This document shows, one piece after another, positions 1-64,000 of a stretch of 64,000 bases of DNA; within the stretch, counting starts at the first letter, position 1; every line of letters begins with the position of its first letter. The position numbers were made by a program, and so were the translations under genes. This DNA is from Adineta vaga (taxonomy: Eukaryota > Animalia > Rotifera): positions 8,494,001 to 8,558,000 of the forward strand of contig CP075497.1 in the NCBI GenBank assembly GCA_021613535.1. The letters are read 5' to 3'. The notes under the pieces were generated by a model. It was not told the origin of the DNA. It did no database searches and worked only from the letters and a program-made list of their open reading frames with translations.

Positions 1-52
1 CGTTATGAAATGACTTGAAGGAAAATAACCTCTCTTTTTTTATTGTCTCTAG

Positions 53-3000
53 CAACATGATCTTTATAAATATGTTCAAAGTCGAAATCAATTGACTCCA
101 CATATTTTTTGGATTGCTGATCAAGCTTATCGAAAACTTTGTCTATCGAAACAAGCACAATGTATTGCTGTTTCAGGCGAAAGTGGAGCGGGTATGATTG
201 ATAGCTTTTTTTTATTCTCACTAATTTCGTTTTCGAATAGGAAAAACGGAATCAACGAAACTTATGGTTTCACATATCATTCATTGTTCTGGAGATGCAG
301 GTGATCGTGAATTACAAAATCGAATTATTGAAGTTTGTATTCGAACAAATAAAGCTTTTGAAAAAATGGTCATTTTTTTTTGTTCATATTGATTTGTAGA
401 CATCACCATTATTGGAAGCATTTGGTAATGCACAAACGTGTATGAATCAAAATTCCAGTCGTTTTGGAAAGTATCTTCAATTAAATTTTACCGATACGGG
501 TCGAATTGTTGGAGGTAAATTTACTATGGTAGTAATTGATAAAAATAAAGTGTTGACATTTATCTTCTAGCGAAAGTCTATGATTATTTACTTGAAAAAT
601 CTCGTATTGTTCAACATGGTCCTGGTGAACGTACATTTCACTTTTTTTATTATCTTTTTGCTGGTTTGGAAAAAGAAGCTTTAGAATATTTCTATCTGGA
701 TGATCCAGAAACTTATCGGTATTGAAAATTTTGTTTGTTAACAAGAACATCTATCACAACATTCATCTATTTCTAGAATTATGAAAGATTCATGTGGAGG
801 AAAAGTATTTCCTAGTCGATCAGATTTTAAACATTGTCGACAAATGTTTAATACACATAAAGAAATTATGCGAAGAGTGGGATTTACTGATGAAGTAATG
901 CATTTCTTTTTTTCAAAGTTAAAATAAGAAAGGAGTAAACACATATATTCATTTAGGATATTAATATGGTATTTACAATACTATCAGCAATACTTCATTT
1001 AACAAATATTCGATTTTCACATGATGATGAAACAGATGGAGTTTATATTGAAGATGAATATCCTTTAGAAGTTGGTAAGTGATTTAATTACGCGTTGTGA
1101 AAAGTAGATGGAATTTATTAATTTGAGTTTATTGCTATTTTTAAAAAATCGAACAATATATATCGAATCTTCTCTGTTTATTTATAGTATGTACTCTTCT
1201 TGCACTTGATCAAGAGATTCTTACAATGGCTCTTATATCAACATTTAGTATAACAAAAGGTATATTATTCTGAATAATCTTAGAAATCTTCTTCAGTTGA
1301 TAAATGATTTTATTAGGTGAACGTGTCATTAGTTTAAAAAATTCTGATCAAGCTAATGATTGTCGTGATGCATTAGCTAAAGCTTTGTATGAACGATTAT
1401 TTTCATGGATTGTTAAACAAATAAATACACTTTTACAACCAAATCGACGGTAAGTTTCTTTAGTTTTTCAAAATATTCCTTTATTCATTTCTTTCTATTT
1501 CATAGACATAATCAAACTGATGATAATATCTATCGTACTTGTTCAATATTAGATATGTCAGGTTTTGAAAATTTCCAAGTGAATAGTTTCGAACAATTGT
1601 GTATCAATGTGGCAAATGAACATCTACAGTATTATTTCAATGAACATATTTTTCTACAAGAAGAACAAGATTATCGAACTGAAGGTGTTCCATGTGAAAA
1701 AGTTGAATTTCAAAATAATGAAGATTTAATTGAATTATTCATGGGTGTAAGTTCTAATTATTTTTTTTTACATTTTTCAATGTTCTATTAAATATTAGAC
1801 ATTGGGAATATTTGCATTGCTTGATGAAGAATCTCGTTTTCCTAAAGCAAATGATGAATCACTCGTACAAAAGTTTCATAGTCATTGTAAAAATCATCCA
1901 CGATATATTAAACCACGAGGCAATGAAACAGCATTTGGTATCCATCATTATGCTGGAAAAGTAAGAGAATAATCTAGAGAAAAACTTTGAATAATAATCA
2001 TTTTGATTTAGGTTGTCTATGATGCTCGTGGACTTTTAGAAAAAAATCGAGATAATCTCAGTGCAAATTTAATTGAGTGTTTGGAAAAGAGTGGAACGGA
2101 ATTAATTAGTTATTTATTCACTGTTAATGATGATATCAACAGTCCGCCTGATACCTTTGCATCATCAGCGTAAGAAAATAATGCTCTTCAGATCAATTCA
2201 GTTGTTAATACACAAAACAAACATTCAACGCATTCTTTCTCGAATAGATTTCATAATTGAGTTACATACCATATCTAATAGAAATCAGAGAATCAACATA
2301 TCATTAGTCTTTGGACATTTATGTTTGTTTACCAAACGAATCTCTCTCTCTGTACACGCAACACTAGTGAAGTCCTACATAATTCTAAACTCTTATAGAT
2401 CATTGATTCATATGACTCAATCATTGAATGAAATTTAAACTCTCTAATTTTGTTCAATAATCTTCGGAGGAATATAAACTAGTCTATATCGATTGAAACA
2501 GATTTGTTTTAAATATAATATTTAGTTCACCATCTGGAACAACAAACAAATTAAAAGCAGGCTCACTTCATCCGTTGCGTCGTCCAAAATCGTATGATAT
2601 TGAACGTACGAAAGAGAATTTCAGTCAAAAAACGGCGAAATCACTTCGACAAGAATCGTATGTTATTCGTGATGATTACATCAGAGAAAAACAAATTTAA
2701 ATCTCTCAAACTTTTTATTATTATTATAGACGACCATTCAAAGCTAATACAATTCAAAAGGAACGTTTCAGTCAAAATACAGTTGCACTTCATTTTAGAG
2801 TAAACAAGATATCTTTAAGAAAAATATGTTTATTGAAAATTATTCTTCGTTTAGAATTCATTGGCTGAATTACTCGATAAAATGAAAGATGCTGAACCAT
2901 CTTTTGTAAGGTATGTAAAATTCATTATTGCATTAATGCACTTGTACTACCTTTTTTCGTGACAATACAAAAAGAAATTGTGTCCGAATCAGTAGGAGTC

Positions 3001-6000
3001 AAAGGCTCAGTATTTGTCACATGTGTAGTTAATTAAGCTCGATGTTTTTTTTTGTTCGTACGACGTGCTTGGATGATGGTTAATTGTGATGGATGTAATA
3101 GATCTATTGTATGTATCAATCTATCGATTAGTTTCGAACGATGAGTATTGAAGTCATCATTTGATATTTATGAATAATTCGTATGTCTTCGAACGAATAT
3201 GTCGAACTTTAATTTGTTTTCATCAAAAACTGATTTGAAAAAATTCTTATCTAAAACTGAAAAAGTTCTGTGTTCAAATGATTCGTGGCAAGATCTATCT
3301 GGTATAACTTCAACATTAACATTTGATAATACCAGCTGGAAAAGTGTTCATCATTACACAACACTATCGAAAGCATTTGGTCTCGATGATGAATCAACAG
3401 GTTATTGTCGACTAGATCGAGGAGGACATTGGCTTCTGCGATCACCTCCGCCACTTCTCCATAACGATGCAAATAAAGTCGTAACATATTATGATAAAAA
3501 ACGTTTATCAAGAGATTCAAATACACAACGAACATTTCCCGATTCATTTGAAAGTTTATCTGTTTCGATTAATTTCAATGTACCAACTGATCAACTGTTG
3601 ACAAGTATGGATGGTAGTTATGGATACAATGAAGTGATTTGGAGAGATAAATTTCGACAATATCAAAATCTATCATCTGATGATACTTGCAGGACATCGA
3701 GGTAGATGAAAAACGAATTCATCATATCGTAGTATTGCCCATTAGAAAGACATATCTTAAAGATATTGAGAAATGAAATAATCTTACTCGTATTATTACG
3801 ATTCCTACAGTAATAGTATAATTCAGAATTATGATTATAGTTTGTAAACACGTTATACTCCTTTGAATTTTTATCTACAGATGTATTAAACCAAATCATG
3901 GTAAAGTAGCAAATCAATTTGATGAAGAATTAGTTCAAGAACAATTACGTTATAATGGTATTTTGGAAATATCTTACATAAGAAATCAAGGTTGGCCAGT
4001 TCGTTTTACATTTGAAGAATTTTTCAAACGGTTAGTATATTTTCATCTATTAAATTACATTTTATTTTTCTAATCTTCGTCAATAGATATAAATTTATTT
4101 CTTATCCTCAAAGCAGTCCAATAAGAATCAATGGAATAACATGTGAAAGAATTTTCAAAGATTTATCTTTAACTGAATATTTGATTGGAAAATCTAAAGT
4201 AATAAATTATTTTTCTTTCTTTTTTTTCATTTGATCATATGAAAGAAACAATTTGGTATTCGTAGGTATTTTTGAAATTAGAACATTTGGAAATATTGAA
4301 TCAACATTATGAAAAATATATGTCCAATATAATTAAATGTCAAAAAGTAGTGAAAGGTTTTCTTGTACGACGAAATCTCCTACGTAAAGCAAAACAATAT
4401 GCTAATGAACGACATAGTTTATTAACACATGTACATTCAACTGGAAAACGAACAATTGAAAAACTTATTTCATTACCAAAAGTAACGACAATTTTTCTTT
4501 GTAGCATGATTTCTGTTAGATTCGATGGAATTTATTTAGATTTCACCAAAAAATATTAAGAAAATATTACCGAAAGCGGATGGGAAAAATGGACGATCTG
4601 GTCATTTTATTAAGAAGAAATCTAAAGATCAAAAGAAGATCGTAACAGATGTATCAGATCGAATAACAGAACAAGAGCATGAGGAAATGCGTCGTGTAGC
4701 GAAAGTAATAATTTATTTCTTTTCAAAAAAAAGAGAAACTTTTAATTATCACCATTCTTATAGAAATTACAATTGCTCGATCAAGATGAAATCGATGAAT
4801 TAGATAATGGCGATCATCAAGTCGCTTTATCCCATCAACCTGTTTATGATATGAAGATATCAGATGGTTTTAAATCATCATTAGAAGGTTTGTCAGAACG
4901 TGAAGTTCGTATTCTTGTTCAAGATGAATTTACACCGAATACAAATAAACCAGGTCAACATAAAAATCGTCCTGATCTTGAAGCAAATATTCAGTTCGGT
5001 TCAGGACTACCTGGTACAACAACATCACCACCACCAGATAAACCGTTAAGAGTACATGATGGTGCATTAGCTATGATGGCTGCAAATATACCTATTGCAC
5101 CAACAATGAGTTTAACCACGGCAGAGCAATTAATTCGAGAGACAAAAGTTGCCGGAACAAGTGGCGATTTATTTATGACTGGTAAAGATTTTTAAAGAGG
5201 AAAAAAGTGTATATATATATATATATTTATGTATGATGATTAGATTGGGAAGTTGGACCAGAAGATAAGAAACAATCAAGACCAGCACGTTCAAAATCGG
5301 AACCAAGAAATTTATTAGCTGATTTATATGATGAAAATATGTTATCAGAACAAAAACGTGGCATGGTCAAGAAAATTCTTATGTTACAAAGACAAAAATT
5401 CAGAGATAATCAAGCACGTAAAACACGAAAAACTAATGATTTAGAAAATTCAACTTATAGTTTTGGTTGTACGAATCAATCATCGAAAAATGATGATGCA
5501 CAACCATTATTTGAAGAGTATTAACTCATTGAACCAATGACATTAGTACGACTATATTTCTTTTTTCTTTAGAGATAATTTAGAATGTTGGGACGCAGCT
5601 AGAACAATGAATGTTCAAGAAGCATATGAAAAAACAATACATTGTTATCGTCTATCAATGCGTTTATTAAAAATTGCTACATATGTTGCACTAAATATTG
5701 GTGTATTATTAACAGCACTTGTTAGTAAAGGAGCGTTACTACTTATGACGAACTCGGTGGCTAAAGTGCAAGAGGTAAGCAAAAACTGAACGAATCAATC
5801 TATTTCATACTCCTCAATTTGTTTCAGACACCTTATCAAGAACGTTGGGTATGGATGTTATTGATATCTGTATGTGCTCCATATATTTTTACATTCGTGG
5901 ACAGTTTTGGTAAATGTTTATTTGGGAACAAACCATGGCCAACTGTAAAGATTTTTACTGTTGTATGTTATCCTTCAATTGATGTCAAATAATTTAATTT

Positions 6001-9000
6001 TTTGACATTTTTATTCCTAGGTGTTTTTTATCGAAACTTTGCATAGTTTTGGTATAGCAATATTTGTTTTTCATATATTACCAAAATTAGATGCAGCACG
6101 AAGTTTATTGATAATGAATGCTGTTTGTCTTGTACCGGCCTTTTTGAAACTCTTTTTGACGAAATCTAATTCTTCAATTGTACGACGAAGTCTTCTTTTT
6201 CTAATGGATTTTTTTGCATTTGCTATGCAATGTTCATGTGTTGGAATTGCATTAGCATCGAAATTTCTCAAAAATGATGGTCCAATTACCATTTCCACCA
6301 CAATATCATCATTATTTTTACCAACAACTACAATTCCACTTCCATTATTAAATCGGCATCGACGACAAGACGAATTTATTGGTGGTAATGTAGACTTATT
6401 AAGTCCTGCCATTGGAGGAAATAATGACAATTTCATATTCACAACACCTGCTAGCAATATGAGTTCAATTGATCAAAATCTACAAACAATTCTAGGTGGA
6501 TTTCATATTGAATGGGAATTACCAGTTGCTTTAATACTTGTTTCACTTGCTTGGTAAGTTGATATTGTTGAAAAACAGACATGAAATTCTGTGTATGCTT
6601 GTTTTTCTTCATAGGTGGGAGAATTTTGTTGATCGCGATATTAAAATTGGTGGTCGTACATTAGTTCATATGAAATTATTAAAAGAAAATATTATTGCAA
6701 CACGATCAAAAACATCGATTATAATGACCTGTTGGAAAATTATTGTTACTGTTCTCTTTGCTTATATCTTTCATCATGGAATCTTCAATACATCTGTTGT
6801 TTTTCCAACGAGTAGCAATAGTGAACAATTAGAAGATCCATTACCAAAACTATCATCTGGACAAAATTCTTGGGCAGCATTAGGTTTTGATCAACAACCA
6901 TCGCAAGGAATGTTTCCAATTCTACCACCACGTGAACGTCGTTCTATTGAAAACACTTCCGCATATATAAGACGTCATAAAAGACAAATGGAAGGCGATT
7001 TACCATCGAATTATGCATACGATGATGAATCAGTGAATTCAATGGGTGGCGGTGGTGGTGGAGGAAATATGCAAGGTCCAGAACCACCAAATCCGAAGGA
7101 TCGTTGGATTATTTATTTAACTCCGATGATATTGAAAGTGATATCAGATGCTTTATGTTTCTATATGGGTCGATTGGCATGTAAGCTTTGTATGCAACGA
7201 ATATGTTTTGCTTTACCAATCACATTAGTAACACCATTAGCATTAACAATATTACTTGTCATGTGTTCTGTTGCACCTCAATCGACAGTATTTATTGAAA
7301 ACTTTCTTTTTTGGAGTTGTTATGCTGATTATGCGAAAGAATCATTTAAATGGCAAGTCATTTGTGGTCTATTTCTTTGGTGGTTATCGGAATTGTGGAT
7401 TGGTGGACATATTTGGTTTGGTAAAAGTCAACGTTTAGCATTTACAGAACGGTAAATAAGTTTATCTAATCGATTGAAAAGAAAATATCCGATAATTCTC
7501 TTTCAGTTTATTTGTTTCACCACGTTATTGTGCGACATTACTGGAACAATCACTGATGATGAATCGACGTCGGAATGAACGTGATGAATTATTAGGTGCA
7601 GCGTTTGATGAAATGGGCACGACAACAAATGGTGAAACGGAATTCGATGAACAAAGTATTGAAGAATTATCAATGGAAAAGAAATTAAGTGCTGATGTTC
7701 ATACAAAAATCTATTCCTGTGCAACAATGTGGCATGAAACTGAAACTGAAATGTTACAATTATTGAAATCAATCATGAGGTATGCTTAATTTTTCTGCCC
7801 GACAAAAAGATCTTCAAATTTGTTTGATTATGTAAAACATGATACGACATAAATCATTATTTTAGATTGGACAGCGATCAATGTGCTCGTCGAACAGCTC
7901 GAAATTACTTACATTTAAAGGATCTAGATTATTATGAATATGAAGGACATATTTTCTTTGATGATGCTATGGAAGAAGATGATAATAATGAACAAGTACC
8001 AAACAAATTCGTTCAACAATTACTTGGTGTTGTCGATCGTGCTGCTACGTATGTTTTGATTTCTTTTCTTATTTGTTTGTATTTTATCAATTTAAATATA
8101 TTCAATAGTGCTATTCATCAATGTCCGATGAAAATTCCACCTCCATTTAAAACTCCAACACCGTATGGTGGTCGATTAACATGGGTTTTACCAGGTGGAA
8201 ATTTTCTCATTGCACATATCAAAGATAAAACAAAAATTCGACATAAAAAACGTTGGAGTCAAGTAAGTAACTGTATTTGTGGTATTGTAATTTTCTTAAG
8301 ATGAATATTTAGGTTATGTATATGTACTATTTACTTGGTTATCGTTTATTTGGTGATTTGAATATCATCGAAAAATTGTATAAGAGAAAACGTAAAAAGA
8401 ATTCATCGAAAAATAAATCGAAATTATTCAAAGGATTTGGAAATTTACTTAATAATATGGATAATAAAAAACGAATACAAGTAAAGATATTTTGTTTTTC
8501 AAAATAAAGAATTGTATCGATTACAAAAATGTATTTTTCATTCTATAGATGGAAAATACATATCTGTTAGCACTTGATGGTGATGTAGATTTTCATCCAG
8601 AAGCTGTTCGATTACTTGTGGATCGAATGAAGAAAAATAAAAAAGTCGGTGCTGCTTGTGGACGTATTCATCCGATTGGAAGTGGTATGATCTTTCTACC
8701 AAATCCAAAGAAGTTTTTCTTTGTTCTTATTTATGAAAACTATTATAGGTCCAGTTGTTTGGTATCAAAAATTTGAATATGCTATTGGTCATTGGCTTCA
8801 AAAAGCAACGGAACATATTTTAGGTTGTGTGGTAAGTCAAGAATTTATCTAGTTGATATGAAAAGAATACTTTTTTTCTCTTTTTGTATAGATGTGTAGT
8901 CCAGGTTGTTTCAGTCTTTTTCGTGGTTCAGCATTGATGGATGATCATGTTCTTCGAACATATTGTACGAAATCATTGGAAGCTCGACACTATGTTCAAT

Positions 9001-11757
9001 ATGATCAAGGTCTTTTTTTCTTTTTTGGAAAAAAAAAGTATTCTCTTATATATTCTGTTCTATTCTAATAGGTGAAGATCGATGGTTATGTACACTACTG
9101 TTACAAGAAGGTTATCGAGTTGAATATTGTGCTGCATCAGATGCATTGACTTATGCGCCAGAATCATTTCATGTTTGTTATAACTTAATATCTTAGTTTG
9201 AAAGAGAAAAAGTTTAATCTCGCTGAATTTTCTAGGAATTTTTTAATCAACGTCGTCGATGGGTACCATCTACAATTGCAAATATTATTGATTTTCTTGC
9301 TGAATATAAAAGAATTGTACTTGTCAATGACAGTATCTCATATCTATATATTGTCTATCAACTTTTTCTAATGGTTTCAACAGTTCTCGGTCCAGCAACA
9401 GTACTTCTGATGATTATTGGTGCATTCAATGCTTGTTTTGGTATGTTTACACTTTTCTTTCTATATTTTCTTTCAATGGACTTATTAAATTACGATTTTT
9501 GTATAGGTACAAGTCTTTGGCAATCGATGTATATGTCTGTTTTACCTGCATTCTTCTATCTTCTTCTATGTTTTCATACTACAACTGATTTTCAAATACG
9601 TGCTGCTGCTTTCTTTTCTGCTGTTTATGCAATCATCATGATGGCTGTTATTGTTGGTACAACGATTCAAATTGCAGAAGATTCTTGGACTTCACCGAAT
9701 GCAGTGTTTCTCATGTTGCTATTATCCATCAATTTCATAGCTGCTTGTGTACATCCACAAGAATTTTGTTGTGTTATTCCAGGTTTACTCTATTTCTTGT
9801 GTATACCAAGTGGCTATCTATTTTTAATTATTTATTCACTCTGTAATCTTAATATTGTTTCATGGGGTACGAGAGAAGCACCGAAAAAAGTGAAAAAAAA
9901 TCAAAGCAAAGAAGAAATTGAACGTGCACGATTACAGGAACTAACACAAGTGAAAAAGAAATCTGCAGGATTTTTCAATCAAGTAAGAATATTTAATGAC
10001 TTGTAAGAGAAATTCTTATTGATTTATATCTTGTGAAACAAATAAAAGGTATTTGCAAATTTCAATTTTAAAAAATATGATGAACGAGTTCGTACATATG
10101 CACGCAAATGGCTTGGACTTGAACGATCTGGATTGAATGGTATTCTTTTGAAACAAATCCTCGGTGCTATGGAACGAATGGAAAAAGTAATTTCTTTTTG
10201 ATTTTCCATGTTTGAAGATAAGAAATTTGTTTTCAGCATAAATATGATGAAGAAATGGATGCTTTTGCAACACAAGGTATCTATCCGCCAACAGGTAAAA
10301 CACAAATGGGATCTGAAATTGATGCGAAATATGGTCTATTACAATTGGCAGCACGAGCGGCCACTCCACAAACAACTAGTGGACCAAATACTCGTGCTAG
10401 TTATCCACAAATAGATTCTCAACAACAATTAATTTATCGTGGACTTAATAATGCACGAAGTACACCCTATGGACAAATCATGTCCTATGCAGGAATATCA
10501 TGTGCAATTGAATCGCCACAAGTAGTGATTAAACGTGATGAATTAGGTGAGTATTTGTAAATTGAATTCATCCTTATACGTGCTATATTTTTTAGTTAAT
10601 CCTGCATGGATATTTCAAGAATCATTACAAGATTCAAAAGTAGTAATGCTTGATCCACGTGAAGTGAAGTTTTTTCAAGATGTTATTGGTCGTTATTTAT
10701 ATCCATTAGTTGAAGATAAAGATCATCAAAAAAAGATGGTCAGTGATTTGAAAGGACTTCGTAATAATTGTTGTTTTGTCTTCTTTATGCTCAATACTTT
10801 ATGGATTGTAATTATCTTTTCTTTTCAACTCGTTTCTGAACGTATTCGTGATTATGTCTTTATACCAATTAAGCGTTTACATAATGAACCGTTACGTTTT
10901 GAACCATTGGGTTTCGGATTTTTAGTTTTCTTTGCAAGTATTTTATTGGTACAATTTATTTCGATGTTATGGCATCGATATGGAACATTATTACATTTAT
11001 TAGCATCAACAGATTTAAAACTTGCTCAAAGTAGTAATGGTAAAATGGACTTGGTCATCGACGTGGAGATTTCACGATGGATAATGTTGAAGATGCTGTT
11101 GCACAAGTAAAAGTTTTACAAGGACCAAAAGGTTTTCATGCTGAAGATTTACCGGAACCAGATTATGATCTTGATCTCGATGATGATCGACAAGCAACTG
11201 AACCTGATCTATCAACAACAGGTCTTGTGTATCATACTAATGCACCACGTTATATTAAAAATTCGACTTGTACATCACAACAATGGAGTGATATAGCAAA
11301 AGTGAATGATATGCAACGAAATTTAGATACAACTGATCATAGCGATATCAGTCAAATGTAAGATACCGTCTTATTCTTAAGTTTTATTCAATAAATAAGT
11401 TTGTTGTTTAGGGCTGGTTATATCTCAGGTTCAGTTAAAACATATGGTAGTAATTACGAAGCTATCAAAAAACATCAAATATCGAATAAACGTCATTTAT
11501 ATAATAAATCCTTGGATCATGTTTTTAGATCTCGTTATCATGCATTAACACAACAACAACATCAACCACAAAAGAATCCACGAGCTAAATTAACAGATGT
11601 CTTTCAACAACAACAAGGTGCTTTACCTCGAGCTAGACGTACATCAAGTGCATTAACAGTACGTGATAGTGTCAATGGTGCTAATCATAATCATCAATCG
11701 GCGATCATGAAAAAACATCGAAGGAAATCCAAAGATCGACACTTAGAACATTTGTAG
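53..11757 (+). CDS. Myosin motor domain-chitin synthase fusion (myosin head + IQ-like motif + about 10-TM region + GT2 chitin synthase + C-terminal TMs); multi-exon, 5' end outside window
   Basis: Spliced myosin motifs: [12 protein letters not shown]-loop GESGAGKTES, LEAFGNA, switch I NSSRFGKY, switch [31 protein letters not shown]-like [15 protein letters not shown]. In-frame continuation to chitin synthase motifs [51 protein letters not shown]. Stop at 11755-11757. One apparent frameshift near 11042-11045. Confidence 0.95.
3199..3701 (+). CDS. Putative alternative first coding exon of the chitin synthase gene, nested in the 970-nt intron 2911-3880
   Basis: 167 open codons from ATG 3199, ending AG|GTAGAT (phase 2). 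The constitutive upstream exon ends in the same phase (GTA AG|GTATGT). Both join the acceptor before 3881 to read R-C-I-K-P-N. Confidence 0.65.
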
Positions 11758-12183
11758 TGTGTGTATCTGTATGAATATATGTATCTTTCATTTTCTTTTG
11801 TTTTCCATAATATATACTAATAGTGAGATGTATCGAAAATTGATTTCTCTATATGCATTACTCATAATCAACGTATGATTGATAGAACATGAATATATAT
11901 ATATATATACATATTATTTTGCATCATCATTATTCACTATTCTCGAAAAAGTTTCATTTCATGGTAAATCAACTCGATGTGTTAACCATACGAAATCATT
12001 TTGATAATTGAAAATCGATCGAAGTTTTCTGTTCACATCGTACATCGACATCTATCGAAAGAAAGAGATCAGCTGGTTATTTAAATACAACCAACAGCTA
12101 TAGAAATAGATGATGACTTTTTTTTGACTTTTCTATTTTAATCATGATGATGAATCAAACGTTCTTTTTTTTTAGAAGAAAAG

Positions 12184-13330
12184 ATGCTTTCAAATCAATA
12201 TCAAAAAGTTCTTTATGATGTTTCTTCTCATGATTTTCGAATTCTTGATGATGATCATGAATATAAAATGACAAGCGAAATTAATAAATCAATATCTTCA
12301 TCATCATCATATCATCAGATCTATTGGTCAACAGTCGCTGAATCAGGTTTAATCACTCAACAAGTAAGCTTGTAAGTATTCAACTATTTCTATCGAATTC
12401 TTATTGAACATATTTCTAGAATCGTCTTATTTACAATTCTGTTCGTTCATTTGAATTCAAATGATCTTCAACCGACGAATATTTTAATTGTCAATGCATT
12501 GATTGGTATCATAGGATTATTTCTTTATCGAAGACATATTAGTATAAAATTATGTAAGAACCAACTGTTGATTATTGATTCTTATTGGAAACAATACTTA
12601 TTTTAGTACAAGAAAATTTCAAAACATTATCAATTTTTCTTCTATTTGGTTCTTTGGTATCACCTGTTGTATTTACTTTAACAAAAACTATTAGTACAGA
12701 TACAATTTATGCTATGAGTACATTAATGATGTTAACTCATTTGATATTTTATGATTATGGATCGGAAAGTGCAATGTAAGATTGTTTGAATATCAAATAT
12801 CTATATTGATCGATCCATTATGAGAATATTTAGGGTACAAAAAGCATTATCATTCAGTGTAGCTTTATTTTCATCTGTTTGTCTTGCATCACGTTTATCT
12901 ACATCGTTTCATACATTTTGTTTGGTTACATCAGCGGTATTAGTATTTGCCCTTTGGCCAGAATTACGAAAATATATCAAAGTAATGAAAAACAAAACTC
13001 TATTAAGATTGTCTTGTATCTTTTCTTTTTATTTAGGAATCAAGTTTTGGATTGTTTTCAATCTTAACTGTTGTACATATATTTGCATGTGTGATACTCT
13101 TATCTCGTCTTTCATTGTTACATACAATTCTTTATTCATTAGCAATACTCTGTTTAACATTTCTCTGTCCATTATGGCTTGTTTCATTACAGAAATATAA
13201 AATGTATGAATGAAAATTTTGTTCAAAAAAACTCGAATTTATCTTTTTTTCTCTCAATTTCTTTAGATCAATTCGTGGTGCATGGGAAGAAGCTGTTGTT
13301 CCAGAACAAATAAAAGATAAATTTGCATAA
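12184..13330 (+). CDS. PIGC: Phosphatidylinositol N-acetylglucosaminyltransferase subunit C (GPI2), 6 exons
   Basis: YQKVLY N-terminus, TLTKTISTDTIYAMS, SVCLASRL, multiple TM segments, C-terminal IRGAWEEA (cf. IHGPWDEA). All splice phases consistent. Confidence 0.9.
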
Positions 13331-14243
13331 CTATTATTATTGTCTATTCTTGAATAAAAAAAACTGAGTTCTTCTGCCTCTGTTTTATTCATACTCTATA
13401 GTTAAGAGGAGTCTATTTCTTTTCTTTTTTTTATACTTATTCTTCGTTTAAATGAATCAATAGAATTTCAGTTGTTTCTTTGACAAATAGTAGAGTAATC
13501 ATTTATTTTTTCGTATATACAAAAGAAGAAGTAAAAAGGTTATTTTATCGAATCACGTAATGCGATGTTTCTCTCATAAATATATATGTAAACGATTATT
13601 CAGATGATTAACTTATAGTTATAATGTAATTGTGATTTTTCGGTAACGATAAGAGATACGTTAAATATGCTATGGACTTCTTTTCATCTGTTTCTCTAGA
13701 TCATATCTTTATTTATTTTGTTTCAACATTATGTCATTCCGACGATCAGTTAACAATTGAATCAAAAAAACAGAATTGAACAAGTAAGTCGTTTCCGCAA
13801 ATTACTATTAACAATAGATTAAACAATCTTTTATCACAAACATATGTTATTCTTTTCCTGTTCATGTCTTACAGCTTTTCATTGAACATTGATATGTATA
13901 TATATATTTATATACACTCTTCGATGTTGAATAAATGTAAAAGGAAGGAAATAATCAACTCGCTATCGGCAAACATCAGCACATGTAACAAGTCTATTCC
14001 TGCCGAATATTTATCTAGTTGATTATATAAGACAAGACAAGAAACAACCATCCTTGACTGTATCATCATAATAGATATCAATATAGATCATCGATTAACA
14101 TGAGATAAGATTTAACTTTCTTTTAACCTATGAGAAAAAAATCAAATAAATCCATTTTTCTTTGTTCTAATCTTATCATTTATGTTTGATTTGAGAAGAT
14201 AGATTGTATTACAGTATTTTGATATTTTAGTTTACGAATTAAC

Positions 14244-17200
14244 ATGAACGAAATCGACTTTGAAGAATGTCTAAAAGATTCTCCAGCTTATCGGTATGTT
14301 CTCGTTTTCTCTCTCTCTCTGAAAAGAGAATATATTTCTTTCGATATCACATCATTATTATGCCTTCATATAGAAATCAACTTCGACAAGCTACAAACCA
14401 TATCGATATGTTAGAAGATCGTCTCGAACAGGTAAAACTGGCATAGAAAACAGCAGTTCGATGATAAATATTTCTGTATAATAGATGTCCAAATCGTGCA
14501 ATTCTGTAATTAATATTGGTAAAACGTTTGTTCAAGAATTCCAGTAAGAAATTTCTTCAAACCTTCAGTTTGTTCTTTTTATTGAGTACGATTATATTTC
14601 AGAAAATTTCTTAAATGCATTTACGATGTTCGTGAATTATTCTCTTCCGATGATGTGACTTTCAAGAGTTTAGCGAAATTTGGTGAATATTTACGTGAAA
14701 TTCAAGCCCTTTTCTCCGTAATTCTAAATCATATTCATTCATATGACAAGGAAACAATTTCATTTCTTCTTCTATTCATAGGGTTTATTTGAGCAAACAA
14801 CAAATAGTGTATTGCGAACATTAACACGTATGTTAAAAGAAGATATTAAAAAAGTAAAAGATCAAGGCAAATTATTCGAACGTTTGAGTTCCGATTATGA
14901 TATTGGTAAATTTTTTGAAAAGAATCTAATTACTTTAATTGAAATCGATTTCTATTTTCTTTTCTTAGCTTTACAAAAGAATGCTGATGCATCGAAAACG
15001 AAAGGTATAAAGAAATTGAACAATTTCGTCGTAAATTATATATATATATATATATTAAAGAAGGATCCTTGACAAAGGTCGAATAAGGTCATTCTTATTT
15101 GCAGACCTTGACTAAGAATAGAATTCAAGCTAATAAATAGATGAAAAGAACTAAGATAAAATGTTTATACATTTATGCATCGATTGATAGAATTGTTGAT
15201 TAGAAAGAACGAACAGAGTATTCTTTTCATGTACATTTACAAAGTAAGGATATATCATTGTTGGGAAAATAAACCTGATACTTCAATTGAATCATCTATG
15301 TACAGTTCATAAACATAAATTTAATTTGATTTTTTTAGCTCACGTATGTGAAGATGCAAGTAAAATTTTAATTGCTACACGTAGTTGTTTTGGTCATACA
15401 TCCATTGATTATACTTATCAAATTAATGTTTTATATAATCAACATAAAGTTGAATTAGTAGAATTATTATTATCCTATATTAATATTCACAAAGCATTTT
15501 TCCATCAAGGACATGAACTATTATCTGTAGATACTGAACGTGATTTTACTACAATTACTTCTCAAGTAAGTAAAAAATGAAAGCTATTTTTAGAATCGAT
15601 TGATTGTTTGCTCTCTCTCTCTCTCTTTCAGTTAACAAGAATGCGTCAAGAAAATGTTCAAAAACAAAAAATTCTCGAAAAAATTCATGATATTAATCAG
15701 AGACGTGTAAGTCATCTCGATGAATCATATATATTCATTGAAATGTCGTGTTTTTACGCTTCAATTCTTTTTGTTGATTCTATTTGTCGATCATTTTCTA
15801 CTTTGTAATTCTAAAAGAAAAACGAACCAATCTTATGAAGGATCAAAAGGTGCACTTATGTTTCATTCGAACAATTTCTATTTTCAATCGTTTGATATAT
15901 CTAATCTAATCTTGTAGTCGCCACCATCGACAGAAAAATCCAAACGCTCACTGCTCTTTTCACACAATCGATCGACAATCAAAGCCAAACTATCAGGACA
16001 TCATCAGCAGGTTATTTCGATAATGATTGAGAGATATTCTTTGGGATAGGATTTTGATTAGATCGCTTTTCTAACTATCGCTCTGCTATAGATTTCTTTT
16101 CATTTGAAATATTTCATTTTTATCTCTTTCGTTTTCAGTGTAATCTGGATGATAATAAAAATGATGATGTACCATCAGAAAATACTCTATCTGTGGTAAA
16201 GAAAACTTTGAATATTTCTTTTTTTTTGTCTAATATAATATTTGAGAAAATTTAGCCTAAACCGATTTTACAACGAAATTCATCACAACAAAGTCTATCG
16301 AGTACTCCCAATTCACCGATACCTGGCGTTGAATTGAATAAAGAAGGTAAATGAAAAAAGAAATGATAGGTTTTCTCTTTAGAATATATATATATATATA
16401 TTTTTTAAGGTTATCTTTTTAAACGATCGCATAATAAATTTAAAACATGGAGCAGGTTTGTAATTGATTATAGACATGATGAGATGAATGTTTTCATTGT
16501 TCTAGACGTTGGTTTATAATTCGTGATGGTCAATTATTGTATATGAAACGTAATAATGATAGTTCATCTCAATCACAAGTTCCTCAATCAACTATGGTAC
16601 CTGATTTACGTTTATGTACAATTCGACCTGCAAACGATAATGATCGTCGATTTGTCTTTGAAATACTTTCACCTAATAGGTAAATTATATCTTATCGATT
16701 TATCGTAATATTTTACAGAAAAAGTTTTCTTGTCTTTTCTAGTTCACATCTTCTTCAAGCTGATTCTCAGATTCAGTGTGATCAATGGGTAAATTCATTA
16801 CAATTAGCCATATCTAATTGCTTTAAATCATCAAATAATGGAATGCAAAGTTCAGCTTCCGTATGTGAAATAAATTTGTTAAAAAAAAATAATAGGATTT
16901 TAATATTCTGATTTATTTATTTTTAGTCATCACCTAAATCTTTATATGATGATAATTCAAATACACTTTTAACTGAAAAGGTGAAATTAAAACAAAAAAT
17001 GTAAATATGAACGGATGTTGATTTCTGTTCAATTTTTAATTAACTACTTATTTTAGGATTAAAGATAAAATCGACTATGTACGTTCTCTTCCTGGCAATG
17101 AAAAATGTTGTGATTGCGATGCAGATGGGCCAGAATGGGCATCGATTAATTTGGGTATTCTCCTTTGTTTAAACTGTGGTGGTGCTCACCGGTATATTTA

Positions 17201-18394
17201 GATTGATGCGATATATGTAGTTATGATTAATTATATTTATCTATGTTTTTCAGAGGTTTAGGTGTTAGTCTATCGAAAGTTCGTTCACTTCATATGGATA
17301 CGTGGGATCTAGAAACTTTATTGGTCATGTCAGACTTAGGTAATACAGCTGTAAATGAAATTTATGAAGTACAAATATCAGGTGATATACAAAAGCCTTC
17401 TGCTGAAACAGATGCGTACGTGTCCTAGAAGATCATCTTCTCTACAGGATCATTGATTATCTAACTTTTTTAGTGTTACTCGTCGAGCTTTTATTGAAGC
17501 AAAATATGTTCAAAAAGCTTTTCTACGTCCTTTACCAACTGCTCATCAAGCACATGCATCGGATCGTAGTATTAAACGATGGACTGTCCGAAAGAATTCT
17601 TCATCGAATGAGATTGATGATGATAGTTCCAAAACACCGAATCGACAATTAGAGTCTAAGTTTGTGTTTCAAATGTTCATATACGCTTACAATATCATTT
17701 TTTTTTCGTATCTAATTTAGACAAACAACATCATCATTATCTGATAAAGAAATAGACACATCAGTAGCAGCAACTGTAGCAACAGCACCTATCTGGAATA
17801 TGAACGTATATTTATATGAAGCAGCTCATCAACGAAATTTAATGATGATGCTTCATGCATTAGCATTAGGTGCTGATAAAAATTTTACGAATGAATATGA
17901 TCATGGACGAACACCATTAATTCAAACCATATTAAGTGTATGTTGTTTTGACAACTAAAATCAAATAATATTGTTTTGTTTTTCTGTTTAGCGATCAGTT
18001 GCTGCAGCAGAATTTCTTCTAACTAATAATGCTAAAGTTAATTTAGCTGATCGAGATGGTAAAACACCACTTCATTATGCAACACAACTAGCCACCAAAG
18101 GACGAGGGTATTGAAAGATTCAATAGATATTTGATTTATTCACTTTGAATCTTTAGACCAATTATTCTTTTATTGAAACGTGGAGCTGATCCTTTATTGA
18201 AAAATAATGAAGGCATCGATGCCTGTTCACTTTCAATGGATGTTGGCGATCCTGACGTGATCACATGGTATCGTTTAGTTGCATTACATGAACAAATGAA
18301 AGAAGAAGATGCTGATGCAGAAAAAACTTATATATCAATACTTGATGATCCTGTTTATATGAAAGAAATTGCAAGGACACCATCATTTTCATAA
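14244..18394 (+). CDS. ACAP: ACAP/centaurin-beta Arf-GAP (BAR-PH-ArfGAP-ankyrin)
   Basis: [14 protein letters not shown] start; PH KEGYLFKRS..FKTWSRRWF; ArfGAP zinc finger [35 protein letters not shown]; ankyrin repeats GRTPL and GKTPLHYA. Confidence 0.93.
15034..15054. repeat. (TA)n microsatellite in an ACAP intron; similar tracts near 5210, 11895, 16385, 40137 and 63572
   Basis: Direct reading. Confidence 0.8.
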
Positions 18395-18831
18395 TGAAAA
18401 ATATCTGTGATATTTATCGAGTTAGTTAGTGTTGTGTGTTGTTTGTACATTTGTTATTCTTATACTCTCACATCAAGTATCAAATTAAAGAAAAAAAATA
18501 TTCATCTAGTCTTGCTTATTATCATCTATCTGGCAAGAGTTAGTCTCTTTCTCTATCTCTCTACTTTTTTTGCTGTATCGTTTGTTTGTTTTTTATCTCC
18601 AATAAAAATTGCTCATATGATATCATTGGAAAAGAGATGAAAGAATTTTTAAGCGAAACAAAACAACCTTGACTACCTTAATGCACTTATTCAATGTGAA
18701 TTAACGTTTTTTTGTCATTGAATCATTTGGTTATTGTTTTGCTACTTGTCAATGTGATGTTAAGGAGAATAGAAGAAAAAAAACATTAAATTCAATTTCT
18801 ATACCATTACGAACTAAGCATTTTTGTTTGG

Positions 18832-21800
18832 ATGACGAGTTTAGTGTTGTTTAAATCGGATCGATCCGAAAATGATGGTCCGACTCAGCCGACGAAACAT
18901 TGGGGTACAGGCAAACCGCGCGTTCGAGGAAGTCAATCAGCTGCGCCTCGTTTATCTGGAAATTTCTTGTATACGTAAGAGATTATGAATTTAGCTGAAT
19001 GAAAGAAGGTCATTTTGTATTCATGATTTTAGAGGTGAACCTATCACACAAACCTATCAAAATACAGATCTAGTATTGAGTAATTTACGAAACAATGATG
19101 AATTGTAAGTGGACCATCATATCTCTTGTTACTTTAATCTCATTATAGATTTTTTGAATCATCTAATGAGTAATATTAGTTCAAGAACATTTCAAGCTTT
19201 TCCTTTTCTTTTTGTATTCTATACATTTATCTTTTATTTACAGAGTACCTGCTCCACTTCATACAACTGATATATCAGCACATCAAATTCCCTTAGATTT
19301 CCCCTCAAATCATCCTTATACATCTCATATTAGTGAAAAAGCTGTTTTTCCATCATCAACAGATGGTATAAATGATCGTCCATCAACATCTGTTGTTCCA
19401 TATATCGTCACACATAAAATTCGTGGTATATGAAATAAATCTGAAGCGATGTAAAAGAGGAAAAAAAATGCTAAGTGCACACTTCTTCGTTTTGTTCTTT
19501 CAAAACTAATTGGAAACTCGATCGAGACTTCTTTTTCTCTCCCTTCTTCTCTTTCGATCTACCTATTATTTACTTTGGTCGTTATTGATTAAAAAAAATG
19601 TTATTTTCTTCTGCCGACGACATACAATCAGTAGGGTTGTGTCAGTTGTTATTATTGTAACTAGTTGTGCAGCGATGTCTATTAATGTTTATTTTTAAAT
19701 AGGTAATCCATTTCGTCGCGAAGTACATTTTCACGGATTTGAAGCAGCAAACCATTGTCGAACGTCGAAATGGGTCGATAAGCATTACATGCACGTAAGA
19801 ACGTCAAAAAAAGGTTGTTTTTGTCAATGTTTTCAACATGCATAGTTACCTCGATCACTAAGTGACGCCAATTCTTCGTCAATATATCCTTGGCCACGTA
19901 AAATGTTTGCTCCAAATAATGACAATTCAACATTGAATTCAGTTAGAAGTAAGAAGAAGAAAAGAAATTCTTTCAGTAAAATAACATATCAAGTATTCAT
20001 CATCTAGAAGTAGGTTCACGTGTTGTACAAAATACGAAAACAACAACACCATCATCGAGCAAACAAGGAGTTCGTATTTTTGTTAAAAAGATAAAAAAAG
20101 AACAACTTTTTCATTTATTTTCTACATTCATATTCTAGAAATCCTATTCGAATAAGACATCCCATTCTGTCGGACCTGGAGACAACATGCAAGCGACTCG
20201 TATGCATGGTAATCAACAACAAACACGTGCTTTTGGCAAACAACAAGCTACTATGTAAATACATATATTATATCCAAAAGATAATCTTTGACGAACTTTG
20301 TTGTCCGTTTTTTTCTTCTCTTAATATAGAAGAATGAGTGAAAATGATAGACTTGACAATCAATTACGTCATGGTACTGACTATGTCAATCTTCCTGGAC
20401 ACCTTTTTCCTAATGGAAAAGCACCGACATGGAATCGTAAGCGAAAAAAGATTTTCTTTCATTTTTTTGCGGTTATAATGGTGGAAATTTTCGTCTAGCT
20501 CAACAACAATCAACAAGTGAGAATCAAAATGAACCACAAGAACTTCGTTTTCTTCAAACTGCACGAGCATCAACAGCAAATGGTCAATTATATCGTGATC
20601 ATTATGCAAGTCATCAGCAAATGGAAGCAGAAAATCGTCTTCAACAGCTTGAACTCATTCGTCCAAAAGAAAATATTGATTTGCTCAATGTTAAATATCG
20701 TCATTTACAAAATCCACGTCATGCTCGACCTATCTTACCTCAATATCGTGATGATTATGTTAATACATTTTATGATCAAGTGGGTACATATGTTCAAGAA
20801 CGATCCGGTCTATATCATACTGATAATTATGACCCCAAAGTACTTGCACAAGCATGCCTGAACTTGAAAATCAACAAAATATTACTTCATCATCTGTTAA
20901 TGAAAGTGATCTCGGTGATTTATTAAATCGAGGTGAAGAAAATCAAAATCGAACAAAACCAAAATTATTTCAATACAGAGCACTTGGTGATTATCAAAAT
21001 ATGCGAGTTAGTAGTTCATAGATCTAGACCGATTTAAATTCATCGATTTCTTATCTATTTAGAATCGTCTTCTTAATAAATTACATGTTCCTGAAGATGT
21101 TGGTACTGTCAGTAGTCATACACAAGAAGGTAATAAACCATTTATTCAACGTGAAACAGTTTATGGTCAAGGATATAATACACGAAAATTTCTGCAAGAA
21201 AATGCTTTACCTCAACATGCACGTGTTGATCCAACCAATTTAATGAGTACAAAATATAATAATAATCTTGAACGTGTACGAAGTTCAAATAGTTATCCAA
21301 TGAAAACAGCTCCAATTCAAGGAAAAACGAATAATAATCTTGTGAGTCCAGATCTTTATCCATCACAAGATGATGCCTTATATAAAACCAATCATATTAC
21401 TGAACATACAAATGGTTATTCACGTCGACCAACAACACGTGTCTATGATTCACCATATCAAAGTGAACAGAATCCATCTGTTCATCAGATTTATCAAAAC
21501 CAAACAGTTCAGGCACAATCACGTTCATTCGATCCAGCTCTTCAAATGCCTGCTCAACTTCCAAATTCTGTCAAAGTAGATATACGTTTACCTGGTCCAG
21601 AAATGGTCGCTCGTTTCATTGATCCAAAATATGAAACTCAAACAACATATCAACGTTCATTTAAAGATATTTCCTTTCACGAAGGTCAACCACAACAACG
21701 CGATTCTTTCACTGATAATAATCAATATTATACTCAATCATTGGATAATAGTTCAGGTCAATGGAAATTAACTGATATACAAGATAAATGGTCAAAAACT

Positions 21801-21932
21801 CAAGCTCAACAACAATATCAAGAAGAAAATCCCAGTATCCCGCCGTATTCTAGTGATACAATTATGCGAGCGAAAAAAGAAGTAATTTTAGCTGATTCCA
21901 TTGCAAAACATCAAGCGATGATAGTTCGATAA
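18832..21932 (+). CDS. C7orf31/SPMIP4-like ciliary or sperm microtubule inner protein
   Basis: Spliced blocks NLRNNDELVPAP, FPSNHPYTSHISEKAVFP, KIRGNPFRRE and IYPWPRKMFAPN match remembered C7orf31 blocks (YPIEHPYHTHICRGAMFP, KTRGNPYRYE, FYPKPPKTFAPN). Apparent frameshift near 20850-20853. Confidence 0.7.
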
Positions 21933-22043
21933 AATGAATTTGAATTTTTCTTTGAATAAATTAAAATATTTTTCTTAATACAAATACAATACAATATCAA
22001 TTGATAAATGATTGAGGAAAAAAGATTTTTACTTCTAGTCATT

Positions 22044-23280
22044 TCATTTAACAGGAAAATGAGAGATCCTAGTTTGTGTGAATGGTACAACGAATGCTTG
22101 ATTTCTTTGTGGTAGACACTTGAGTATACTAAGAAATTCTTTTCGAAATAATTTTGATGTTAAACAGTGAATATAGAAATTAACCTAAATGAATGCAAAT
22201 TTGATTTTAATTAATTAAATGAAGAACAGAAAAATCCTACTGCATAATTAAAACCCCAAAACCATGTTAAACCGGCGGATATACTCATCACTAGTGGATA
22301 TTCTGCGACTTGCATATTTACAACTTGTTTCGGAAATACAACACGATAGACTGCTAATGGAAGAGTTGTGATTAAAAAGATGAATATACTCGAAAGCATT
22401 AAAAGAAATAATTGATTTTGAAAACGACTATCACGTTTAACACCTGTTTGATTTTGAACGTGAATTTGTTGGCCAAGTGCTTTTTTACGTGAACGAATAG
22501 AAACAAACATATCAAGAAGAACAATCAACATTAATACAACAGGAATAAGACAATTAATGAATACCTAACAAAATAAAGCAGAGAAATGTTCAATTACTAT
22601 TATTAGAACAAAATTTACTTGAAGAACTGTCCATGTATAATAATAGAAATTCAAATAAAATTTGTGAGCAGTATTTGGACCACAAGCTATAAGAGCAACA
22701 CCAGGTAACAGCATACCAAATGATTGAGTTAACATTGGTGAATGAATGGCTCCATCAATAATTACTATTACAAGAACAACAAGTAATACTCTCTTTGATG
22801 TACATAATTTCACTGATTTATGAGGAAATCGAGTACGAATCCATCGATCAATTGAGATTGTAACAAGGACCCATGCTGAACAAATTTGAGTCATAGAAAT
22901 AACAAATACACGAAACTGACATAGGACATCATACCGAATACGTCCATAAAGAGGAATCTATAAAAGAAAAAGAAAATAACGATCTATATTCAATACAATT
23001 ATAATCATACTTGTAAACCAAAATCAATGAAATCAAAGATTGATGCAAATAAAAATGTCGTATCCGAAACGGCCAAGATAACGAACAGAGTACCTGTTGA
23101 TACTGATCGTAATGTTGGTCGAATAAAAGTTAAGAAACTTGCAATATTTCCAGTAAAACCAAGTATAAAGATTACTAAATAACCCCATAAATAAAACTGA
23201 GCTACAATGGGCGGACTACGAATATAAAAGTAATCCTCAACACCACGCATTTGTTTGAGATGAGACGTTGTATTGTTCAT
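22044..23280 (-). CDS. Class A (rhodopsin-like) orphan GPCR
   Basis: TM1 GFTGN, TM2 LAVSD, TM3 SIDRW, TM6 TTLP, TM7 NYAVNFYIHCLTSKLFR. Four exons. Confidence 0.9.
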
Positions 23281-24159
23281 TATTGAAAAATTAAAGAATG
23301 TCGTCAAAGTTTAGATTCAGCTCTCTATTTATTTGCACTGAAAAAATTAAAATAATTCATTTTTCTGTTCTCACGGCATTTCATCAAATGTCTAAAGAAG
23401 TCAAAGCAAGACCCTCCAGTGAATTTTTAATCTTATTAAAGGAATTAATAATCATTTTTAGTAAATGTCTATCTAGGCAATGATTATTTTTCAACTATTT
23501 CGAATATTCATGACAGATGTCTATCAAAACATTCTTTTTGCGCTTTGAAAATTTCATTTTTAATTAGAATAATATCTGAATATGAAACACTTTTACATAT
23601 TCATCTTCACTATGATAACAACTGCTTTTGTTAAGCATTTTGTTTCCTAGTACAGGTCAGAATTTCTTCATATATTATTTCAATTATTTTCGATACATTT
23701 ATTCGTAAGATCAGTTAAGATAGAATTATCAATAGTTCTCTCGTTGCCTACTATGTGGGTGTGTTTCAAAAACATCAGTTAATTAAAAGTTTCTTTCAGT
23801 CATTTTTTTGACAGATAATGAAATGTTCTGAAAAGATCTTTCTATTTCCAACATATGTTTGACCTTAATCCAATTCAATCGTATTTGAATCTTTGAAAAG
23901 AATTAAATTCATCTGTTAACATTCATCAAATTATTCTTTATTTAGAAGTAAAACAATACGATGATGATAATCTTCTATTTTATAATTTCAATTTTGTTCG
24001 ACGTTTCGAATTGTATTTCCTGTTCGCATACGAATCTACATGTATATGAAGAGAATATGAAATCTAAAAGAAAACATGAAAGACAATCTTTCTGTTTTGT
24101 TTCGAATGTATAATACAAGAGAAAGAAGCAGAAAAATATGTATCAAAAAAGATAAAAAG

Positions 24160-25269
24160 TTATTCTTCTTCGATTGTTGATGGGGAAACAGAGACTTCTG
24201 ATCGAATTGGATGATATTCTGCGTCTTTTAACGCACTTAATCGTTGCCATTCACGATAAGCACGATTATGACGAGTTCTTGGGTCCATCGCATATTGTGG
24301 ATCAGAAAATTGCATCATACTACAATGAAACAATGGACATTCATTACAAGAATTCTTTGACAAAATCTTACCGCCATTGAAGTGCATGAATGAACATACC
24401 AAATCCGATAATAATTAAAATAACCGATGCTGCACCGAAATAATTCTGTTGAAAACTATTAGGATATGAAGGATGATATGAAGAAGACGTTGAACGTTGT
24501 CGATCATATTCCATTCTTCGACGAAACATTTCATAGAATGATTTATCATAATGTGGTGCACCCCTTAAAAAATAATATCAAATAGATAGAAAAACCAAGT
24601 CGATTTAGTTACCAATTATAATCATTTCTGGTAGATCGACGTTCATAAGCACTACGACTACCGAAGTTTGTATTAGACCAATCGGATGATGATGATTGAC
24701 GGGGATATGAATGATGGGAAGAACGTGATATTGAAGTGAAAGCTAAAAATAAAGAGTTTTGAAATCTATTCAAGAATGTTTCGAATGAGTACGACGAATT
24801 CTTACATTGATCATACGTTATACGTGAAGATTGTTTACTAAGTATGCTAAACGCTTCATTGATTTTAACGAATTTATTATGAAGTGATTTATCAGTTGAA
24901 TTCGAATCTGGATGATACTGAAATACAAAAAGTTGTAATATATTTGGATATCTCTAAGGAAAAAATTTACTTCTTTGGATAATTTGAAAAAAGCTTGTTT
25001 AATTTCTTTTTGTGTTGCTGTTCGTTCGACACCGAGTAATTCATAATAATTCTTTGAATTAAGATTTGCTGTTTTATATCGACATGACGTGAATCCAATA
25101 GATCTAAAAGTATAGGTACGAAAGAAAAATCACAAAAGATTGCTTAATACAAGTTGATTTTGATTTACCGAAAAGGTTGAATTGACGTAGTGACGATGTT
25201 TCCATGAGGATGAAAACGATCACCACAACTCGTTTTAATCCAAAGATATTTTTGAGAAATTCTGTACAT
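24160..25269 (-). CDS. J-domain co-chaperone, DNAJC4-like (basic N-terminal extension, J domain, C-terminal TM helix)
   Basis: NYYELLGV..ATQKEIKQAFFKLSKE-YHPD..FVKINEAFSIL..R..YD; TM ASVILIIIGFGMFIHAL. Splice phases consistent from ATG 25269. Confidence 0.85.
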
Positions 25270-26161
25270 GCATATGAAAAATAAAGAATTTGTATTAATG
25301 ATCATGTAATCATCATCATCAACGAAACAGCTGGTTAATAAACCAATGATATTAAGAATTCAAAAGATACAAATCTTATCGAAAAAATATTTCTTTAATT
25401 TCTTCTTTAAATTCAACTATCTATTTTCAATCAAATTTATCTATCATTTAACAAATCAATCAGATGTCGCTACAAAACAATGCAAACATCTTGATAAAAT
25501 AATAAATTACAAGTTCTAACAAAGAAAAAACAATTCAGTCTTATATTTGATAATTTATTTTAATGTCACTTTGTTTATTTATATGAATAAACTATGGATA
25601 GATGTACATGTCATATTTTTGTGTTCTAAACAGAACGAAAAAACATATACAGCAGTCAAGATCAAGATTGATCTCTTTCACTCGTCAATTTTTTTTCTAT
25701 CGAGGTCAAAAAAGATTTCCTATCAATATTTAACATATTATGAACAGAAATGATTTGCATTTTTCTATCATGTTCAATGTGGTGAATTGAATAGACAGAA
25801 AGAAAAGGAAAAAAAAGTTGCTCAGCAGGTGAGACAGTGGCATAGTTTGTTAATGGTCGTTGTCGACGAGAAGAGAATATGTATCAAGCAGATAGCCGGT
25901 CGGACACCCTCCTCTCGCTCTTTTTTTCTTCTCTCTCTCTCTTCCGCTATTGTGTGTTCGATGTATTGTTCGTTCTCTAACATGCACTTCGTATGGTATT
26001 TTTTTTTGCAATTCATAACATTGTCGTTGTTGAGAAGAGCAGATACATAAAAAAATACTGTTGTTAATGTGTAGGTGTACATTGTTTAGATTGTTTTTTT
26101 AATATTAACTTATTTTATTCATTTTCAGATTTGCTTTGTTCGTTGTTTTAAGAAAATTAGT

Positions 26162-28646
26162 ATGAATTATCTAGATTTTACTGATGATATCATCGGACTA
26201 GATCAATCGAATACTCGAAATTCGACAACTATGCAACCATTGGTACCATTATCAGCAGCAGCATCATCATCATCTACAACAGCAACAAACACATCTACAA
26301 TTGTTCATCAACAACCATCACAACAACAAACGAAAGATTTATCTGATTGGAGAAATATTCAACTTGGAACGACATCAACACTTTTAGACCCATTTTGGTT
26401 GCCACAAACAACGATTACACCATTATCAAATCCTTGGACAACTCCGAATAATACAATTTATCCATCATCGTATACTCAAATAAGACCTACACCTTCATTA
26501 TCGTCATCTCAGAATCCTTATCCATGGTCACATCCGAATATTAATAATCCACCATGGAGACTACCAACAGGACCAACACAATCATTCAATCATTTCAATC
26601 CACATTATCCATTGAATACTAATACTAATTCAAGAATCAATCCAACTAGGTAATTTTTCTTTTCTTTAATTTCAATATTTTCATTGTATTCTTCTAGAAA
26701 TTTTCTACCTACTCAACCGATTCCATATTCATATCCTGTTTCTACTCTACCACCGAAAGGTCCATCTGTTCCTTCTCGTGAAACTGATCTTATACGTATT
26801 CCTGATGTTGATATTAATGAAATTCTTGGTGAAATTGAAACTGTTATTCCAGATATTGATCTTGATGCTGCACGACGAACAATCACATCAATGAATCGGC
26901 TACCTTCTACAAATGATATCGTTACATATTTTCTCGATAATGGTTATGTAAAAAAAGTGAAAAAATCTTTTTCTAACGATTCTCAACATCAATCTTCATT
27001 AAAACGTACAATCTCAGATATAATCGATGATATTCCAAAATTTTTATCCTCCTATCCTGATCCAATTCATTATTTTTTTGATACACAACGAAAACAATCA
27101 GAATCATACATAAATCATGCTAAAGCATATCTTTTACGTGCATTTCCTACTACAGATAAAACGATTTTAGAACAAGCTTTACAAGAAGAAAATTGGCATT
27201 TTCTGCCAACTGTAAGAAAATTAGAAACACGAGCAGGAATTCGTACAAATACATTTTTACAAAGAATGACTATCAAACGATCCTTAGATATGATTGGTAA
27301 GTTAGAATACTAATTCAAGAAATAAATATTGAATACTTGTATTTAGATTTATCCATAGAAGGTGTTGGTCGAACACCATCAATAGCATGGATAATTAAAA
27401 ATAATAAATTTGCCTATCCTATTCCACATACACCTTGTGAAGAATTTTATGATGAACTTCGATTTGCAAAAAATGAAATTAAAATTCGACGATATCTTGG
27501 TAAAATTTCCAAAGAACATGAAAAACGTGTGAAAAAAGCTAAAAAAGGCAATGAAACACTCGAATGTGAAATATGTTGTCAAGAAGATTTATTAATTGAT
27601 GATATGGTTGAATGTACAGTTGGACATCTCTATTGTCGGTATGTTTATCAAGAAATTGAAGTGAATTTCGTTTATTTTTCTTTATTGTTTTCTAGAAATT
27701 GTGTTCGAACACATATTGATGTTTGTTTCAAAGAAGGAAAATGTCGTTTTGCTTGTGTTGAAAGTTCATGTCCTGGTGAATATACCATGCGACTTGTTAG
27801 TGAATTATTACCACCGAAAGATTTGAAACGATTAAATCGAAGAATACAGGAAGAAAATATTCGACAAGGTAATTTTCAATTCTATCTTCAAAAGTTCTTA
27901 TCAGAAAGAGATATTCATTATGATATTTTTGTAGCTGAAATCGATGGTCTTGAATGTTGTCCTTATTGTCCATATGCAGTTATTGTTGATAATCCAGATG
28001 ATAAAATCTTTCGTTGTTTAAATCCTGAATGTATGAAGGAAACATGCCGGTAAGCAAGGAATTTCATTTTAGGAATTCTTAGTTTATGATTTGTTTGATT
28101 TAGATTATGTAAAGAACCAAATCATATTCCATTACGATGTGATGAAGTTGAAAAAGGTATGGAACTTGAAATGCGTAAATTTATTGAAGAACATGTAACG
28201 GAAGCAATGATACGAAAGTGTCCTCGATGTACACAGGTATGCAATTGATTTGATTCAATTAATAAAAATTTCATCGTATTTCGGGTTTTTTTTAGCGTTT
28301 TTATAAAGTTGAAGGTTGTAATAAAATGACCTGTTCATCATGTGGTCTATTCATATGTTATGTTTGTCGTGAAACAATTAATGGTTATGATCATTTTACA
28401 AATAATGAAAAGTAATTTTGTTTCTCGTCTTCAATATAAATAAATGAAATGAATATTTCGTCTTTTCAAAGGTGTACTCTATCAAATCAAAGTGACAAAA
28501 TTCATTATGAAGAAACGATACAAGCTTATACCAATGCAAAAAATGAATATCTTCGTTTACATCCTGAAGCTCATGATATGATACTTCGTTATGATCCTAT
28601 ATCGCATTTAGTTAAATCATCTACTCCATCAACGGGTGCTGCTTAA
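26162..28646 (+). CDS. RNF216: RBR E3 ubiquitin ligase, RNF216/TRIAD3-like
   Basis: RING1 CEICC..CTVGHLYCRNC..C..C; IBR CPYC..FRCLNPECMKETCRLCKEPNHIPLRC; RING2 RKCPRC..KVEGCNKMTC..C..ICYVCR..GYDHF. Confidence 0.9.
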
Positions 28647-29155
28647 TTGTTTTCAATATTATTCGATATTGTTCAACTGTTTCAAACACAATCTTCGATT
28701 TGATCTTATTTTAGTCAACAATTACGAATTTGTTCATCAGATTGAACAAGTTTAAGAGAAAAAAAAACTTCCTTTGTTCAAATGTATTTTTGTTTTTGAT
28801 TATTGTAAGAAAATTCAATATGTCAGTTTTCTTTCCTAATATTTTCTTATTTTGCTTTGTTATGCATGAAAACAAAAGGAAAACAATCTATTCTTGTTTT
28901 TTCTACTTATAAAATATGATCTTGTTTTTTTTCCACATGGCTGTCTAAACTTTATCAATAAATTGACAAATTTAACAAGATGAAAATCGTTCTACATTGT
29001 AACTTAAAGTTACAATTTTAGAATTTATAAAGATGACGATTAACTTGTTTTCTGAAACTCTCTTTCATATGTAAATATTAATTTATTTTTTAGTAATAGA
29101 AACATCAAATGAAAGACACATATGACAACATAGAAAACAAAAAGTTGAATTCAAT

Positions 29156-31383
29156 TCAAAATACTGTCGTAGTTAAATGTGTTACTGTTTTTTCAGTAAT
29201 ATGAAATGTGACATATGTAGGTCGTTTCATCGTATTCAATGGTATTAAACTATGTCTTCGCTGTCCATTTGTTGATCGTCTACTATCACTTAATTTACTA
29301 TTTGTTGATATTGTATGTCCACTACTTGATGAACGTCGTCGATCGAAACAACATGCAAGAAATGGAACTTCTGCACATCGATTAGTACGACTAAATTCAA
29401 ATAATTTATAATAAATAGTTCGACTGATTGATTTGGCTGAATTACGAAATTTATTTCCAATAACACAATAAAAGATAAATGAGAAAGCATGGTACGAATT
29501 CTGTAATAACCGTAGATATTCATCGATACGATGAGAATATTCTATTGATATTGATTGAGAAAGAGTACATTCAACGATCGATTTAATTGTAAGAAAAATA
29601 TTCAATGGACCAGTCATGATTAAAAATAAAAGGTTAATTGTAATTAATAAGATTGATAAGTGATCTCGAGGAAAGAGAGCGACACGATTTAAATGACATA
29701 CTCCACCTAAAATAATAGTTGAACGACGTCTTTCTAAGACTTTGAAGATAATTATAAAACTACATAGTAAGCTGATTAAAAATGGAAGAATCGCATAAAT
29801 AATTATATCTGCAGTATTCCATAGAAGACAAATATTTCCTTTCGGAGGTATTATCGTTGAATTCCATGTCCAACTTGAATGATATTGTGGGTAAAGATGA
29901 TTAGAGATATGAATTGGATATCGAATTGCACGTCGAACTTGTTGTAAATCAGAATTTTGTAGTTCATTACAAGTTTGATTGTTTTTTAATAAGCCATAAT
30001 TAAAAAGTAATTGAGCATCAAAAATGAATAGAGGTATAACAACACAAATAATAAAGATAATCCAAGTATTTAACTACACAAATAAGAATAAAGAAGAAAA
30101 TTATAATTTCTATTACACCATATTGCAATTTTGAATGTTTGGATTTCCATGACATCATTTGCTTACTCAGTAGATAGGAATCTCTTATTAGAAAATCGAT
30201 TATATCTTTTATGGTTGCTGTTCAGCAAATTATTTTTGTTGAAAAAACAAAAGAAATATGTCGATGTCAATGACTATCATTAGTTCTTTTTGCTAAGCTA
30301 AGAAAACGCCCACTACAATCTATCTATTTAAAAAAGACTGTTTTCGAGACGAGGCTAATAATCTCTCTGCTAACTTGTTATATGTCTTTTTTTAATTATG
30401 GGTAAAGATCTCATGTAGATTTAGTTGCATTAAAGTCTTTAGCACGATAAAAGTTTCCTTTCTCAAAACCAAAGAGTGAGTGATATACAGTCTAGATTAT
30501 TTCTGTCACGACCTGTCACTGTATTAACACAATTTAGTCTATATCTTTGAATTCTTTATTTTATACTTCAATAACTTTGATTACACATACCCAAGATGTT
30601 GTTTGATGTGATTCTAAACTGAATAGAGCATGAACACGTTGAATACTTGTTGAAACAAGTTGCCATGAACAAAGATGACCAATAAAAGCAATAAAGAATG
30701 TATGCAAACGACAAAATTCATTGGAAATAATTCTTAAATCGTATCTATACATATTCTTATAACGAATTAAGACAGTTGCTAAGTATAATATATTTAAAAA
30801 ACAAAGAATACTGAAATTTCGATAAACATTTAAACGACGAAGTTTTGTTGAAAGAAGTATAAAGATTGATATTCCATTACCAAGAAGACCTATTAGAAAA
30901 AGTATTAATGTTAAAGAATGGTAAAGATTTGAAACAGGCGGTTGTGGAAATATAGACGAAGAATTGATACATTCAATAGTTTTTCGTATAAGATGATAAA
31001 CACAAAAATACGATGAATTTGAATAGGAAACAGCATGTTTTAGTAGATAGGTACATAATATAGGTTCACTGGAATTCAATGGACACCAACATGCTTGAAC
31101 ATATTCAGCTCGACATAAGATTAAATTGTCTCGTGTGATGATATATTCCTAGAAAATCAATTAGTAATTCAAGATCTTCTATAGATAATGTCAATCATGA
31201 TATGTAAAAAGAAAAGAATGATGAAGGAATCGAATTCTTCTATTATCTGTCACTTTCATATCATAAATATCAAAACAATGAATCGACTTCTACTCCTAAC
31301 TAAGAAATCTTTGTTAAAACTTCGAGTTTTAGTTATATAAATACTTGATCTGATTCAAAGGAATCTATTGTATCCAGTGCCAT
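29156..31383 (-). CDS. Divergent class A GPCR with Cys-rich N-terminal ectodomain
   Basis: Exons about 31383-31345 (MALDTIDSFESDQ), 31148-30591 and 30073-29156. TM1 GLLGN, TM3 CRLH..WQLVSTSIQRV, TM5 YAILPF, TM6 MTGP, TM7 SFIFYCVIGNKFR. First exon inferred from phase match. Confidence 0.8.
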
Positions 31384-32015
31384 TACTTCTTATAATGTTG
31401 ATTCTTCACTGTGAGAAAAGCTCAAATGAATATGCGTAAACGGTGCTCGTCATCTTATTTCTTTTCTTTTCTTCCGTTTTATCTTTACACAGTGATTAAT
31501 GGAATATTTCTCTGGAAAACGTCAGAAGACAACACAATTAATGGATAGATAGATAGAAGAAAATAACAATACTGTGAGCTTAAACATGTTCACATTTATT
31601 TTCTATTTTTATATTTTCTTAGAAGCATCTCGAAAATGATTCAGAAACAACGGATTAGACCATTTAATTTCAATAAAGTTTGCTGAAGGAAAAAATCTTA
31701 ATGAGATTTTTCATCTTCATCGTTCTTTTTTGTTAAAAGAAAGTTCATAGTATTCTTTCAATAGTTTATTACTGTATTTTAAAGATATATTTTTCGGTAC
31801 ATTCTTTGTCGATAAATGTTATTTGTTATATTCAATTCTCCAGAGAAATCAATATCTGTAGGTGGAGAATTTATGAAGGTAAATGTGTGATAGATATTTG
31901 TTTATTTCAAACGTTAAAATTCTGTCAGTCTAAATAATCAACATCACACACTGTTTGTCTTTTATTAACTTCTCAATCATCAATCAAATATAAAAAAATC
32001 ACGTTTAGACTAAAT

Positions 32016-33110
32016 TTACTTGACATGTTCGAATTCTTTCTTATGATATTTGAAATGATCTTCGAGAAATGTCATAATAAAATAATAACTATGATCATAA
32101 CCTTCTTGGTCACGGCATTCAATTGGAAATGATACGTTCTTTGCAGCTTCAACTAATCGTTCCGGAAATAGATATTTATCTCGAAAACTATCTTCCGATC
32201 CTTGATCAATTAGAACAGGTTTATGTGGTTTTCCACCATGATATGAAGCAACAAGTTCAGTAGCATCATATTGTTTCCAAAGAAGTTCATCTTGACCGAA
32301 AAATTTCGTAAAAGCTTTAATACCCCATTCGGTTTTCGAAGCATTCGTAATTGGAGCAAAAGCTGAAACAGATTTGTATTGACCAGGTCGCTTAAAATAA
32401 CTTATTAAAGCACCATGACCTCCCATACTATGTCTAAGAAAGAAAATCAATACTTTATTTGTATCTTTTAAACAATTTCTATTATTCTTCTTACCCAAAA
32501 ATTCCAATTCGATTTACATCAACATTGAAATTCTTAATAAGTAATCCATAAAATTCATCATTCACATATGAAAACATTCGATAATTTTTTGACCATGGAA
32601 GTTCCGTTGCATCAACATAATATCCAGCACCTTCACCAAAATCCCAACTATCACTGTCACCTTCAATTTTACAACCACCTAAAATAGTGACAAATGAATA
32701 TTCTATGAAAATATCATTTCAAACAATTATATCCTACGAGGACTCGTATCAGGATTAGCAACAATAAAACCATATTCAGATGCAAGACGTTGAACACCGG
32801 ATTTTGTAATAAAATTCTGATCCGTACAAGTTAAACCTATTTCAAGAATAAAAATTTCCTTTCGAATATCAATTATCTCCGAACAAACCAGAAAGAAAGA
32901 TTAATAAGGGTACTTTTTCTTTTTCCGCTTTTCGTGGAACATAAACACCGAATTTCATCTTACAATCCACCGTTGCACTAAAATAAAATTTCCGCTATTT
33001 CCATTTCATTTCCTTTACATTATTGTTTTCTACCTTTCATGATTATAAACATATTGATGGCCATCAAAAGCTTTAAAGCTTTGTTCTCGAGTCAATTCTG
33101 TTGATGACAT
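32016..33110 (-). CDS. ESD: S-formylglutathione hydrolase / esterase D
   Basis: [33 protein letters not shown], nucleophile [27 protein letters not shown]. Confidence 0.95.
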
Positions 33111-33497
33111 CTTCGAAGAGAAAACAAAACAAGACAATATAAAAGAATAGATAATAGTTTAGACCGAATATCGGTGAGATATGTTTAATTTTATTTTCTG
33201 TAACATGCAAAATACAATCATAAATAAAAAAAGAAAGAAAGAAAGAAAGATAATGAAACACAACGACCCTTCACCTGGTGTCAGATGTCTGTAGGGTTTT
33301 AATACACAAAAAAAAATCATTTATATATATACGTATTTATAATATGCGGAAAAGATTACGATTGAGTGATGTTAAACAACAAGTGGTGATGAAACAGTTA
33401 ACTCGAAAAGAAAAACATAGAAGAGTGACAACAGAAGTAAATTATATTATGACTAGAGAAGAAATGAATGAAGAAAAGAATTTATAGATATAGGATA

Positions 33498-36400
33498 TTA
33501 AAGTTCTAAGGGAGAAAATAATCGACGGCACATAACAGCAGCTAATGATGGACATTTATCGAAGTCATAGATCAATTGACGTTGTTTATCATTTAATTTT
33601 TGAAATACATTTGTATATTCACGATCAAAAGCATCTAGAAAATGAGTAAATTTGTTTTTTTCTTTATGAATAAGAAGAATTGTTTTGATTTCACTTACCA
33701 TACGAAAGTTTTTCGCGTCCTAATGCAACGATAGCTAAGAAGAGAAGTTCACGATACATCGAACGTCGATGCACACGTCGCCGTATTAATTTAGCTGATT
33801 CTCTTATAAATAATTGAACTGGATGAGTTAGATCACTTTTTTCAATACAATCCACAATCGATCGTATCACTCTATGAAAAATAAATATATGAATATCTCC
33901 TGTCTTTACAAAAAAAAAGAAGAAAGTCGGTGTAAAAATCAAGTTCGGTCATTATCATATGTGTCTATTAGATTATTTACCGATGTAAATCATCATCAAA
34001 CAAATCGCTAATATATAAAGAAGTTAGTTTAAAAACAAAATAAAATAGCACATCTTTTATTTTTATCAATCAATCTTACTTTCCAGTAATGGTACTATGT
34101 TCATCTGTTATTAATGCATTTGCTACCGGTGTATGAATTCCTTCTAAAAATCAAATATTAATATACAAATCGAAAAATATCGTTCTTTTTCTCACCGTAA
34201 CCATCATGTTCCCATGTTTTATACATTGGTTCGGATATATCATGGTGACTCAGAATACTATCCCACATACAACGAATACGTATGGAAAATTTTTCATCAT
34301 GAAATTCTTGTCCCAAAATACATTTATTCTGTTTTAAATTAGTCTTCATTTCACTTTCATTGGAATATAATAATGATCGTAGAAGCATTTGAAATAGATG
34401 ACTGGATACATGAATACGACGGAAAAACCAAATCTATGAAAATGAAAAAATTCTTTCTTATAATACATATTTCATCGTTTCGAAATAATAATGATTACCA
34501 AATTCCAGAATAGGATGGGATGTTTATCTTTGAAATCAATTTTGAAAAGATCATTATTTTCAGGATCTGGTGCTTCAATAATATTCTCCAATTCTTTACG
34601 AAGTACAAGTGGACTTAAGTAATGTACAGTTATCGGCTGGGAAGATAGTTGAAGACGACTAAAGATCAAGGAATATCCATTAGACATAATAAGGTATCCT
34701 CTCTTCGTAAATAAAGAAATCTTACAGTGATTGTTTCGTTTTCTCAATCATTGATTGTTGTGTGAAATTATTTGTTGTTGCTGACATTGTCGATTCATCT
34801 TTTCTACAATAAAAAATGAGCCAATAAATAACATCCATTCTTGATAGTTGTTTGTAATACTTACGTTGAATCCATATTTATCGATGTATTCTCCTAAAAC
34901 AATCAACACAAAAATTACCTTTTAGTTTCCATTCATCAATCATTTTTTTATCTTACTCGAATACAAATTGTTAGATTTGGTATTGTTTTTTCTTTACAAT
35001 GTATACATATGGTATGCATTTCAGAATCATCTGGTGACCATCCATTCATAATTTCTTCATCATATAAAAATCGTGTACATGATGAACATCGATTACAACT
35101 ACTAATATCAATAATTCGTACAGGAGATCTTGAATTATCATCAGATGAATTCACTGGTATAGCAACACTTGAAGGATCAAGACGTAAAGCTTTAATATCA
35201 TCATGTATATTATTGATATCAATACCATTGATATTATTTGTATTTAATGATGAACTATTTGAACTCTGTTGGGATACTAATGATGACACACTTCCACGTA
35301 ATCGATTATTATTATCCTTTGTTAAACTTCGTTCTTTAAGTAATGATGAATTTCTAACTGCATAAAGACTTTTTGATTGTGTTAAAGGTGTAGCAGTCGA
35401 CTTTACTGTCGTTGTCAAATCATTGAAACGATCCATTGCATATGATTTAAATGTATGAAATTTTTTTGGACTATATAATGCTGAAATACCACTTTGATGA
35501 ATTTTTGCACGTAATTGTGTTATAGATGTGGGAAGATATAATAAAGTGGAAACTTCATCTTCTTTTACGACTGTAATTTGCGTTGTTTTGACTTCCGATG
35601 ATGTTGAAGTTGAATTTGCGAATGGTTTATTTATCATTGAAGCTGTTCGATTAAGAACTAATGGCGGTGTTGGTCTGCTACTACAGCAGCTGGATTTAGT
35701 AAACCTAATGGATCATTGGATAAAACTTGTGTTCGAGATGTTAATTCCCATTTGATGGGAATGCTTGAATCTTCTTGATTGTCAAGACATGAAAATGAAC
35801 GACGAGGTGGTTGAGATTGATTTTGTGTTTGAGCCGATCGTGATGCAATCGGTAAACGATATGATAACATCCCGATATCACCTACTTCTGTATCACTTGC
35901 TGTCATTAATATTCCTACTTCGCATCGAGCTAGATAATGGAAAAAAAACCATTTTGTAAGAGATATTTCAAATGAAAAGAAAAGAATCAAATACCTGTTT
36001 GATAAGCAATCGACTGAAGTGTAGTAAAATCAAGTTTGGCTGGCATATCAAGTATATTTGATAATGAACGTTTCTCAGCTGTTTCAATAACGTTAGTATT
36101 ATTGTTATTATTATTATTATTATTTGTATTGATGATACGACCTAGTGTATAATCTGCATAACCATCAACTAGTAAAAATAAAAAAGAGAAATAAGATAAA
36201 AATGTAAAAGTGAAATTCTTCTTTTGTACTTGATGGAATTTTTTTGAAAGCCATTTTTGGAAAATAGGGACTTTCTGTAAAATCTTTCAATGTACCAGCT
36301 AATGTTGTTAATACACTTGTTAATGTATCATCTTGATTAGTAGCATATCCACGATTATCTACACAAACAAAATCATATGTATAGAAATATTTTTAAGAAA

Positions 36401-39400
36401 AAAAAACAATGTTAATAAAGCAAACCTTTTAAATTATCGATTGAACCGAGTGTTCTATTCTGTTGAGCAGACGAAGTTGGTATTGGACCATTGGAATCCA
36501 TGCTCATTGCACCATCACTATCATCGTCTTCCAGAGATGATACAGATGAACGACGAGCATTTTGTTTCTGTCGATAACGATGTGCAGTTTTAAATGCCCA
36601 AACAGCTCGTATAACAGAACGTAATGTTGCCCAACGATCACGTCGTTCCCATTTTCCTTCATAAACAGCCTATTCAATCACAAAAATTGGCCATTGATGA
36701 TTATTTAAGTTAAGAGTAATGAACTCACTTTATTGTAAGCACCATACGTGACAGCATTACATCCAACACCTGTTCTTTTCATGAATGAATAAGTTTTAAC
36801 AGCAAGAATTGGATAATTATAAAGGCCACATAATTGAATGATAACACGATAACAAATCTATAGAAGAATTAGATGAAATTTTGTGAAAGATAGAAAAAGA
36901 TTTCGTCTACTTCATCAGGATTTTTTAAATGTTGTCGATCCATCTGAACAAGAATTTTATAAGCATAATTTAAGATATCTCGAGGATTAGAATAGCATTC
37001 GATCATGATTGGTAAATGCATAAACCAGAGAGAATAAACATTTGATAATAAACAATAAGCCCATTGAGTAGGTTTAGTTTTATCTTCGCGAGCAATCTTT
37101 CAGAAGTAGAAAAGAATATTCAGTTAACAATATTTCACTATGATAATATGTATGTGAATAATTACCTTTTGACATTTATCTCTTTCAAATTTGGATCTCT
37201 TTACCATCGGACTATTGGGTACATGTTTAACCGATGATACCTGTGAATATTCTTGAGGTATATTTAAATTGTTTATTTGTTGAGAATGTATTCGATTTCC
37301 ATTATTAATCATTTTCTTTTCTTCATTATTTGAATTATTATGTCCATTAGTTGCTGAATGATTCATATCAACAAAATCGGGTAATATTAATATTGTTTTT
37401 TCACTCAGATAATTCAGTGTTGTATCATGCGTATCAAGTAATGAAACTGTCTTTTGTTTATTATTTTTAATACTGGCTTGCACACGTGCACAGCAATCGT
37501 CGAAGAAGACGAGACTATAATTGTGATGGATATTTTCATTCATTCCTGTCATTTGATTCAATGTACTTGATGATAAAAATGAACGTTCTTCAATAAAACG
37601 AGTAGCCATTTGAGTACGTAATAGAATGGAAAAAAATTCCGAACTTGATGAACCACGTGAATGTAAAAAGTTGGCTGATTCGCGTGAACTTAAGAACAGA
37701 TCAAAATCAAATAGATGCGATGCATCAGTTGATGTTAGATTAGGTCGACGAACAATGGGACATAAATATTCTTGATATCCAGAGAAACATGTACACATAA
37801 AACGAAGAAATGCATCGCGTATACGCGTTTCCATACTACGTTCAAGTTGAACAATTTGCATACGTAATTCAAAATCATTTCGATTACGTTTCAAACGTGT
37901 ACGAAGATCATATAAACGTTGGTTAAATGTATTTGAAACATAAGATTCAATTTCTTCCAATGTTTGTTTAAGAATTTTAAACTAAAATAATATCAAATCA
38001 ATATAAACAAAATGAACGAATGAAAAAAAAACATACGGGTTTATCTGGAAACATCTTTACTGTCCGATGCTTTTGTTCTTTCGATCTAAATGAGAAAGGT
38101 TAGTTTTGTGGAATAAGAACACAAACTACTAGATCTTACCCTCCAATAATGATATTTGTATCAAGATCAACACATATAACATCTGAAGGTGGTTCACATA
38201 AATCAAAATAACGTGAATCAATACCTAAATCAAACCCAAAATAAATTTATTCAACAAGTACTAAATTATTTGAATTTTCTTACCAATAATAAACGGACAT
38301 GGTGCACTCAATACATCACTCAAAGCTAATGGACATAATGGTACATATGGACATTGCCATTGAAATGGAAAAAGCATCTACAAAATCGACATATTAAAAT
38401 ATGTTCTCTTTCAAATTAAATCAACTATCAATATGCTTACACTATTGACTGCTTCGACAACGCCGGTCAATACTGTTGATCTTAATGAATGGATAAGTAA
38501 TTTCGATTCTAATAAAGCGTATAAAAATAAGGTTAATGAATTATCCGTTCCTAAATTTCTTAATAGATCAATAAATGATGCACCATTTTGTGGTAGACCA
38601 TTATCTTCAGATAGAACAATTAATATTGGCTCATCATATTGTACAAATATTCTCGGTTTTGATGGAGATGGAAATGGTATATTAAAGAAGAAATGTTTTA
38701 GATACTTTTCAATTAATGGTATACTATCAATTAATTGATTATGAGTTGATGTTGTCTTGTTTGATGAAACAATTAATTGATAGATAATAAATAAAAATCG
38801 TCGAAATGTATCAAAAAATGGAAATCGAGAAAATAGTACGATACATGTCGATGCATATAAATGATCATTTTCAATTTCTAAACGATTCGTTAAATCATTA
38901 TTTTTTAATAATAAACGATCGTATGCAGAAAATGATTCATAGAATGTTATACAAGCTCCATATTGTTTCGGATTTGATAAAAGAAAATTTGAATAAGTTG
39001 GCGCAATACTTTGTAAAGTTACTTTTGCTGGCCATCGTTCAATAAATGCACCCATAGGAAAACAGAAAAGCGGAGTTCGATCAGGAAATTTTCGATGTGA
39101 ATTATTCTCTGCTAATGGAAATGTATATAAAACACGTGGACTATATTGAATACGTGTTGGATAAATAACAGATTTTTTATAACATAGAAAGACATTTGAA
39201 CCGATAATCGAACGATTTAAATTTTTGTGTATTTTATTAAACGAATGTGGAGGAGTTTCACCCTACAAATACAATTATATAGTTAAAGGAAAAAATGTTC
39301 ATAAATTCATACTTTGCTTTCAATAATTACACAAATATCAGTAACAGCCAATGAATTACATAGAATCATTGTAGCTGCTCGTCGATATGTAATTAATGTA

Positions 39401-39852
39401 CGTTCTTTACTAAATGGTGAAACAAATACATTTGCTGAATAGCCATGAGGTGTTGTTTCAATAATTGAAACATTTTCCATAACTTTCTCTTTTCCTTCCA
39501 ATAGAATTCCAATATCAGTTATGGGTGCTTTATCACGTCCACGACGAATACATAAATACATTTCATGACCACGTAGAGTACTATGATTAAGATTTGCAGA
39601 AAAATCATTCGGAGTAGTCCATATAGCTTCGTAACCAGCTGGTGGATCTTCTCCATGCATTCGATCAATAATGGCTAAATCAACAATAGGTTGCTGATGT
39701 TGTGGTGTTACATCGTATGATTTTGATGAACTAGGTAACGGTGTATCGGATGTTGGTGTTGATGCTGTTGGAAGTAATTCATCACGTTCGATTGGTCCAG
39801 TACTTCCAACACCAATCAATGCAAAGTGATCAACTAATCGTTTTTCATCCAT
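33498..39852 (-). CDS. DENND4: DENN domain-containing protein 4 / Crag (MABP-uDENN-DENN-dDENN-PPR), Rab10 GEF family
   Basis: N-terminal MABP ([15 protein letters not shown]), [38 protein letters not shown]-like [24 protein letters not shown]-terminal [31 protein letters not shown]. Ambiguous junction near 35658-35704. Confidence 0.92.
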
Positions 39853-40424
39853 TCATTCTGATTCTAAAATAATCAATGGTTTATCTTTTTTTTTGTTTCT
39901 TTGTTATGCTTACTTTCATTCAATATCATCGAATGAAAGAAAAAAGTGAAGGTGAAAATCAATCTTGAAATAAAATAAGGGGAGAAAAAAATAGACGACC
40001 AAGACGAAGAAGAAAATGAAAGAGATAAAAAAAAGTGTAGGATCGAGTAACAGCACATAGTTCGTGAGTGTGCTTTTGTAATGCACGGGAAAAGAGAGGA
40101 AAGAAATTTCGATTTCGTTATATTTCTTATTTTTCAATATATATATATATATATATGATGTAATATTCAATCGATCACAAGACAGAATGAGAGTGGGAGA
40201 GAAAGAAAGGGACTGAGACAAAATGAAGAGGAAAAAACCACTGGATAATGAAAATGCTTTTCTGCTATTGTCAATTGCATTGTTTTATTTCGTACAATCA
40301 TTTTACATTTTTCTAAAAAGAAACAGTAAGAAAAATAGATTACTTTGAGAAATCAAGTGGTTTTATACCTTCTTGTATTAGTATAAATTTTATGTACAGA
40401 AGAGACTAAAATATCATTATGATT

Positions 40425-41605
<1,181 letters not shown>

Positions 41606-41986
41606 GATTTCAATCTATAAATTACAAAAATAATTCTTTTCTATAATTCTCTTAAAAATGACGTAGTTTATAAGATGATCATCTGAAATAACAAATAAAC
41701 TATCTATGTATTTTTTATCAATGCCAATAGACATGTTTAGAACTTGAAGTCTTATTATTTGTCAGAAAAAAAAACAAATGATCATTCCAAGAAAAATTTT
41801 TTAAAAAAACAATGAAAAAACATCATGAATTTGTTTTCATTCAAAGAAAAAAAGAACACTGTCGTATATAGAGATTCATTTACAAAGTAAATAAAAACAA
41901 AGAACACACATGATATTTCCTATCACAGTACGAACAACAATAGTATATACAAAATGTCATTTCTTCTTTTATTGCCAAGATCTTTC

Positions 41987-42273
41987 TTAATGTTGAATGG
42001 ACATGGTTTTCAATCGTGGTGTAATATTGTCCACTTCTGAAGAGGAATTTGTAGCACTAACTAAATTAAGATGAAATATAATGACGTGTTGAATTTTTCA
42101 AAATATGCAAAAAAAAAAGGAAATTTACCTTGTGTAAGTTGTTCATTGAGATCACCCATTGCATTTCGTCGACCAGTCCTTCTTGCTGCTTGAAACATTT
42201 TCACATCATCATCCTCTGATATTGTGTTTGACGATTCAGTTGTGTTACTGTCATTCTTGGGTGTTGTACTCAT
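41987..42273 (-). CDS. cAMP-dependent protein kinase inhibitor (PKI family), 72 aa, 2 coding exons
   Basis: FQAARRTGRRNAMGD matches the PKI pseudosubstrate FIASGRTGRRNAIHD; C-terminal ITPRLKTMSI resembles the PKI nuclear export signal. Confidence 0.85.
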
Positions 42274-43386
42274 ATTAATGAATAGAATAATTATTGCAAA
42301 CAAAATCTTTTATTAAGGAATGTACTAGGTAAAAGTAGTAGAATGAGACTAAAATGGAATGTTTAAATATTAATTAATCAGATGATCGTCATTGTACATT
42401 TAAACAGTCATCATTCAAGAAGGAAATAAACAAGACGACGAAGTACAAGGGAGCGGGGAACGGGGGTAGAAGAGGTTAACGCGTGAGAAAATCACCTTGA
42501 TTGGTTGGAAATCTATCAAGTCGTATAAAGTTCTAATCCAAATAGATGTCACTAGCTATCAAATTATATGTATATAGAATTCTGTCTATCTCATAATTAT
42601 TAATGGCAAGACAAAGCTATAAATTAATTCGTAGCATGACAGTAGATTGTCTCAAATTTGCTATGCTATAATTATAGTTTTATTTACTTGAACCTCGAAC
42701 TGCTCGTTTATATATAAAATCTTCCAAGTTATTTGTTAATAGTTCTTTCGATAGATATAAGTACATCGTGTTCAACAGATGTATTTTTTTAATTCTTTTA
42801 CTAAAATAAAATAAAAATATGAAGTACAAAATACTTAAATGCACTATAAACTCAACTTCTTTCATCTTAGTTCAATTTACAGTAATAGAGTCGACTATGA
42901 ATGCATGATTTATTATAATCAGATATATGGAATAATCAAAAGAAATGAAAATAAGTGAGGCGCATTCAGACAGATAAAACGTCAAAAAAATGAAATAATC
43001 AAATAGAGATTAATAGAGAAAAATGATATACACCGGATGTTTATATATGGAAAAAGTTGATTGTTCTCAAAATAAACTTTTTAGAAAAAATACGTCATAT
43101 GAGAAAAGAAAAGTGTAAAAGCAAATGTTAAAAGAATGATTACACATATGCTATTATCAAAAGATTCATTGATGAGATAGAAAACAAAAAAAAAACTTTT
43201 TCTTATGGGATTTCATTCAAGATTAACAGTTACTAAAAATGTCAATGAAATTATCGAATAAGCATCGCTACTTCTCTAGACTATCTTAATTAAAACCTCG
43301 TCAAACCTTGAGAAACTATTTTCATTGTTCTATAAAAATTAGTATCTATACATGATGACAACCTCGATCCTCTCGACGGCAAACTC

Positions 43387-43394
43387 TGACGTCA
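43387..43394. promoter_or_regulatory. Perfect palindromic CRE (TGACGTCA) upstream of the PKI coding region
   Basis: Exact 8-mer seen about 1.1 kb 5' of the PKI ATG. Function is inferred. Confidence 0.45.
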
Positions 43395-43548
43395 AACAGA
43401 AATAAAATTAGGATCCGAATGTTATTCTACTACATTTCTTACTCACAAATTGATGCTGATTCTACAATACTTGTCTTATTGTGCAAATGAAATTATTTGC
43501 AAGAGCTGAAGTAGCTACTTGTTTTATGACATCTATTTCTCCCTCGTG

Positions 43549-43578
43549 CTCTTTCTCTCTCTCTCTCTCTTTCTCTCT
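43549..43578. repeat. (CT/GA)n microsatellite in the PKI-MSL1-like divergent intergenic region
   Basis: ctctttctctctctctctctctttctctct. Confidence 0.8.
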
Positions 43579-45207
43579 TTGCTTCTGTTTTTTCTCCTTC
43601 TATAGAAGACAATTTTTTCTAGTTATATATAGAGAATACAGAAAAAGGAAGCCTTACAGTATTTGACGTATTTGCAATAGATTTTATCAAATATCTAGTC
43701 AGTTTCAATATGTAACGGACTAAAACAAATGAATATGCTAATGAAGATCAAGATAGTTACGTGTGATATATAACCTGAATCTCAATTTAAGACAATCGTT
43801 TTGAATCAATATTGACGAAGAAAATAAAAGTGTCATATGCCATAATTATTTTACAATCTAGAAAATACTTGATTGTTAAATAGATAAAAATATTTTTCTC
43901 GAGATTATTTCTTATTAATGATATTAAGAGTAGCAACGATGATGTTATGATCTAATGCTGGATTTACATCAAATATCATCACTTAAGTAAAATAAGTAAA
44001 AACAAAAGTTGTCCGTCAACAATAACATATGGCTCCATACTTTTCTATTTCTTTTAAACGTGTCCCAATAAGAGAAGTGAAACAGCATGAGTATTATTTT
44101 GATTCGTTCTACTTCATCATTACCAAGTTAAGTTCCTTTTGTCTGTTAATATGAACTAAGAATACTAAGTTTTTATCAATCTAAAGATGCGAAATGATCA
44201 AATTCACGTTCTTCAATGTAGACTAAAGTCTCATAATCATCAGCGTTGATATCACTCAAGTTTTTTTCGTATTTTCATAGCATTATTTTTCTATATAATT
44301 GGATAAAATTAAGTATACTCAATATCATCTTGAAATTTTCTAACAGAGGATAGATCTAATTAAACTTTTTCCTCCTCTTTAACCTGACCAGTTTAAAGGT
44401 AAAATGAGGTTATAGAGTATAAAATAGAGGATTATTTTCTAGGGATAGAAATACTTTATTTGAAAAACATTGTAAATCAACACGTACTAATATATTATAA
44501 AAACTGAAAGTATTTATTTATTCGATCTTTCAATCTTTTAAAAAATCATTATTAAGTTAGTTTTCTCTTGTCAAATTTATAATAAGATTTATACAATATA
44601 TAGAAATGTCAAACTTTTTGAAGATAGAGAATAATTGAATCATATCAAATATGTAGATCAGAATATCCTTTGTTCATTGACTTTTTACGTTGTTCTGATT
44701 TTTCACCAATCTTAAACATTACATGTATAGCTCAAAAATTCGGCACTATACTATTTTATTATGTATGTGCGCATGAGTAAATCATCAAATCCTATTTTTT
44801 GAGATTGCAATTGAAAAATATTTCATAACAATTTTGAAAGACGGTTCTACTGTTTATTTTTCCGATCCGGCGAGAAAAAGTCTCAATGAACATAGATCCT
44901 TTGTTCGATAGAGTTCGCCAACTCTAGACGTTCTATAGATGTCAGTAGCACATTTTAAAAGTGAATTAAACTTGACTAGTACTTGAACAAAAAAATCGTT
45001 TTTATAAATTTCACATTTAAACAAAGATATTAATAAGAAAAGAAAAAAAATCATTGGTTGATTGAAATACTTCTCAAAATAAATGGCTGCCGTAATTGTT
45101 TATTTTATTCTTCTTGTATTGTATGCAGCTGTTTTCTTTTTCTATGGTGTCAAAACTCAAATATTGATTCTTTTAGATTTTTCATCTAGTAAAACATTTT
45201 TTATTGA

Positions 45208-47019
45208 ATGAGGTCACGATATAATCTTCGTATTCAATCAAGTAAACCTCTTTTTGCTACAACAAATAAAAAATCATCTCGAATGTAGGTTATCGTATCA
45301 TTTTTCTCTTCAAATCAATGTCTTTCTTTCATTCAGAACTAAAAACTCGAAACTTCATCATGCAAATTCTTCTACGAATCGTCGTCAAAGTTTACGATTG
45401 AAACCAATCGTAAATAAAATCAAATTACGAACGATTAAGCATGAGATTAATAATAAAAAACTTAATGATAAGCATCTTTGTCAAAAACCCAACTGGCGAC
45501 AGATAGAGACGAAAGATGAAGATGAGACCTTGGAAATGAATGATGCAATGGATGATGATGATTATGATGATGAAGTTCTTATTCGACATCATCGATTGAT
45601 GCTTGAAGAACGAAAAGATCGAAAGTAAATCAAATAAAATATTTAGCTAAAATTAAAGTTGACTGTTTTGATTCTTGTAGACTTTATGAACGATATATTC
45701 GTGATCAACGAACACTTCGTCGTTTACAATGTCGCCGTACACATTCAGCACATTTAAAAGAAGCAACTAGAAATCGTCTATTACGTGAATTAGAACGTGA
45801 ACGTCGATATACAATTCATGATAAAATTTGCGCTCATCGTAAGTTAACTTATGTTTGATTCGTTTATAAATTCGTTTGTTTTCCTAGTTGTTAATCATAC
45901 ACTTATTTATCGACATGGATGTAATATAGATTCGAATCAAGCAATGAATTGGACATCATTAGAAACCAAAATCCTTCCTAATCGTACTACTGGAACTATA
46001 CATGAATTAGATGTCATGATTGATAATTTAAAGAAAGTTAATCATCATGGAAAATCTTCAATGTAAGATTTCATTTCTTAATGAAATTTAAAAATATGAT
46101 TAAAAAACAACATTTTAGATCAAAACCTCGATTATCTGTACGTGAACGACAAAATCAACGTTTAAAAACGAGTGTATCTAAATCAAAAGATATTCATTCA
46201 CCTTCTACAATTTCACAAACACCGTGAGAAAAGATATTTTATTAATATGATCTTATATAAAAGATGAATTTATTTCTAATCAAGGTTAACTTTTCCAACA
46301 CAACTAACTATTATATCTCAATCACCACGTGTTCCCATCGTCGGTTCACTGATGATCAAAATATCAGATTACGAGCGAGTAATTCACAACGTTTAACATG
46401 TATACAAAATGTTTTATCACATCAATCAAATAATAATAATCCTCATCCGAATAGACAGTGAGACTTCTATTGATTTACTATTTTCATTTTTATAGAGTTC
46501 ATCTTTTCATTTAGTATAACAAATGATACAGTATCGCCTTTGACTAGTCGAAAATCATTTCTACGTCCGAAGTCGACCAATTCTAAGTATGCTACAAAAT
46601 ATAATTATACATATTTTTTTCTGAATTAATTTGCTTTAGTGTGTTGGATTTATCTGCAACAAAACGACGACCGTTAGAAAAAGAAAACTGTAGTATCGTA
46701 TCAAATTCTCCTTCGCATTCAAATCTTGTTTTGCGAACAGCACCTTCACCGTATGTAACAGCGGCTGATCCTACAACATATCGATCATCGTTGTTTTCTA
46801 TAGAATGGTATCGATCAAACATACCACGTCTTCTTCGTCGTCTCGTACCTATCCAAATACGAGAAAACATCCAATAATTAATAATTCATTAACAACCCGT
46901 CGACATACTCGCTTTTCGTAAGTTAAATTCTCATTTAATCTCAAATTTATGAAAAATGAAAACAGAACATACCTATACAATATAATATTGTGTTGTTCTA
47001 TTCTAGTACGAATGGCTAA
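45208..47019 (+). CDS. PEHE-domain protein, MSL1-like (putative MOF/KAT8 partner) with low-complexity S/T/R-rich C-terminus
   Basis: PNWRQIE..DDYDDEVLIRHHRLMLEERKDRKLYERYIRDQRTLRRLQ resembles the MSL1 PEHE region (PSWR..LDDSVFSKRHAKLELDEKRRKRWDIQRIREQRILQRLQ). About 10 exons. Apparent frameshift near 46334-46336. Confidence 0.65.
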
Positions 47020-47467
47020 GAATCAATGTATGGTTTATTTTTTTTTGTGTTCTTTTTATTGCACATAAACTAAAGTCACATGTCTTTACCTTCTTTCGTT
47101 TTTGTTTGTTTTCTTTTCGTCAAACGAACCTGATTGGTTTCTTTTGTCCTTTCTTCTGTTCTTTGCTCATATTTTTTTCTTGCTGAATTATATGTAAACA
47201 TAATGTTCTATTTGTCTTTTGTTTGTTTTTCTTTGTCTATCAAATTTGTCTACTATATTATTACGTATTTTTCTGTTTTCTGCGAACAAAAATCTTCTTT
47301 TTTTTTGGTTTGTCAAAAGAAAAACTATGAAGAAAAAGATAATCATGAATATTAGTAGATTTTATTTGCGTTGATGAGAAGAAAAAACCAGATGGTATGA
47401 ACAAGATGATAATCATGAAAATTGAGAGATAAATATCTGAAAGTATTGATTATTTTAGATTTTGAAT

Positions 47468-49113
47468 ATGATTGAACTACCTGATTTATTTCATGAAAAT
47501 CGGTAGGAGAATATGATCTGATCATGACAAATTAATTACTGATTCTTTTTTTTTATCTCTAGAGTTCAAGAACTATCATTATCTTTCATTCTTTATGCAC
47601 CTATTGGCCTTTGTCTTGTTTTAATTCGTTCAATAGCACTTCTTTTTCTTTTTGTTATTTCTTCAATATTTCCTGCAAGTCAATCCTTTGATCAGTAAGT
47701 ATTTCTTTCTGATTGATAGAAAAAATTGAATTCTATTCTTAAATATTTAATAGACTGATAATTGATGCAATTAGTTTGATATTAACATTTACTTATGATA
47801 ATGAAAGTCCAAACGAAAGAAAAGATAATCGACGTACAACGAAGATTATTGTCGCTAATCGAGTATCTTTATTAGATGGAGTTTTTCTACGAAGATTTTT
47901 CTATAATACAAATTGTAAATTGGTATGTGAAATAGAAAAAGTTCGTTTTAATTTCTATAAAAATCTATCTAGGTAAACATCTGGAAAGATCATTCATGTA
48001 TTAATTGGTTTAAATTAAATACGATTGATTATTCTCGAAATCAAGAAGAATTATTCGATTTATGTATTCGAGATATTGAACGTCCAGGTAAAGTTTACAT
48101 TTCAAGAAATGATTTTATTAATAATATTATTTCAGACTCTCAACTTATTTTTCTACCTGAATGTGAACCAACAACTGGTACTGATGGTTTATTAAAATTT
48201 AAGTATGAATATGAGTTAATCTTTCGTTTAATATTCATTATTTTCTTTTATTATTTAGTCTTTTACCATTTACAATTGCCACTAACTTCCAATTATCTAT
48301 TCTTCCCATATGTCTTCGAACGTCGCGTGCATTTCAAATTCGAACTGTAAACAAGACTTTTTAAGAGACATACATTCGTTCATTTCTCATTTCATATTTA
48401 GAGTACATTCAATAGTCATCCATTAGTTGATCTTTTTTGGTTCTTATTTAGTCCTTATACTAAATATCATCTCAAGTAAGTCTATTGAGATAACTAAGAA
48501 ATTGTCATTCTGAATGGTTTCATTTTCATTTAGTTTTTTACCAATTGTTTCTTCAGAAGCATCATCTTCTAATGAAATTCTTTGTGAACGAGTACGAGAA
48601 AATATCTCTGAAAAAATGAGTATTCCATTAACCAAATTTGATGAAAACGATGTGACGGAATTGAGAAAACGTCCAGAATTTCTTCAACGTCGACATGGTA
48701 AATATGCAAGAATACAATATCAGAATATTAATATCGATGACATTTCTAGCACAACGTCGAGCAGAATTTCAACAAATGATTAATCTTGTTCATCAACAAG
48801 TACCTATAGCATCTCTTGAAGCAATTCGATATGATCTTGGTTTGTTGCTATTAATTCAAAGCTTTATATAGTTTATATCATTTTTCTATTATTTAGAAAT
48901 GACCAAAAATATTCAGAGAACAATCGCAAATTTGAATGAACGTGCTGCTGCTGCTACTCGTGAGCAAATCAGTCATCAGCTACATCTTCACGTGCAATGT
49001 CTAATTCTTCGAGTAGTAGCAGTAGCAGTAGTCATCGTCAAACTTATGAACGACTGAAACAGGAATTAATTGAAAAAAATCGACAATTATTTTTAAATAA
49101 AAACTGTAATTAA
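47468..49113 (+). CDS. AUP1: Ancient ubiquitous protein 1 (lipid droplet/ERAD factor: hydrophobic hairpin, acyltransferase-like fold, CUE, G2BR)
   Basis: LFHENR..LYAPIGLCLVLIR, FLPECEPTTGTDGLLKF, CUE-like VHQQVP..IRYDLEMTKNIQRTIANL, G2BR-like RQTYERLKQELIEKNRQLF after a frameshift near 48963. Confidence 0.88.
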
Positions 49114-49377
49114 AATCAAACGATTTCAATTCTTTTTCTTTCTCTTGAATTAAAAATAAAACCATGCTAGTTTTTTTCTCTCCATATCTTCATAGTATAA
49201 ATAAAGAAGAAAAAAAAACTCGGTAGTATTTCTCTTTTCGCTTCTGCTTTCATTACTACATTGTGGTGAAAGACTTGTTTTTTTTTCTTCTTCTGTTCTG
49301 TATTCTTACGACAGACTGGTTAGCATTAGACGTTGTTTTTCTTCTCCACATTCATTTGGTAAAGAAAGAATCGCAAC

Positions 49378-50360
49378 ATGTCTTGTTTAAATCATCACAA
49401 ACGATTTCGTTCGTTATTTCACAATATTATCAATGAACTTCGAAATGAAGATCGAATTCCAGTACAATTTTGCATGCAATGCCGTACAAATGCTGTACAT
49501 GCAAAGAGCAAGTTGATGAAGTAATAAAACCTATCATATTAGACGAATTGTGTAATTCAATTAAATTGAATGATTTAATCAAAAAAATCAATCGAGAAAA
49601 AGAATTAGATGCCAAATTACTTTTATCAATGAATCGATTTCAAAAACTTGTCGTTGAAAATCTACCAAAAGTCGTAGTTGATAAATCACTTGAATCTCAA
49701 GATAGTGTCGTTGAAGAATCTGAAAATAAACCAAAAAGAATTGTTCTTGATTCATCCAGTAATAGTGATTCTTCATCTTCAGAATCTGAAGATATTACAC
49801 CAATGGATACATCCAAATTTGTGGTAGTATATAGCCGAGGAAAATCATTGTCTCATTCAGAAAGACGAGGAAAAACTAAAGTTAAAAAGCCACCAAAATC
49901 TATTAAATCTGGTACATTTATGTTCTTGCCATATATTTTCAAGGATAAGAAGGCGAAGAGAAATCAGGATCCATTAATTGAAGTAGCAAAATCTTTACAA
50001 CGAAGTCGATTTATCAACAAAAACGGTCATTTTCATGTTTTAGAAGATCAATATAATGCTCGTATTAATATGATTACGAAGAAAACAAGTAAACAAATAA
50101 TTGGTGCTCTTGAAAGTGCAAAACAAGGACTGGAAAATTTGAAAATTTACAATAAAAAAGAAACATTAGAAATATCAGCAAAAGAAGATGGTGAATGGAT
50201 CTTAGTAAGATCGAAGAAACAACCTAGTCAAACAAATACAAATAATATAGATGATTTATTAGAAGAAATAACAAATCGATGGATGAGCACTTTAACAATC
50301 GAAAAGCGTAAATGCAACGATGATGATGAAGATGATTCTACGTCAAAAAAAAAGAAATAA
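49378..50360 (+). CDS. Intronless orphan protein (about 327 aa if one frameshift is corrected): N-terminal Cys cluster, acidic Ser tract, degenerate KH-like segment, C-terminal KKKK
   Basis: 296-codon ORF from 49470. An upstream ATG frame (49378) joins it if one A is added at 49488-49490, giving FCMQCRTKCCTC. Confidence 0.6.
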
Positions 50361-51398
50361 TTTTTACTTTTTAGTTATGTTCGTATATTGATATTGAGTT
50401 TATTTCTTCTAATAAACTAGACTGTAATTTATTAATCAAATTTGTATTGTTATCCGTATTCTCTGACAGAAACGGCTAAGAATATATCGTTTGAAATCTT
50501 TGTATATGAATGATTTTGTAGTGATACACATGTGTAAGAGTATGTCTTATCGTATAGCTATTGTTTTGATTGATTTCATCAGGTATGTATTTTTACATTT
50601 GCTAAACTATGTAAATTAATTACGATCTGTTGGAGATGTTTGATGAATAGTTTGCGCAATGAATAACGTCACCTGTTTAATTCTTGTTACAGAAACGCTT
50701 GTTTAAATATTTCATAAGAAATACACTTCTTACTCAACATGTGACAATAGTTACTAAGTGACTATTAAAAAAGAAACGATTGTGTATTTTCAAGTGAGAT
50801 GTATACATGATTGTTTGGTCTACAGATTGATGATCGTAGGTATAATGCACGACATTAGATATCGAAGAATATTTTACAATATGCTGAAGACTATGATGAA
50901 AAAGTTTATGGTGCCAGTTGTAATAATAAATACCGTTGAGGTTTATTCTAAATTAAAATACTTTTCCCATAAAACTAACAAGCATTTTTAGTATTTCTGA
51001 ATCTAACGAAAACGATAAGTTTTGCACGTACTGTTAGTTATAAAATCAGACATGTTGAATATATTTAACTATTGAAGCTATGAAAGAAATATTTAGCATA
51101 GAAACTGCTAATGTACTCATACTGAATGGTTTATTTATTTTGAGATGACATTTACAAAAAAAAAAGAAGATACGCCTTTCATCCCTCGACGAATTTATTC
51201 CACATATCAGAATAGTTCTCGTATAATTTTAATTTCAAGGTATTCAGTTTTATTTTACAATTATTTAAATTAAAAATGTTGGACTAAAACAGAGAAGATT
51301 ACTATTTTTTCTTCTCAAAAAAGAAAAAAGAACAAGAAAAAACACTTATTTTGAGTAAATATATCACTATATATTTGAGTTCAACGCATCTTCGTATT

Positions 51399-51420
51399 TT
51401 CTTCTTCTTCTTCTTCTTCT
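51399..51420. repeat. (TTC)n microsatellite upstream of the cystatin gene
   Basis: About 7 TTC units. Confidence 0.8.
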
Positions 51421-51524
51421 TTCTCCTTTTTATCAACAAGCGTGCACTCACGTTAACACAATTACTTATCAGAAAAGAAAACGCAAAATCAAACATTTCA
51501 TATCTGTTACTAAAAAATACAAAC

Positions 51525-52123
51525 ATGTCGAATGAACAACAAAATAACATGAGTTCTGTCATGGTTTGTTTAACTAAAACTTATTGAGTATTTTTCTATC
51601 GATCTATTTAGGATGCTACACCGGAAATTCAATGGATTAGGTAAATTATTATCTAATTGAATTTCATTATAAATATATCTTATTTTTGATACAGTGAACA
51701 ACCAGATATAAAATATGCTACTATCGATGCTTTATATCGTAAACATCATGAACATAAAGTTCATTCATTTACGGAAGAACATCGAGCAAAACATATCGAT
51801 TGGAAGTTAGTACTAACATAGATATGTATCTAATTGAAATATTTTTTTTCAAAACTTTCAGAGCAACAAAATATGCTGAAGAAAAAATCGCTTATGGAAT
51901 AAATTATTTCATAAAAGTAGCGATCGATGATGGTTTATTTATCCATATACGAATTCATCAACATAAAAATCAAAATAAATTCGATTTTTATGCATTACAC
52001 GAAGTTATTAAACATAATAATGCTACTTGTGTTTTTACTGAAGGTAAAATTTTTGTATGATTATTTCAAAAACTATTTTGTTTCTTTATTCTAGACGAAC
52101 CATTGACTTATTTCAATTATTAG
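51525..52123 (+). CDS. Divergent type 1 cystatin (stefin-like), 5 exons
   Basis: DATPEIQ, KATKYAEEKIAYGINYFIKV..IHIRI and C-terminal DEPLTYF match the stefin scaffold; the QxVxG motif is altered. Confidence 0.75.
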
Positions 52124-52853
52124 ATACGTTTATGGTAACAAAAAGGATTGTCATCTTATCAAATTGATGTAGTGTGAAAAGAACTGTTTTTTTTCGACTT
52201 CAATAAATTTTTCTATTATAACTCACAGGTAGAAAGAAATTTCCTAGTTTAATAATTAAATATGAAGCTTTTCAATCCTCAGTCTCAAAGAAAAATGATA
52301 TTGTTTCGAGTATCTAAATACTATTAATTCTTCAAGATGTAATCATTTGATTCATTGATTACTTTTTTGTGTTTCATTAGTCTGGTTATTATCAATTCAA
52401 TTTACAGATCTATCTTTTGAAAAAGAACTTGTCTCGATATAATGATATTTCTACACATGATTGAAGGTTTGTTACTATAGTGTGAATTGATTGTATGTCA
52501 CTAGAAACATATTAGTTTTCAACGAATTTGAAATGGTATATCATCATGGAAATTCAATAGTAATAAATTCGATCTTTGAACCACTATTTTTTTCACCAAT
52601 GACTAGCGTCATCTATGATTCGATAATAATAATAAGTTTGTTTGTATCAATAATAGATTTTCTGTATACGTGCAAAATGATTTGCATATTCTAGTAAATA
52701 TACAATACTTCATTCGTTATATTAAATTTATTTTTTATTGGTCTAATCGATTTTACTTTCTAAAGATCCAATTTCTACTTCTATTAAAAATAGTTTGTGC
52801 TATCAAATATTTCTCATTTTGTTTATAGTTTTCTAGATCTGTTTGTACATAGA

Positions 52854-55800
52854 ATGGATGCTCTGGAAATCGAACATTTATGTAGTCAATTATATGGTGG
52901 TGGAGGAAATAGTGAACAATTACGTACAGTATCTCAACGTCTTGAAACATTTGTTAGTCAAGCAAATTGTCTTTCTCAATGTCGTGTATTACTTGATCGT
53001 GCTTTGACTCCATATACTCAGTTTTTTGGTGCTACAACTTTAATAAAATATTTTAATCGTTCATCTAATCAACCAATAACATCATTTACAGAACGATTTG
53101 AATTACGAACATATATTTTGGAATATTTATATAAACATAATCGTTCACTTGCTCCTTTTGTACTTGCTGAATTAGCTAAACTTTATGCACGATTAACAAA
53201 AAACTCTTGGTTTGATTTAAGTCCGAATACAAGTAATCTTAATAAAGAAACTTATCCATTTCAAACATTTACTGATGATTTACTTAAATTTCAAAATGAT
53301 CCACTACATTTTTCTGTTGCTCTACAATTATTAATTGCTATTCTTTCGGAAATGAGTGTACCGAATGATGAAGAAACATCTGCACGAGCATTTAGTAAAC
53401 ATCGAAAAATTTGTATATCATTTCGCGATACAAAATTATTAGATATTTATCTATTTGCTTGTCAATATTTACGTGATGTTATTGTTAATCAAAAGAAAGC
53501 TTTAGGTTTATCAACTGAATTTAGTTCCTATCCAAAAACAGTTACAAATGTTCAATTACAAGCAGATTATTATCTTGTTGTAGAAAAACTTCTTTCATTA
53601 GCATTAGCTTGTTTAACATACGATTTTCTCGGTAATTTATTCAAAAAATTCTTTCATTAATTTTCTTTTTTTCTTTTAAATAGGAACAGGCTCAAGTATT
53701 CATGATGTTGATATTTCAGATGAAAATCAAACTTTACAAGTTCCACTTGCATGGCATGATCATGTTGTGGATGGAAGTTTCTATCAATTATTTTTCTCAT
53801 ATTATTTTCTCTTTTCCAATTCATCACTTGTTTCATTAGCAATATCATGTTTGGTTCAATTAGCAAGTGTACGACGATCATTATTGAATACAAACGAACG
53901 TCTAACTGTTCTAAATCATATGACATTTGGTATGAGAAAAAAACAATAACAACAACTAACGAACTGAAAAAGTGATACTTTTCTAGCATCATGTTACTAT
54001 AGAGATGAAGTATTCAATTCTGAATGCTTCACTAAAGAGGATGACGAGAAAGATGTATCTTTGAAATTATTTTCGTTTGATTGTAGTTTATAATCAGAAT
54101 AGCAAATCTTCTTTTGTCTTCAGGTATTCGATCGGTTCTTGAACAAGCTGCTGGTCTATTAGCTGACGAAAAATCTCTTCATGAATTTTGTCGTCTAATT
54201 GCTCGTTTAAAATCCAATACACAATTACATGAATTAATTCGCATTGATAATTATCCATTATTTATCGAAACATTATTTCGTTTTACTACTGATCATTTAT
54301 TAAATGTTCATCGTCATCAATATCATCTTTCACCCAATACACTTCATTATATCTTATCATTTTGGTCAAAAATAGTTGCATTTCTTTCTCATAGTTCGAA
54401 ATTATCTGAATCATCGTCAGGTGATTCTTCAACATCACATTTATTAGATATTTATGTTCCACAAATTGTTTGTTATTATGTTCAATCACGTTTAGATGCA
54501 TTGAATAATGATGAAACACTTTATACGGAATTATTTGATAATGATCAAACAATTTTACAACAACAATTAGAAATGATAAGTATTATGTCAAGATTAGATT
54601 ATAATAAAACATGTGCTTTATTATGTACATGTTTTGATGATCTTGCTCAACAATATCAACAAGTAAAGAATATGATTTAATTTTCATAGTTAAATGATTT
54701 TCTTGTCTTTTTAGGCAACGAATTCTGAAACAATAGAAAGACGTTTTACTTTTCTAATTTATGTTCTTGGCTGTGTTATTGGTGCACGTGGAATAACATT
54801 AACATCATTATCATTACCAACAGATGATCAAGATTTGTTTGATGGTGAATTAGTTGTACGTGTTTTACAATTAATGACTTTTATTCAACAGAAAACAGCC
54901 GGTGAAACACAAAATAATAGTAATAAAAATTCGATTAATACAGCAATTACAACCACAACAGATAAGATTGGTTCGACACCATATTCTGAACGACTTGAAC
55001 TTGCTGTACTCTTCTTTTTCGAACAATTTCGAAGACAATATATTGGTGATCATGGAAGATCAAATAAAATCTATCAAATCCTATTTAAACATCTAGGTAT
55101 TGCTGATGAAGAACAACTTCTCTCAATATTTATTAAAAAACTTTTTACAAATTTACAATATTCAGTTATAACTGATAAATTAATTGAACGTACAGTTGGA
55201 TGTTTTAGTGATCTTTCTCAAGGTTATCAAAGTGTACGTAAATTAGTTAAACTTGATCCAATTCAATATTTCATTAATAATCATGTACAAGATTTATTTC
55301 CATTTCTTCATCATACATCAGCAACAAAACGTTCGAATAATAGTAATATTAGTATAAGTAGTTGGTCACGTCTTCGAACAACATTCTATGCAGCAATTGG
55401 ACGAATGTTAATGCATGAATTTCGTTATGATGAAGATGATGATGAGCGTATCGAAGCATTTATGACACCATTTACTAATCAATGTAATCGATTAGTGCAA
55501 ATATTTAAAGAATTTCCAGATTTTACAGCATTAAATGCTGCACAATTAGCAAACATGGGTCAATTTACGTAAGTTTTAGTGAAAATTCTAAATATAAAGA
55601 AAGAAAAACATCTTCTTTTCTAGTCCAACATTAGCATCTTTGGATGAAATTCAATCGCTCGTTATTGGTATTGTTCGTGATCTTCGTGGTTTATGTAGTG
55701 CTTTTGTTTCGAAACAAGCCTATACCTCTTTATTTGATTGGCTTTATCCATCATATTTACCATTATTTCTCAAAGCTCTTTATATTTTCTACGATCGTTC

Positions 55801-57070
55801 GGATGTTTACAATCCATTGTTAAAATTTTTCCATGAATTAACATTAAATCGTCAGGAGCGTCTTGCATTTGATTCAATCAAACCCGGTGCTTATTTATTA
55901 TTTCGTGAAACATCGAATTTACTCTATATATTTCAAACAAAGACAATTGCACATGTGAATATAACCATTCCAGAAACTGATGGAACATTATATTATAAAT
56001 CTAAATTGAAACCAATTATAACATGTTTAAGAATTATTCGTGCATGTTTAATTGGTAAGTAGATAAGAGAGACAAAAAAACGGAACAAGAAATGAGTTTG
56101 TTTTTATTTTGAAATTCTTTTTGATTATTTCTAGGGAACTATGTCAATTTTGGTGTATTTCATCTTTATTCTGATCCATGTTTTGATAATTGTTTACAAG
56201 TTTTTCTTTCAATTTTAACATCAGTTAAACAAAAAGATCTATTATCATATCCAAAATTAACTATCGCATATTTTACATTAATTGAAACATTAGCGCTTGT
56301 ACAAATTGATTTCTTAGCTAATTTAAACATTCCATTATTTGGTTATATATTAGAGACTATTAATGAAGGATTTTTATCACCCGAACAAACTATACAAAAT
56401 TCTTGTTGCATTTTTCTTGATACATTCTTATCATATGTATTTCGATCCGTGAAGAAAAATACGGCACCAGCTAGTTTAATGGCTAATGTTAGTGAATATG
56501 GAAATGTTTTTCGACAGATATTAGTGAATTTACTCAATGGAATCATCTTTGCTGAATGCAAGTAAGAAAGCGAGAGAAAGAGAAATAGTCTAACTTTGGA
56601 ATATTTCTCGTCATATTCAATTGATTTTATTTTTTTTTTCTAGAAATATTTATGCTGTTTCAAAACCACTTCTTGGTCTGATATTATTGAATGAAAATCA
56701 ATTCTTTACTGAAATTAAACAACAATTATTATACGGTCATACACAAGCTAAACAAGCTGTATTATCGACTGCATTAGATAAATTAATGAACGGTATTGAT
56801 CGAACATTAACACAAGTTAATAAAGAACATTTTACTCAAAATATTACACAATTTCGAAATGATATTCAAGATTCATTACGTGGTATGATGTTTAATAATC
56901 CTGATAACACATCATCTGCATCATCTATTCCACTTTCATCTTCATTTTTATCTTCAGCATCAACGATTGCTGCTAACGTACCAGTGACTATAGCTATTTC
57001 AACATTGATTCCGTCATCATCATCATCATCATCAACTACAGCACCTGTGGAAGAACTAATGACCCTGTGA
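52854..57070 (+). CDS. XPO7: Exportin-7 / RanBP16-17 family karyopherin
   Basis: EHLCSQLY, KHRKICISFRD, CLTYDF.G, CLVQLASVRRSL, HEFCRLIARLKSN, DGELVVRVLQLM, FFEQFRRQYIGD, RDLRGL, LFDWLYP, NYVNFGVFHLY, SKPLLGLIL. Confidence 0.93.
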
Positions 57071-57232
57071 AAACCGAATTAAACAAACAGTTCCTTTTTC
57101 TTTTGTAATTTTGTTCATATAGTTATTTTTTATAAACTTAACAAAAAAAAAGAAAAACAATTCAGAGCGCCATTTCTAGCTATTTCTTTCTTTCTTTTTT
57201 TTTATATATTTTTTTCCTTGTTATTGTTGAAG

Positions 57233-57747
57233 ATGTATTCAGTTCGGCGAGATCCGAATCATTCGTACTATTGCTCACAATATTGGACAATGGATTGTCA
57301 ACAACAACATCAACAATTCATTTTTAATAGTCGACAAATGATCAAAACAAAACAACAATACTTTTGGTCAACTAAATTTTACAATAATAATAATAATAAT
57401 AAAGATAATTATATTCAACATTATTCAATCAGTAATAATAGTCTGAGATCAACAGAATTAACAAATAGTCAGGATATATCATTACCAGTTTATCGAGCGC
57501 CATGTACGTTTCAAAATTCTTTATTATCGACTAATAAAGGTAAAATTATTGTCATACAAAACGAACGAATTCAAATGTTTATTTAGATGGTTACTCATGT
57601 GGGATATTTCGACGTTCTCCTTTGTCGTCGACATCATCTTCATGTGTACCTGATGTGTATTCTCCAGGTTCGACATCGAGCGGTAATTGTTCACCACCTC
57701 CACCGTCATCCAACTTACCACCACCACCATCCGAATGGCTCCAGTGA
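57233..57747 (+). CDS. Small (155 aa) two-exon PNRC/Edc1-like proline-rich protein
   Basis: Exon 1 57233-57539 (phase-1 donor G|GTAAAA), 47-nt intron, exon 2 57587-57747 in a frame missing from the ORF track: DGYSCGIFRRSP...SPPPPSSNLPPPPSEWLQ*, resembling PNRC YAGAKF..PPSPSVLPKPPSHW. Confidence 0.65.
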
Positions 57748-57981
57748 AAAACGAAATCTTTCTTTTCTAAGTCATTTATCAAACAAATCTGTCTGATATA
57801 TCGTTGTTTTTCTTTTTTTTTGTTTTTGTCGTTTACTTTTTGTCATATTTATTTCACCAAAGAATACTTTTGCAATGCAAAAAATGAACACAAAGATTTT
57901 GCTTTCGTTTCTTTTTTCTTTGACAAATGAAAAACAGTTTGTATCTTTTTGTCTCTTCTCTATCGAATCTCTCATTGTATG

Positions 57982-58007
57982 TTATTATTATTATTATTAT
58001 TATTATT
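57982..58007. repeat. (TTA)n microsatellite
   Basis: About 8-9 TTA units in the 3' region of the PNRC-like gene. Confidence 0.8.
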
Positions 58008-58474
58008 GGATTTTTTGGTGAGTTTCAAATGCTTTATTTTTTTGTGTTTCATTTCTCACCTTTTTGCCTTTTTCTTAGTTTTCTCATTCAGATTTCATTT
58101 TTGACATTTATCTCTACTGCCTATCTAAAGTGATGTAATGCATCTGTGTATGTTTAAGCTTGCTTAGATATGTTTATCTATTTTGAAAAACCGTTTTTTC
58201 TTCGTCTCCTTCTCCTTCTCAAAAGTCATGACGCATATTTTTATGTATATGAACTAGAAAAAGAGAATGATATTGATCATCAATATGTTTATTTAATGTT
58301 TTCTTCAGAAAAAAAACCCAAATCAAAACCAAAGATTACTTGATAATCAGATCAATAAATAAATACATTTATAAACGATTGTCATTCAGAAAAATATCTT
58401 CGGATCTGATTTTGTAGATACATATATCTTACCTTTTCTTCTAATCTATTTGATATAAAAAAAACAATGCAGAT

Positions 58475-59419
58475 ATGACTTCGATGCTACGAAAACTTCT
58501 ACCTCAACGAACTTTGTCAACAACACTCACATGGTTTCGTGCACTTTCACTAACACCAGTAACTCATGGTCGACCACCACCCGAAGTTTTTCAAGGTAGT
58601 AATTGGCAGCCAGCGGATGCATTCGAACTGATGATGATTCCAATACATCTGGTTTACCGGATGATTGGGATAAATATAATCGAATTGTTTATCCACCAGT
58701 AGCACCCGGAGAAACACCACGAAAAGGAGTAAATATTCGATCGATGTATTCCATATTCTTTCTACTATGATTATTTTTATTTTACGTAGTATGTTCATCA
58801 TTGTCGAACATACATTCGAGGAAATATTAAGAAATATTGGTTTCTTGCTCAAATGGTTAAGTTATGAAAAAGTAAATTAAATTAAAATTCATAGTTTGTA
58901 TTTCTAGGTACGTGGTATGAGTATTGAAGAAGCCATTCGACAGTTATCTTTTCAGAAATTACCAACAGCACTTATTATGCGAGATGTAAGATGCACGTTC
59001 TATGTCATTCTATTGTTTCTTCATTTTTTAATAGACATTAATCGAAGCACAAGATATGGCTGTAAAAGAACATAACATCGAATATAAATCAAATCTTTGG
59101 GTGTGTAAGTATTATCAAAATGAAAAAAAAAATAGCAAAGAAATTGATACAAAATGTACTATCGATTTTCATTTCTTTTTCTTTTGTAGCTCAATCGTAT
59201 ACAAAACGAGCTTTAATCATTAAAGGTTTACGTCGACGACCAAAATATAGTTTCACTGCTATTCATTATCGTTATTTTCATTATATGGTTCGTTTAGAAG
59301 AAGGACTAGCACCTGGTAAAGAAGGTCTATATGGACCTAAATGGCCAGAATTAAACGTTCGTCTCAACAAACGATTAGATCGACTAAATAACCGCAAACT
59401 TCTAGGCACTATTGCATAA
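58475..59419 (+). CDS. MRPL22: Mitochondrial ribosomal protein uL22m
   Basis: Presequence-like N-terminus; WDKYNRIVYPP..GETPRK, KYWFLAQMVRGMSIEEAIRQL, EAQDMAVKEHNIEYKSNLWV, YRYFHYMVRLEEG. Apparent frameshift at 58626-58627. Confidence 0.92.
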
Positions 59420-59534
59420 AGAATTGTTCGTGTTTTTCTTGTTTTTGTTAATATATGAACAATCATTAGAGAGACGTCAATGAAAAGCAAAGTTCTTTCT
59501 TCGTTCTTTTCTTAGATGAATTTTTGTTTTAAAA

Positions 59535-61842
59535 ATGATATTTCATCGTTTAACACTTCTATCTTCATATATGCGATGTTCTTCAAATTTTCTCATTCGT
59601 TCCCATCAATGTCAAATATTTAAAGTTACTCCTCGTCGTCCGTTCTCCTTAACTTTTCGTACTCATCGAGGTGATCGTCCACCATTATCAACAAAAAATG
59701 TCGAAAAACGACCAAAAGTAAAACTAACCTTCAATGAACTTGGAAAACTTTTTCGTTTAGTACAACATGAAAAAGGTCGAATTGGATATGCCATTATTCT
59801 TTTACTTATTTCCAGTGGTGTTACAATGTCTGTACCATATTTTCTCGGAAAAATCATTGATATGTTACAAACATATAAAAAGGATGAATTACGTACTCGT
59901 TTAAAACAGATGACATTAATCTTAGTCGGAGTTTTTGGTATAGGTGCATTGGCAAATTTTGGACGTGTTTATTTAATTTTAACGACATCACAACGAATAA
60001 TTAAACGTATACGTGAACAATTATTTAATGGTATCCTTCGAAAAGAAATGGCATTTTTTGATAAACAAAAAACAGGTGAATTAGTTAATCGATTATCATC
60101 TGATACGGAAGTTATGTCCAATGCTGTCACACAAAATATATCTGATGGTCTTCGCGCATTGACACAATCAATAGCAGGTGTAGGTTTGATGTTTTATATA
60201 AGTCCACAATTAGCATTAGTTGGTTTAACGACGGTGCCACCATTAGCTGTTGGTGCAATTCTTTTCGGAAGATATATTAAACGATTATCGAGTAAAGTAC
60301 AAGATGCACTTGCACAAGCAACAGATGTTGTTGAAGAACGTTTCTCAAATATTAGAACAGGTTAATGGGTTAGATTTGAAAGAGAAATTATTGATTTTAT
60401 TGCGGTTAATTTCTTTTTAGTAAAAGCATTTTCGAAAGAAGATCAAGAAATACAATTGTATAATCAACGGATCAACAATGTACTAAAACTTAAATATAAA
60501 GAATCATTAGCTTATGGATTATTTTTTGGTATGACTGGTTTATCAGGAAATTTGATTGTATTAAGTGTCTTTTATTTTGGTGGTGTATCAATGAGTGAAG
60601 AATCATTAACAATTGGAGATTTATCAAGCTTTTTATTATATGCATTTTGGGTACGTTTATCTTTCTTTCTTTCAAAATCATTTTGTATAATTTTTGGAGA
60701 TGATTTTTATAGGTTGGAGTATCTATATCTGGTATATTTTCATTTCATTTAGAATTAATGAAAGGTGTTGGAGCCAGGTTGATATAAAAAAAACTTTGAA
60801 AATCGAAATCTATAGTTTTTATCTTTCTTCTTCTTTAGTCAAGCAGTCTGGGCGATTTTGAATGAAGATCATAATGAAAAATTGGCTCTTATTGGTCAAA
60901 ATCAACGTACTATTCATGGAGATCCTTTAACATCAGCACTTATGCTTCGTGATATTACATTTGATTCCATATCATTTCGTTATCCAACTCGGTCGGATGT
61001 ACTTGTACTCGACAATCTAACACTTCGTGTACCTGGTGGTCAAGTGTTGGCCATCTGTGGTAGTTCAGGCTCAGGAAAATCAACCTTAGCTCAACTATTA
61101 CTTCGATTTTATGAACCTCAATCCGGAAAAATATCAATCGGTGAAATTCCTATCAATGAGATGCCATTACAATGGTTACGTTCAAATATTGGAACAGTAC
61201 CACAAGAACCAGTTCTATTTTCATCATCGATTTACGATAATATTTCTTATGGATATCCAGGCACATTAGAAAGTGCACAAGAAATTATTCTCAAACCAAA
61301 AATAATAGAAGCAGCAAATACAGCGAATGCAAGTGGATTTATTGAACAATTACCAGAAAAATATGATACAAAAGTTGGAGAACGAGGAACGATGCTTTCA
61401 GGTAAGTGTCAAAGAAGAGAGAACGGATATTCGATGAAAACTTTTCTATTAGGTGGACAAAAACAACGTGTTGCTCTAAGTCGTGCTATTCTACGAGATC
61501 CAAGTATTCTTGTATTGGTATGTAGCTCGGATTATGACAAAAATCTTATGTATAAACATAAATATAAATATGTTGTTTATATATTTAAAGGATGAAGCAA
61601 CATCGGCGTTAGATGCACAATCAGAATATTTAGTTCAAGAAGCCTTAGAAAAGATCATGGTCAATCGAACTGTTATCATCATTGCACATCGTTTATCGAC
61701 AATAATCAAAGCAGATCAAATTGCTGTTCTTGATAAAGGTCGCATTGCTGAACAGGGTACCTATGCTCAACTAATGAACATTGAAAATGGTATCTTTCGA
61801 AAATTGGTGGCTACACAAACGATGGTTGATGTAGAAGCATAA
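59535..61842 (+). CDS. ABCB10: Mitochondrial ABC half-transporter ABCB10/MDL1-like
   Basis: Presequence; [43 protein letters not shown], Walker [10 protein letters not shown], signature LSGGQKQR, Walker [13 protein letters not shown]-loop IAHRLST. Confidence 0.95.
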
Positions 61843-61949
61843 AACTAATTCAGATGTTATCCGTTCTTTGCTTTTTTTTCCTAAACATAAGATCTTTCTA
61901 TTGTTTTCAGTTTTTTTTCAGATTTCTTTTTTTTTAAGTTTCATTAAGC

Positions 61950-63902
61950 ATGTCTACTGCGCTCTCCGAAGTGAGTAGAGATAAACATTTATATTCTATT
62001 TTGATGAATATGAATAGATCTGTGGTGATAAACAAACTATCGAAGGATCATTGAATGGTATACATAGTCGATTAAAATCTTATACTAATGATTTAATAAC
62101 AATTCTTGACGATATTATGTAAGTCTTTTCATTTTGCTAGAAGATATTCATCACTCGATTGATAAATCTAGGTCAACCATTGAAGCATTTTACAAAACAG
62201 AAAAACATACACATGAGGTAATCTTATTTTTCTTATCGTCTGTATATATGAATGCATTGAAATCTGTCCTACATTTTGAAATCACTATTCTTATTTTAGA
62301 AAATGCAAGGAAGTTTGCAAAAATCTCTTGAACATGCACAAAGTCTTTCCTATCTTGGATCGAGGTATTCTGAGTGATAGAATCAAACTATTTGTTGCTA
62401 GATTTCTTCCTCTTTTTTTTCTACTTGAAATTATTAGTTTGAAATTTAGTTGATTGCTTTCTTTTGCACATCTCTTTTGGACAGATATTTATCGAGTTTA
62501 TTTACCATTTTTTAGTATTATTGGTTCCAGTTGGACAACAGCACTCAAAGAATTAACCGAACATTATTCTCAACGTGAAGCAGTTTATCCTGTTCTCAAA
62601 CAAGTTATCTGTGAGAATCTAAAAAGAATTAAAGCAGAAAAACTCGATGAACATGGCAAAGTAAAAGCTCTATTATTTTGTACATCTTTTATTTCATATT
62701 CACATCTAGGTTTTACTCTATGATGAAGAAATTATTAAAGAAATGGTTGATATCGAACGTCGAACATTGAAAAGTAAACGTGCATATGATGAAGCATGTG
62801 AACGTCTACGACAACACTTGAATCCAGTTAAAGAAAAAGAAAGTGGAATCAAACGATTTCATTCCAAATTATTACCTAAAGTACAGAAAAAAGAATCGAA
62901 TTTTTATCAATGAAACTATGAGAAAGAAACTTTTAGACAGAATTAGAACCATTAGAAAATGCAGTTATAGATACACGTAATATATATATATTATATGTTC
63001 ATGATATGAATTATGCATTGAAATTCTATGTCGAACAATTTATTGTTGATCTTGATAAAGTATTGATTAATTGAAAATTTTCTTTACTAATTTTCATTTT
63101 TGTTTAGTTACTTGTCTGTGATCTTTTTCCACAAATTGAAAAAACTCTACAAGATCTTGTTTATAGTGAATATGAACGTCTTCGTGATACACTTAAACGT
63201 GCTATTCATGCTGCTGTTGAAGTAAGATATTGAAATAGAAAGATATAACTATTCATTTTCACAATGTATATAGGATGGTGATGAACAAAAACGACGTATA
63301 TTACCTAAAACATTCCAAAATTATCCTTTGCTTCTTCTACCTGATCATGTAAAGAATAAAAATTATTTTGTTCATTGATCTTGAGCGATAGTTTTTACTT
63401 TGCTTCAGAGTGATCAGATTAATACAGATGACAAATATCTACCACAACTTACGGCAAGTTATGCGTCAGCTACTAATGATGTACGTGATGCTGATCAACA
63501 GATACAATTAGCTTTAGAAAATTCAGTTTTGAATGCTTCGCTAAATAAAGTAAGTGAATAGAGAATATTCCATATATATATATATATCTTCTGTTTCTAT
63601 TTAGGATTCCAGAATAGACTCAAGTAAAATACGACTGAAACGAATGGAGGTAACAACAATAATAATAGAAAGATCTGTATACTTGTTCTAGCTAGGAATA
63701 TTATTTTTTGATTTAGATGCGTAAATCAATGGCAATGTTCATTATTGAAACATTGGGTAATAATTGATCGATTATAAATTCTCTAAGAAATCGAATATAT
63801 TTAGAAACATTGGTACCAAATATAAAAACAACACCTGTAGCCACTCGCACTTCAACAAAATTGATCAATGGTTTAAAACCATTCATAACCAGTAACAGAA
63901 AA
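61950..63902 (+). CDS. F-BAR domain protein (FCHSD/srGAP-like), 3' end outside window
   Basis: At least 12 short exons splice in frame into a helical protein with F-BAR-like segments FYKTEKH, SSWTTALKE, KSKRAYDEAC, DTRNIYILYVHDMNYALKFY. Subfamily uncertain. Confidence 0.65.
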
Positions 63903-64000
63903 GTTAGTATTAGAAATAGAACTTGCACGTTTGAATCTATCTTGAAATTTAACTTCACTATTGCATTCTAACAAACGTTTAAAATAACTTTTATTTTATC

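Follow-up and report, generated by a model that had tools for sequence, protein, structure and literature searches.

One locus of the bdelloid rotifer Adineta vaga very probably encodes two chitin synthases with different N-termini, one headed by a myosin motor and the other by a leader whose start codon lies inside a long intron late in the motor region; from the homoeologous copy on chromosome 3 (C3) the motor has been lost. The locus lies on chromosome 6 (C6) at the edge of the window, by which we mean the whole analysed stretch of 64,000 nucleotides, its start codon falling ~230 nt upstream of the latter (C6:8493769). The comparative evidence makes it highly likely that the short, motor-less form exists. 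The relevant features are as follows (positions are those of the window; a slash marks an exon border):

53..2910, + strand: motor exons 3-16 of the myosin-chitin synthase; 644 aa, open frame.
2855..2945, + strand: last motor exon with its phase-2 donor (2910/2911) and the conserved non-coding block after it; also kept on the motor-less C3 copy.
2911..3880, + strand: predicted intron of the long isoform (FV-R / CIKPN); 970 nt, phase 2, holding the putative alternative start.
3119..3131, + strand: conserved non-coding 13-mer ATCTATCGATTAG; in relatives it precedes the leader ATG by 55-133 nt.
3199..3701, + strand: putative alternative first coding exon (leader); 167 codons plus 2 nt (AG), phase-2 donor CGAG/GTAGAT.
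3702..3880, + strand: predicted intron of the short isoform; 179 nt, its junction matching public gene models.
3881-4030, 4087-4198 and 4266-4481, + strand: shared exons with the RCIKPN strand, SH2-SH1 helices, converter and one IQ-like motif.
4540..11757, + strand: shared tail, membrane region and chitin synthase; motifs DGD, EDR, QRRRW and SWGTRE.

The motor-synthase gene and its surroundings

The motor frame on C6 is intact to EPSFV, with no stop in 644 aa, and holds the P-loop GESGAGKT (aa 102), switch I (NSSRFGK, aa 155), switch II (DMSGFE, aa 388) and the relay (aa 400); the exon at 1507-1743 matches Pfam Myosin_head. From RCIKPN onward the exon model comprises 25 exons and 2,146 aa, stop-free and with the chitin synthase motifs included. 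PF23000 is matched by one window exon, and PF03142 by the Rotaria homologue. Window exons were searched singly and joined exon models served only for counting; the modelled products measure ~2,790 aa (long) and ~2,310 aa (short). An IQ-like motif had been claimed downstream of the junction: a match is present, but it is weak, its Pfam E-value being 0.0025 and its score 17.9 bits against a cut-off of 20.3. Mollusc, annelid and rotifer myosin-chitin synthases are class-36 myosins according to a published survey (PMC5583752), and on this basis and that of its architecture we assign the gene to the class-36 myosin-chitin synthases. As in these and other lophotrochozoan MMD-chitin synthases, one chain would combine the motor, an IQ-like neck, the membrane region and the GT2 chitin synthase.

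Several features of the gene and its neighbourhood vary between copies. The loop-2 region of the motor (2127-2800) has a ~60-aa insert, encoded by two additional exons that follow a 356-nt intron; the insert is shorter or unmatched at the bdelloid loci L008, L010 and L022, and in Rotaria the intron becomes 2-3 kb long. A GTPase gene, which we take to be Rab8-like, precedes the motor start by ~1 kb (C6 ~8491500-8492800) and is common to C3; its place is occupied by a TBP gene in L010. Just 3' of the synthase, at 12585-13200, lies a PIG-C (GPI2) gene that is present in Rotaria sp. Silwood1 and unmatched at the corresponding place in the C3 homoeologue. The genome has at least three further chitin synthase loci (C2:5617364, C3:12164365-12165007 and C6:3031706-3032348), two of which form a C3/C6 pair.

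The leader exon and its conservation

Introns of the gene number 40 with a median of ~58 nt, and apart from the 970-nt one only two exceed 100 nt (113 and 356 nt). The long intron is bounded as originally described: a phase-2 donor at 2910/2911 (AG/GTATGT) after EPSFV-R and an acceptor at 3880/3881 before CIKPN. The first-pass annotation had also reported in it an ATG-initiated reading frame ending at a donor compatible with the downstream acceptor, and this too is borne out: the frame occupies 3199-3705, and its donor at 3701/3702 has phase 2, the phase of the 3881 acceptor. Splicing from 3701 to 3881 takes out the TAG stop (3703-3705) and yields ..TSR-CIKPN. The join falls at about position 583 of the 679 of the Pfam motor, with every catalytic motor motif upstream of it, so that the short form lacks the nucleotide- and actin-binding parts of the motor and has the neck and tail. 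As to the statement that upstream acceptors lead into stops, within the window the nearest in-frame stop lies 24 nt 5' of the ATG, and no open phase-2 AG comes between this stop and the ATG; the frame of the AG at 3131 is the right one, but two stops interrupt it further on.

The leader has no match in Pfam or the ESM Atlas, and AlphaFold gives no confident fold for it, predicting disorder except for one hairpin at residues 70-80 (mean pLDDT 50.5). Its conserved islands are the N-terminal 20 aa, motifs around W30 and W47, the hairpin (aa 70-80) and an acidic FPDS block. The tryptophan motifs, DSW-Q-D-L and W-x-x-hydrophobic, presumably resemble ATG8- or adaptor-binding motifs.

About 40 homologues of the leader were recovered, most of them sharing the start Met. 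A word search returned 23, at 37-61% identity, with M1 invariant and mostly ending in Ser/Pro-Arg; in a profile search, 22 of 1.84 billion representatives matched, 21 of them leader-like, the species-named ones all being bdelloid, from Rotaria and Didymodactylos. One candidate homologue of 2,655 aa (P0037) was dropped as a repeat artefact, and a region search with the divergent Didymodactylos leader gave no match. Hence the leader, at first described as an orphan, is not one: it occurs bdelloid-wide, with homologues in named bdelloids, and to judge by these searches it seems confined to them. Wherever the flanking DNA is long enough the CIKPN exon follows the leader, and in copies with a motor the EPSFVR exon precedes the leader; its length is 143-200 codons, or 314 in Didymodactylos, and all copies are open. 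Conserved position and phase together with a dN/dS below 1 had been proposed as tests of the exon: position, start Met, donor and phase are indeed conserved, and dN/dS has a median of 0.38 over 91 pairs and approaches or exceeds 1 in some close pairs, a pattern that fits a disordered chain with conserved islands. On one Didymodactylos contig of 2,262 nt (L028) the leader and the CIKPN exon are in divergent orientation, probably through an assembly artefact; in another assembly (L029) they are in order.

Public gene models, which are predictions, begin with the leader, join it to RCIKPN and continue into the synthase in four cases: CAF3445896.1 (Rotaria sp. Silwood1), CAF2139091.1 and CAF3863342.1 (R. 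magnacalcarata) and CAF1178927.1 (D. carnosus).

Non-coding blocks near the start are conserved as well. The block after the motor donor is degenerate in the window, reads TATGTAAAT.TCA in relatives and is variable in reading frame; the sequence past the FVR donor was also considered as the conserved end of a motor-only protein, a candidate rejected on the ground that its frame shifts between species. The last motor exon (2855-2910) is unusually well conserved as DNA, even between species in which synonymous sites elsewhere are mostly saturated, which suggests a regulatory element inside the coding sequence. The 13-mer ATCTATCGATTAG is exact in 12 of 13 loci and has 35 copies in the genome against 3 for the reversed control; it may be a candidate promoter element or factor-binding site, the acceptor of a 5'UTR intron or a trans-splice acceptor. 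We rejected it as a genome-wide DRE-like promoter element: 19 other sites lie largely in coding-like sequence and display no gene-start pattern.

The homoeologous copy on chromosome 3

Chromosomes 3 and 6 of A. vaga are homoeologous (PMC8494291), and the C3 copy of the gene is found at C3:7876950-7887500 on the minus strand (L004, L006 and L007), with its leader ATG at C3:7885482. The two regions are collinear from the Rab gene upstream through the synthase into the genes that follow it, but the distance from the Rab gene to the old motor donor is ~0.5 kb on C3 versus ~4.1 kb on C6. None of the 644 motor residues is matched on C3, bar a remnant of ~46 nt from the end of the last exon, together with the donor and the non-coding block; the orthologous motor exons in other bdelloids are mostly 80-100% identical. 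No second close motor was found in the genome: at 54% identity, the next best match is at the level of other myosins. On C3 the synthase can be read through 2,112 aa with no stop, and its catalytic domain is 96% identical. Since the remnant has been retained, the control region of the short form may extend back to the exon-intron border.

The shared exons just downstream of the lost motor have decayed. In the C3 SH2-SH1-converter 26 of 63 otherwise invariant sites differ, counting those of a 15-aa deletion within the SH2-SH1 helices, versus 56 of 1322 beyond the neck (p = 9e-7 for substitutions alone), and in the IQ region 5 of 29. Motor-bearing copies change just 1-8 of 64-71 converter sites. 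The C3 SH2-SH1-converter is 57-64% identical to other copies, the motor-bearing ones being 76-90% identical among themselves.

Because the C3 copy has no motor and yet has the leader and an intact synthase, a leader-started motor-less synthase would appear to have been kept by selection; this supports the view that the motor-less form is viable and able to stand alone. The decay of the converter where the motor is gone, in turn, argues that it is the motor that keeps the converter exons conserved, and thereby for a long splice form in the motor-bearing copies. We infer that this form is needed where the motor survives and that both transcripts come from the C6 copy. The presence of the leader in the C3 copy, the C6 copy and Didymodactylos, that is in both homoeologous lineages and a further genus, indicates that the arrangement is older than the bdelloid genome doubling.

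A further bdelloid copy has an incomplete motor. In R. magnacalcarata (L032 2866-5420, GCA_905332145.1) the motor starts at residue 303, and the half bearing the P-loop and switch I is missing there. L032 also contains, at ~4175-4950, a long inverted repeat that may be a transposon; a second assembly (L033) has a 342-aa motor model. This half-motor copy is possibly an independent partial motor loss, or else a rearrangement.

Two proposed starts, their alternatives and known systems

In the mechanism that we propose, the long transcript would begin at the upstream start, be spliced from 2910 to 3881 and skip the leader, tying a full class-36 motor to the synthase. A second transcription unit would start in or just before the 970-nt intron, probably from an intronic promoter, use the ATG at 3199 and be spliced from 3701 to 3881. 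In its product a disordered cytoplasmic leader of ~170 aa would replace the motor, while everything from the SH2-SH1-converter stub through the IQ-like neck to the end of the synthase would stay. The long enzyme is predicted to be able to bind actin and ATP, and the short one is not. The two forms may differ by tissue or stage, as the switch proposed in the first-pass annotation would require. The hydrophilic leader should face the cytoplasm, like the motor; the short enzyme would get to the membrane or stay there without actin binding of its own, probably through short leader motifs, and the leader may stand in for the motor as a source of binding or regulatory sites, for which the invariant motifs at W30 and W47 are the best candidates. 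The C3 homoeologue later lost the motor exons and is left with the short form only, a one-sided partition of isoforms between duplicates.

The alternatives differ in how they connect the leader to what lies on either side of it. If the gene were split, the motor would be a gene of its own ending in the intron, and leader plus synthase would be the only synthase, with no long fusion made. Rotaria annotations do draw a motor-only gene of 630-657 aa followed by a leader-CHS gene, and no long motor-plus-synthase model was found among public proteins of 673-2140 aa, the only range searched; against this, the EPSFVR donor is in phase 2 at 12 of 12 loci, whereas read-through past it varies in frame and length and yields unconserved tails, and the converter exons, conserved with the motor and decayed without it, behave as expected if they complete the motor. 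We regard such a split as quite improbable. A splice from 2910 to the AG at 3131 would turn the leader into an internal exon, as an in-frame insertion into the motor or a poison exon, and we hold this to be very improbable. The AG does close the highly conserved 13-mer and is in frame with the ATG at 8 of 12 loci (at 4 with stops, at 4 fully open), and the C3 copy retains the upstream donor; at the 8 loci other than the fully open ones, however, the window included, there are stops in frame or the phase is wrong. An open in-frame acceptor before the leader ATG is lacking at 9 of 13 loci (it is open in L008, L010, L013 and L014), protein conservation starts exactly at the Met, and on C3 the leader is open and conserved with no motor upstream, being the sole evident start of that copy. 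As an acceptor of a 5'UTR intron or of trans-splicing in the short transcript, moreover, the AG at 3131 would agree with two starts. The leader is thus best read as a first coding exon and not as an internal coding cassette, though the first transcribed exon may differ.

That the frame is a nested, independent single-exon gene for a 168-aa protein stopping at 3703-3705 has only a very slender chance. It is so annotated in Rotaria sp. Silwood2 (CAF2872103.1) and the stop is found in most loci, but that stop overlaps the donor: in L008 and L010 the donor has GTAT, by which the stop is removed and the donor kept, and the read-through tails are unrelated. The donor reads CGAG/GTA in phase 2 at all 17 full-length leader loci read as DNA, some of which are near-identical pairs, the four bases before the border being fixed as CGAG; that of the Didymodactylos leader is CAAG/GTAG. 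It is the donor that is conserved, and the stop is not always kept, contrary to what an unspliced gene, the refutation envisaged by the first-pass annotation, would lead one to expect; nor does the C3 synthase have another evident start. The chance that the frame is fortuitous, or a transposon remnant in a long intron, is practically nil. The want of a Pfam family, an Atlas match and a confident fold might suggest it, but no transposon is matched, the two genomic copies sit at the same position of the same gene, and the homologues are conserved across genera and display purifying selection by dN/dS; on these grounds we consider this origin refuted.

The preferred reading of two starts in one gene has a close parallel in the headless Myo10 of mammals, in which starts in intron 19 lead to a protein that begins at M644 and lacks most of the motor, the extra exons being 5'UTR or adding at most one Met (PMC5725431, citing Sousa 2006 and Raines 2012). 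In both systems an alternative start would lie in an intron late in the motor and leave the rest of the protein identical. The M644 start of Myo10 falls shortly before the same FVRCIKPN strand. The rotifer exon differs in adding a conserved leader of about 140-310 aa, and its tail is a membrane enzyme, chitin synthase, not a PH-MyTH4-FERM cargo adaptor; the Myo10 form has been shown by RNA and protein, while the rotifer form is predicted here from DNA comparison. As the two belong to different myosin classes, the likeness is likely convergent, and Myo10 a mechanistic analogue only.

Within the chitin synthases, secondary motor losses in spiralian groups B and C are described at gene level, with no route given (PMC3942024). 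In the passages searched of this work and of the survey cited above (PMC5583752; PMC3942024), motor-bearing and motor-less forms are separate genes; here they would apparently come from one locus by an internal coding exon. That the duplicates of a gene may divide its splice forms between them, as splice-form subfunctionalisation, is known (PMC4417111). As in that process, one duplicate would have become fixed for one ancestral isoform after the genome doubling; unlike the reciprocal kind, the partition is one-sided, with C6 keeping both motor and leader and C3 alone having lost a form. No description of a headless myosin-chitin synthase isoform, of this leader or of the C3 motor loss was found in the literature covered, most subscription journals lying outside that coverage.

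A further reading, offered tentatively and rather unlikely to hold, is that the leader is a replacement targeting module: its tryptophan motifs and FPDS block would direct the synthase to vesicle adaptors rather than to actin, start-site selection would determine the site or manner of chitin deposition, and internal starts might be a general path of motor loss in spiralians. Were this so, start choice could separate, for example, the jaws from another cuticle; the C3 copy would be a completed motor loss and the half-motor copy of R. magnacalcarata possibly a second case.

The role of the myosin motor in animal chitin synthases, and the reason for its repeated loss, is an open question. The locus would pair one enzyme with its own motor-less version, and it comes with a duplicate that is motor-less by nature. 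The animal is in culture, has chitinous jaws (PMC5431905) and has a genome assembled to chromosome level; the role of the motor thereby becomes testable by isoform-specific localisation and knock-down. It would also give a concrete route of domain loss, an internal start first and deletion after duplication, and the two-start structure would explain why public bdelloid annotations split the gene into pieces. To judge from the sequences compared, this is an apparently unreported isoform of a known mechanistic type, with a natural experiment on the role of the motor built into it.
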